A DNA stretch of 63,451 nucleotides, counting the filler, from Pelomyxa schiedti (Eukaryota; Protista; Evosea), in assembly GCA_020536535.1 (NCBI GenBank). It is 12 parts of 12 records of this genome, joined end to end, with 100 filler letters (N's around TTAATTAATTAA, not from the genome) between each part and the next. Parts side by side here need not be neighbours in the genome. Positions count along the whole stretch, not along the records: positions 20,916 to 35,148 come from JAHLWZ010001173.1; 11 more parts are not named here. One strand, written 5' to 3'. Positions 1-63,451 of the stretch are shown piece by piece. A program made the translations under genes and the position numbers. Each line of letters begins with the position of its first letter. Positions within the stretch are counted from its first letter, which is position 1. The notes under the pieces were generated by a model, which did not search any database, was not told where the DNA came from, and saw nothing but the letters and a program-made list of their open reading frames with translations.

Positions 1-1532
1 TATATGCGACGTGCGCGGCGGCAATTTTGGCAATTGTGGGATACTGGCTGCTGGTGGGCAGGAAGAGGAGGAGGAGTGTTATTCCTGATGGTGATATAAA
101 TGGCAAATTGGCTGTGCTTGTGACAGGGTGCAGCTCAGGAATAGGCAGGGGTGTGGCAAGGGTCCTTGCTGCAAAAGGTTTGTCTCATTATTTCATTGAG
201 ATAATTATTGTTAATTTTATTTGAGAACCACTATGTTCAGGAATTCACCCTTTTTTTTTCCTTCTTCAGGGTTTGTGGTATTTGCAACCGTGAGGAAGGA
301 GGAGGATGCTAGGTCGCTCAGTGAAGAGTTTAATCAAAAAAAGCTTAGTGGAAGCCGTGGTGCTCTCGTGCCAATATGGCCTGTTGATCTCACTTCCACG
401 GAGTCCATCGATGCGATGGCAGAAAATGTCAAAGCGAAGTTGCTGGAATATCCTGGAGTGAAGTTGTACGGAATCATTCACAACGCTGGAGGATCGTGGC
501 TTGGACCATCAGGTTTTTCACAATTTCACTCCCGCTCCATTTTTCTCACGTTTGTGGGACAGAGTTCCTGCCAGGAGAGATCATGCGGAGGGAACTCGAA
601 GTGAGAATCATGGGTCCCATGAGGATAAACAAACTTTTGATGTCAGAACTTCGCCAGGTCCGCGGGACACTCCCCCAAGATTGCCATTAAATCTAACTGG
701 ATTGCAGTCAGAAGGCCGGATTTTGTGGATGGTGGCCGCAGGAATGATGACACTGCCTTTCATCACCGCCATTCACGCAAGCCTTTTTGCCGTCGACTGT
801 CTCTCAATGACTTACGATATCGAGTTGCAACCTGTATGGCCTTATATACACATCCATGTCAAATGAGATTTATAACCATCAACAACCACAGTGGGGAATC
901 AGAAGCATCAGAATCGGTTGTGGCACCATTGAGACCGGAGCATCTGACAAAGTCTACAATGACCTTAGAAATCTTGTTGAATCCAACTCGGCTGTAAAAA
1001 CTCTGTATGTAAATTATCTTGCGTCTTCAAAACCAAACACCCCCCGAATTAGCCCGCACTAATCACACACACACAGATATGGAGGAGTGATGGACAAGCT
1101 TCTGCGAACGTTGTCAGGGATTGACACAGGGCGAACACCATCGGAGGTTGTTGGGAACACAGTCGTGGAGGCACTCACGGAAACAAACCCGCGAGATTGC
1201 TACAGGGTGGGCAAGATGAGCACGATCATGCACCTGTTCGATTACATGCCATTCTGGCTCATCAAACCAATGCTGTCCCGCAACTACGGGATCATCCCGC
1301 ACAAACACTNNNNNNNNNNNNNNNNNNNNNNNNNNNNNNNNNNNNNNNNNNNNNNNNNNNNNNNNNNNNNNNNNNNNNNNNNNNNNNNNNNNNNNNNNNN
1401 NNNNNNNNNCCGCGAGATTGCTACAGGGTGGGCAAGATGAGCACGATCATGCACCTGTTCGATTACATGCCATTCTGGCTCATCAAACCAATGCTGTCCC
1501 GCAACTACGGGATCATCCCGCACAAACACTGA
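1..1532 (+). CDS. Short-chain dehydrogenase/reductase-like protein (17-beta-HSD/RDH-like) with N-terminal membrane anchor; 5' partial, multi-exon; catalytic residues substituted
   Basis: TGCSSGIG Rossmann motif, VFATVRK, VDLT, IHNAG and ELQP|WGIRSIRIGCG across GT-AG introns. The last exon is duplicated around the gap at 1310-1409. Stop TGA at 1530-1532. Confidence 0.85.
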
Positions 1533-1632
1533 ACACACCAGTTTTTGCACCCTCGTCCTCCTCGTCTGTTTCGGCTTCCGTGTCTGCCTCGTCGTCCACG
1601 CCGTCCAGCCGCACGCCCCCTCCTCCCGCGCA

Positions 1633-2445
1633 CATGCCAATTGCAGTTCATCCCTACTGTGCGGCGGACTTGTGGGATCGCATTGAACAACGCATGGTGC
1701 GTGGTTGTTGGCTTATTTTTTCTTTCTGATGTGTAATACAATTCAGAGGAGAGTGCAGGACGAGGAACAAAGGGGTTTCCTTATTGATGAACTGGGCTTT
1801 CCTGAAGCGGAACATTGACCCACGGGTGTTGGAACTCTCCATACCACTAGAAGACACAGTTACCCCCTTGTTTTTGTTTTGTTTCTCCTCATTTACTAAA
1901 GACAAGGAATTCTACAACTTCTGTGTTGGACCTGCAGCAAGGACAGCTTACAAGGCTTATGAAAATATCGAACTCAGGAGGAAACTGAGCGAGGCAGAGG
2001 AGTAAGCTTTGCTTCGCTTATGTTCTGTACTAACCTTCAAAGAGGAATCGCCGAAAGCGGCAAGCACAGCAGCTTATCCCCCCCAGCAGTGGAGGCAGTG
2101 ATGCAAAGGCAGGTTCCAGTGGAGAGCAGGCCGCTTCTTGGGGAGACGCTGTCGACAGGGTCAAACGCACCAACAGCAATGATAACGTCATCGGCAATGG
2201 AGACAACAGTAGAAACTGCCCACAGAGCAGCCACTACCGACAGGAAAATAGCCATTTGGGACCTGATGCTCGGGATAATTTTTGGAACCCTCACACCAGT
2301 TGGACTCATATATGCAATTATCTGTGGCACTCAGCAAGGGCGGTTCCAGCAGCAGCAACCATTCCAGGAACACATGAGCGACGTGATGCAGGAAATTCTT
2401 CAACTCCTCCAGGAGATATACAGGCAACAGCAACTCAATCTGTAG
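1633..2445 (+). CDS. Small hypothetical protein with C-terminal hydrophobic segment (spliced; 5' structure uncertain)
   Basis: ORF pieces 1784-2005 and 2020-2445 are joinable by short GT-AG introns. Hydrophobic stretch AIWDLMLGIIFGTLTPVGLIYAIIC and Q-rich tail. Confidence 0.4.
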
Positions 2446-2753
2446 TCCACCGCAAGACCTTCATTACCTCCGAGTGTTTTTTGCCTGTGTGAAATATGTA
2501 AGGCATAATGTGTGAGTTTTGTGGGATACCCCACCCAGTCACCAATCACATTCGAGGCAACCCCAACCTGGAACCAGATTCAGGACTCTATCTCGGTTCG
2601 TAGTCCTGCCGGGTAAGAACACATGGCTCAGCACCAAGCAGTTGTGGGATTTCCGGGCAGTAATGAAACATCCCGAGTCTGATCCACGTTTTTTATTTTT
2701 TGCAACCCTCCTTCTGGATCTGATCATCGGCGACGAACATTACGCAGTCGACG

Positions 2754-5700
2754 ATGTTTTCGACGCAAACAGGGCTGGGTGACGCCTCGCTCTCTTCACA
2801 ACAGTTCGTTTTCGATGAAGGCGACGACGACGGAACTAACAACGGCGGCGGGAACCCTGACGTTGCCGTTGTGGACCAGCGATATCAACAGCAGCAACAA
2901 ATTTTTGCTGCCACGCCGGCGGCGGCTCCCATAATGACAACAAACGAACCCATGACGATGGCCATGAGGCTGCAGCAACTGCACCTACAACAGCAACAAC
3001 AACACCACAACCAACAGCAACAACAGGCTATTAGCACTATTCCACCCCAACAACAGCAACAAATGAACCAACAACAACAACAAACACAGAAGGGCTCAAA
3101 GTCAAACGGAAATAATAAAGCGAGCCAACCTGCAAACAAATCTGCTAATGCGAATACTTCTCCTACTTCTAATTCAGGCCCTCAAATCAATAGCCCCACA
3201 ACACCCCCAAAAAATAGAGTACCACAGCAAGTATGGAAGACCACCATTTCTTTAATGCCTTAACCTTTTATTAAGGGAACACAGAGTCAATCCCCTGCTA
3301 CCTCTCCACCAATGTCACCACAACTCTCTGCTCAACTTCAGATGCCAGGACTACCTCTTGTCTGCCCGTCTATTCAGACTCAGAGCTCCCAACAAACACA
3401 GAGTAGCCAAGGTGGCCAGAGTCAACCTTCCATGCCATCTCCTGCCATTGGGGCGCTGGGGATGATGATGACGCAAACTGGTTCTAATTCGCAATATGGT
3501 TCCATGATGCTCACACAAGCCGGCGGAGCAAGCCAGACAGCCACCTTACCTTTGAACCCTGGTTATGCACACACATCAACTGGCATGGGAAAGGGAACTG
3601 CCAATCCATTTGCATTCCCAGGAATGATGATGACTCAAGTAGGTGGGGTTGGTGTCACGCAGCCTTGGAGCCAAGAGGAGTATGAAGACCCATCAAGGTA
3701 GATACCTTCGCGAATGCTTTTCTTTAACGATTTAAGGTCGAGTACTAGAACTCCAGTCTACGAGAGTCTTTTACCACCACCTGACCTAAAATTTGAAGAT
3801 ACTTTCGATGAAGGCAATGGTGAAGTGAATATGGACGAGCTCCCACCACATGCCTGCCAGTTCGTTTCTTCGTCACACAAACACGTTCCTTCTTTTTTTT
3901 TTTAACATCCCTAAAGGTACTGTGGCGTTCGTAACCCGGCTTGTGTTGTTCAGTGTCTTGATGCGCATTGCAGGAAATGGTTTTGCAATTCCCGAGGAAA
4001 TACATCTGCATCTCATATAATTAACCACCTTGTGCGAGCAAAACACAAAGAGGTATATTATTTCTTATTTCGCACCTATGGTCACAGACATCTAGGTTGC
4101 ATTACACGCGGAATCCCCACTGGGTGATACAGTTTTAGAGTGTTATAACTGTGGGTGTAGAAATGTATTCTCCTCTCCGTTTAAAAACTATTGCCCTTAC
4201 ATAGGTAGGTGTTTCTTCTGGGATTCATCCCCGCTAAAACTGGATCTGTAGTTGTTCTCTTGTGCAGGTATTGTGCATTGAAAATTCAATTGGGAAAAAT
4301 CACTAACCCTTTTCCAAAAGGGAACCCTGTGCCAGTTCTTCACTTCAAAAAGACACGTCATGGGACTTGGACCACTGGTTGCCACTTATTGATGACAGGT
4401 TTGCCCCGGATTTATGTAACACCATCTCATCCCGTACAGGTGCTTTTTGTCCTGGCTTGTTAAGGTTCCTGATGACAGTGACTTGATAGGATCACGAAGG
4501 ATAACAGCACCCCAGATTAACAAATTAGAAGTACACACATCCAATAAGACAGGCACGTGGTACTAAAGAATAAACAGGAACTTTGGAAAGGAAACCCAGA
4601 AGCAAAAGTTCAGGACCTCGAACATCAGGTGGAGTCCGAAGAACTGCAACCTGTTTTGTTGCGATATGAGGAAGCTTATCAAGTTTACCCCATAAACAAT
4701 CATCGATTCCATTTAATTTTCTTTAGTACCGAGATATCTTCGGTCCTCTTGTACTTCTTGAAGCTGAGTGTGATAAGAAGCTGAAGGAGAGCCAAACAAC
4801 TGATAATATCACTGTAAGATGGGATATGGGTCTCAACAAGAAACGGGTGGCCTACTTTGTGTACCCGAAGCAAGATAATGAGCTCCGGTTGGTACCTGGA
4901 GATGAATTGAGACTGCGTCATGGAATTTGGCAGTGTGTAGGTCATGTCGTAAAATTGTTACCGGTATGTTGTTTTGTTCTGGTTGTACCAAATCTGAGGT
5001 TACCACAGAACGAAGAAGTTGCCCTGGAGCTGAGAAGCAACCATGGTGTTCCTCTTGAGTTACAGCACAACTACAGTGTTGACTTCGTCTGGAAATCGAC
5101 ATCTTTTGATCGAATGCAAACAGCATTGAAGAAGTTTGCATATGACGAATCCACTGTTAGCAACCACCTCTACCATGTCTTGTTGGGTCACTTGACACCT
5201 GAGCAACTTGAAGCACATGTTGCTGCTCTAAATGCCCAACCTCAAAATGCAACCAAATTGCCAAAGAGAATCAGTGTAACAGGTATAGTGTTTGATACAT
5301 CTCCACCTTAGTTTAAAGTTTCCTCAGGACTTCCCGAGTTGAATCAAAGCCAGGTACCTTATCTTTCTTGTATTCCCTCAGTATGGCTCATTTGGTTAGG
5401 TCTACGCAGTAAAATGCACGCTACAGAGACCTCTCACTCTTATCCAAGGGCCACCCGGCACAGGTAAGACTGTGACATCTGCTTCCATTGTGTACCATCT
5501 TGTAAAACTTAAGCCGGGTTCTCAGGTTTCATTGCGATATCTCCTAACTCTCTAGCTAAGAAATGTAGGTGTTGGTGTGCGCACCAAGTAATGTTGCTGT
5601 TGATCAGTTGACCGAAAAGATACATGCAGCAGGGTTGAAGGTTGTCAGATTGTGTGCCAAAAGCAGAGAAGCAGTGAGTTCTCCTGTACTTTTCCTCACC

Positions 5701-7837
5701 CTGCACCACCAAGTAAGAGTAAACCAAATTGGAGTTTCATTAACAAGCCCAGATCAAACAACTCAATGCTCCTGAATACGCAGAGCTTGCTAAGCTGCAA
5801 CAGCTGAAAGATGACACTGGAGAACTCACATCCATCGATGAAAAGAAATACAAACAACTGAAACGCAATGCCGAGAAGGAAATATTGCGCTGTGCTGATG
5901 TTGTATGTTGCACAGCAGTTGGTGCAGGTGACCCACGCCTCTCTTCAATGCGTTTCACACGTGTACTGGTGGACGAGTCCACACAAGCAACTGAGCCGGA
6001 ATGCCTCATCCCTCTTGTCATGGGTGCTAAGCAGGTGGTATTAGTTGGGGATCACTGCCAACTGGGACCTGTAATTATGTATGCATGCGGCGTAAAGATT
6101 ATTGTTTCTTACGTATGGAAAGGTGTAAAAAAGCTGCCAATGCTGGACTTGCCCAGTCCTTATTTGAACGACTTGTATTGTTGGGTGTAAGACCACTTAG
6201 GTTGCAAGTCCAGTATCGAATGCACCCATGTCTCAGCGAATTCCCAAGCAATACATTCTACGAGGGCACGTTACAGAACGGTGTTACAGTGAATGAGAGA
6301 GTTCCAGTGCCACTTATTCAATTTCCATGGCCGCAACCTAACAAACCAATGTTCTTTTACAATTGTGTGGGTCAAGAAGAAATTAGTGCTTCAGGTTGCT
6401 TCAACAGCCCTTTAAAAGTCATTTAATTATTTTGTAGGTACCTCCTTCCTTAATAGGGCAGAAGCAGCTTTTTGTGAGAAAGTAGTAACCACTTTCTTAC
6501 GCGTTGGCGTAACACCAGAACAAATTGGTATTATTACCCCTTATGAAGGACAAAGAGCCTACATTGTGAGCAGTATGCAGAGAAATGGTGCATTGCGCAC
6601 ACAATTGTATCAGGTAGGATCCACACCCTCCCGAACGAAACTAAAGTAACGCCTATTAAAGGATGTGGAGGTGGCAAGTGTTGACTCATTTCAAGGGCGA
6701 GAGAAAGATTATATCATTCTTACCTGTGTCCGTTCCAATGAGCACCAGGGAATTGGTTTTCTGAACGACCCTCGCCGCCTTAATGTTGCCCTCACGAGAG
6801 CAAAATACGNNNNNNNNNNNNNNNNNNNNNNNNNNNNNNNNNNNNNNNNNNNNNNNNNNNNNNNNNNNNNNNNNNNNNNNNNNNNNNNNNNNNNNNNNNN
6901 NNNNNNNNNTTTCAAGGGCGAGAGAAAGATTATATCATTCTTACCTGTGTCCGTTCCAATGAGCACCAGGGAATTGGTTTTCTGAACGACCCTCGCCGCC
7001 TTAATGTTGCCCTCACGAGAGCAAAATACGGTCTGGTCATTCTTGGGTAAGTTACTCCTGTTATGAGTAAGTGAAGCCAACTTCTCCACAGAAATCCAAA
7101 AGTACTTTCTCGGCAACCTTTGTGGAACAACCTTCTATGTCATTTCAAAACAGAAGAATGCCTGGTTGAGGGTCCCCTGAACAATCTCAAACCTAGCATG
7201 ATTCAGTTCAGTAAACCAGTTAAATTTACACCCGTACGAAGGCTGGACCCAAGCAATTATAAAGATGGAATGTACGTGCCTCCCCCGCCACCATCACCAG
7301 CGAACATGGGCCCCCAACCGTCTTTCCCCGCTAAGGGAGGAAGGAGGCGGACAAGTAAAGTTGGATTTGGTGATGCAACAGTTGTACAGCCACTCACAGC
7401 CGCAGCTCCGCATCTGTATATGATCAATACTCAGAGCAGTCAGAGTTATGAATTAGGCCCGGAGACACTACTGAATATGAGCACACAGGTTCAGAGTCAA
7501 CCCATGAGCCAACCGCTATCCCAGGAGGAACCAATCGAGTTTGTGGGGCAAGTCCCCAGTGGCAGAGGAGCAAAACTGGCTACACAAACAAGAACTGCCT
7601 CACCAACCACAAAAGGCACTGCAAGAACCTCGTCATCAACCGTGACTACCGGTGCACCTCTATCCACTTCACCACTTCTTCCCATTCCCCCGGTTCCTAC
7701 CTCAGCAACCTCTATGATGCAAAGCCAGGTATTTTCATCCCACATAAGGAATTCCCCTCACCAACAAACAGATTTCCTCGCAAGTTGGTGCCACACAATC
7801 GGAACAAGAATTTGAATTCGTAGGAGAAGATGAGTAG
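2754..7837 (+). CDS. UPF1: Regulator of nonsense transcripts 1 (UPF1), SF1 RNA helicase with CH zinc domain
   Basis: LPPHAC|[102 protein letters not shown]. More than 20 short introns. Spliced end ...EFVGEDE* at TAG 7835-7837. Confidence 0.97.
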
Positions 7838-8418
7838 AATACTCTTCCGCAAAACAGAAAGACGAGTTCCTATCTCGATCCGGAGATAAAACTCCAATAC
7901 TAGTGCACTACCGGCGATGGTTGGTTACTATGTAATCCGTACCTCTACAAGCTGCAAATTGAGTACAGAAGAAACACTGCAAATCAAAAGACCTGTGGAC
8001 GGTGAAGGGACAGAGACTGGTACAAACAGAGGAAACCACTGCCTTCTCTCCCTTTACATGTTCACTCTTCTTTTCTTTCCCTCTGTCACCTCAGCACTAG
8101 TGCCAAAAAGAAATCCTCTTCTTTTTTTCGCATTTCGCTAACCGGTCAAAATTTCGGCCAACAATGTGCTGTGGGTGATTCCCAAAAAAAAAAAAAGGCA
8201 TAGTGACATTCAGTATGGTTACAGAGGTGGTTTGGTGTGAATATGTGTTATAACTTGCCGAGTTTTTTCGCTTTAAGTGATGCTTTTGCAACGGCTTTGG
8301 CGTCGGCTTTGAACAGAGACTGAGGAAGGTTAGGGGGCTAGGAAGGGAAGCCAGAACAACAAACCTTCGCCGCTTTTTCTGCTGCCGGCCCGATATCACT
8401 CTCTTTACTTAGGGGGTG

Positions 8419-11400
8419 TTAGTGCCGGTGAGGAGGTGGGTTGGCATACGGTGTTTTCTGTGACTCTACGAGAAGGCTTTGGTCGTAAGCCGCATCAGGG
8501 TTTGGCAGTGCAACTGATTGCTGTTTGATAATCCAAGCCTGTACCTCGGGAAGCGGTGTGTACGGCGGCCGCTCAAGTTGGAATTGGCCCAGGGTTCTGT
8601 CTGAAAGTTACTTGTTCGGAACAGGAACTGAGGTTAACATACGCAATTATCTTCGAGCAATTTCGGTATTTCACGAAATTAATCAGTTCAGTGGAGGGAA
8701 TCAGGGAAGGATTTCCATCGGAGGCAAAAGTGATGTCCTTCAGTCCCACACCTGCCAAAGATGAGAGAAAAGCCAAAGGCATTCTGTCAATTTTGGAAAG
8801 AACCTAAATACGGAACGCAAGGAGGAACGGAACATTTTAGCATTTCTCTGTACGGTGTGAAATTGTTTGCCGTGGCAAATAGATCACAATGTTTCTCAAA
8901 TAGCTCCATTGATGATGCTGGAACCAACTTGTAGTACAAACCAACGAAGTAAGAGCGAAATGTTGCACAGATCACTGTGTACCTTCCAAGAAGCTTTCAA
9001 TCGGTGAATGGCAGAGTCTTGCAACGCCAAAGATATCTCCATAGCAGCATTATAATTCCGCATCTGGTGTGATGCCTGAAAATGGCTGTTAAGAAGGATT
9101 AGGATACTCCAGTGCGAATAACCTCAGTTGCCAGAATGAATCTATGAATAATTAATGCTCGAAGTGGTGCCGTTTCTCCACTCAGAATTTCCGTTAACAC
9201 CCACGTCGTTCTCTGCCGGTACATTTAAAAAAAAAAAAAAAAAACCCATTATTTTGATACCTTGTTTGTCTCTTCAATCATTCGTGTTATATTTGGTGCC
9301 TCTTTCTCCTTTAGAGCGGGTTTATTCCAAGCTTGTTTTATGAACTCTGCAGAGAACGTTGATGATTATCTACGAACATGGGTATTATTATTAGTTATGG
9401 CACCTTTGGGGTGAATATGGGAAAAAGTCTCCCACTCCATTAACATAATTTGCCTTGCCAGTTCCTCGGGATGTACGTCCAGCAGACTAGTTGGAGCCGC
9501 CATTGCGGAAAGATAAATAACTGGGGGAACACGTTCCTCGTGTTGTCTTTCTAATTCACCACTCATTTTTTGTTTTTGCTTTTTTTTAGAGTCTGTTAGA
9601 GCAAATCAAATGGAGCAACTGTTTAGTTCACCAGTAGTTGGATCGATTTCAAGACATTACTGGCGGCTGGGCAGGAAGTACTTAAAGAATTGAGGAGCTC
9701 TACCATCTTGGTTATCATCTCTTCATCATAGAATGCTCCTGAACTGTACAATTTTGTCCAGTATTTGAGTGTGCTAACAACCCTAGTAATAACCGCAACC
9801 CATAAGACAACTTCATGACATATGTGTGCTCAATACCTGAGGCGAACTAGTCTCCTAACTTCCGTGAAAGAAGAGAAGTCCATTGAAACAGGTCGTCTCA
9901 TGTAAAACCTGAGAAATGAAATGACTGCTTGAGATTTTTGCCATGAGAAGAGGTGAACAACCTGGCTGCAAGAATATCCAGTAACTTTGGACCGGTAAGA
10001 AATACATGATACGAAATTAGAAAGGCTTGCATGAAATCAAGATCTGACAGGCAACAAGGTAAGAAAGAGAGAATGGGGGAAAAAAAAGTTAGAAGACCAT
10101 TTTCGGAAGGGTGAGTCAGGTACTGAACCAATTTATATATATTCCCACCTCTGATGCTGTATTTCCCGTCGGGTTGGGGTAACCACATGACATTAGAGTC
10201 ACTGTCTGGCTCTTCGAAGCCAGTATGATATTCTACAAACTGGGTGTAATAATCGGGATTATCTGCGGGGTCAGGAAGGAAGACCTTTCAAGTTGTTAAA
10301 TGATCTGCAATAATAAATAATAGGTTGTCTCTAACCACGGGAGGAAGGCTCGCAGTTTCTTCTGATGGTTGTGGAGCCATTGAAAGCAATGGAGGAGTGC
10401 CCTTCTTCAAGTTTCGTCAATTACAAATATAATTGCAAAAGGAAATGACACATTCGATTGCACGGGTACAGTCACCGTTGCTGCTTGGCTTGGGCTGGAA
10501 CCCTGGATAACAGTACTGGTGCAACCTAGAGAGTCATTCAAATTCAGCGCGGGAGTCCGAGAATGCTCGACAAGAATCGCGTCCGCTACTGGAGAGTTCA
10601 TAGGGGAGGTTGTATTGGTGGATGACTTGCGTTTCAGATGAGTTGGAGGGGTCATAACTGTTACCGCCGGGACGGATGCAGATAATATTGATGAACTTGG
10701 AGGGGTCATTCCAGTTGTGCTATCCTCGGAGGCAGTAGAATGGCGCCGTTTATCAAGAATATGAAGGAAAGAAGAGTGTCTTGTGAGTTCTTCGTCTCGC
10801 AACGGGGGTGTCTTTTCTACCGTTGCGAGCGTTAATTGTGGTGTTGTTGAAAGGGAGTCTGCTCCTTCAGCTGCGGAGTCACTTACATTCTGTAACCGTG
10901 TTATCGCTGAAGGAGAAAGGACAACTTACGCCTTCATTCGACAGCGAGTCCCCAACATCAACAGAAGAGGTCCCAGTAGCAGAGTGTGACGGGGATGTCG
11001 TGCGGCAGAGCAGGTGAGGGGTACTGACAGAATGCGGGAGTTTATTTGGAGTCTGTGGAGGGGAAATGACTACACCTAGCTTACTATAAACTTGAGGCAC
11101 AAATGAAAGAGAGTACCTTTTGTTTTAACTAAAACGGAATCAAACGTTTTCATCCACTTTGAACACTGTTCGGCGGAACTGCACTTATATCTAAAGTTCT
11201 CAGTAAGGAGAAAAGGAGAAAAAGGAATTACTTGTGATTCGCTCCTTGGTACTTAATAATAAAAACTTTGGAGTTCGAGTCTTGCGCAACTTGCACTTCA
11301 GAAAGTGGCATTACCAACTGCGGCTTTTTGTCCTTGTCCTTTGGTGTGTGGGTGAGGTTTTTTTGATGTTGTGCCGCATACTTCTGGATCGTCATATATT

Positions 11401-11616
11401 ATTACATACGACGTGTGCAAGGAGCACCACTTGGTCGACAGCATCCCGAAGGAAGACTGCTTGTACAGTGTCCCAGCCATCAAAACCTAACAAAAAAAAA
11501 TGCTCTGACGGTGCCTCAACGCAAAAAACCTGACTACATACCTTGCCAACTTGTGACAAAATGTCCGCCTTTTCAGGCGCCGCCGTCGGTTCTGCCTCAG
11601 GCTGTTGACTAGCCAT
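8419..11616 (-). CDS. PH domain + RasGEF_N/CDC25 Ras guanine nucleotide exchange factor
   Basis: N-terminal PH-like MAGTLYKQSSFGMLSTKW; REM IRGGNIYKLVQYLT...DFMQAFLISY; CDC25 HPEELARQIMLME, PPCVPYL, LINFVKY, YDQSLLVE. The 3' end may extend by one more exon. Confidence 0.9.
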
Positions 11617-12047
11617 GCCGTGTACCGAGAGGAATTGTGTTGTTCTCTCCCTGTGTCGTCTTTTGTCGTCTTTTCTTCGCACTCACTTCGGCACCGCACA
11701 CGCGCGCAGGCGTCGCCTTTCGCGGTTGTTTTTGGTTTTTTTTGTGCTCTCGTGTTCCGTTTCCGTTTTCTTTCTCGTGGGGAAAGTGACATTTCAATTA
11801 AATTTTTGTTGTGGGACTTCGCGTATCCGGGATCTGTAAATGGCCTGAGTTGAAGATGATTGAGTTGATGAGGGCCTCAAAATGGAGGTGAAGCTCAACA
11901 CATCACACCAAAGTGGCTTGAATGTATTGCAAGTGTGTTGTCGGTGTTGCATGTGTACATCAATGTTGTTGTGGGGTGGTTGTGTGATTGATTGATTGAT
12001 GCGTTGATGTGTTACTTAGGGTGATGATTGGGGCAAATTGGATCAAA

Positions 12048-13216
12048 CTAGCAGCAATCACTGTTGGTGGAATGAGAGGCTTCTGGGGAGGACGTGTCGA
12101 TTGATACAGAGGGTTGGTGGGAGTGTTGTGGAGAGTGGAGAATGATTTCTGTGTCTTCTAGGTTGACTGGCGTCAATGTTCTGTTAAGAAATGAGTTGTT
12201 TGGTTCATGGTGTGTGGGAGGGTATGTACGGATATAATAGTTCTGATTCAGAATCTTGACACTTGAGAGCTCGGCGTGCCACGCACTCAAATGCCTCACG
12301 AACATTGGTTGCTTCTTTGGCACTTGTCTTGTAAAGTGAGGTCTGGAAAGGGGGTGGTCATTTATACCTCAATAAAGGGAATATCCCCTTTAGATGTGCA
12401 CCATTCCTCAGCAGTTTTTACAGTTATCTTTGGTCATTTGAGAAATTTGTTCTTACTATTAACAGCTCATAATCCAATGGAAAGCGTAATGTGAAAAGGA
12501 AAAACACACCAACCGCTGTTCGGTAAGGTCGGTCTTATTCCCAATAAGCACAAAAGGAAATGTTTCTGGATTTTCCGGCTCACATTGGCTTATGAATGAG
12601 CTGTGCCAATGGTCAAGGTTTTCAAAACTTCGTTGAACGTTCACGTCAAACACGAGGCAGCAGCAATCGGAACCTGAAGTACTTCAGTTCCGTTATCAAC
12701 ACAAGAAATACCTCGAAAAAAGGTAGAACCAAGACTTTGAAACCGTTCCTGACCAGCTGTGTCCCACACCTTAGGTTGTGGTGAACAGTTTCTCATTACC
12801 ATAAATGTAATACCTGGAGAATGCATGTTTGCTCATCGACTACTATTTCCTGCACGGAAAACACAATTTGAGAAGGTTTTTAAGAGTTTATTTACTTGGG
12901 TGTCTACCTTAGAGTGGAAGTCAGCACCAATTGTAGCTTTGTACACTGTAACGAAATGGTCATCCACAAACCTGCATAATTTCGCGTACTCAGTAATTCC
13001 TCACAACATTGGTTCGTTTTTACCGAGTTATCAGTGCCGTTTTCCCAACTCTAACATTGACATATTGTTTAACCGATTTGTGCCACTGAAAAGGGGGAAA
13101 AAAAAAGAGAGAAGACAACGATACCCAGGATCTCCTAGGAGTATTACTTTGAGTAATGGGCGTCTGAACCTGCCTGTTTTTGGCGTAGGTGTGCCGGGTC
13201 CCCTCTCGGACGACAT
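12048..13216 (-). CDS. RAB7: Rab7-like small GTPase
   Basis: [11 protein letters not shown]|[39 protein letters not shown]-terminal DCC* prenylation motif. Includes a 27-nt micro-exon. Confidence 0.9.
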
Positions 13217-13932
13217 GTATGATCCCTCACAGAAGATCTTATATTACAAATAATAATGTTTTTTCTCCTAGTGCGAGTTGGGTGTGGCAACCCGGCACCA
13301 CGATTGGCGATTATTTGTTTTATAATTCGATCATGCGATCTTATGTTTTCGGGGATTTGGATAAGTGATGAAAACAAGGACCCACAATGTTGCCCAAGCG
13401 GTGTCTCTCAACATCCCAGTCAGCACTAGTCAGGTGAGTCCTCTGACCCTTTCATTATCACTGAGGGAATACATTGTACCTAAGTGGTTTATGCGGGGCC
13501 AACAGTTCTCCCGGTCTATCTTTGAGGAGAGAATTATCTGAGTTTGAACCCTCCGGTGGATAGTGGGACACATGCAACCACACAGTTTTTGAGAAAGAAC
13601 GTTTTGTTTTCCACAATTTTTGTAGAAACAATAACACTCATGAGCCGCCCTAAGACAACCAACCTAGCACATGATCGTGCACAGCAAATCCAAATTGGCA
13701 TTCCCTGGGGACTTGTGGTGTCAGTTCACTGCGCCGAAGGAGATGATGCACAGTACTTCCACAGCCGCAGGGGATTTTTTCCGTTTATGGAAAGTCTCTC
13801 ATCAAATTGGGCAACGAAAGCGTGATGCGTGCTGCAGCGGTGGATGCCTTGCTGGCTTTTTAAGCGGAACCGTTTGTCTCTTCTTGGTTGCAACAATAAA
13901 CAAACAACCAAGACAGCAACCAAGCAAACAAC

Positions 13933-15540
13933 ATGCGGTGTGTGATAGCACTGCTTTCCCTCTGTGCTGCATTTGCCCTTGCCACCAAAGGCTGGGGAGA
14001 CCTTTGTTATGGTCGAAGCGGTGATGGAAAATGCGACATGGCGTGCTACACCAGGGATAACTTCTTCGACAAGGGCGACTGCGACGGTACTCGCTCCCTC
14101 ATTGTTTGGGTTTATTGTTTTTTTTTTTCTCTCACTCATACAACAAACAGGCCTCTGCAACCCTGGATGCTATAACAGTTCCATCGGGGACGGCAACTGC
14201 GACTCGTGGTGCATGACCGAGGAGTGCAACTACGACGGCGGGGACTGTGGCGACGGAGGAGTCTGCGGCGACTGGAACTGCCGGGCCGAAGACTGGGGCA
14301 ATGGCGCATGCAACTACGAGTGCGCCAACGCCGAGTGTGCATGGGACGGCGGAGACTGCGGTGCGTCTACTTTCATTTTCATTTTCATTTTCATTTTCAT
14401 TTTCATTTTCATTTTCATTTCTTTCTTTCCTTCTTTCCTCCCTTGCCGTATGAAATTATTATACTTTGGGTTTGGATGTCTAGCTGCGTTGCAAACACTT
14501 TGTGTGCAGTGTTACTCAACTGTGCCCGTCTTTGCACCGTCCAGCTGATTGGCAACGGCTATTGCGACACCATTTGCGAGGCCGAGGAGTGCTTCTGGGA
14601 CGGGTTCGACTGTGAAGACTGGTGCGCAGAGAGTTGCCACGTGACCATGGTGGGCGACGGCCACTGTGACATGCACTCCTGCTACAACGAGGCCTGCAAC
14701 TGGGACGGCGGCGACTGCGACGTCCCGCTCGTGGACTACTGCGACCCCCCCAAGTGCCTCAGGAGCCAGGTTGGTGACGGGCACTGTGACTCCGTCTGCT
14801 TCAACGATTACTGCGACATGGACGGCGGCGACTGTGGTGTGTCCCTTTTTATCAATCTCTCTCTTTCTCTCCCTTGATTATGGATCTGTGTTGTCCGTGT
14901 TGTCTGTGTGTCGGAATCAAGGCTTTTGGCGGGCCTAACACGCACCCTAGATGGCAGTTACTGTGGCCAGATGGATGGTTACAATGGTTACGGTGCCTGG
15001 TATTGCTATGATTCTGCTATTGGTAATAATCACTGCGACGCTCCGTGCAACAATGCGGATTGTGGATATGACGGCGGCGACTGCAACTTTTCGCGCGTGT
15101 TATACATTGCGGAGTTGGTTGATAACACATGCACCGGGGAAGCCCTCACGGTAACTGCTCACTACTGCACAAACGAGAACGATTGGCAGTGTGAGCCGTA
15201 TTGCTCCTCACTGTTCAGTGAGTGTCAACCTGAGAACGTCCTTCAAGGCTGTGCCACTGTGGCTGAATTCGATTCCTTGTTGGACGACTGGTTCAAGGAA
15301 GAGTATGTTCACCCTCTCTGGCATACCTATACTTACTTTTGTGCTCAGGCCAGCATGGACGGCCACTTTCCCTAACGTAGAGTGCGAGGGCACCCCGAGT
15401 TCTATATTCTACTGGACCAACTCTGATTGCATCCTCATCAGAAACAACCTGTGGGGATACATAGAGTGGTCAGCAAAGGGCGTCCGCGTGCCACACATTT
15501 GCACTGACCCCCACTGTGATGACTGCTTTGTCAATCGCGA
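13933..15540 (+). CDS. Secreted/surface LNR (Lin-12/Notch repeat) protein, 3' truncated by gap
   Basis: Signal peptide MRCVIALLSLCAAFALATKG followed by about 7-8 GDGxCDxxCxxxxCxWDGGDC repeats. Confidence 0.85.
14371..14420 (+). repeat. (TTTTCA)8 microsatellite within an intron of the LNR gene
   Basis: Direct reading of the sequence. Confidence 0.95.
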
Positions 15541-15640
15541 NNNNNNNNNNNNNNNNNNNNNNNNNNNNNNNNNNNNNNNNNNNNNNNNNNNNNNNNNNNN
15601 NNNNNNNNNNNNNNNNNNNNNNNNNNNNNNNNNNNNNNNN

Positions 15641-18600
15641 GGATGGTGACGAAACCTTTATTTCTACGGCATAACGGGAGTATATTTCACCACGTTTTAG
15701 TTTCATTGATGCAGTGAGCATCCCATTTTCTGCAGTCCACGGATCAACCACGATGCAAAGGTCACTAACCCTCTCTATTCTGGCAAGCTGTGATTTTCCG
15801 GTTACTATTAACAGGGAAAGTTCAGGGGGCTACTTGAGCACTTTCGGCTGATGCCTCCAATGAATCGAGAATAGCCGCTTTGGTGCTTGGTTCTCGGCAT
15901 GCCTTTAAAAATGAGAGCATGTCCGGCTGATATATTGTAAATTGAGGTGAGTGAAATTGAAAAAAGGAGGAGACTGTACCCCAAACTTTTTCCCCAGAAA
16001 AGCCTCAATGTTGGGCTTATTCGGTACAATTATAGCAACGGGATGAAGCTCAAGGGGGTGGGCATAAATGCATATTTGCTCCACAAATGGACTGGTACCA
16101 AGAGCTCCTTCGATTTTTTCAAGGCTACACCACCATTATTAGGGTGTCCCAATTCCAATTTCACAACACACGCAATATATTCACCATGTGCCATTTTCAC
16201 TATATTCCGAATTCTGTCAATAATCTCAAGAGTTCCATTTTTATGCCACTGAGGAACGTATTAGACTGAGAATTTAATAGGATAAGAACGGACTCGTCCA
16301 ATGTCACCGGTGTGTAACCATCCATTCTCATCGAATGTTTCCAACCTAATGGGGATTGTTTCATAATGGAAGTCAGGTATGTATTAAATACGTGATTTTT
16401 GGCAGTTTGTAATAGCCTGGACTGATATTTGGTCCTCGCATGCAGATCTCTCCACAAGGAAGCGGTTTGGATTTGTGGGTATACTTCAGTTCTGGCACAT
16501 CCACCAGTTTAACCTCTTTTTTCAATTATTTGCAAGGACTTCTATGAAAGGCAATCAACCACTGGGGCAAATTGGTGGTCCCACTCGACCAAAAGAGAAG
16601 TCATCCAAGTACATGCAGGAAATGGTGCCACTTGATTCTGATGACCCTGAAAACGAAGTTAGCATGGTTTAAGATATTTGATGTTCGCACACCATAGCCA
16701 AATAAAACAGGACACGAAAGGAAGCAAACGAGAAGTTTATGAGTGTATTGACTCAAAGCAGCACTGCCAATTACCACCAAATGCAATCTGCCACCAAAAG
16801 CAAGTTGTAACTTGTGGAATACAAGTTTGTCGAGGAAAGAAATAACTGCCCGTCCAAGAAGGGTGCCTCTGAGTCGTCCTATACTGTTGTGTGAGAATTT
16901 TTGATTGTTGTTGTAATGACTGTTACCGATAAAGACAAGTTTCAATTTTAGCGCAAGATGGAAAAGAAACCAGACAGGAAGAGGTGACTGGTTTACTTTG
17001 GACAGGATGCCTTTCACTATTTTCTCACAGACAGAAGGAACGCTTGCAAAAAACGTTGGTTGGAGCTCGGAGAAATCTCCACGACAGTTATAAACAGACA
17101 CATCGGTGAGGGTCCTTGGATTCTGCAACAAGAATGCTTACTTAAAAGATTATAGGTTGTGGAGATTACAGCATATCCTATCCTGGCGTGCTGTGTGATT
17201 GCTAAGAACTCAGCTACCAACTCGAAGATATGTGCCAACGGGAGGTAGGCTATCAGTGTGTCCTCTATGTCAACCACATGAACACAGGAAACAATAGCAC
17301 CAGTAACATTCTTGTGCGTAAGTATCACACCCTTGGGCAGACCTGTTGTTCCGCTTGTATAACTGAAACGTAATCCTCGTTAAGTGTTGTGAGTAATTGA
17401 AGGAGAGTCATACATAATAACTGCTATATTGTCTGGATCAGGTGGATTGCGCTTGCTGGGTTTTGTTTCCCCAAGTTTGAGAAATTCGTCAAAGGAATAA
17501 ACATTCAAGTTTGATGCGGATAGTCTGGAAAGTACATCCGCTGGAGGGCCCATTCCTTTGTAAATAATTGTACGCAGGTGAAAAGTATGACTGGAGTTAA
17601 GAAGATCTAACAGCTGGAGATGTTTTTTACATAAGGGGAGCAAGAAGGAAGTCATACACTCTCTAAAAGTTCAGATCCAATAAATAGGACTTCCATAGCA
17701 GTTTCTTCCATGATATGCGCAGCACCAGAAGCCCCCAGGTTGGAATAAATCGTGGCGGCAGTGGCCTTCATAGAAACGACAGCATTGAACATAAGCATCC
17801 ATTCAACGCAGGTCTCACACCAGAACCCAACAATTTGTGAAGCCTCCGGGTACTCCAACGTTGAAGCAGTAGGAGAAAATGAAAAAGGGATGGCACCAGT
17901 TACTCCAACACTATGAAGAGCTGCATTAAGATTGTCTACAAGAACTCCAGCTTGTCGGTAGGAAATCCATTCATAAGGTGCGAGATGGTAAAGTGTCATT
18001 TTGTCTGCCTGTTGAACAGACAAGAGAACTGTTAGGGAGAAACAAAGAACTCCCGTAAACTCAACAAACCTCTCTGATTTTTGTTGACAGTACTTTTCGG
18101 GAACCAAAAAGGGGCTTGTCCGGTACATCAGCCACTGAGGTCCAAAATATATCATAGAGAGTTTTGCACATTGCCGGTCCCAAAATAGCAGGGCACAGTG
18201 GTGCAGGTCCAACAGCAGGAAGTACCTTGGGGCAACGAGGAGCACACGTAGCTGTGCGTGGCAACAACCACACGGATGAAATATCCCCTCCGGCTATAAA
18301 ACAAATTAGGGTACTTAATTTCATAAAGATATAATCAAACCACTATCTTGACTTGACCAAATAATACAGTACCACAACTCCAACATTATAACCCATTATT
18401 ACAAAACGCAAGCTACGCACCGGTAATATCAGTAGTAGGCTCGCTGAGGGTTCGGCGTCTCATTCGCCGTAGCTTCAACAGCTTGTGACAATACCCGTGA
18501 CCGTGACAGTGTTTGTCGCCAACTTTTACTCCCGTATGACGAAGAGGTGGTGTTGTAGATGTAGATCCAAGACGACGACCTCGGCCGCCAAGTGGCACCA

Positions 18601-18763
18601 CCCATAAGCACCACGCGGCAACCGCGAAGAGGGCCGCTACTACCACGTTGACCGCGACCACAACACCAACCCGCAGCTTCGTGCTCGTGTCACACCCACA
18701 CCGGCACGCGCCCCCGCTGCCGCAGCAACACCGGTGAAAGACTGACGACTGTGCGTTGCCCAT
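15641..18763 (-). CDS. ACSL: Long-chain fatty acyl-CoA synthetase (AMP-binding), 3' end lost in gap
   Basis: AVIM|YTSGTTGLPKGVILTHKN, AYLPLAHIFE, PTFFASVP, GWLHTGDIG, DRIRNIVKMAHGEYI, WTAENGMLTASMKLKR. Likely start MGNAQSS at 18763. Confidence 0.9.
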
Positions 18764-18899
18764 GTGTGTGTGCGTGTGCGTACACAACCTGTGTTGACTC
18801 TTCTTTTCGACTTTTTGGAGAAACTCGATCTCACTGTGAGTGTGTTTGATGCTCGTTGACGTTCTCGGAAAGGGTGTTTTTCGTGTGTTGTTCCAGGTT

Positions 18900-20138
18900 T
18901 TACAGTTGTTTTGGAGTGATGGTGGCAACAACGAGGCCTGTGGTGGCTTCGTGTAGTGCGAGGTTGAGGGTGCGGTACCACTGGGGGTCGGTTGGTATTG
19001 CAGTGTTGGTGTGGGTGGTGTTGCATTCACCGCTGTGGAGCGGAGTGGGAACAATGGAGATGGTCTGGCTAGTCAGCATTGGGGATGTAACCAACAGCAG
19101 CTGTGCTGAGGGGCAGGTGTGGCTGTGGCAGGGCGATGTGTCTCCCATGTGGTGCACTGTGACTGTGTGTCCAGAAACAGTGCCCAGATGCTCTGCTCCA
19201 CACCTGAAGATACGGTCTGCTGGGATTTCGAGTTGTTTACCTGTGGCTGTGTTGTGCACCCGCGCATCGTGCATAGCTCGGTGTATTGTGAACATTGTGC
19301 CGAGGTTCCACATCGCCCCGATGGGATTGAGCGGAGTTTCCAGAACTCTTTTCACCACCAGGGTTTTTGTAAGAAATGTGCTCTCCAGGTCTATTGCGTA
19401 CATTTTAGCTACTCCACACAGAAGCACTTCGTCAGTTTCACACCCACTCAGCACTCCTCCAGTAATGAGCAAGCTCTGAAAATCAACTGTGACAAGCGGA
19501 TCCTGCGGAAGCCCACGTTCCTTTTTCCACACACATAAAGACCGACTAGTAGTTACTATCACCCACTTGGAGTTTGTATCAGAACTTAACAGAAACCGGA
19601 ATTTCCCACATTCAGGCAAGAGCCACTTCTCGTGCACACCATTAACGTCCACAACTGACACACTGAGTGTAGTAAGTGATGGGCAAAATGATGCCATCAT
19701 CAAATGTGTTCCCATTGAGCTGGGGTCGTCCCCACAACAGCCGCGAAATGCTGCCAGTGCCATCCTTATTGTATATCTGCTGTCAGGCAACTGAAAGCAT
19801 CCGCAGTTTACAACACCCAGTGTGGGCGACAAGTCCATCCACACCACCACGTTTTCTCGATCATAGGGATCAACGGTGGTTCCAGGCAGATACATCCGAT
19901 ACCGTTTGCTTGACTCGAGGCAGAAAGTGACAAAAGCAGTATGCCCCACGCACACCACCCACTCCCTCCCAAACTCACTCAGCAATGACGGCACAGTACC
20001 CAGTACTCCCACAAAACAGCAACAACTTCCGGCAGTGCCCTCCACACAGCACCGACGCACCAGAGCCCCACACGCAAGCGCAACAAACTGCTCCCGTGCA
20101 CACAACACCTTTGTAACAATGTGTCCTTGTTGTTCCAT
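18900..20138 (-). CDS. Intronless member of the lineage-expanded 'QFxA..RCG' family
   Basis: Long uninterrupted ORF; AREQFVALACGALVRRCC, LSPTLGVV, NSKW, IDLESTFLTKTLVV. Confidence 0.75.
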   Translation of the reverse strand: MEQQGHIVTKVLCAREQFVALACGALVRRCCVEGTAGSCCCFVGVLGTVPSLLSEFGREWVVCVGHTAFVTFCLESSKRYRMYLPGTTVDPYDRENVVVWMDLSPTLGVVNCGCFQLPDSRYTIRMALAAFRGCCGDDPSSMGTHLMMASFCPSLTTLSVSVVDVNGVHEKWLLPECGKFRFLLSSDTNSKWVIVTTSRSLCVWKKERGLPQDPLVTVDFQSLLITGGVLSGCETDEVLLCGVAKMYAIDLESTFLTKTLVVKRVLETPLNPIGAMWNLGTMFTIHRAMHDARVHNTATGKQLEIPADRIFRCGAEHLGTVSGHTVTVHHMGDTSPCHSHTCPSAQLLLVTSPMLTSQTISIVPTPLHSGECNTTHTNTAIPTDPQWYRTLNLALHEATTGLVVATITPKQL

Positions 20139-20273
20139 ACGAAGTACAAAAAAAAAACCAAGTTTCAAAAAATGACGGGTTGAAAGTTTTTTTTTTTGTT
20201 TCCTACGGTGATGATGAAGGGTCACACATTTGGGGATGTGGGCTACGTAGCTAGCATAATCATCAAAGGTGGT

Positions 20274-20603
20274 TTAGTTCTTGTTGGCGACGGCGGTGTT
20301 GAAACAGTCGTCGACGACCTTCTCGGAGCCACCCGTCGCAGTCTTGAGCTTGTTGTCGAGCGTGCGCTTGACGACGACGAACGTGGGCATGGCCTGCACG
20401 GAGAACTCGGCGGCGACCGCGTCCACCGCGTCGACGTCGACGCGCGCCACGGCGACGCCCGTCTGTGCCGACTTCTGGTGGACGTAGGGCGCGATGCGCT
20501 TGCACGGTCCGCACCATGTAGCGTGGAAGTCGATGACGACGACGCCGTGGGTGGCGACGTACTCGGCCAGTTGCGCCCTGCTGGTGATGTCGAGCTCAGT
20601 CAT
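20274..20603 (-). CDS. TRX: Thioredoxin
   Basis: 109 aa, VVIDFHATWCGPCKRIAP, VQAMPTF. Confidence 0.95.
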   Translation of the reverse strand: MTELDITSRAQLAEYVATHGVVVIDFHATWCGPCKRIAPYVHQKSAQTGVAVARVDVDAVDAVAAEFSVQAMPTFVVVKRTLDNKLKTATGGSEKVVDDCFNTAVANKN

Positions 20604-20815
20604 GGTTTTTTGTTTTTTGATTGGTTTTTGTGTTGCTTGCTTGCGGGCTTTTTTTTTAATTGTTTTTTTGTGTGGTCAACGTGGACTTTGTTGGCAACAG
20701 AAAAAATGACGAAGAGACACTTGAATTACAGTCATTTGATTACCCGCAGAGAAGGCGAAATATCAACTTGTGCGTGCCCGTTGGACTTTTTTCGCGGAGT
20801 GCGTTGGAGAGGAGG

Positions 20816-20915
20816 NNNNNNNNNNNNNNNNNNNNNNNNNNNNNNNNNNNNNNNNNNNNTTAATTAATTAANNNNNNNNNNNNNNNNNNNNNNNNNNNNN
20901 NNNNNNNNNNNNNNN
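20816..20915. other. Artificial contig linker N44-TTAATTAATTAA-N44 (six-frame stop)
   Basis: Identical linkers at 35149-35248, 37114-37213, 39446-39545, 45908-46007, 48193-48292, 52946-53045, 54261-54360, 57497-57596, 58826-58925 and 61158-61257. Adjacency across them is not biological. Confidence 0.97.
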
Positions 20916-21309
20916 TGGTACGTTCGGACCAAGTGCGTGAATCATAGCTGAAAAATAGAAAACGTGAGTTTGTGCAGCATAACATCAAACACGTATGGGA
21001 ATGGGTTATTCACTATTAAGCATAATAGATAGCGAAAGTCACACACCCACTGACACCGATTCAACAGACAATCCTTCAATGTAGTCATACTGGGGCCATG
21101 CCAGCCAAACTGAAAAGCACCATCAGGTGGTGTTCGTTAGAAAAGGCAGTAATATAAAAATGTGGCAGAAGGGGGGGGATGCATAATACTGGGGTTATGG
21201 GATATGTACCAGAGTCGTGCTTCTCCCAGTCAGCTGGGAACAAAAAAGACTCACCCCCAAGCAGGCACAACGAAACTACAACTAAAACAGAACAACACGA
21301 CCACATCAT
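20916..21309 (-). CDS. Agmatine deiminase / Porphyromonas-type peptidylarginine deiminase family, 5' fragment with signal peptide
   Basis: Splicing two GT-AG introns gives MMWSCCSVLVVVSLCLLGGESFLFPADWEKHDS|VWLAWPQYDYIEGLSVESVSV|AMIHALGPNV. This matches the family N-terminal PAEWxxHxxxWLxWP motif. Confidence 0.75.
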
Positions 21310-21895
21310 CGCTGGCTGTATTGTCAAAATGATTTTGATCGTCCCAAAACCATGTGACCGGTTTTGGGGTTGATGAACCACAGGGAATCCCAATGGTTCT
21401 GTTGGGAGACACGCAATGATGGGACCATAACAAGGGGTGCCTATGAGATGAATCCACCAGGAAAGGTAAGTTGATACAGGGGGTGATGGCCATTTTGGGA
21501 AAGTGATGCCTTCCGCTGTTTCAACTCAGACCCGTTCAAAACAAAACTGGGAAAAAAAAAAAAAAAAAAATCAAACCAATCGACGACGACCACCGGCACC
21601 GGTACCTACTCAACACCCTGTTTGTTTGTCGCAGTTTGTCGCATGCGGTGGTGGTTTGGGTTGTTTATGGGTCTAGCGGCTGTCTGTTTGTCTTCATCTC
21701 GCACCCCTTTTTTTAAATTGACTCGCGTTTTAGTAAGGCCCCTTTGTTTCACCAAATTTAGGAGGCGCCGATACACCTATAGCAATTAGTGACCTAGGTT
21801 TTTTTTCTATTTAATGTTTTTTTCTTTGGGTTTTTTTTTCCCCAGATCGCTTTGACACTGAATCCTTATTTTATTGTATAGACCTTTCGAAAACA

Positions 21896-24304
21896 ATGGG
21901 TGACGCAACAACACCAGCACCAACAGCAACTCCCGCAGCCCCTGCACAACCACTGCCTCCTGGTTGGAGTGAGAGGTTGGATCCAATATCGGGCAAGAGG
22001 TTTTTTGCCAACCTCATCACCCGCACTTCAACGTGGGAAAGACCCACACAACCAGCAGAGATATTCGCAACTCCTGCCCAAATTGCTGCGTACCAGCAAG
22101 CACTGGCCCAGGCTCAATTGGCCAAGCAACAAGCACTTGCTGCGCAAGCCCAGGCCCAGGCCCAAGCACTGGCGGCCCAAACGCAAGGAGATACGCAGTC
22201 CCAAACTGGTACACAACCAGCAACGGCAGTACCACCAGCAACGACAACAACAACAACTCCCGCTACGCCAGCAACACCAACAACACCCTCCCAGCCTAAT
22301 GAACCAACTCCAACTCCAGCTCCAGCAGCAACCCCCTCTGTGACAGCTCCCTCTGATGCGCCTGTCAGTATTGCTACGCCTTCAATTGAACACCGCACCT
22401 CAACACCAAAACTACTTGAGCCACAACTTACGTCGCCATCAAGCAATGCTCTACAAACCGCTACTCAGGACCCACTGCCAGAGGGTTGGGAAGAACGAAA
22501 ACACCCTGCAAATGGTCGAGTTTATTATGCCAACTTGGTGACAAGGACATCTACTTGGGAAAGACCCAAATTCCCTGCAGCAGCGTACCTGAATGGGAAT
22601 CCAGCTGCCAACCAACCTACAGTAGCGTCGACTACCCAGCCATCTACAACTACCCCCACCACAACCCAATCAGCCCCACAAACAGGGAGTTCCTCCACTT
22701 CAACTCCATCCCTTCCAACGTCACAACCAGATGCGCCTTCATCTGGCACACAACCAGCAATTGTTCCTGCACCAACATCAGAGACATCTGGAATGACAGC
22801 AGCCCAGACTCAGGTATATCTGAACAATTGATACGAATCCATTAATTTCGGTTGCAGGCTATTGGAGAACCACCTGCTTGTGCCCTCTGCCACAAGATTT
22901 CAAAGATTCCACTGGAATGCCCCCTCTGCAAGGGAGTGGCGTGCAAGTATGTTTCAGCTCTTCACTTTCCAGCCTAACAGAGCCAGGGAATGCTTCGAAC
23001 CAGTGGCCACAACAGAATGTCCCTTGTGTCACCAACCTCTTACAGTTGCTCAGTTGAAGGACAAAATGCCCCCAAATTGGGAAGAACGATTTGATAATAC
23101 TTCACAGAAGGTAACACAATTTTTTTAGACTGCATTGACTCCAACTAGACATACTTTGCCAACGTTGTAACAAGGGCGGCAGTATGGGATAGACCAAAAT
23201 ATCGTATTTTTTTCCTTTCCCCCCCTTCTTACTTCTCACTTCTTTCTAGCTGTACCAGTGTCACCACTGGTCACTCATAGTGAATTAGCGGCATCTTCGA
23301 CCATCTCTACTCCTTCTCAAACGGCAGAGCCGACCAACACAAATAGCACGACCACCACTGCAGCAACATCAACCACTACTTCATCAACCACACCAAGTAC
23401 GGCCGACACAGCTGAGAGAACAGCTACCCCAGCAAACTCTACCACCGCTAGTTCTGCCGCAGCCGTACCCGGCTCTCCTTTAAGTGCAAGTGCTGCCCAG
23501 ATAATAATCCCAAATACCGCACCTAAACCAGGTGTGCGCAAATTTGTTACAGTTGGAGATGGTGCTGTAGGCAAGGTACTTTTGTCTTTTTATAGTCTAT
23601 TTATTTCCTCACCTCCAAAAGACATGCTTGCTCATCTCCTACACAAAAAATGCTTTTCCTGAAGAATATGTCCCAACTGTATTTGACAATTATTCATGCA
23701 ATATAATGCACGACGGGAAGGGCTATAATGTTGGTCTTTGGGATACTGCCGGACAGGAAGAGTATGTGTAATGCCTAGTTAAATGTCTTCTAATTCCCAA
23801 AAAGATATGACCGCTTGAGGCCACTCAGTTGATTATTTTCACTTTTATTCATTTCCTCTAACATTCTCATTACACAGGTTACCCACACACCGATCTTTTC
23901 TTCCTTTGCTACAGTATTGTGAACCCATCATCATTGGACAACTGCCGCGAAAAATGGAATCCCGAGATTACGCATTACTCCCCCGATGCACACAGAATTC
24001 TTGTCGGCACCAAAAAGGATCTTCGAAACGATCCCGCGATTGTAGCAGCTTTATTGGCTGAAAAGAAGCAACACCCTGTCACTGCTGACGAAGGCCTCAA
24101 AGTTGCCAAAGAACTAGGATGCGTCCGACATCATGGTAATAAAAACTCCTTCTACTTTTCTTCTCAAAACTAAGCTACTGTACAGAATGCAGTGCCCGCA
24201 CCCAAGAAGGCATTGCCGGTCTCTTCAATGAGGCAATAAAAATATGCCTTTCTCCCCCCTCTGCAGTCAACCCTGCCAGAAAGAAGAAATGCTGTATCCT
24301 GTAA
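21896..24304 (+). CDS. WW-WW-RING-like-WW protein fused to a C-terminal Rac/Rho GTPase
   Basis: WW motifs [24 protein letters not shown] and MPPNWEE..VWDRP. Cys cluster CALC..CPLC..C|KEC..CPLC. GTPase VGDGAVGK|[31 protein letters not shown], and CAAX end KKKCCIL* (TAA 24302-24304). Confidence 0.9.
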
Positions 24305-24377
24305 AAAAAAAGAGAATAATCTAACACTCACAACAGCCTTATAACCTCAACAAAATCATCCACTCTCTTACTACATT

Positions 24378-27300
24378 CTACCAAGCTAGTATTACACACA
24401 AAGAAGCAGCCAATACCACACTGAGCAACTGAGCACTTGCCTGCACACTCCTGCTTATGCTTATGCTGTCCTCACTGTCACTGCCTCTGCCCTTGTTCTC
24501 CCTCTGAGCCAGTGATGGCAGGAACATAATGGCTGAGGTGCCAATCATGTAGCTCCCATAGTTGTCCCCCCAGAACTGTGTCACTGAGGGGTCCTTGGGG
24601 CTCACTTGGCTGGCAAATCCCCAGCAGGCCATGCAGCCCCCAATGTCACTGGGGTCACTGGTCAGTTCATAGAGGGAAACAATGTCACTGGGAGTGAGGG
24701 CTCTGTCATACACAGCCACGTTGTCCAGTGTCCCATTCATATCTGGGAAGAGTTAATAATAATAAAGGGAAAAACGGGAAGGAGAAGATAAATAAAAAGC
24801 ACACATGTCCAGTGAGTGGAGCCTATCCAGAAGAAAACAATAGGCACCCATTGGGGAATAAATGTTCCAGAGTTGGTGCCGGTAGCAGAAACAACAGTTC
24901 CATCGACGTAGATAAGAACCTGTGTTTGCCGGAAATGGTTAAATAAGAATTAGGAAAGTGATGGGTACCTGTGAAGTGTTGGAAGTGATGGCAATGTGGT
25001 GCCACTCCCCGGCCAAGAGAGAACTAGTTGATACAGAGCAAGTATAAACAACCGTGGTATCGTTCTTTTCTACTAGTACACATAACTGAAAGGATGTTTG
25101 GATAAAAGTTGGAAGAGCGGAAACTCCAACCTGTCCAGATGGATTCTTCCTAAGAAGCACAAAGTCAGTATAGCCATTTCCTTGCCATAGCTTAATTCCC
25201 GTCAGTTAACGGGTTAGAATTAGCATAAGGCCTTACAGTAAGTAAATCCACAGTGAGCGGATCACCATTATCCAGCTTTACCCACAGTGATACAGAGGCT
25301 CCTGACTCCCCGAACAATGGAAGGGAAAATGATAGCTTCTCTGTATTTTCAACATGGATTCCTCCACCAGAGATACCAGAACCCACCCAAGTGGTTCCGG
25401 CAGAGAGTGTCATTTTGGTGCCTTTGCCAGTGTCATCGTAGACAAATGGCACGGTCAAAGCCTTCCAAAGTGACTGCAACACCATACTTGTATCTTGATT
25501 GTACTTGGACCATAGTCCATACCCGCCGGTTGGATAGCTTCCACTTAATTCCCAAGGTGAATATCCAAAATGCGGTCTCCCAGAATAATCAACTCTGTAC
25601 CTGAAGGAAATGAGAATAGTGGCCATCGTAATCTACATGGTACCATCCATTTGTGCCATCCATGAAGTTCGTGAATAGTGGGTAAGTCCAATTGCGGTTG
25701 AACACACGGTAAATAACCTGTGTACACATAAGCATCCTCTTTTGCATGAAAATCCTCACCTCATTTGTCAGGCCGATATAAATATTATCAGGAAATGTTG
25801 ATGTGAGATAGGCTCTGCATTCATCAAATGTATAGAAAACGTGACAGAAGCGTCTAGCGTGACTGATATCCCATCCCACATTTTTTCCAGGTTTTATTGG
25901 GATCCCAAGGTCGGCCGGGTTATAACCTGTTTGACGGAAGTAAAACTTAAAAGTACTTCGCTGTTACGAAATTTGTTGGTTTACCTTCGGTAACATCTTC
26001 AGTGTAATTTGAATAACGGTAGTCAAAGTAGTCATCCCACACCCCTAGATCAAAGTTGATAGCCTAGAGCAGATGAACATCGTATTGCGTAAATATTTCT
26101 TAGTACCTCAACCGCATTTCCTTGAAGTCGGTCAAAAGAGAGGAGGTAAACCTACCCTCAATAAAAATTCTTCCCATCTCAATGAAGTCACTGAAGACCT
26201 GGTGAGGAAGATATCAGTATTTACTTGAGTTCCGGGTGAACTCACCTGGGCAATAGATTCATTGATGTTGATTACATCTGGAGCTATGCGGTATGTTGAA
26301 AGTGTATAAATTGCTCCAGAAATGACCCACATATCAGTATCGGAAACGGGGGAGGTATGAGATGCTGAAACCTGCAACTCGAACCTTCAACTGTGTAACT
26401 CAGTGCTAAACTGTATTTTACTACTTACCCAGAGTAACCACTTTGCCACCCTTTGCATATTATACTTCCTACAGTCGTCCAAACAGGCTTCACCCAAGCT
26501 TCCAGTGTAAACCCTGCCCAACCTTCCATGTTGAGAGTGACAGAGTTGGGAATAACAATATGGCTATCAATTCCATTGAAACCAAGGCATTTTCCAGCCC
26601 AGCACATATTGGAAGGTAAATAAACAGTGTTGTGCGGAGTACCTAGGACTTGGTGTGACGAAAGTCCATGAAGGTCAAAAATGAACCAGTGTTATTGTTT
26701 CCAGAAGAATCTAATATAGCACCAGAGGATTCATCATCCTCAAATTTCCAGCTCCCAGCCAGTCCTGCATCGATTTCTTCACCGGAATATCGGGAATCCA
26801 CCTCTTCTTGTGACAAGACCCTATTGTAGATATATACTTCATCAATAGAGCCTAACATTGGGAATGGGAAAAGGATACAATAGTAGAGTCGAATACCATT
26901 AAAATATGCCCAACTACCGGAGATATATCGCCCAATGTACAACGAGCCGGAATCTGGAACTATAATCCCTGGGATGTGTAGACGTGTATGACTGGTCCCA
27001 TTCACATAGAAATTCACGTTTGAACCATCATAGGATACAACAACGTGGTGCCAATTTCCCAATGTGAGCTCCGAGGTTCCACCTCGCAGGTATGTGTAAC
27101 TGCTAGGGCCAGTGTTTATGCGGGAAACAGGTTGAGCCCCAACCCCAAGCCTGCTGAGAATCGAGGAAGAATATGTAGTCCCAGTTCCGTGCCTGAAGGA
27201 GGTGAACCAGATTTCTGAACAGGGAATGCAAACGTTGTTCCGAGGTGTATCCACTTGTACAGTTCATCAAACCATACAACCGTGGCATACTTAGATACGA

Positions 27301-28144
27301 AAGTCGAAAAAGGTTCTTGGTTTTGAAGGCCCATAGATGCTATTCCATATAAAACTTCAGCTAGTATGTATACAAATTGGCTTGATACAAGGAGAACTTC
27401 TTGATCTGCTGAAGCCGGCCAATTAAGGCAGTTTGGAGTCTCACACAACCACTCCTATATTTGTATTACTAAACGGTATGATTCCAACCGAAAGAGAAAC
27501 CCAACGACCTTGTAACCATATGTAGTATTCAGGTATGGTTCCGCTGAAAGAAGAACCTCTGCCAAATCACCTAGAAGTGTATCGTTCTCCACCATTCGAA
27601 TGTACTTGCTAGTATGACAGTCGATTATACTTTTTACACAAGAGAACACCACACCAAAAATTATTCAGCATCAATTCAGCGTCATACAGAGAGTATGGGT
27701 TCCCCTTCTGAAAAAAAAATCAAAGGTTGGTTTAACAAATTCAACATTTTGAGTAACATTCATATATACGTGCATGTGTGTCTATTTATACGACCAACTA
27801 AAACTAAGCACGGCAGCCAACAACGGACCAACCTCCAGTTGTCCCACAATTAAGTCGACGTAGTACTGCTTTGAGGTTTTCCAGGCGTCCAACAGTGCGG
27901 CCTCGGCGTCGCGGGACAGAGCCCCCTCGGCACCGCGGGCCTGGTCCTCGTCGTCAGGCCGGCAGTCCCTGGGGCAGTTGACGCGGTTCTCGACCCCGTC
28001 GCACCACCCGTCCTCGACGCAGTAGTACCCCGGCGACGTCGTGACACCCCCACCCACGCATACTGCATTGAGATGCACCAAAAGAAGAGCAACGAGTAGT
28101 AGAACCCCGGTCGTTGTCGTCGCGGCAACACCGACGCCCTTCAT
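24378..28144 (-). CDS. Large secreted, probably GPI-anchored protein with multiple LamG/concanavalin-A-like domains
   Basis: Signal peptide (MKGVG...LLVALLLVHLNA), CxxDGWCDGVENRVNCPRDC, WHHVVVSYDG, FNGxIDEVYIYNRVLS, FTLEAWVKP, GTLDNVAVYDRAL, and a hydrophobic C-terminus. Confidence 0.8.
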
Positions 28145-28442
28145 GAACCGAACCGATGCTGTTCGTATCTGCGTGTCCTTTTTGGTTTTTGTTGTTGTTG
28201 GTTTTTTTGTTCCAAAAAGGAAAAGAAAAATGACAGTGATCTTGGAAGATTGATGATTATGGTCAATCAGATGCAAGCATGGGGTTTGTGGTGAAGAATT
28301 GTCACAATGAGGTTATTGTTGTACAGTGGCAGATTAAGTTCTGGCAACTTCATCTTTGGTTTGAAGTGGAGGTGTGAAATTCCAAAGGATATTGGTTAAA
28401 GTGTGAATGGTGAATTTTACATGTGTTCAGTAGCATTTTTCT

Positions 28443-29332
28443 TCATGATGTACTATAAGGTTTGGGTAAGTGGGATGGTATTTTTAGTGTGACTGTACCT
28501 CGAGTTGATGGACAGTGGATCAAATGCCTTACTTGTATTGGTAGCAACGTGGCGTGCTATTGAGGTATTCATTACTGCTGTAGGTTTGGTGGAATGAGGT
28601 GGAGGATCGCCACTTTGTGTATGGGGCTGTGTCTTTGGCGTTGGTTGGTTGGGCTGTGGCTGCTGGGTACCATGCTGCTCAAGGCTTGGTTTGGTGATTG
28701 GTATTACAAGAAGCTTCTTTGAAAATATATCGTTGTCACACCACAGCTTATTCATTTTTTTCAACACGGCTACCTGTGATGTAAAATTAAGAAAATGGTG
28801 CTGCTGCGCCACACAACAACAATAAGAAGAAAAAGAAGTCCGTTGATTATAATTTGTATTGTATATCTTACAATAAACTCCTATGAGAAATAAAGTAACT
28901 GAGGGAGGATAGATAGCATACAGATACACCGTATCTGAGGGATATTCCCTGCAGTGTGTCAGTTTTCTCAACGCAGTGGTAATGTTGGTACAATCCCGAC
29001 TGTGTCTCGACCATGGCTAGGCTGGCCCCCGTGTGGTGGTGACCGTGATTATGGGACGCCGATCCGCCCACGGCGTCGTCGTTGTCGTTCCCATAATTGT
29101 CATCCGAGTGCGCGTAGCCGGTCAGGCCCAGGCCCGGGCCGGCCCCGACAACCGCAGTGGCCGCCGTAACAGCCCGTACATCTTCGGCTACTTGGAAGTG
29201 AGGCGCGTGGTGATTATGGGATGCGGTGGTTGGCGATGATGACGACGAGGACGAGGACGAGAACCGGTGGAATGTGTCGTAGTCGTTGTCTTCCTTGTCG
29301 AGGTCGTATCGCACGAATGGGTTGCCACTCAT
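28443..29332 (-). CDS. LysM domain protein (LysMD-like)
   Basis: HCVEKTDTLQGISLRYGVS|VAVLKKMNKL..DIFSKKLLVIP across one intron. The exact 3' end is uncertain. Confidence 0.85.
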
Positions 29333-29383
29333 GGTGTAGTTGGTCTGTGTAGATGCCGGGGACGTTCGTATCGTTCCGATTAC

Positions 29384-29527
29384 GCAAGCGAACAATGATC
29401 GATCCCCAGATCTGAGTTCCCGGTGAGGGCTGTATCCTCAGACCGGATTCCCCCTGCGGATCTAGTGGAGATGGAGAACTCAGAGCATGTCTTTCGCTGC
29501 TGGGTTGAGGACTTGCAAACTTTTTTT
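29384..29527 (+). ncRNA. Candidate structured RNA (nested stems, three-way junction, T-run)
   Basis: GCAAG/CTTGC, CCCAG/CTGGG, perfect TCTGAGTTC/GAACTCAGA and CCGG-TGAGGG/TCCTCA-CCGG stems, followed by T8. Confidence 0.35.
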
Positions 29528-29660
29528 GGAAGCGAAAGCACTAGAAGGGAAATTTGAATTAAACTTTTCTTTTCGTTTTCACGTTTTAAACAAAACAGCA
29601 AGCAACAGAACGCCGAGAGCGACACCGGAAGATCCCAAGATCCAATACACGCTTCAATAA

Positions 29661-31199
29661 ATGGAGAAGTTACACGCACTTGTTGCACAACTGCAGGCTG
29701 TGATGGCCAACCGAGACGTCGCTCTTTACAACCACGATTTCTTGCGCACATGGGATAAGACCCCCAACGAAATTTCTGCTGTAATGTTGGTCAACATGGT
29801 ACGTTGGGGGTTCATGAACCTTTCTTTTTTTTAACAAAAATATTTATTTATACAGTAACGTGATTTTCTCTTTTTTTATTGTTTGAAATGAGCACGGTCT
29901 TTTGCAGAATAAACCCACTTAATGTAGATTCTCCAAGAGATGTACAAGCTTAACATCTCCGCTAAAGTGTTCAACGGTGGTCTTGCTGTTTCCAACTTCA
30001 GGGATAAGAGCACCCGCACCCGGTTCTCTTTCGCTTTTGCCTGTGATATGCTGGGTCTTTCAGTAGCGGATATGGACGAGACCAAGTCCCAGATTTCTCA
30101 CGGAGAGACCGTGCGCGAGACTGCCGCCATGATTTCTTTCCTGACCCAGGCAATCGGCATTAGGGACGATATTTTCCTTGGCGAGGGTACTTTGTTCTCC
30201 CCAAATTTTCCACACCATTTTCTAACAGTCCCGTCATAGGACATAGGTATCAGAAGGAGGTTTCCGACACCGTAGCCCAGGCTTTCCATGAGGGTGTTCT
30301 TCCTCAAATCCCCGCTGTCGTAAATCTTCAATGCGACGAGGACCATCCCACCCAAGCAATGGCTGATATGTCTCACCTTATTGAGCACTTTGGTGGTGTT
30401 GAAAACCTTCGCGGAAAGAAGTTGGTCATGAGCTGGGCATACAGCCCATCGTACGGCAAGCCACTGTCCGTGCCACAAGGCGTCATTGGTATCATACCCT
30501 GCAACGCCATTACCACTAACTAAATTCAACAGGACTTATGAGCCGATTCGGCATGAACATCGTCTTAGCCCATCCCGAGGGATACGATCTCCTCCCTGAG
30601 ATTGTTGACATTGCTCGCAAGAACTCCGTTGCCAGTGGTGGTTCGTTCGCGATTTCCAACAACATGAGTGAGGCATTCGTTGGTGCTGATGTTGTTTACC
30701 CCAAGAGCTGGGCTCCAATCCCTATTATGCAGGAGCGCTGCAGGCTCCTTCATGCCGGAAAGGGCAGTGGCCCAGAAATGGCTGCTCTTGAAAAGAGAGG
30801 TTTCCTTCCCCTTACAACGAAATCCGTTCTTACACCCCAAAAAGGTTTGGAAGAGAGTGCTCGCTTCGTTGACTGGCAGTGCACAGCCGAGAAGATGGCA
30901 GTAACCAAGGCAGGATCCGCTCTGTACATGCACTGCCTCCCAGCCGATATCACCGGCGTCAATTGCCGCACTGGTGAGGTTTCTCAGGACGTCTTTGAGA
31001 GGTACCGCATCCAAACCTACAAGGAGGCCGGACACAAGCCCTACGTCATTGCCGCCATGATTCTCCTGTCAAGGTACAAACAACAAACAGTCACAAACAC
31101 CTACTACTCTCAACTCTAACTGTAACGCACAGGTTCCCCGATGCCGCCGGTACCCTCCGCAAGGCCATCGAACGCAACACACCCCGCATGCTCCTCTAA
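29661..31199 (+). CDS. ygeW: YgeW-family (knotted) carbamoyltransferase, intron-containing
   Basis: DFLRTWDKT, FRDKSTRTRFSF, SQISHGETVRETAAMISF, GIRDDIFLG, VNLQCDEDHPTQAMAD, WAYSPSYGKPLSVPQG, YPKSW, LYMHCLPADI, YKEAGHKPYVIAAMIL: all closely match bacterial YgeW. Five GT-AG introns. Confidence 0.93.
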
Positions 31200-31423
31200 G
31201 CCCCGAAAACACCAAAAAAACAAGTGATTTCCTTTTCCTCCAATCGACTCACTTCTCGTAACTTGCATTTTTCGTTTTACGGTTTTACAAAACAAACACA
31301 GGTTTTCCCGCTATTTTAACACACCACCAAAGAGCAACCCACACCGATTCGTTGGGTAAATAGACAATAATAACAGGGGGGTGGGGTGGTGTATTATTTT
31401 CTCGACAGTAATAACAACAGCAG

Positions 31424-32934
31424 ATGAACACGAGCAGCAGTAGTGCTAGTAGTAGTTCGACGAGTTTGAGCGGGGGGCCATTGGCGTCGTTGCACAAGGC
31501 GTGCCGCACTGGCGACGTGGCCGCCGTGAAGAAAATACTCGCCGCGAATGGCGCCGACAAGCTCGACGTGAACGGCCGCGACTCGGACGGGTGTGTAGCC
31601 CCGGAACCATTGTGGGATGTGTGTGAATTGTGAATTGTGGTTTGCGGTTTTTTCCTTGTTTTTGTATTGGCAGATACATAAGCACACAGTGTCAATATGT
31701 TGTTTGCTTTTGGTTTTTTTGTGCTTCCGACAATGTGGGGAAGTTCTTAACTTCTTTTATAAAACCTGTGACTCTAATATTTTCTTCATTGAGTGAAAGA
31801 ACTAAAAGATATTTCATAGGTATACCCCTCTGTGTGTGGCTTCAAGGTTTGGATATGTGGAGGTGGTGAAGGCACTATTGAATGCCCCTCCCCACGTTCC
31901 AGATATAAATGTGACCATATTTACTTGCTATTCCTATACTAAGAGATATTATAATTTTAGGCCCAGACCACAAGAGGGTGGACATCGTTATCGCTGGCCA
32001 TTTGCAGCCACCAGGACCACGTTGCTGAACTGCTCCTTAAAACTGCTGGTGTTGATGTTAATGCCTCCAAGCCACTATGGTGTGCTTGCATGGAAGGAAG
32101 GACCCACGTCGTAAAGATTTTACTAGCATGCCCCGCAATTGATGTGAACCAAGCCTCAACCGGTGATGAAGAAACACCTCTCACTGTTGCCTGTGAATGG
32201 GGGCATAAGGAGATAGTCCGGTTACTGCTGGAAGCACCCTCTATTGACACAAACAAAGCCCGGAAGCGTGATGGAGCAACTCCGCTGGTTGCTGCAATAC
32301 TAAAGGATCACCTTGACATCGCCAAACTTGTTTCCGACCATGGGAGTACAGTCCCGCCGGAATGGGAGCAACGAGTTGAATACAAGCTCGGAAAGGAGAA
32401 GTATGCTAAACTATGTAAAACCCACGCCAAAGCAAGTATGAGTCCTGTGTAATAATTGTTCACTCACCTTACTTTGACTCAGGCAAGTCCGGTTCCGCAT
32501 CGACTACAACTTCCACAACGACTTCTTCAACAACCACAACAACCTCAACAACCTCAACTACTGTGACCGAGCCGGAACCTGAAAAGAAACCGTCCAAGGA
32601 AGAGGCTCCCCACAGCACTGGAAAAGCTGAGCCGGAATCAGACCCAAAAGCCGAGAAAGCTGAACACAAGCACCATAAGGAACATTCCACTGAACCCCAT
32701 CATTCCGGAACTCAGGAATCTTCCACAGGTGATGAATCACCTGCACCAGTTGCAGCCACAATGACCGCAACAACAACAACCACAACCACTGAGGGTGATC
32801 ATGGTGATGCTAGCAAGGGAACTCCCCCTAGTACTACAACTTCAAGTAATACCTCAGTCAAGGCAGGAGTATCGCCATTCCTATCAAACTGTCTGCCTAT
32901 TTGCCACTGTGACATTTGCCCATTCAAGTTCTAA
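31424..32934 (+). CDS. Ankyrin-repeat protein with Thr/Ser-rich tail
   Basis: LHKACRTGDV, TPLCVASRFG, PLWCACMEG, TPLTVACEWG, TPLVAA. The 3' end is approximate. Confidence 0.85.
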
Positions 32935-33268
32935 ACAAGAAAAAACAAGGTGTTTGTATTGGGTCAGAGAATTTTTCTCCAATTTTCAGTGCCGGTAATG
33001 TTACTCTTCAGGTTGAGGGGTAACGCTGGCAACAGCCCTTGGCAACAAACAACACCAAGTGAGACCTTAGGGGAAAACCAATCATTGATGAAATTCGGCG
33101 AAAAAAGAGAAAAACGCTACTTGTAACACCGCCTTGTCGCAACTTGGAAAAAAAATGGCCTAAGCGGCTTTGGTAAAGACCGGAGCAATTATTTAATTCA
33201 GCGTTGTAATAACCTGCACAACAAACAAAAAAACCCAAAACCACAAAACAACAACAAACAAAGAAACG

Positions 33269-34576
33269 ATGTCAGACGAACCAGCACCACCCACGAACAA
33301 AAAACCAAGGTTCAACAACACCTCCACATCCACATTCAAGCCAGCAGTAACTACCACAACCCCAACCACTTCGACTCCCAAACCAACGTGGCTTGGTGCC
33401 CTCGGCCTCCAGACTGGCCAGTGGGCATGCGACCAATTTGGTGCTCTCTTGATTGGAACCCACTCGGCGAGGTGCGGGAGATATTCACAGTTGGCGAGGG
33501 TGTTTGGGGGAACCGACGCGGTGAGGCACTTGTGGGACTGGATGTTGGAATCCAAGAGGGTGTTTGTCGTGGATGCACTTGTGGGTTCTGGGAATGACAG
33601 GAATGGTCGTCGTGGAGTGCTGCGCACTGTCAGGATTGAGCTGCTGCCGCTGTTGTTGGGAGTCACCAGCCTGTGTGTGGTGAGGGAGGCCCAGAGGGGC
33701 ATATGGCTTGTAAGAAAGCAATTCGGCTGTGAGCCGGAAATGGGGTGGGCACTGAACGACGCCACGTTCCTGAATCGAGATCATGGCGAATGTTTTGGAG
33801 TCTCCTCTGGTGTGAACAGGCAGTGGTCGGTGAGGTGGAACGCACTTGCATTATTTGTGACAAACTTGGCAGAGAAGGGGACCAGGCCTGCTGCAATTCC
33901 TCTTCCTCGCTGTTACCGCAGCATCCAATCCATTAACCCGAGCAAAGTAATCCCATCACAGGCAGTGATGCTAACGAGCTGTCAACAACAAACAGACCTG
34001 GTCGTCATTGATATCGCCAAAACCTGGGAAACAAAAACACTGCAGGTGGTGAGCACAACGCGCTGCAAATTTCCACCTGTCTGTGATCCCCAGAATGAGG
34101 AGGATGATGATGAGCCAGTGTCTGTCATTGTGATGGAGAACAAGCGTGGGCAAAACGTGTTCATTGTTGAGATTTTCCATGCTGGCTCTGGCAGATTTGT
34201 TTTTTATGTGCAGTCTGATGGCACTGCTGAGATTCTTTATCATGTGCCGAACTGGTACAAGCGCCCACTTGTGTCACAGTTGAGCAAGTCACTGTTCTCA
34301 GTCTATTATCCATCTCGTGCACAACCGTCGGATGACTGGGGGAGTGTACTTAACATCCTGGACTGCAATGACATCTCCGCGGTGGGAGTGAGAGGGATAA
34401 AGCGTGTGAAGAGGTACCTTGCAGGTGGTGGACTTGTTTTTACAGTGGATGAATCAGACAGGAAGAGCCTGACAGTGATTGAAGCTTCGTCAGGTGTTGC
34501 CTTTGCCTCTGTCAGCTTCCTTGCTCCTGGCAACAACCTTGTGGATCTCGATAGAACCACCTCTTTTTTTTCTTGA
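33269..34576 (+). CDS. Intronless member of the 'QFxA..RCG' family
   Basis: 435-aa ORF; ACDQFGALLIGTHSARCGRYS, RHLWDWM, LLLGV, NRQW, IDIAKTWETKTLQV. Confidence 0.8.
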   Translation: MSDEPAPPTNKKPRFNNTSTSTFKPAVTTTTPTTSTPKPTWLGALGLQTGQWACDQFGALLIGTHSARCGRYSQLARVFGGTDAVRHLWDWMLESKRVFVVDALVGSGNDRNGRRGVLRTVRIELLPLLLGVTSLCVVREAQRGIWLVRKQFGCEPEMGWALNDATFLNRDHGECFGVSSGVNRQWSVRWNALALFVTNLAEKGTRPAAIPLPRCYRSIQSINPSKVIPSQAVMLTSCQQQTDLVVIDIAKTWETKTLQVVSTTRCKFPPVCDPQNEEDDDEPVSVIVMENKRGQNVFIVEIFHAGSGRFVFYVQSDGTAEILYHVPNWYKRPLVSQLSKSLFSVYYPSRAQPSDDWGSVLNILDCNDISAVGVRGIKRVKRYLAGGGLVFTVDESDRKSLTVIEASSGVAFASVSFLAPGNNLVDLDRTTSFFS

Positions 34577-34780
34577 AACAACACACACCTGGCACTCCCT
34601 TCGACCAAGACCACTGTAAGACAAACCCCTCTTGATGTCTAAAGTCGGTAAAGAGGAAAAGGATCGTTCTCTTATTTTCTGCTAATATGTGTGGTGATGT
34701 GACGGTGCTGATAGCACAAACGGTAGAAGGGAGCAGCATTGCTGGCCATCCTAAGAAAAAAAAGCTGGTGTGTGCCCACA

Positions 34781-35148
34781 TTAGGGGAAAGCCAATCATT
34801 GATGTGATTCGGCGAAGCGCGGAAAACTAGCTAGTTGTAACACGGCTTTGTTACAACTTACAACTTGAAAAAAAAAATGGCCCAAGCGACTTTGCTAAAG
34901 ACTGGAGCAATTATTTAATAAAGGTTGTAGCATTAACCACAAGAAAGAAACAACAAACAAAGAAACGATGTCAGACGAACCAGCACCACCCACGAACAAA
35001 AAGCCAAGGTTCAACAACGCCACAACGTCCACATCCACATTCAAGCCAGCAGTAACTACCACAACCCCAACCACTTCGACTCCCAAACCAACGTGGCTTG
35101 GTGCCCTCGGCCTCCAGACTGGCCAGTGGGCATGCGACCAATTTGGTG
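34781..35148 (+). repeat. Tandem duplicate of 33067-33443: upstream region plus 5' CDS (ATG 34968) of the family gene, cut by contig end
   Basis: Near-identical coding start with a 6-nt insertion and a silent change; the upstream region is more diverged. Confidence 0.9.
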
Positions 35149-35348
35149 NNNNNNNNNNNNNNNNNNNNNNNNNNNNNNNNNNNNNNNNNNNNTTAATTAA
35201 TTAANNNNNNNNNNNNNNNNNNNNNNNNNNNNNNNNNNNNNNNNNNNNGAGGACAGCTCATAGCAAGTTCCAAAAAAAATTCCCAGGAGGGAACAATACG
35301 TTAGGTGTATTTGGAATAAGCTTGCCAATGGTCACTCCTGTTCCTGAG

Positions 35349-36305
35349 TCATTCACAGTGTACTTGTTGGCACTCACCAGTGTTAGTGTTGTGAGAAAAG
35401 TACTTCTTTTCAAACATTACATCATGTATAGTAAGCTGAGGATCTGGTTTCCTTGAGAATCCTTGCACCACAATTGCCTCTGGTGTAACCCTCAAAATGT
35501 CAGCATGAATACAGTTCAAACGCAGCTTCCTTGAAATCACCAAAGTGCTACTTGAGTAGCTTTTTTCCAAATCAACACCAATAATGCACTGTGCTGGATG
35601 CTCAGTGGTAACAAAAATTTCGTCACCAGCATATGGAAACTCTAGGACTTGGGGTTTGAAAACCCCAGCAAGGGAACAACACCCTTCTGAATAACACATG
35701 GCAATGAATTGCTTGTGCAGGGAAATAGCAGGCAACCTTGGCACCCCATTAGGCATTACTTTCCATACCATGAGAATGAATTTGTCTCTTCTGGAGCCAG
35801 CCCAATGAAACAAAACCAGCCACTTCCCATTGTATTGAAATGATTTAAATGTGACCAAACGAGGAACTTCACACAGGAATCTCCTTACAAAGCCATTGCC
35901 CCTCATGTTGTAGATCTCCAAATAATTGCCACTAAGAGCCAAAAGGTTCCCGTCCCGCAGGTGGCACACAAATTGGGTGCAGTTGCTTTCGCCATCTTCC
36001 CACGCGATCTGGTGCCAAACGACTCCGAGGGTCGGGGACAGGCCCAAAACCAGCCGGGCTTGGTTTGGCTCGGTTAAACCGTCGACCCTTGTGCACCTCA
36101 CGACCCACAGCACGCCGATGCGCCTGAGGATCCAAGTTGGCGACGCCCTGAGCAGGCTGACGGGGCTGGATCTGCCGCACCTGTCAACATTGGCCCCGCA
36201 GGCAAATGCAATGAACTGCGACCGGGCGTCTATGTCGACAGTAAAAGTACTTGCATTAGAAATATCCAAGCCCGAATCGCAGTCGGTGTCACCAAACGTG
36301 TCCAT
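35349..36305 (-). CDS. Intronless member of the 'QFxA..RCG' family
   Basis: ARSQFIAFACGANVDRCGRSSP, LSPTLGVV, NGKW, VDLEKSYSSSTLVI. Confidence 0.75.
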   Translation of the reverse strand: MDTFGDTDCDSGLDISNASTFTVDIDARSQFIAFACGANVDRCGRSSPVSLLRASPTWILRRIGVLWVVRCTRVDGLTEPNQARLVLGLSPTLGVVWHQIAWEDGESNCTQFVCHLRDGNLLALSGNYLEIYNMRGNGFVRRFLCEVPRLVTFKSFQYNGKWLVLFHWAGSRRDKFILMVWKVMPNGVPRLPAISLHKQFIAMCYSEGCCSLAGVFKPQVLEFPYAGDEIFVTTEHPAQCIIGVDLEKSYSSSTLVISRKLRLNCIHADILRVTPEAIVVQGFSRKPDPQLTIHDVMFEKKYFSHNTNTGECQQVHCE

Positions 36306-36489
36306 CCTTCTTTCTTTTCGATCACTACCGGCTTACGCGAAGATGCAGATTCAACGAAATATTATTTATTAATAAAACACACCAAGCAAGCCACGTCGTG
36401 GACGAAAGGGAGCACTACCAAAACCAACACCGTAGATTGGTGGCGCGGCGTAATTGTGGGAAGGCGAGAACGGACGGACCAGTACTACA

Positions 36490-37113
36490 ATGCGAGAAGA
36501 ACCCATAAGTGAGGGAACGCCGAAGCGTCCGAGGGCAGTTTTGTCGTTACGGTTGTGGGCCCCTGGGTGGCGCTGGGCCTTGTTGATTATGGGATGTACG
36601 TTGTCACTTTTTGTTTTCATTTTCGTTTTTTTTTTTTTCTCACTCATTAGTCATTGAATTCTTATAGTGTTACTGGGTGAATGTACATGTTTATGGGAAT
36701 GGTCTCAAGTGAGTATGACGTCAGCTCCCAGTGCCCTTTATTATGGTAACTAGCCCACTTGAAGTTCTTGTTTCATTACATTTCTAACATTTTTTTTTTG
36801 CACACAAGGCTCTGGGGAAGTTGTAAATACAAACTCGTGGTATATCTTTGGTGGTTCACCAACAGCTACGTCAACACTGTATATATTTAACTTCAGTTTG
36901 TTCCCCAACTCCTTTGTTCACTCTTTGCTCCGTACCCTCACAAATTATTGTAGCAAGCAATCAGTGGACCAGTACGACTCCCGGCAGTCCTCTTTCTCTT
37001 TCTATGTATTTCTCCACTGCCCTCAGCAATCAACACATTGTTGTGTCCGGGTATAGCAGCCTGGCCACAAGTCACTATTTGATAGGTATTCCATCCTCTG
37101 ACCACCAACCTAC
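36490..37113 (+). CDS. 5' fragment of a possible secreted Kelch-like protein
   Basis: Spliceable hydrophobic leader, then SWYIFGG and QWTS motifs. Cut by the contig end. Confidence 0.3.
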
Positions 37114-37396
37114 NNNNNNNNNNNNNNNNNNNNNNNNNNNNNNNNNNNNNNNNNNNNTTAATTAATTAANNNNNNNNNNNNNNNNNNNNNNNNNNNNNNN
37201 NNNNNNNNNNNNNCCAACAGTATTCCATCACCCTCATACTCTGATCCCTCCTCTATCTGTAATATACCACCTGTATCAGACCCATCAGGCACAACCGTGG
37301 ACAAATTGTAAGTAGGTGAATGCCGGTGTTGTTGTAATACAAGTAAGAAACAATACAAAATTCTTTTTTTTTTTCCTCAAAATTTTGTTGGGCTGT

Positions 37397-39445
37397 TCAC
37401 GTGGAGCTTTCACCAAGCCAAGTTTTGATTTGGTTCTACTTGGAGTGAGTGACGAGGAAAATAGAATGGAATCGGTACCAGGAAACAGGTTTTAGGTAGA
37501 ATGCGGCTGCGTTTTTCGTGGACAAAGGTGTGAGCGTCTTTGACTGACATATTCATCTTTTTTGCAACGTATCTACAGGTTTCCGATTTGTATTTTTGGT
37601 GTTGGGTTTTTGGGCACATACGCAATAGTAACAGAGGCACTGCGCGAAATTCCGGCATGACTAGGAACTTTGGTGAGTAGGTGACTATTGTAGGAGAGTG
37701 TGCTTACCAGTGAATTAGTATTGACGTTTTATTATTTACAGCACTGTCGATGAAGTCTATGCAATTGTCTAGATGTGCTGATAAGAGTGTTTCTAACAAG
37801 GTTGTTAGGGTACAACATTTTTCAGTACTGGAACTACACCTTCTGTGTCATCGACTTCAATAACAAGGTATTTGAAGAGCTTCAACGATTAGAATTGTCA
37901 TAGGATGGGGAAAAACCTCTGGATAGTATGGTTTGAAGAAAGCAACAGTGAGGATATGTGTAATGCCATTGTTTTTTAACCAATGCCAGTTCTTTGCGCA
38001 TTCTAAGCTTTGTGTTGTGAAGGAAAAGTGTTTGTGTTTTATTTTGTTTTTTAGTTCCTATTGGAAAGCAATGTTAACACACCTTCCCAAGTAGACATTC
38101 GGCACTATTAAATCTGGGATAGGATAATCACAGGTGAGATGTAAAGGCCCCAGAAGAAACTCGTTACTTGCCCAACTGTCTGCAATGGGTTCTATTGTGG
38201 AGGATGCGGATGATGGAGGTGAGTCATTGGGTATTGTTGGTATTTCTCCTTTTTCTGTTTCTGTTTTCGTTGTTGCTGCTGTGGTTGATCCTATCCCTGT
38301 TTCTGTTCCTGGCTTTGTACTTGATGGTGGTGTTGAATCGCCTGATGATGGAGCTGGGCGACCTTTGATTTTTGGTACCCCACTAGCACACATTGGATTG
38401 CCTGATGCAATCACAAGCAAACCTTTCCGAAGAGCCCCAGGTGATTTTGCTTTCAATTCAATACCTTGGTTGGATGCAAGCAGTTCACCAGGAAATTCCT
38501 CAAATCTACTTTGGTTATTAAGTTGTTGATGCAAGTTAAAAGACCTGCAGAAAGAAATATCCAATCGTTCTAAGCCAGGGAAAGATGCAGCGAAATTACT
38601 TGGAAGACTCGATATCAATGTACAGGAAACATTTAGGTTATGAAGAGACGACTGGATAGTAATAAGTCGATCACAAAATAAATAAGAACAACTATAGTAA
38701 TAAGCTCAGTAGGAAACTCAGTTATTCTAGTAATACTCAGATCCAAAATCCGTAAATTTGGAAGTTGAAGGACAGGTAGTGGAATAGAAACANNNNNNNN
38801 NNNNNNNNNNNNNNNNNNNNNNNNNNNNNNNNNNNNNNNNNNNNNNNNNNNNNNNNNNNNNNNNNNNNNNNNNNNNNNNNNNNNNNNNNNNNCACAAAAT
38901 AAATAAGAACAACTATAGTAATAAGCTCAGTAGGAAACTCAGTTATTCTAGTAATACTCAGATCCAAAATCCGTAAATTTGGAAGTTGAAGGACAGGTAG
39001 TGGAATAGAAACAAAAGGATTTCCACTTATATCCAGGTGTGTAAGACTAGCAGGAAGAGGAGGTAGTGTAGAAAGATTGTTCAGACGTAAAGAGAGGCGA
39101 ACGAGACCCTCTTAGGGTTGTTATCTCATGTTTAGTTGTACAAAAATTACTCATGTGAGCAACTGGGGGTAAAATAGATAGACCAGTACTATCCATGGAC
39201 AGAATGTGGAGTTCTGTCAACGCTGAAAACTAGAGAGAATGAGTTCACCTTATTGTATTTCTTTGGTGGAAGAAATTGACACACCAGTCCAGGGGGAATT
39301 GTGCCCAATTGATTAAGGCTCACGGAGAGAAATTTGAGATTCACTAGCTTTTTATGGCTTAGAGGTATAAATTTATTAGCAGTTAAATATGACTTATAAG
39401 ACTTGTAGCCTACTTTAGACATAGCATTTGGTAGACTTGTTAAAT
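37397..39445 (-). CDS. LRR + dual-specificity phosphatase, 5' partial
   Basis: LRRs (LKFLSVSLNQLGTIP, LTHLDISGNP, LERLDISF). DUSP domain PDLIVPNVYLG|S, GITHILTV, spliced HC|HAGISRSA, and FL|NQIKTW end. Confidence 0.88.
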
Positions 39446-39574
39446 NNNNNNNNNNNNNNNNNNNNNNNNNNNNNNNNNNNNNNNNNNNNTTAATTAATTA
39501 ANNNNNNNNNNNNNNNNNNNNNNNNNNNNNNNNNNNNNNNNNNNNCTTTATCAACAACAACGAATTGGTCGGCA

Positions 39575-45232
<5,658 letters not shown>

Positions 45233-46012
45233 CTCCTCCTGATGTATTTATTTTTTGTTAATGTTCTTGGCCAAGAAGAAGGGGAATTTTCCTTCTTGAT
45301 TTCTTTCCCACAACTGGTTCTCAGCAGCATTTTCAAGGAGAAGAAGTCTCCTGCGGGAGCCTTTTTTTCGGGGCTCCCGCTCCTCTTGGGTTCATGGCAG
45401 AACGTTCCTTGTCTTAGCCTGTGTTAGGCCCGGGCCGTTCCATCATGAACACAGGCAACAAACAGGGAGGTTCTTTTTTCTTCCCACTACCGCAGCTCAC
45501 TGTACAGCACACCTTTATTTTGGGTTCACAACACACAAACAGTTTTCTTTCAATTTCTATCCTTTGAGGAAACAAACTTTTCATTCATTCAGTTGCTTTG
45601 TGTTATGGGTTTTCGTTGTGACTGTTTTTGCATAGAACTCTGCCTTGGTGTATGTACACAGGTAGTCATGGTACTAGTATATCAGTGGGGTGGTATTTGT
45701 CACATCACTGTTCTCATGAGTTGTCAGAGGGTAGGGTCTCTTCAGGGTCTGGGTCTTGATCCCTGGGCTCCTTGACATCAACATCTTCTCCAGCAATGAT
45801 CCCGACAGTGTGGAATTGATTCTCGCTCACGCGGACCATGCTATCCAGTATGTTATTGTTATTATTGTCATAACAACTACCATTCAGCACGCTAACCAAA
45901 AACTGAANNNNNNNNNNNNNNNNNNNNNNNNNNNNNNNNNNNNNNNNNNNNTTAATTAATTAANNNNNNNNNNNNNNNNNNNNNNNNNNNNNNNNNNNNN
46001 NNNNNNNGCTGC

Positions 46013-47457
46013 GTGATGAAGCGAACCATCACCACGGCCAAGGCACAAGCGATGGCGGTGTGCTGTGCCGCGATTGTGGGACGACGTGCTCCAATAAGTG
46101 GGACAGACACCGCGGTGGTGGCGGTTGCGGGGCCATGTCCCACAATGACGGAGTGGGCGCGGTCTCCGGCGTTGGTGAGGCAGTGGGCCGACGACTGGGT
46201 CCTCCCCCCATTGTGGGACGCAATTTTCAAGCTCCCCTTTCAGGGAGCATCCCTGGCGACTTTGGGGCACAGCGAAACAGTGCTTGTGAGTGTGTCACTG
46301 ACACTTGGTGTGGTGGATGTATCTCGGTTCACATGTTCATTTGAAGACCCGCGTGGGTGCCTTGGTGACCACAGGGTGCTGGTCCAGGCTGTCTGGAACT
46401 CCAGGGCGGATCCAATCATCAAGGATACAACTGCGTGGGACGCGAGCGACGCACCTGAGCCATCCCTGGAGTCATGGGCTCAAGTGAGGGGAGTACAGTG
46501 CAACAGGAAGTGGATTGTGGGGTGTAGTANNNNNNNNNNNNNNNNNNNNNNNNNNNNNNNNNNNNNNNNNNNNNNNNNNNNNNNNNNNNNNNNNNNNNNN
46601 NNNNNNNNNNNNNNNNNNNNNNNNNNNNNGATCCAATCATCAAGGATACAACTGCGTGGGACGCGAGCGACGCACCTGAGCCATCCCTGGAGTCATGGGC
46701 TCAAGTGAGGGGAGTACAGTGCAACAGGAAGTGGATTGTGGGGTGTAGTAGTCCCAGAGGAGTGGGAGTGGTGCCGTCACTGTTCATCCACAAGGTGGTG
46801 GGTGGTGCACCTGCTGGAAATGACGTGGTTGTGAAAAGCGGAGATATCAGGATAAAGAGAGGTGAATTCGCACCTCTGGGAGGTGACACTCTGATTTTGT
46901 ATGGCACCACTGAAGGAGGCACAATGGATGCCGTTGTGCTTGTTGACCTGGAAGCCACCTTCATAAACAAGGAGCTTGTTGTCAAGTCAAAGATTGTATG
47001 TGGACAAAGTACTGGTCAAACAAGGTACACAAGAGGTGTGACGTGGATGCCCGACGGTTCCCCTTGCATGTTGGTGGTTTCAGGATTTGTTCCTGTGCAC
47101 AATTACTCACTTGTTGATGCATCAGCGTTGGCAACAACAAGGTGGGTGTTTCCTAATGGCAAAACAGTGAGCACACTCCAGAAAACTCATGTGTTCGCTC
47201 ACTGGTCATCAGAAGACCCCAACTTCCAGGTCTTCAGCAATGGGAACCTCGCACAGCCATTACTGTGTGTTCCATGCACTTGGGCCGTTGCTGATCAACA
47301 ATCAGGCCTCATCCTTTCAACTTCACACCAAAGCAACAGTCAACAAAATGAGATGGAGTGCTCGCTTCATGATGGTGTCACTGGCTTCCTCATTGGCAAT
47401 TTCTCTGTGCCAATCGACGTCACAAGATTCAAAGTGTGTTTGCTCCAGCTATACTAA
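46013..47457 (+). CDS. Intronless divergent member of the 'QFxA..RCG' family (one ORF once the duplicated gap flank is collapsed)
   Basis: AKAQAMAVCCAAIVGRR, VRQWADDWV, VSLTLGVV, CNRKW, VDLEATFINKELVV. Confidence 0.7.
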
Positions 47458-47465
47458 AAAAATTT

Positions 47466-47537
47466 CGCGCTGTGCAGGGATCGAACCTGCGACCCTTGGA
47501 TCCGAAGTCCAATACTCTTCCTCTGAGTTAACAGCGC
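47466..47537 (-). tRNA. trnR: tRNA-Arg(TCG)
   Basis: GCGCTGT/ACAGCGC acceptor stem, TTGGA-CTTCGGA-TCCAA anticodon arm, GGTTCGATCC T-arm, downstream T-run. Confidence 0.92.
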
Positions 47538-47660
47538 TGATATGAAAAACGGGTTTGCCAGAGCCTTAAATCTACCCATACAAAAAAGAAGCTGGTTATT
47601 TCGTTCGGTTCTTCAAGGAAACAGACATTTTAAGGAAAGATCGTGCCGTTCGAACTGTAA

Positions 47661-47732
47661 GCGTTTGTGGTGAAATGGTTCTCATAGCAGCCTTCCAAGC
47701 TGTTGTTCCGGGTTCCATTCCCGGCAAACGCA
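47661..47732 (+). tRNA. trnG: tRNA-Gly(TCC)
   Basis: GCGTTTG/CAAACGC acceptor stem, GCAGC-CTTCCAA-GCTGT anticodon arm, CCGGG-TTCCATT-CCCGG T-arm, downstream T-run. Confidence 0.88.
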
Positions 47733-48292
47733 ATACTTTTTTTTTGTTCGTAATTTCTGTTTCTTGTTTACATGTGGGGTGCTTACCAAGTGGGTGATGT
47801 GTCACAGTAGGGTACTGTTTCTCCTGTGCTGCAGTCAACAACTCCCCAGAACTTGTTGTTTGTTCCGGATTCCACCGGCCCGGTTCCATTCTCCTCCCCT
47901 CCCACTGTGGCTGTTACTCTTCCCGTGTCAGAACCATCAAGAGCGAGGGTGAATACTGCACGCACTCTGACCGGGCATGGTTTGACTGGCCTGGTGACTT
48001 GCCATACTCCGTCGGTGGGATGGTAGTTGACCAGTGTGACGCGCATTTGGGGGTGGAATCCGGGCTGGAGAAATTCTATTCTGGTCTGGAACGCCGAGAA
48101 TTGCAGTGATTCTTCTAGCTCCGGCATAGCCGCGTACAGTGCCTTTATAACAGAGAATTTTGCTGCTTTGAGGTATCTTTGAGTTGATAGCANNNNNNNN
48201 NNNNNNNNNNNNNNNNNNNNNNNNNNNNNNNNNNNNTTAATTAATTAANNNNNNNNNNNNNNNNNNNNNNNNNNNNNNNNNNNNNNNNNNNN

Positions 48293-48461
48293 CGCCCGCG
48301 GTGTTGTACCAGTACAGCGCCTCGTCCAGGTCCACGGCCACCCCGTCGCGGCCGTCGCGGTAGCACAGCGCCAGCTTGCGCATAGCGTCGGTGTTGCCTG
48401 CGTGGGCCTGCTCGACCAGGGACACAATGTAGGAGTTGTCGATGTGTGTTGCGGTTGACAT
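48293..48461 (-). CDS. Sel1-like repeat protein, 5' fragment
   Basis: AHAGNTDAMRKLALCYRDGRDGVAVDLDEALYWY. Cut by the contig end. Confidence 0.8.
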
Positions 48462-48819
48462 CAAACTTTTTTATTGCTTCTGTTTGTGTTCTACATGGAC
48501 ATCGACACCACCTTCACCAGACAAGCACCCCCACTTGTGTGCTGCACCGACACTGCAAGTCGATGAGAAAACCACACTTTTTTAGTTAGCGAGGCAGCGT
48601 GAAGCGGTTTGCCGGGATTCGTTGATGTTTTGTGTAGCCGGGCTGCAGCGGTGCGCCCGGCAGCGCGGTGTGGGTGGTAGAATCGAATCCTGCAGCGAGT
48701 CACATAAAGTGCAGGCTGTTGTGGTTCCTGTCACCTCCTGTCCTGGTCGTCTGTTTCGCGGCATACGTAGAGTCACCCCTAATAATAGACCGCACCCGTT
48801 GGCTGTAGGAATTGTCTAG

Positions 48820-50930
48820 CTCAGATAGTGAGCCCTGTGGTTGTTGTGTCAAGTGAGATTGTAAGCAGTTATTGTTGAGTGTATGTGATGCGGGAGCGGC
48901 GAGAAATGCGGGTGCTCTTGGGGAGATACCGTACGAATTGTGAAGTCAACTTGTCTGTCATTGAGCTCACTCTGAACAGCATTTCTATACTGATGAACCA
49001 CATTAGGGGCCCATCACTGTGTCCAGGACACTTGTTATAACGCCTCGCGGCTGTAGTGACTCGCAGGATAACGCAAGCAGAGGTGGCCGTATAACAAGCC
49101 CATCGTCGAGGGTAAGTCCAACCTTTTGGAGTTGACCAAAAAAAAAAGTACACACATCAGGGATATTTGTTATGCTGTATGGTCTTGGGTGTATGCAAAT
49201 GCCGGATTCTTCTACAGGCATTGTACGCAGGGCCATCAGATTGTAAATTCGTTCGTCTGGTCTATGACGGCAGTTAGGATAAAAAGAAAGGTATTGTAAA
49301 TTGAATTGATTCAAATTAGAGGGATCTGGCCAAATTCATCCTTAGTACTAATTTACAAATTAATCTGGCCACACTTGATCTCTCCACACCCAAAGACAAT
49401 GTTCTTGACCAAAGGTAGAATATATAGGGGAAGATTATTCAGTGTATCTGGTATCATCAGCTGTAGGGGTGGTGCTTCAGATGGTGAAAGTGTGGTGTGA
49501 TATGAGACAAGGATGGCAATTAATTTTCTCACAAATCTGCCTGTGTCACAGATCGGCCTACACCAAGTTAGTGGTGGGGCAGTTGGAGCCCAGGCCCCGG
49601 TGTGTCGAGGCACCTGTGTTGGTGTGCCACTCTGTTGGGTGAATGCTAGAGTACCATTATTGGGTCTTGCTGCCTTTTTGGTGGCACAGAAACGCTGGGC
49701 ATCGTGCACGGAATGTGTCCATCTTTCCGTGTGGTCTACGTCGATAAGGCAACACGGCCATGGTGTAGTGCATCGTACTCCAGTTGCTCTTCACACCTTC
49801 GTTTGAATCATAAGCCGATGCGTAATTAAAAATCGCGGGTGATTGGGCCGTTAAGAGACTGGTGATTACCCATACCCCTATCCCTTCCCACCCACCAAGC
49901 CGGAGCATGACGCTTCCAAATACCCCTACCCATTCCCTCGTTACCATCACAGTTACTAGTCCCAACCATCCATGGTGTGTTCCCACTTACTTTGTCTGTT
50001 GGATGGTTGGGACTAGTAACTGTGATGGGAACGAGGGAATGGGTAGGGATATTTGGAAGCGTCATGCTCCGGCTTGGTGGGTGGGAAGGGATAGGGGTAT
50101 GGGTAATCACCAGTCTCAACAGGGACAGGGTATGGTTGGGACGGGGCTGGCGCTGGCGCTGGGTACGGTGATGGGGGTGGGGATGGCGATGTGCTCTTCC
50201 CAGGAGGCTCTGCATGGGGATAGAAATAGTCCCCGTCTTCTTCCGCTTGGTAAAAGTAGTCATCGTCAGGTGAGAAGGTTGTAATGTCTGCGCTGTCCCT
50301 CGACGGAGGAGAGCTGTGTATGGGTGGGGGTGGGGAGGTTGACGAACCATGGGGCGACTTTGGTGATGGGGCTGCAATATCATCTTCCTCACCGTTGCCT
50401 TCAGAAGCGGCGGTTTCCTCCGTAGTATCATCCTGTTCAGTTTGGGGAATATGGTGGGCTGAGTTGGGTATGGATAATGCTCCGTCATTGGTGAATCATA
50501 ATCTAGTGGTGAAGTCTGCCAGAGATATCATTAAACATAAACTTTGTCAAGAATGCTTGCCTCAGTAATCGTGGAAATGGCAAAGTTCAACACAATGGAC
50601 GAAACTTTCTTGGTGCTTATCAACAGTGTATGAACTTGTGAATTGTTGGAACCGGATATCCCAATTGATACTTCCGCTTGTATGCGGCGGCAACAGAGTA
50701 GGCACGTGCGTATATCCTGGCATAAAATGGTGGGAAAAACAAGAAGAGATAAGAGCGCTACTCACCTTGGCGGAGACATTTGCGGAAATTTGCCCTTTCA
50801 AAGAATTTGAAAATCTGGAAGTAATCCCGCTTTCAAGAAGTCCAAGTGTAATATCGAAGGCAACGGGATTATTGTACTTTTCGATTGGCATGTCGGGTGC
50901 ATAGCTGTTTGATAATGACACAGGATGTAA
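48820..50930 (-). pseudogene. SEC24: Decayed Sec24-like COPII gene interrupted by an insertion
   Basis: LPLYILPLVK, PDERIYNLMALRTMP..IHPRPYSI, PPLLALSCESL, and vWA-like FDITLGLLESG. Multiple stops and frameshifts. Confidence 0.6.
49855..50117. repeat. Long inverted repeat: 118-bp arms (49855-49972 / 50000-50117), 27-bp loop, 2 mismatches
   Basis: Direct reverse-complement comparison. Confidence 0.95.
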
Positions 50931-51402
50931 TACTATGCCCTTGCCATTAGCCCCAAGCTCAGGTCTAGGAGCCTAACGGGGGAACAGCTGAGTCCGGGAA
51001 TTTTGATATAAGCATACAGATATATACATGTATCTTTCTATGCATTCACTGAAGAACTTATATAATGAATGGGCTTGGTAATACGTTGTCAAATTGGAAT
51101 AAGTCCAGAGTCAAGCCAATATCCAATCCATCCATCATCACCACTTGAACAAACAATTGGTGGTGTTCGAATAATAATACTTAATACAACCACTGCCTAC
51201 TTAGATCCAGAAAGTGCTTCTCCAATTTCATATAAGTATAATATTACTTACGAAATTCGAGAAGCACTTTCTGGATCTAAGTAGGCAGTGGTTGTGTAAC
51301 TTTGTGCCACACGGGGAAAGTCGAGACAATTACCTGCTCGGGCTTTTTGAATGCACCAAGTAGAGACTTTACGCGAAGACCACCAGCTGTCTGTGTCGTG
51401 GG

Positions 51403-51810
51403 CATCGTACTCGCAGTCTCACCAAACGCGAAAGCTGTGCGACAGATTTCGACGCTGAAACCTCTATGTCTTTCACAGTGCGGGACTCCGACACGATCGT
51501 GGCTCTCAGCAAGTGCTTGTTCTCACTGGAACAGGTAGACTCACAAGTGACTAAGCATAGAGGAGTCCACGTCGGCAATGATCTCCACGGCATCCGTGAT
51601 CTGCAACAAGAAAAAAAAACCATCAACCGCCGGGTCAACCAGCCTTTCACACCAAAAAAACTCCTCCATCCCAACTCCACCTACCTGTTCCAGTGAGAAC
51701 AAGCACTTGCTGAGAGCCACGATTGTGTCGGAGTCCCGCACTGTGAAATGCATTTCAGCATCGAGATCTGTCGCACAGCTTTCGCGTTTGGTGAGACTGC
51801 GAGTACGATG
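51403..51810. repeat. Long inverted repeat: ~130-bp arms (51403-51538 / 51681-51810), 142-bp spacer, a few mismatches and an indel
   Basis: Direct reverse-complement comparison. Confidence 0.95.
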
Positions 51811-53984
51811 ACCACTAGTTTCTTGTTTTTTTCTTATTGGAGTTTTTTCCCAGATGAGAAAGCACGTAAAATGTTGCTTGTCCTGATCACCCTTCTGCGA
51901 AAACCTCTGTCACATACAAGAAGAAAATCATTCCCAAAGTTGGTTTTTGAGGTGCGGAAGGTAACACCTGAGGGGCGAGGTGGTGACTTGGCGGCTCGTG
52001 AGCCTGTGGGAAGTTCCAGCGGCTGGATCGACGCGAGCAACTGAGAGAAATGGTAACCAATGTGCCTGAAGATGTCAAGATACCTTGCACACCCTCATGA
52101 GGATTGCTCCCTTGCTCTCACTCTTGTACTCTTTCAAGATGTTGAAGGTGCAGTCCAACCACAATGCAATGGCACTGTTACCTTGACCCATTACAAGGAG
52201 GAAGGGTTCAAAGAGGACCTTTAGGACAGGCTAGTTGTGAATCCCATCAAGCTGTAAGCATCCACCAATCTGACTTGCACAGGAGGCATTACTGTACACC
52301 ACTCATGAGTCCACTGAGCTTGCAAAACCAGTTTTGAAACAAAGAACCCACAGAAAAAAAACTTGAACAGGTGTTTTTTGTTCAAGGGGAGCAAAATTCA
52401 TCACTTATGCCCACAACTGTTCATGTGGTTCTACATACTTTTCTGGATGTGTTAAAGTTTACTTACATTCATGTTGAAGTACTAACATCAAAGATTACTT
52501 ACAAAATGGGAAACTACCAGATCCAATATGTTGGCTCTTTGTTTGCTCTTCACAACTCTGGTGAATCCTTTTGTGCACTATTGGTGTGATCACTCATGGT
52601 CAGATGCTGTGTTGTATGGACTAAGAGCTAGAAGGCTTGTTGTCAAGGATATGAATCTTCATCTGACTCAGTAAATTCCTGGGAATGTCTCTTGAAACAT
52701 TGATTGACCTGGCCCAGATATTAAACTTAGTCATCCCTTAACATATGTTTACACTATATGACAGCTCTTGGAGAAAATGCTGGAATTACACTGGTTCTAC
52801 GCACACGGTACGGCATAATCGCCTACAAGATTCCACCGTCTCCACCGTACTTCTCCCCAGATGTTGGTTCTAGGTATGCCGCACAAGTCCTTCACAAGAA
52901 ACGATGTAAATAGTTCGTACTTTCAAAAAAGGGATGAATCGATCANNNNNNNNNNNNNNNNNNNNNNNNNNNNNNNNNNNNNNNNNNNNTTAATTAATTA
53001 ANNNNNNNNNNNNNNNNNNNNNNNNNNNNNNNNNNNNNNNNNNNNGCCAGTAGAGGAGCCTACAAGCAAACCAGCAAATACGCTCAGAAGAAAGATGCAG
53101 CCGCGTTCGTGGTCAGGCCTATAAACCCTTTCATACTCGGACCACCAGTGCCGATCAACATAGCCCAACAAAAGGCTCAACTGTGGGGATGCGACATCAC
53201 AGCTCAACAGCAACCAGATCCACTGTGCTTTGGCAAGATGAGCCTTCGTCCATTCAAGGGTGCCATAACCACATGTGTTGTCAAAGCTGCCCACAGCACA
53301 GAATCCGCTGAGCTTTTCAACAAGCAGAACAACGAAGATTGGAAGAAGTCAGGAACCAAGTGACATCAAGCGGAGGTGTAGGAAACAACGGGATTGTGGC
53401 CCTGGTGCGCTGTGAGGCGGCAAAGACCCTGGTTTTATCAGAAGGGTGGCTGCAACAGGCGCGGGAGTGGGAGCAAGCGCACGAGCAGCAGCGACGTGGT
53501 GCGAAGTTGGGAATCGCGCGGCAGCGAGAACGAGTTAGGCTCGTTGAGTCCCTCTCTGGCACTGCTATAGCTTCCTGCATTGAGTTTGCTGAGGGAACAA
53601 CGGTTGGGGACTGGTTCTGTTTCCCCTCCTCGTGAGTGAAGTGCTGTGTGCCCTTGGAATTGATTAGGCCCAGAAGAGAAGTAGAATAAACAATTGAATA
53701 CCCCGTCTGCTTGTCATTCCATTGGTCGGTGTTAGGCAACACACAATAATGGGAAGACACATCACGTCTCTTTTTTCTGCCACAAGTCCCAATTGCAATC
53801 GTGTGGACTGGCATCACCGATTGTGCGTTTTATCGATAATAATCACCATCACTTTGTTTTAGTTGAATGTGCGGGGTCCCTGATGATGTTTCCTCCACTG
53901 TTATTGAGGTATTTACCGTTCCTAGAGGAGTTCGGAAACAAAGTGAGTTCAGCGTCTAATGAATGTGCGGTGGTGTTCTCCAAT

Positions 53985-54260
53985 TTAAATTGAGTGAAAT
54001 GAGTTGAGAGCATCAGAAGCAGACAGCCTGGTGGTGCGATCACGCGACATCATCCCAACAAGAACCTGTGCAATGGTGCCCATCACTAGGCCAGTGGGTC
54101 TTGCTGCCGTTGCTGTTGCCGTGACGACGGCCGTGGTGGTGTTGTTGTTGTTCCATTGCTGAGGAGGGAGTGGAGGGAGCAACTCAGTGGAGAAGGTGCA
54201 CATGTCTTGTTTGAACTTTCCAATGAACTTGTTGGTGGGAGGAAGCATCGCATCGTAAAA
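53985..54260 (-). CDS. C-terminal fragment of a probable protein kinase
   Basis: IAQVLVGMMSRDRTTRLSASDAL resembles kinase subdomain XI. The 5' part lies beyond the contig end. Confidence 0.45.
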   Translation of the reverse strand, partial: FYDAMLPPTNKFIGKFKQDMCTFSTELLPPLPPQQWNNNNTTTAVVTATATAARPTGLVMGTIAQVLVGMMSRDRTTRLSASDALNSFHSI

Positions 54261-54360
54261 NNNNNNNNNNNNNNNNNNNNNNNNNNNNNNNNNNNNNNNN
54301 NNNNTTAATTAATTAANNNNNNNNNNNNNNNNNNNNNNNNNNNNNNNNNNNNNNNNNNNN

Positions 54361-56614
54361 TGGATTTGTATATTTGGTTTTACTCTCCCTCAGATAGAGC
54401 TGTGAACAAAGGAGGAGTACCGTGGAAGTGGAGATATACAAGCCTCGGTGTGAATATCTTCACATATGTACTTGTCACGGTAATTGCGCTTGTCACTGGA
54501 AACCTTAAGAGGAAAGCACACAACCATAGTGACAGCTCAAATTTTTACTGTGAGTGCTCAGATCCCGTGGATGTCTTAGAAAGTACTTTTGTATCCCCGG
54601 TTCCTTGTTGATCAACTGCTTCACAGATACACTTCTCCTGGTGGTTACAATTTCCTTCCTCATTGTGGCATTCGCTGGATATCGGGTGATCCCTCCACTA
54701 GAGTATATACAAATTAACACCCCCGTAGATAACCCGACAATGCTACCAGGAATTGGTTGAGAAGAAGTCAAAGATTCTCTTAGTACTTTTAGTCTTAATA
54801 AGTATTGGATGTTTCTATAGAGCACGTATGTCTCTCCAGTTGAGAACCCTGGCTTACAGTTTATTTCAGTGAATGACGTTGTCACGGCTATATGGCCAAT
54901 GTCACCCATGTCGGGGAAGGCAAACAATTATTCCTCAATGGCCAAGGAGGTGATGCCTTGTTATGCAATTGTGGTTGCTGTTTTTGTCCTGCACAAACAA
55001 AAGCCATGCGAGGTCTGTGCCTTTAATTGCTTTTTTTTCTCCTTTAAAGGTTTGTCATTTGTACAGTGTTGTGAGGATGACATTACAAAGGATCCTGCAT
55101 TCAAGGTTCTCCTTAACACTACACTACACCGCCTGTTGATCCATCTATTTAACAGGAAGTTCGTGGGCTTCAGAACTTAGAGATAATAGGTTCCGGCAGC
55201 TATGGGACTGTATACTCTGCAACAATTGGTGGGAGCCATCCCATTCTCTTGCGATCTAATGCCTTCAAAGAAAAGAAAGGAAGAAACCACCAAGTGGCTG
55301 TGAAAATTCTAAAGGCACAACCAAGAGGGGAAGAAAAAAACGAAATTTTGGTATACAACCTTTCACCCCACTTTTCGTACTAACATCCTTCCAGCGTCTT
55401 GGACAACTTTGGCACCGCAATATTGTCAACCTATGGGGTTGGACAAAAATTGCAAATGAACTGGGAATCGTGCTTGATTTTGCAGCGAGGGGAAGCGTGC
55501 GGAAAGTCCTGAGCAATTCCAAAGAAATGTATTTGCAATTGTGTGTTCGGGTCAGAATGGCATTGGATATTGCCACTGGAATGGCCTTTGTTCACTCAAA
55601 GAATTTGATCCACAGGGACCTCAAGGTAATACCGGCTTCCAACTGCAGCACTCTTAACAATATTTCCTAGCCTGAAAATATTCTTGTGGATGAAAATTTT
55701 TCCTGCAAGATCTGCGACTTCGGGAGTGCGATTGACGTGCAGTATTCTTCTTCATGTCATTCTACTTCCGGCACAACTCCTGGATTTTCGGTACCATTTT
55801 AATTGTACTTTCTTCACCGAAGATACAGTAACGCTCACTCCACCACAGTCCCCAGACGTTATTGTATCTGGTGCACACTACACCCGTAAGAAACAATTTT
55901 CTGTTGTAATTCTGTTGCTGAAGTTGCCCAGAACAATTTGATGTATTTTCATATTCTATGGTGCTTTGGGTTCTACTCAACCACGGTGGTCATCCATTCA
56001 GCGAAGAGCTGAGGGATATCCCTGTGGAACAACGCCATCGATGGTTTATGGATGCAGCAAAAGCGCAGTACCGGCCATCAATTCCGCACCAGGCAGACCC
56101 GGAGATGCAAACGTTGGTCTGTTTGTACAAACTTCATCTTACTTTACATTAATTCCTTATCCTACAGCTTGTTCGCTGCTGGGCCCAAGATCCCACAGCC
56201 AGACCCACATTCACTGAAATTGTTACAATTCTGACTACCTATTGTACCAACAGGCGCTACACACGCCAAGCCGAGTATCTCATAACTCAGCGGACTCAGC
56301 ATCAACCAACATATACTACTACTACTACTACTACCTGCGGAGCAACCTTTCAAGAAAGTAACATTCGCTTGCTTGAGGGCATCAGTGCACTCGGGGATCG
56401 AGATTCCAACAAAGTAAACACCCAGGATCTGACTGATGTGCGTGTCGATCCCAAAACACCCATTGGACTACCAGAGGAATACAGCTGCGGCGATGGCGAT
56501 AGCATGGTTAACCCATCAACACCACAGAGGAATTACGGCACAATTCCCACAACCAAGAGTGTCAACAACTGTGACACCAAAACACCTGGGTGCAATAAAA
56601 ACACCAGCCACTAA
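54361..56614 (+). CDS. Multipass membrane protein fused to a TKL-group protein kinase, 5' partial
   Basis: At least 3 hydrophobic segments, then IIGSGSYGTVY, VAVKIL, HRNIV, IHRDLK|PENILVD, ICDFG, DVFSYSMVLW, CWAQDPTARPTF. Confidence 0.88.
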
Positions 56615-57059
56615 CTTCAAAACAATCCTGCATGTGTGTTATGGAAATGTTCTTAAAAAGAAGCTTCTGTTTGTTAGAACCAGTGAGTTAGTTTGCCCAG
56701 CAGTGAACTGTTGATGCTGGGGGTTGTGTGCACTCCTCAGAAGTGATGAGTGACATGATGGCCTCCTCCACATTCGTTCCCTCCTTGGATGATGTCTCCC
56801 TGTGTTGTGCTTAGTTGATTGTGCGATTAATCGGTGAAACACACCAGACACTGTTTGGCGTGGCTGAATTCCACTTGCCGGTTCGGGGTGGCCATGTCCA
56901 ACTGAAACGAATACAAGCGCAAGGTTGAAATTGATTTAAATGAGAAAGAAAAAATGAGGGAGGTTTCACCTTGGTGCCAACACAAGTAAGTTATTTTTTG
57001 TCAGTTGTATTACAGTAAATGTACATGGACGTGTAACTATTGTGAATCTATTTATTTCT

Positions 57060-57496
57060 TGTAATTATAGGGTTTCTTCGGTAACAATAACCTTTCTCCA
57101 CTATAAAAGTCCCACTCGAGAAAACACTGAGATAATGCAAAAGGAGGAGAAAAAGGTCTACAATTTGCGTTTTAATTAATTAATGCACTGTCCTGATTTT
57201 CTTTTTGTCAATGAACAAATTATTAGAGATAGACAAAAACAAGAAAATAAGTAAGAATAGTAAAAGAGAAAAGAAGAGAATACGATACGCACGAAATCCA
57301 CGCCAACGGTCCTTGTGCAACACGGAAAGTCGTAGTCCTTATCAATTGGAACTTGTTAATAACAATGGTTCATACCACAAAAGAGAGGGAGGAAGAAGAG
57401 GGAAAAAATAGTGCACTTTTGCCGACGCCTGGGTCACCATCACGCGCGGAGTCTAATAACGTAGTCGCTACATACACACTTAAAGTTAGTATGATA
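57060..57496 (-). pseudogene. Degenerate Rab-like small GTPase fragment
   Basis: GDPGVGKSAL, RTVGVDF and EWDFYSGER, with apparent frameshift and stop. Confidence 0.35.
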
Positions 57497-57596
57497 NNNN
57501 NNNNNNNNNNNNNNNNNNNNNNNNNNNNNNNNNNNNNNNNTTAATTAATTAANNNNNNNNNNNNNNNNNNNNNNNNNNNNNNNNNNNNNNNNNNNN

Positions 57597-58086
57597 CAGT
57601 GTATACCTTGAGAGATGTCAGAACCTCCGAAGTCGCGACGCTGGTGACGCTGAACTTGTCAAAAAAGTAGCCATCATCCTCGACAATTTCCTTCGACAAC
57701 ACACAGAACGGGTTGGCACAAACGAAGCTTACTTTCGGAGGCGGCTGCAAGAAACGCACGTCGCTCGTGACGGCGCCCATGAGTGGCGACACTCCAAACG
57801 CAATTCCAATGCCACGGCTGTATGCAGAAGACATGAGGAAGAACCACCTCGTCGGGGCATGGGAGATCCAGTCCCACAGCACCCTGATGGCACCCAATGA
57901 ATCACATTGTGCTGGTGGCGGCCTACGGACCGCTTCTTCCCACGGATCCGACGACAGGTCTTGTGCGCGTTGCATGCCGCAGCGGGGATGTGCGCACATC
58001 AAAATGGCAGCGAATTGATCCTTGACCCTGAGAGATGCGCACGATGAGCCCTCTGGTATCGTCGTGTCGCTCGCCGTTGAGTCCAT
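57597..58086 (-). CDS. Member of the 'QFxA..RCG' family, 3' cut by contig end
   Basis: VKDQFAAILMCAHPRCG, RVLWDWI, GVSPLMGAV. Confidence 0.7.
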
Positions 58087-58189
58087 CACGTCCGCGTTGC
58101 TTTCGTGTACAAACAACGTTAGTTTCTGATGTTGTATCTGAGATGATTCTCACAAGCGGTTGGTTGGTAACCCAGGTGAAAGGTGTGTA

Positions 58190-58708
58190 GGAGCAAAACT
58201 GACCAGTAAATCACACAAACAAACTACGGAGCCACATGAGAACCTTTACTCTACCTTTCCCAGGGTGTGCAGGAGAGGGAACCACACCCTCAGATTAATT
58301 AGTACGGCGAGTGGTTTTGTGTCTTGCGAAGACAAAGAAGGGAGTTGGTTTTTTTTTTGGATTGTGTGAATGTCGCAAACCGACACGTCGGCGCCGTCTC
58401 CCACAAGGTCTACTGTAACACCGACAACTAGTACCACCGGTGGACATGGGAATCGACTTCTTTTGATTGATCTGACTACGAGAGTCGTGTCGGTTCATGT
58501 GAGTGAGGCTCCGTTTTTTTTTTGTTTTTAATTAAATGTACAAAAGTGACCAAACTTTTGTTGGTTTAATAGTGTTAACAGGTGTTACCAGTGGAATGGA
58601 GCAGAGACTTCATTGGTTCCCTCTCCTGCACACCCTGGGAAAGGTAGAGTAAAGGTTCTCATGTGGCTCCGTAGTTTGTTTGTGTGATTTACTGGTCAGT
58701 TTTGCTCC
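58190..58708. repeat. Perfect inverted repeat: 95-bp arms (58190-58284 / 58614-58708), 329-bp spacer
   Basis: Direct reverse-complement comparison. Confidence 0.95.
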
Positions 58709-60638
58709 ACGTCCACATAGAGAAGAAAGGAACGTGGGCCACTGTTCTTGTTCTTCCTGAGAATGAGCCCAGAGTCAATACGAGGTTCTCCAGATGCACC
58801 TGATGAAAGCGACGCAGTCGTCGTGNNNNNNNNNNNNNNNNNNNNNNNNNNNNNNNNNNNNNNNNNNNNTTAATTAATTAANNNNNNNNNNNNNNNNNNN
58901 NNNNNNNNNNNNNNNNNNNNNNNNNCCCTTGTTGCAACACAACCACAAACGGTGATAGGAACACGAGACTACCAAAACGAAACATGTCTCCAAAACAACA
59001 TCACAAAAAGAGGAACCCCGTTTCCGCTTGATTTTTTTCAAAAAGAAACTTCGACCCATAATAGCGATGCAGGGACAATTTTTTGTCAGAAACGGCGGCA
59101 TAGAGCGTGAATCCCGGACACACAGGGATGGTGTACGGGGGATGAGAAGGATAGTGCGGCGGGGGGTGGGGGCTGTGGACCCCCTCAACGTGCGGCGACA
59201 CCCTCACCCTCGGACCCCTCCATTCTCCCACCATCCCTAGTGTGTCCTTCGGTCCGTCTGGTGGTCCCCACAAGGCAGAGTCAGGCTCCTCAGCAGATTC
59301 GGAAAAGGCAAACCACCCGGGGTTTCCTCTGGTCCTCACACTCGGGTGGGGGCCAGTTCCTTTTGCTCTTTTTTTCTATTGGGAAAGTAGTTATGCTACA
59401 ATGGTGCTAGAATTCGAGATCTACTGTGCAGCTCGATTGGACTTAGAGTTAAAGATATTGGCCCCATGTATCAGATTCTGGTCCCTGTAACTATGAGGAT
59501 CAACATGGAGATACATAATAATCCCAAGCCGGAGTTCCAGCTCTTGTTGTTCATGGCACACTGGTCAAACTTCAATTTCTCAGTACATTTTTATTGTGTC
59601 ATTGTATCACTTGGCATCACCAACATTTGGTTAGATTCACCCTGTAACCCTTTTTTTGTGGCTGGTTGTGCCGCTTCATTGTTTCACTGGCAGATCCTTG
59701 GCTCACAAGATATGAATACACCCACAATGGTGTTGAGACTGTTGTTTGTAAAAACTGGAGGCAAAACTGAAGGTCCAGTAAGAGACTTGATCCATGATTG
59801 CTGTGGCAAAGGTACCTCCCCTCCGTGGCTCCTCACCACAATTACAAAAAAAAAAAAACAACTACAGTGGAGATGGTAGCAGACGATACGACGACACAAG
59901 GCAGATCTTACATGGGTGCTGTGTTGCACTGTGCGTTGTCGTAGAGTGTCTGGAGTGTGGTGTGGTGTGGTGGTTGGTGTGTGATACTGAGTGAGGTTGT
60001 GATGTGCGACACACTGAGGGATGGATGGGAATATATTTGGGAAGCGGTGATTCAATTCAAGCACTCTCAATTCTACAGCAAAAGCCAAAATCGGGGGCAG
60101 CAGCAGTCTTCAAACCCAGTAGGTTCCGCCAACAATTAATTTACACTCACTTTGCTTAGGCCGTTTCCACCAGAGAGCGCTCTCAATCCCAGTGGGGGAG
60201 AATTGTGAAGCTGAACTTGACGGATTATGACAAACCCAAACTCCTGTTTGCAGGCTTGTATGATTCAGATGCAGTGTGACGCAGACAATCACAGGCGGCA
60301 TTTCCGCAAATTTCACGCCATCCAGTTGGTCATCATAAAAAAAGAAAAAACACTTTTTTTTTTTTTCCTGCAGGAATTAGTTGTTGTGGTCCAACTGGTT
60401 CTTGAAGGAACAAGTTTTCCTTTGTAAGCTCAAGTGGAAAGGCAGGCACAGAAGGGAATTAGGTAGGGCGGTGGTCAACAGTGGGGGTCCCACGATGACG
60501 GCAGTCAACAATGTGAGGTCCACGGCAATCGTGGTCAACATTGGGAGCTCCACAGTTGCGGTGTGCAATGGTGAGAGGTCCCCAGTGATGGTGAGCTCCA
60601 CAACAACAGTGCGTGGTTGTGTTGGGATGGGGGAGGCG

Positions 60639-60682
60639 GTGGGGCAATGCAATTGTGGGGCAATGCAATTGTGGGGCAATGC
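60639..60682 (+). repeat. 16-bp tandem repeat GTGGGGCAATGCAATT x2.75, adjacent to a degenerate ~30-bp repeat array (about 60470-60605)
   Basis: Direct reading of the sequence. Confidence 0.85.
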
Positions 60683-61258
60683 CAGTGATCTCTAGTTTGA
60701 GTGCATCCTCACCCATCACTGACAGATGTGTTGTCACACAACAACCGGTGGTGCCAGGTAGCTTGCCATTGGCACATGAAGTAAGTACAGGGGCCTGTGG
60801 GTCTTCAAGTCTGTGGGTCAGTTCGAGTTCCAAAGAGAAGTACACATCCCTTGTTTTATGTCATAGCATTTAATAAAAACAGAACCAGGAAAAAGTGCAA
60901 ACAAGTGGGCAGGCAATTCCAAAGCAATCCCATCACTGTGTTAAAGGAGGGAGGTGCTTATAAATCTTTACAAGTTGAATGTGGTTTATCATATGGATAC
61001 TCCTTGGCGCTGTGGAAACTGTTTCATCAGCAGGGGGAGGATGCAGCACAAGCTAAACTACAAAAATCTTTTACTCGGCATTTCATCCCTAAGTGAGTCC
61101 ACTGCTTTTTTACTTTATTTTCACAGATTATTTAGCTCAAAGAATAAAGCTGTGTGCNNNNNNNNNNNNNNNNNNNNNNNNNNNNNNNNNNNNNNNNNNN
61201 NTTAATTAATTAANNNNNNNNNNNNNNNNNNNNNNNNNNNNNNNNNNNNNNNNNNNNT

Positions 61259-61375
61259 GATGAAGCACATGAACGGTCTCTCCACACTGATATTGTTCTT
61301 GGTATATGCAAGCAAGTTCGGAAACAACGAACCAAAGATTTTTACATTGTAGTGGCTTCGGCCACTATTGATGAG
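61259..61375 (+). pseudogene. DEAH-box RNA helicase fragment (motifs II-III), truncated
   Basis: DEAHERSLHTDIVLGICKQVRKQRTKDFYIVVASATIDE. This N-terminal part is absent from the ORF track, whose ORF starts only at 61352. Confidence 0.75.
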
Positions 61376-63037
61376 TCAAGTCGAAAAAGACGAAGAAAGG
61401 ACGCGGGTGACAGTTGGGTGCCATGTGCCATGGAAGGACATTGTGAGAATGAGAGCCCCAGAGCGCCAGTCCTGCACCTCAACCACGTCGTCTTCAACAT
61501 GTATCAGTGTACCGGCTTCAGAAAACATTTTCGTGAGCGGCGCACTTGGTAGTTTGCAAGCAACGGTTCTGAGCGGCTTCGTGGCGTGGGATTCCCAGAT
61601 GTCGAAGCGGTTGACCATGGACACACAGAAGTGCCCCGCGTCCAACTGCGTGACTGCTGTGGCGTTGCCGCAAATGTGCACGCACTGACAGGATGTCGCG
61701 GGTTCTGCCACTTCGAGGCGGAACACGTCGCCGTCAATGTGACCTTTGTATTGGCTCTTCACGATGAAGGTGTATGTGTGGTTCCGGCTGCTGGTCTGAC
61801 CCTGACCGCCACCACGTGTTCCGGAGTGGAACACGAGTCCTGAGTCCAGCGTTTGGCCAGCGGGGAGCACGAACCGCACCGTGCATGTGGATGCAACGGT
61901 TTGGTTGCTGAACGTCTCCTCCAGGTCAATCAGGTCGAGTTCCATTTTCCCTCCGGCAAGCTCTATTGCCACAACCGCCTCGTCAGCATTGGCGCAGTTG
62001 AAGAAAAAGGCGGCCTTGTTGTAGACATCACCTTCAACGGTCATAAAGTCTGAATAGCAGGGCACAACAGCTTTTCTCGCCAGGTTTGCGACGTGCAGCG
62101 TTGATTCCTTGAAGTTGTAGCACAGCCACCACTTGTGGTTAGCGGCGTGCTGTGTATACGAGGCGCCGGACTCCATCAGAAGCCACACGTCACCCCGCAT
62201 TGCGTCCATCAGCGCGTATCTGCACCTGCGGCCCCCGAGCATCTCCTTCTTCACAATGTTCAAGTGAGAGCGCCCAGCGGAAGTCACGTTTCGGCAGCGG
62301 AATGCCTTCACGCATAACTCGCGTGGTTCGGCGAGAACACCCAGAGTAAGCGCAGAAATTCCAAAGTGAAGCACGTGGAACTTTGGGTTCATGAGGCACA
62401 CATAGAACGAGACGCGGGACTCCCTGACCAGCTCCCACAAGTACTGCGGGAGACCCTCGTGCCTCCAAATAAGCCTCGCGGCGGCCCTCGCCCCGCACCT
62501 GGGGTGGCACGCGGCCGCGAGCGCCGCGACCTGCGCCCGCCCGCCGACCCCGACGCCGTACGTGGGCGCGGGCACGGGCACCACAGGCTGAGTGATGAAG
62601 CTCAGGTTGGTGTGCCTCCACCGCCCGTGTACCCTGCGCCTGTTCCTGAGGACCGGCCCGGGCTGCTCCTCGGCGGCGAGCGGGGTCCCGCAGCCCGGGA
62701 GCACGACGGGGATGGGCACCTGCGGCTGCAGAGGGGGCTTGGCGGGGAGCAGGCGGCGGTACGCCGCTCGCTGGCGCTCCAGCAGGTCCCTCTCCTCGGG
62801 TGAGGGGTAGAACGACTTGGTCCTGCCGAAGCGCATCTTGGGCGGCGGGGGGTGCTGGGCAGTCGCCTCCTCCTCCTCCTCCTCCTCATTGCGTTGTGCC
62901 ATTTCTTTCTTCGCGTCTTGGTGGTGGTGGTAGTACTCATCTGGGCCTATGTCCTCTTGTTGCACAACACTGCCGTGACCGTAACCGTGGCAGTAACCCT
63001 CGGACCGCCTCGACGTCGACGAGTGCCACAGCCCCAT
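61376..63037 (-). CDS. Intronless member of the 'QFxA..RCG' family with a long low-complexity N-terminal extension
   Basis: GRAQVAALAAACHPRCGARA, QYLWELV, ISALTLGV, NHKW, IDLEETFSNQTV. Confidence 0.8.
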   Translation of the reverse strand: MGLWHSSTSRRSEGYCHGYGHGSVVQQEDIGPDEYYHHHQDAKKEMAQRNEEEEEEEATAQHPPPPKMRFGRTKSFYPSPEERDLLERQRAAYRRLLPAKPPLQPQVPIPVVLPGCGTPLAAEEQPGPVLRNRRRVHGRWRHTNLSFITQPVVPVPAPTYGVGVGGRAQVAALAAACHPRCGARAAARLIWRHEGLPQYLWELVRESRVSFYVCLMNPKFHVLHFGISALTLGVLAEPRELCVKAFRCRNVTSAGRSHLNIVKKEMLGGRRCRYALMDAMRGDVWLLMESGASYTQHAANHKWWLCYNFKESTLHVANLARKAVVPCYSDFMTVEGDVYNKAAFFFNCANADEAVVAIELAGGKMELDLIDLEETFSNQTVASTCTVRFVLPAGQTLDSGLVFHSGTRGGGQGQTSSRNHTYTFIVKSQYKGHIDGDVFRLEVAEPATSCQCVHICGNATAVTQLDAGHFCVSMVNRFDIWESHATKPLRTVACKLPSAPLTKMFSEAGTLIHVEDDVVEVQDWRSGALILTMSFHGTWHPTVTRVLSSSFST

Positions 63038-63451
63038 TTTTTTTTTGTTTTTGTCCCTCTGTGTAATTGGCCAAACGGCTCAAGTTACCAGTGGGGTTTG
63101 CAAAAGTCGTTGAAAAAATTTTGACCAAAAAGATTGACTTGGGCAGAGGACGGGTGGTGTTGGCCGCAGAAAAGTCGCAGGCAACTCGGGGGGTTGGAGT
63201 CCAAACAAGGAAACCCCAACCCCAACATCCGTAACAACCAACTTTCGCCTGCGAGATCGGTTGTTCTATTTATTGTGGTGGTGCTGTGGCAGTGCTGCCG
63301 GCGAGCGCTACTGTTGATTCTGGCGGATGCCAGCGGGCATTTTGGCACACCGGCAGAGTTTTGTTTGGTTGCGGCATGTGTGCTGTCGTGATACTGGTGG
63401 GTGCTGGTGAATGCTGAGTGTGGCCGGCAAGCAGTGGTACTGTGGATCAGG

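Follow-up and report, generated by a model that had tools for sequence, protein, structure and literature searches.

Does a bacterial-type carbamoyltransferase gene in the nuclear genome of the anaerobic amoeba Pelomyxa schiedti mean that a eukaryote can break down purines without oxygen? The gene, ygeW, lies at positions 29661-31199 (+ strand) of the window, which is the whole stretch of 63,451 nucleotides that was analyzed. In bacteria, the reductive uric-acid pathway, which was elucidated only in 2023-2025, has YgeW as its signature carbamoyltransferase (PMC12507026, PMC12990295). Phosphorolytic release of carbamoyl phosphate from 2,3-diureidopropionate is known only for the YgeW enzymes of E. 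coli and Clostridium, and two 2025 studies conflict as to which ureido group, the 2- or the 3-, is split off (PMC12507026, PMC12990295). A 2025 commentary describes the pathway as limited to anaerobic bacteria. A preliminary description of the locus had put forward that this route is not known to be established in eukaryotes, in agreement with the searched literature, which gives it as bacterial only.

The existence of the gene is not in itself a discovery, since GenBank already names the protein YgeW and Archamoebae commonly carry metabolic genes of bacterial origin; the novelty lies in its meaning. Our preferred reading, which we hold with moderate confidence, is that ygeW is a genuine, transcribed nuclear gene with a bacterial origin that probably pre-dates the split of Pelomyxa and Mastigamoeba, and that by homology its product would catalyze phosphorolysis of a ureido acid.

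Gene structure and transcript

The ygeW gene consists of six exons and five introns and encodes a product of 402 aa. It is located on the 14-kb contig JAHLWZ010001173.1 of assembly GCA_020536535.1, for which the NCBI gene calls (record L088) were converted to window positions with an offset of 21660. The features of the gene and its neighbors are:

28443..29332, − strand: upstream neighbor, LysM-domain protein gene, 231 aa (NCBI gene call L088 6783-7672, PF01476)
29608..31239, + strand: mRNA, minimum extent (5′UTR about 53 nt, 3′UTR at least 40 nt; RNA contigs X3 and X4)
29661..29798, + strand: exon 1, coding part (ATG at 29661; residues 1-46)
29799..29927, + strand: intron 1 (129 nt, phase 0, GTACGT..TAG; spliced out in X3 and X4)
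29928..30186, + strand: exon 2 (residues 47-133; STRTR carbamoyl-phosphate motif at 30009-30023)
30187..30239, + strand: intron 2 (53 nt, phase 1, GTACTT..TAG; spliced out in X3, X4, and X8)
30240..30488, + strand: exon 3 (HPTQ at 30344-30355; YgeW-typical loop WAYSPSYGKPLSVPQG at 30434-30481)
30489..30532, + strand: intron 3 (44 nt, phase 1, GTATCA..CAG; spliced out in X3, X4, and X8)
30533..30799, + strand: exon 4 (YgeW models 111 and 106 bits)
30800..30844, + strand: intron 4 (45 nt, phase 1; spliced out in X3, X4, and X8)
30845..31073, + strand: exon 5 (HCLP at 30931-30942, HCLPADI from 30931)
31074..31132, + strand: intron 5 (59 nt, phase 2, GTACAA..CAG; spliced out in X3, X4, and X8)
31133..31199, + strand: exon 6, coding part (TAA stop at 31197-31199)
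31424..32934, + strand: downstream neighbor, ankyrin-repeat protein gene, 394 aa (NCBI gene call L088 9764-11274)

All five introns are of the GT..AG type. The RNA contigs X3 and X4, obtained from single-cell RNA libraries, skip each of them exactly and with zero mismatches; the DNA contig X1 retains all five. X3 is 1285 nt long and spans 29625 to 31239, and X4 starts at 29608, directly after the template-switch oligo remnant GTACATGGG. Record L089 represents the same transcript, with the 402-codon ORF intact. Intron 4 is in frame and contains no stop codon, yet it is still spliced out of the RNA, and it appears as a gap when the sequence is aligned to E. coli YgeW (3q98). At every residue the spliced model agrees with GenBank protein P0132, which carries the name 'knotted carbamoyltransferase YgeW [Pelomyxa schiedti]'. 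The exon model and the RNA contigs thus confirm the five-intron gene of the preliminary description, including the splice joints for which it had proposed a check by RNA, and the loop and HCLPADI motifs that it quoted are both present. The GenBank name of the protein is a point that goes beyond that description, as is the Archamoebae-wide clade reported below.

Predicted activity and candidate partner enzymes

The protein was compared with NF005538 and TIGR03316, two YgeW equivalog models with curated cut-offs, and scored 605.2 bits (cut-off 453) and 589 bits (cut-off 500), respectively. In an exon-wise profile search, YgeW was the top match for every exon of at least 75 aa; taken alone, exon 2 gave 135 and 132 bits with the YgeW models, exon 3 gave 141 and 140 bits, and exon 5 gave 118 and 110 bits. 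The match of exon 1 to the N-terminal end of the YgeW models was weak yet specific, and the C-terminus encoded by exon 6 aligns with the ends of these models and of PDB entry 2yfk. The PDB matches were 2yfk (3.4e-150) and 3q98 (1.8e-149). The protein is composed of the domains OTCace_N and OTCace, and a trefoil-knotted fold is predicted from the full-length identity of about 56% to both structures.

Conservation extends to the catalytic motifs STRTR, HPxQ (here HPTQ), and HCLP, found at residues 74, 168, and 334. With 79 bacterial YgeWs as the reference, 93 of 94 invariant columns and 136 of 140 near-invariant columns are kept. The dN/dS ratio between Pelomyxa YgeW and its orthologue L081 is approximately 0.07, showing strong purifying selection on the Pelomyxa gene.

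Homology with E. coli YgeW suggests that the amoebal enzyme most likely phosphorolyses the ureido group of a ureido-amino acid; the substrate of the bacterial counterpart is 2,3-diureidopropionate, which is derived from uric acid. The reaction would release carbamoyl phosphate, and carbamate kinase could convert this to ATP, CO2, and ammonia. The protein is probably cytosolic because it has no N-terminal extension relative to the bacterial YgeWs.

A wider role, along the lines inferred in the preliminary description, is conceivable but doubtful: Pelomyxa and other Archamoebae may run the whole oxygen-free uric-acid pathway, consisting of an XdhD-type reductase, YgfK/UacX, SsnA, HyuA, YgeW, YgeY, and YgeX, with ATP formed through carbamate kinase. 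The status of YgeW as the signature enzyme of this pathway is in its favor, and in 80 bacterial ygeW loci the pathway genes are the commonest neighbors (YgeY 53, XdhD-like 34, SsnA-like 26, carbamate kinase 26, HyuA-like 21). Furthermore, the same YgeW is present in M. balamuthi, and this amoeba possesses carbamate kinase (PMC5052871). The curated metabolic table of P. schiedti lists, by name only, four xanthine dehydrogenases, two dihydropyrimidine dehydrogenases (NAD+), one dihydropyrimidinase, and two guanine deaminases (PMC10579272 suppl. 3). Automatic annotation would label homologues of XdhD, YgfK/UacX, HyuA, and SsnA in just this way, and the listed enzymes could be mis-named pathway members. 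The four XDH genes are Pelo_13746, Pelo_13022, Pelo_4906, and Pelo_3762, and the further candidates are Pelo_2925, Pelo_9352, Pelo_6298, Pelo_13468, and Pelo_13198. The table also includes selenophosphate synthetase, molybdenum-cofactor enzymes, OTC, and a beta-alanine/aminoisobutyrate transaminase (PMC10579272 suppl. 3).

Against the presence of the whole pathway, Amoebozoa can keep an ordinary eukaryotic XDH and dihydropyrimidinase through vertical descent. The same table contains no carbamate kinase, YgeY, or YgeX/diaminopropionate ammonia-lyase; it leaves out ygeW as well (PMC10579272 suppl. 3). The candidate genes are also not clustered with ygeW: pathway partner genes were found neither on the 14-kb ygeW contig nor beside orthologue L081, and at neither locus does ygeW cluster with ygeY, ygeX, hyuA, ssnA, ygfK, xdhD, or a carbamate kinase gene. 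The missing cluster says little on the presence of the pathway, because pathway genes would not be expected to cluster in a eukaryote. That free-living Archamoebae, namely Pelomyxa, Mastigamoeba, and uncultured relatives, have a working reductive uric-acid/ureido-acid fermentation built from bacterial genes, with ATP obtained from YgeW through carbamate kinase, we likewise regard as unlikely. If true, a eukaryote would for the first time be seen to catabolize the purine ring without oxygen, and the XDH, NAD-type DPD, dihydropyrimidinase, and guanine deaminase labels of P. schiedti would stand for homologues of XdhD, YgfK/UacX, HyuA, and SsnA.

It is less probable still that the amoebal YgeW uses another ureido compound, such as N-carbamoyl-beta-alanine from reductive pyrimidine breakdown. 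In that case YgeW would replace a missing beta-ureidopropionase and the carbamoyl group would be saved as carbamoyl phosphate. The P. schiedti table fits this scheme in listing NAD-type DPD, dihydropyrimidinase, and the beta-alanine/aminoisobutyrate transaminase but no beta-ureidopropionase (PMC10579272 suppl. 3), although the table is perhaps incomplete. A shift in specificity could also be signaled by the clade-wide replacement at the position of E. coli Asn304, which is Asn in 67/67 bacterial sequences and Ser in 14 of the 16 members of the eukaryotic clade. However, the retention of the near-invariant columns argues for unchanged chemistry, and no YgeW has been shown to act on simple ureido substrates like N-carbamoyl-beta-alanine.

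Returning to the preferred reading, a YgeW that phosphorolyses a ureido-amino acid, the conserved, expressed, and probably anciently acquired YgeW of a whole clade of anaerobic amoebae suggests that eukaryotes have adopted at least the energy-conserving step of the reductive uric-acid pathway. Two amoebae with sequenced genomes now offer a testable entry point in the form of a short list of candidate partner genes, and one of them, M. balamuthi, grows axenically.

Family boundaries, genomic setting, and origin

Database labels raise the question of whether the ygeW product is simply an ornithine or putrescine carbamoyltransferase from the arginine or agmatine deiminase route, as the M. balamuthi homologue is labeled 'putative ornithine carbamoyltransferase' in EukProt and the S. 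strix fragment 'Ornithine transcarbamylase' in GenBank. Profile scores make this very improbable, all being far below the respective cut-offs: at best 120.8 bits for OTC models (cut-offs from 280.85 upward, 281-559), 128.8 bits for AOTC (cut-off 288), 100.7 bits for PTC (cut-off 500), and 62.5 bits for ATC (cut-off 236.95). In addition, a separate OTC exists in both M. balamuthi and P. schiedti. In a phylogeny of the kind that the preliminary description had called for, the protein groups within the YgeW clade, which is split from E. coli ArgI and PyrB at 100% SH-aLRT. At the family level, as judged by sequence comparison, the OTC/PTC assignment is refuted, and the earlier identification as a true YgeW type rather than OTC, AOTC, or PTC is upheld. 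The Mastigamoeba and Streblomastix 'ornithine carbamoyltransferases' should be re-annotated as YgeWs; such mislabeled entries affect arginine-deiminase pathways that are inferred via gene lists.

The genomic setting is eukaryotic. Both flanking genes named in the preliminary description, LysM and ankyrin, were recovered in the NCBI gene calls for the ygeW contig, with Ank_2 and Ank matches on an ORF at 32090-32449 downstream of ygeW, and the contig further carries WW/Ras, laminin-G, and orphan genes. Bacterial or endosymbiont contamination of the single-cell assembly, which might be suspected as Pelomyxa is full of prokaryotic symbionts (PMC10579272) and the YgeW family is bacterial elsewhere, has next to no probability and is already refuted, as had been argued before: the RNA lacks the five introns, a single contig links ygeW to these eukaryotic genes, intron positions are shared with orthologue L081 on a 497-kb contig, and no bacterial protein exceeds 62.5% identity to Pelomyxa YgeW. 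The ygeW gene is a spliced eukaryotic nuclear gene.

The L081 contig has fragmented gene calls, with ankyrin and EF-Tu-family proteins among them; the EF-1alpha-like gene on it is a divergent paralogue.

The Pelomyxa gene is not a one-off but defines an Archamoebae-wide clade. In an unrooted tree with 67 bacterial rows, 16 sequences form a eukaryote-type YgeW clade (UFBoot 98, SH-aLRT 100), the members of which include M. balamuthi m51a1_g3730 and environmental or uncultured relatives. The eukaryotic copies make up a restricted clade amid bacterial sequences in a family that is otherwise prokaryotic; of 600 stretches matched by pattern in bacterial and archaeal genomes, 597 code for a relative, and the closest bacterial protein has 62.5% full-length identity. 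Introns 1-3 are identical in position and phase in L081, and introns 4 and 5 are missing from it. The records encoding protein P0137 are single-gene transcripts only, and no encoding contig was found for the M. balamuthi protein. The oxymonad Streblomastix strix also carries YgeW. Quick trees joined it to the amoebal clade with support of 61-94, but in a careful tree the two were not joined, with 30% of bootstrap trees in agreement.

Rooting with ArgI and PyrB, in a tree that included L086, placed the very long outgroup branches on the eukaryotic clade, which we read as long-branch attraction; unrooted trees were used instead. From the trees no donor lineage or direction of transfer emerges. 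Since the clade includes M. balamuthi and environmental relatives, the putative transfer from bacteria probably predates the Pelomyxa-Mastigamoeba split. In the proposed history a bacterial ygeW was acquired laterally, probably before the two lineages diverged, the spliceosomal introns would have been gained after transfer, and purifying selection would have maintained the gene.

Comparison with known systems

Pelomyxa YgeW shares 56% identity over 394 residues with E. coli YgeW (3Q98) and falls in the same length class as this protein and the YgeW-type protein of Enterococcus faecalis (2YFK), with 402 versus 396 aa. The STRTR, HPxQ, and HCLP motifs and the WAYSPSYGKPLSVPQG loop of the two bacterial proteins are retained. 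Unlike its bacterial counterparts, the Pelomyxa gene is nuclear, has five introns, and is not part of an operon with ygeX, ygeY, hyuA, and yqeA, and most of the eukaryotic clade has Ser in place of E. coli N304.

As with other bacterial genes in Archamoebae, such as those for hydrogenase, PFO-related enzymes, the NIF system, and methionine gamma-lyase, a bacterial metabolic gene appears to have been fixed in an anaerobic lineage (PMC8136499). It resembles those transfers also in the putative later gain of introns and in being common to Mastigamoeba and Pelomyxa. Unlike them, ygeW is neither named nor discussed in the searched literature: the papers on the Pelomyxa, Mastigamoeba, and Preaxostyla genomes pass over it in their main texts.

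Two other systems are related in function. UacY of Clostridioides difficile, a D-aminoacylase-type hydrolase, carries out the same step, removal of a ureido group from 2,3-diureidopropionate, but it has an unrelated fold and hydrolyzes the substrate without energy conservation, whereas the amoebal YgeW would be of the energy-conserving type. The system of a citrulline-using carbamoyltransferase and carbamate kinase (PMC5052871) has hosts with a lifestyle like that of Pelomyxa. Its carbamoyltransferase belongs to the same superfamily (OTCace_N and OTCace), and the proposed logic is shared, with ureido phosphorolysis giving carbamoyl phosphate and carbamate kinase then yielding ATP. Pelomyxa YgeW differs from it in belonging to another family with a separate evolutionary origin and in its predicted substrate, a ureido derivative of 2,3-diaminopropionate instead of citrulline.

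Gene structure, splicing and family assignment

Translation of the proposed exons (window 29400-31500) gave an uninterrupted reading frame of 402 codons.

Exons of the YgeW gene, from translation of the window
29661-29798, + strand, exon 1
29928-30186, + strand, exon 2
30240-30488, + strand, exon 3
30533-30799, + strand, exon 4
30845-31073, + strand, exon 5
31133-31199, + strand, exon 6

Introns 1-5 measure 129, 53, 44, 45 and 59 nt and are all of the GT..AG type, with a G+C content of 37% versus 53% for the coding sequence. A CTAAC-like branch site lies close to the 3' end in three of the five (introns 2, 3 and 5). Intron 4 forms a gap in the alignment against E. coli YgeW; it is in frame and free of stop codons, so that sequence alone is no proof of this intron.

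Splicing was checked by aligning contigs of public sequencing runs to the locus. One single-cell RNA library yielded a contig of 1285 nt that spans 29625-31239 with 0 mismatches and lacks exactly the five introns, and all five exon joints were also confirmed by contigs of a second RNA library from the same sample. The unspliced locus is present in a 7994-nt contig of a run of unrecorded library type, possibly one of those from which the source assembly was made. In one RNA contig a template-switch oligo remnant directly precedes 29608, which for that reason is the likely mRNA 5' end. The full-length carbamoyltransferase gene split by five introns that was claimed in the preliminary description is thus borne out by the 402 codons and by five GT..AG intervals that are absent from the RNA contigs, with every joint seen in two RNA libraries. 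The same Pelomyxa transcript also occurs, spliced, in a run with the label 'bee metagenome' that was guessed to be DNA; it covers 29966-31194 with 0 mismatches and four of the five joints. This looks like carry-over of RNA or cDNA, or like a wrongly labelled library, and not like an organism living with bees.

Family and database searches were performed with single exons as queries first and later with P0132, the GenBank protein identical to the spliced 402-aa model; exons were joined by local scripts on the window sequence. For every exon of at least 75 aa, the two YgeW equivalog models gave 105-141 bits and the next family at most 54 bits. P0132 scored 605 and 589 bits on the two models (cut-offs 453 and 500) and stayed far under the cut-offs of the ornithine (OTC), N-acetylornithine, putrescine and aspartate carbamoyltransferase models. 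Its closest solved structures are the YgeW-type 2yfk and 3q98 (E about 1e-150), and in a tree including E. coli ArgI and PyrB the YgeW clade stood apart with 100% support. An alignment with 79 bacterial YgeWs showed 93 of their 94 invariant and 136 of their 140 near-invariant columns conserved in the amoebal protein, among them STRTR, HPTQ, HCLP and the loop quoted earlier for this protein. The N-terminal alignment begins at residue 2-4 of the YgeW models, and therefore there is no targeting extension. Judged by its sequence, the proposed membership of the YgeW family holds: both equivalog cut-offs are passed, and the models and the ArgI/PyrB tree rule out a grouping with ordinary OTCs.

Contig and nuclear residence

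P. schiedti is a free-living anaerobic archamoeba filled with prokaryotic symbionts (PMC10579272), and therefore introns and gene linkage are what exclude contamination. The NCBI gene calls on JAHLWZ010001173.1 (assembly GCA_020536535.1; window 20916-35148) are WW+Ras, laminin-G (953 aa), LysM, carbamoyltransferase, ankyrin (394 aa) and an orphan. The earlier statement that the gene is not bacterial contamination stands, as its introns are spliced out in RNA and the LysM, ankyrin, WW+Ras and laminin-G genes share its contig; the eukaryotic residence of the gene holds. A twin contig, JAHLWZ010001145.1 (16,347 nt), matches JAHLWZ010001173.1 (14,233 nt) at 99.6% identity across 12.9 kb; the gene order is unchanged and the encoded YgeW protein identical. 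It is probably an allele or a redundant single-cell assembly, not a duplicated second locus.

Two neighbours deserve a remark. The WW+Ras call is a single 685-aa gene (window 21890-24304, +) with two WW domains, a long low-complexity Thr/Pro/Ser-rich linker and a Ras/Roc-type GTPase domain, an unusual combination. The orphan (33269-34576, +) has no Pfam domain and is 97% identical to the P. schiedti 'hypothetical protein' Pelo_16717; its family, which includes Pelo_16554 (70% identity) and Pelo_18348 (33%), is specific to this species, with paralogues in tandem on the twin contig (11609-12916 and 13600-14854).

Eukaryotic relatives and origin

The YgeW family is abundant in bacteria: of 600 pattern-matched stretches inspected in the genome collection, 597 encode a relative. 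Full-length identity of the bacterial proteins to the window protein has a maximum of 62.5% and a median of 58.5%. With part of an exon as query, a word search picked up a fragment of 74% identity on a metagenome contig of 497 kb, where the gene calls are fragmented and include ankyrin and EF-Tu-family proteins. This locus (L081) encodes a complete 402-aa orthologue with 82.5% identity, whose three introns share codon positions and phases with window introns 1-3; introns 4 and 5 are absent. The two genes differ with a dN/dS of about 0.07, dS being close to saturation. A third intron-bearing homologue has two introns at positions that differ from the others'. Its long last exon as query returned a series of 398-406-aa proteins with 62-86% identity to the window protein, most on contigs of about 1.3 kb, consistent with single transcripts. 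Among the relatives is Mastigamoeba balamuthi m51a1_g3730 (P0130), labelled 'putative ornithine carbamoyltransferase' in EukProt. All four clade relatives tested passed the YgeW models; P0130 scored 600 and 584 bits on these and 127 bits on the OTC model. Its annotation could mislead inference of an arginine deiminase pathway from gene lists.

In our careful tree 16 eukaryote-type sequences formed one split against 67 bacterial rows (UFBoot 98, SH-aLRT 100), with 99/99 for the Pelomyxa subgroup; independent proof of eukaryotic origin exists for four of the 16, by introns (three) or the EukProt label (one). The position of E. coli N304, residue 309 in the window protein (codon at about 30856-30858), is Asn in 67 of 67 bacterial YgeWs and Ser in 14 of the 16 clade members, and across these sequences the substitution is a marker of the clade. 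The trees resolved no bacterial donor lineage. The lateral origin of the gene holds, and the simplest reading is one bacterial transfer before the Pelomyxa-Mastigamoeba split. The G+C content of one intronless clade member (L090 5004-6215, Logan ERR10753951; 70% identity to the window protein) is 62%, in a 6.8-kb contig of 44% G+C with only fragmentary gene calls.

The Streblomastix strix 'Ornithine transcarbamylase, partial' of GenBank (SNRW01000813.1, 2-595) is also a YgeW, with 61% identity across the C-terminal half. Its frame contains TAA, TAA and TAG and terminates with TGA; at the alignment position of the first TAA, 81 of 81 other sequences have Gln. Such a pattern agrees with the genetic code known from oxymonads, and the gene is therefore nuclear. 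Its placement is unstable: quick trees put it inside the amoebal clade (support 61-94), the careful tree outside, with 30% of bootstrap trees placing it inside. It retains the bacterial Asn. Either a transfer common with the amoebae or an independent one could explain it.

Metabolic context and comparison with bacterial YgeW

Bacterial YgeW follows HyuA in reductive uric-acid breakdown and cleaves a ureido group of 2,3-diureidopropionate with phosphate, and the carbamoyl phosphate so formed can be used to support the making of ATP; two 2025 studies disagree on which ureido group is attacked (PMC12507026, PMC12990295). The amoebal enzyme probably performs the same chemistry, since the family residues are nearly all conserved and the gene is expressed and under purifying selection. 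At the 80 bacterial loci compared, the commonest ygeW neighbours were ygeY (53), xdhD-like (34), ssnA-like (26), carbamate kinase (26), hyuA-like (21) and ygeX (15); no pathway partner lies on the Pelomyxa YgeW contig or beside L081. The published P. schiedti metabolic table lists four xanthine dehydrogenases, two NAD-type dihydropyrimidine dehydrogenases, dihydropyrimidinase, two guanine deaminases, a separate OTC (Pelo_8046), selenophosphate synthetase and molybdenum-cofactor enzymes; carbamate kinase, YgeY, YgeX, beta-ureidopropionase and the YgeW gene itself are absent from it (PMC10579272 supplement 3). Compared by name alone, homologues of XdhD, YgfK/UacX, HyuA and SsnA would receive such table names from automatic annotation. 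Carbamate kinase has been reported from M. balamuthi, together with ADI and a genuine OTC (PMC5052871), so that this species has both such a kinase and YgeW.

The gene list of Candidatus Syntrophus, a bacterial symbiont of P. schiedti, contains pucA/pucD-type xanthine dehydrogenase subunits as well as a D-aminoacylase (PMC10579272 supplement 5), the latter from the family of UacY, a hydrolytic alternative to YgeW. Because of these entries, purine or ureido-acid handling might be divided between host and symbiont.

Of the preliminary description, the YgeW match, the spliced eukaryotic gene and the lateral origin stand, carried by the models, the RNA joints and the 16-member clade; the metabolic implication, purine breakdown without oxygen and a gain of ATP from it, is interesting but unproven. 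We found no mention of YgeW in a eukaryote in the literature searched, nor of the gene in the Pelomyxa, Mastigamoeba and Preaxostyla genome papers, and GenBank already names P0132 YgeW. We therefore count the amoebal YgeW as a new member, in eukaryotes, of an enzyme family that was already known, acquired by a lineage in which transfers of this kind are frequent.
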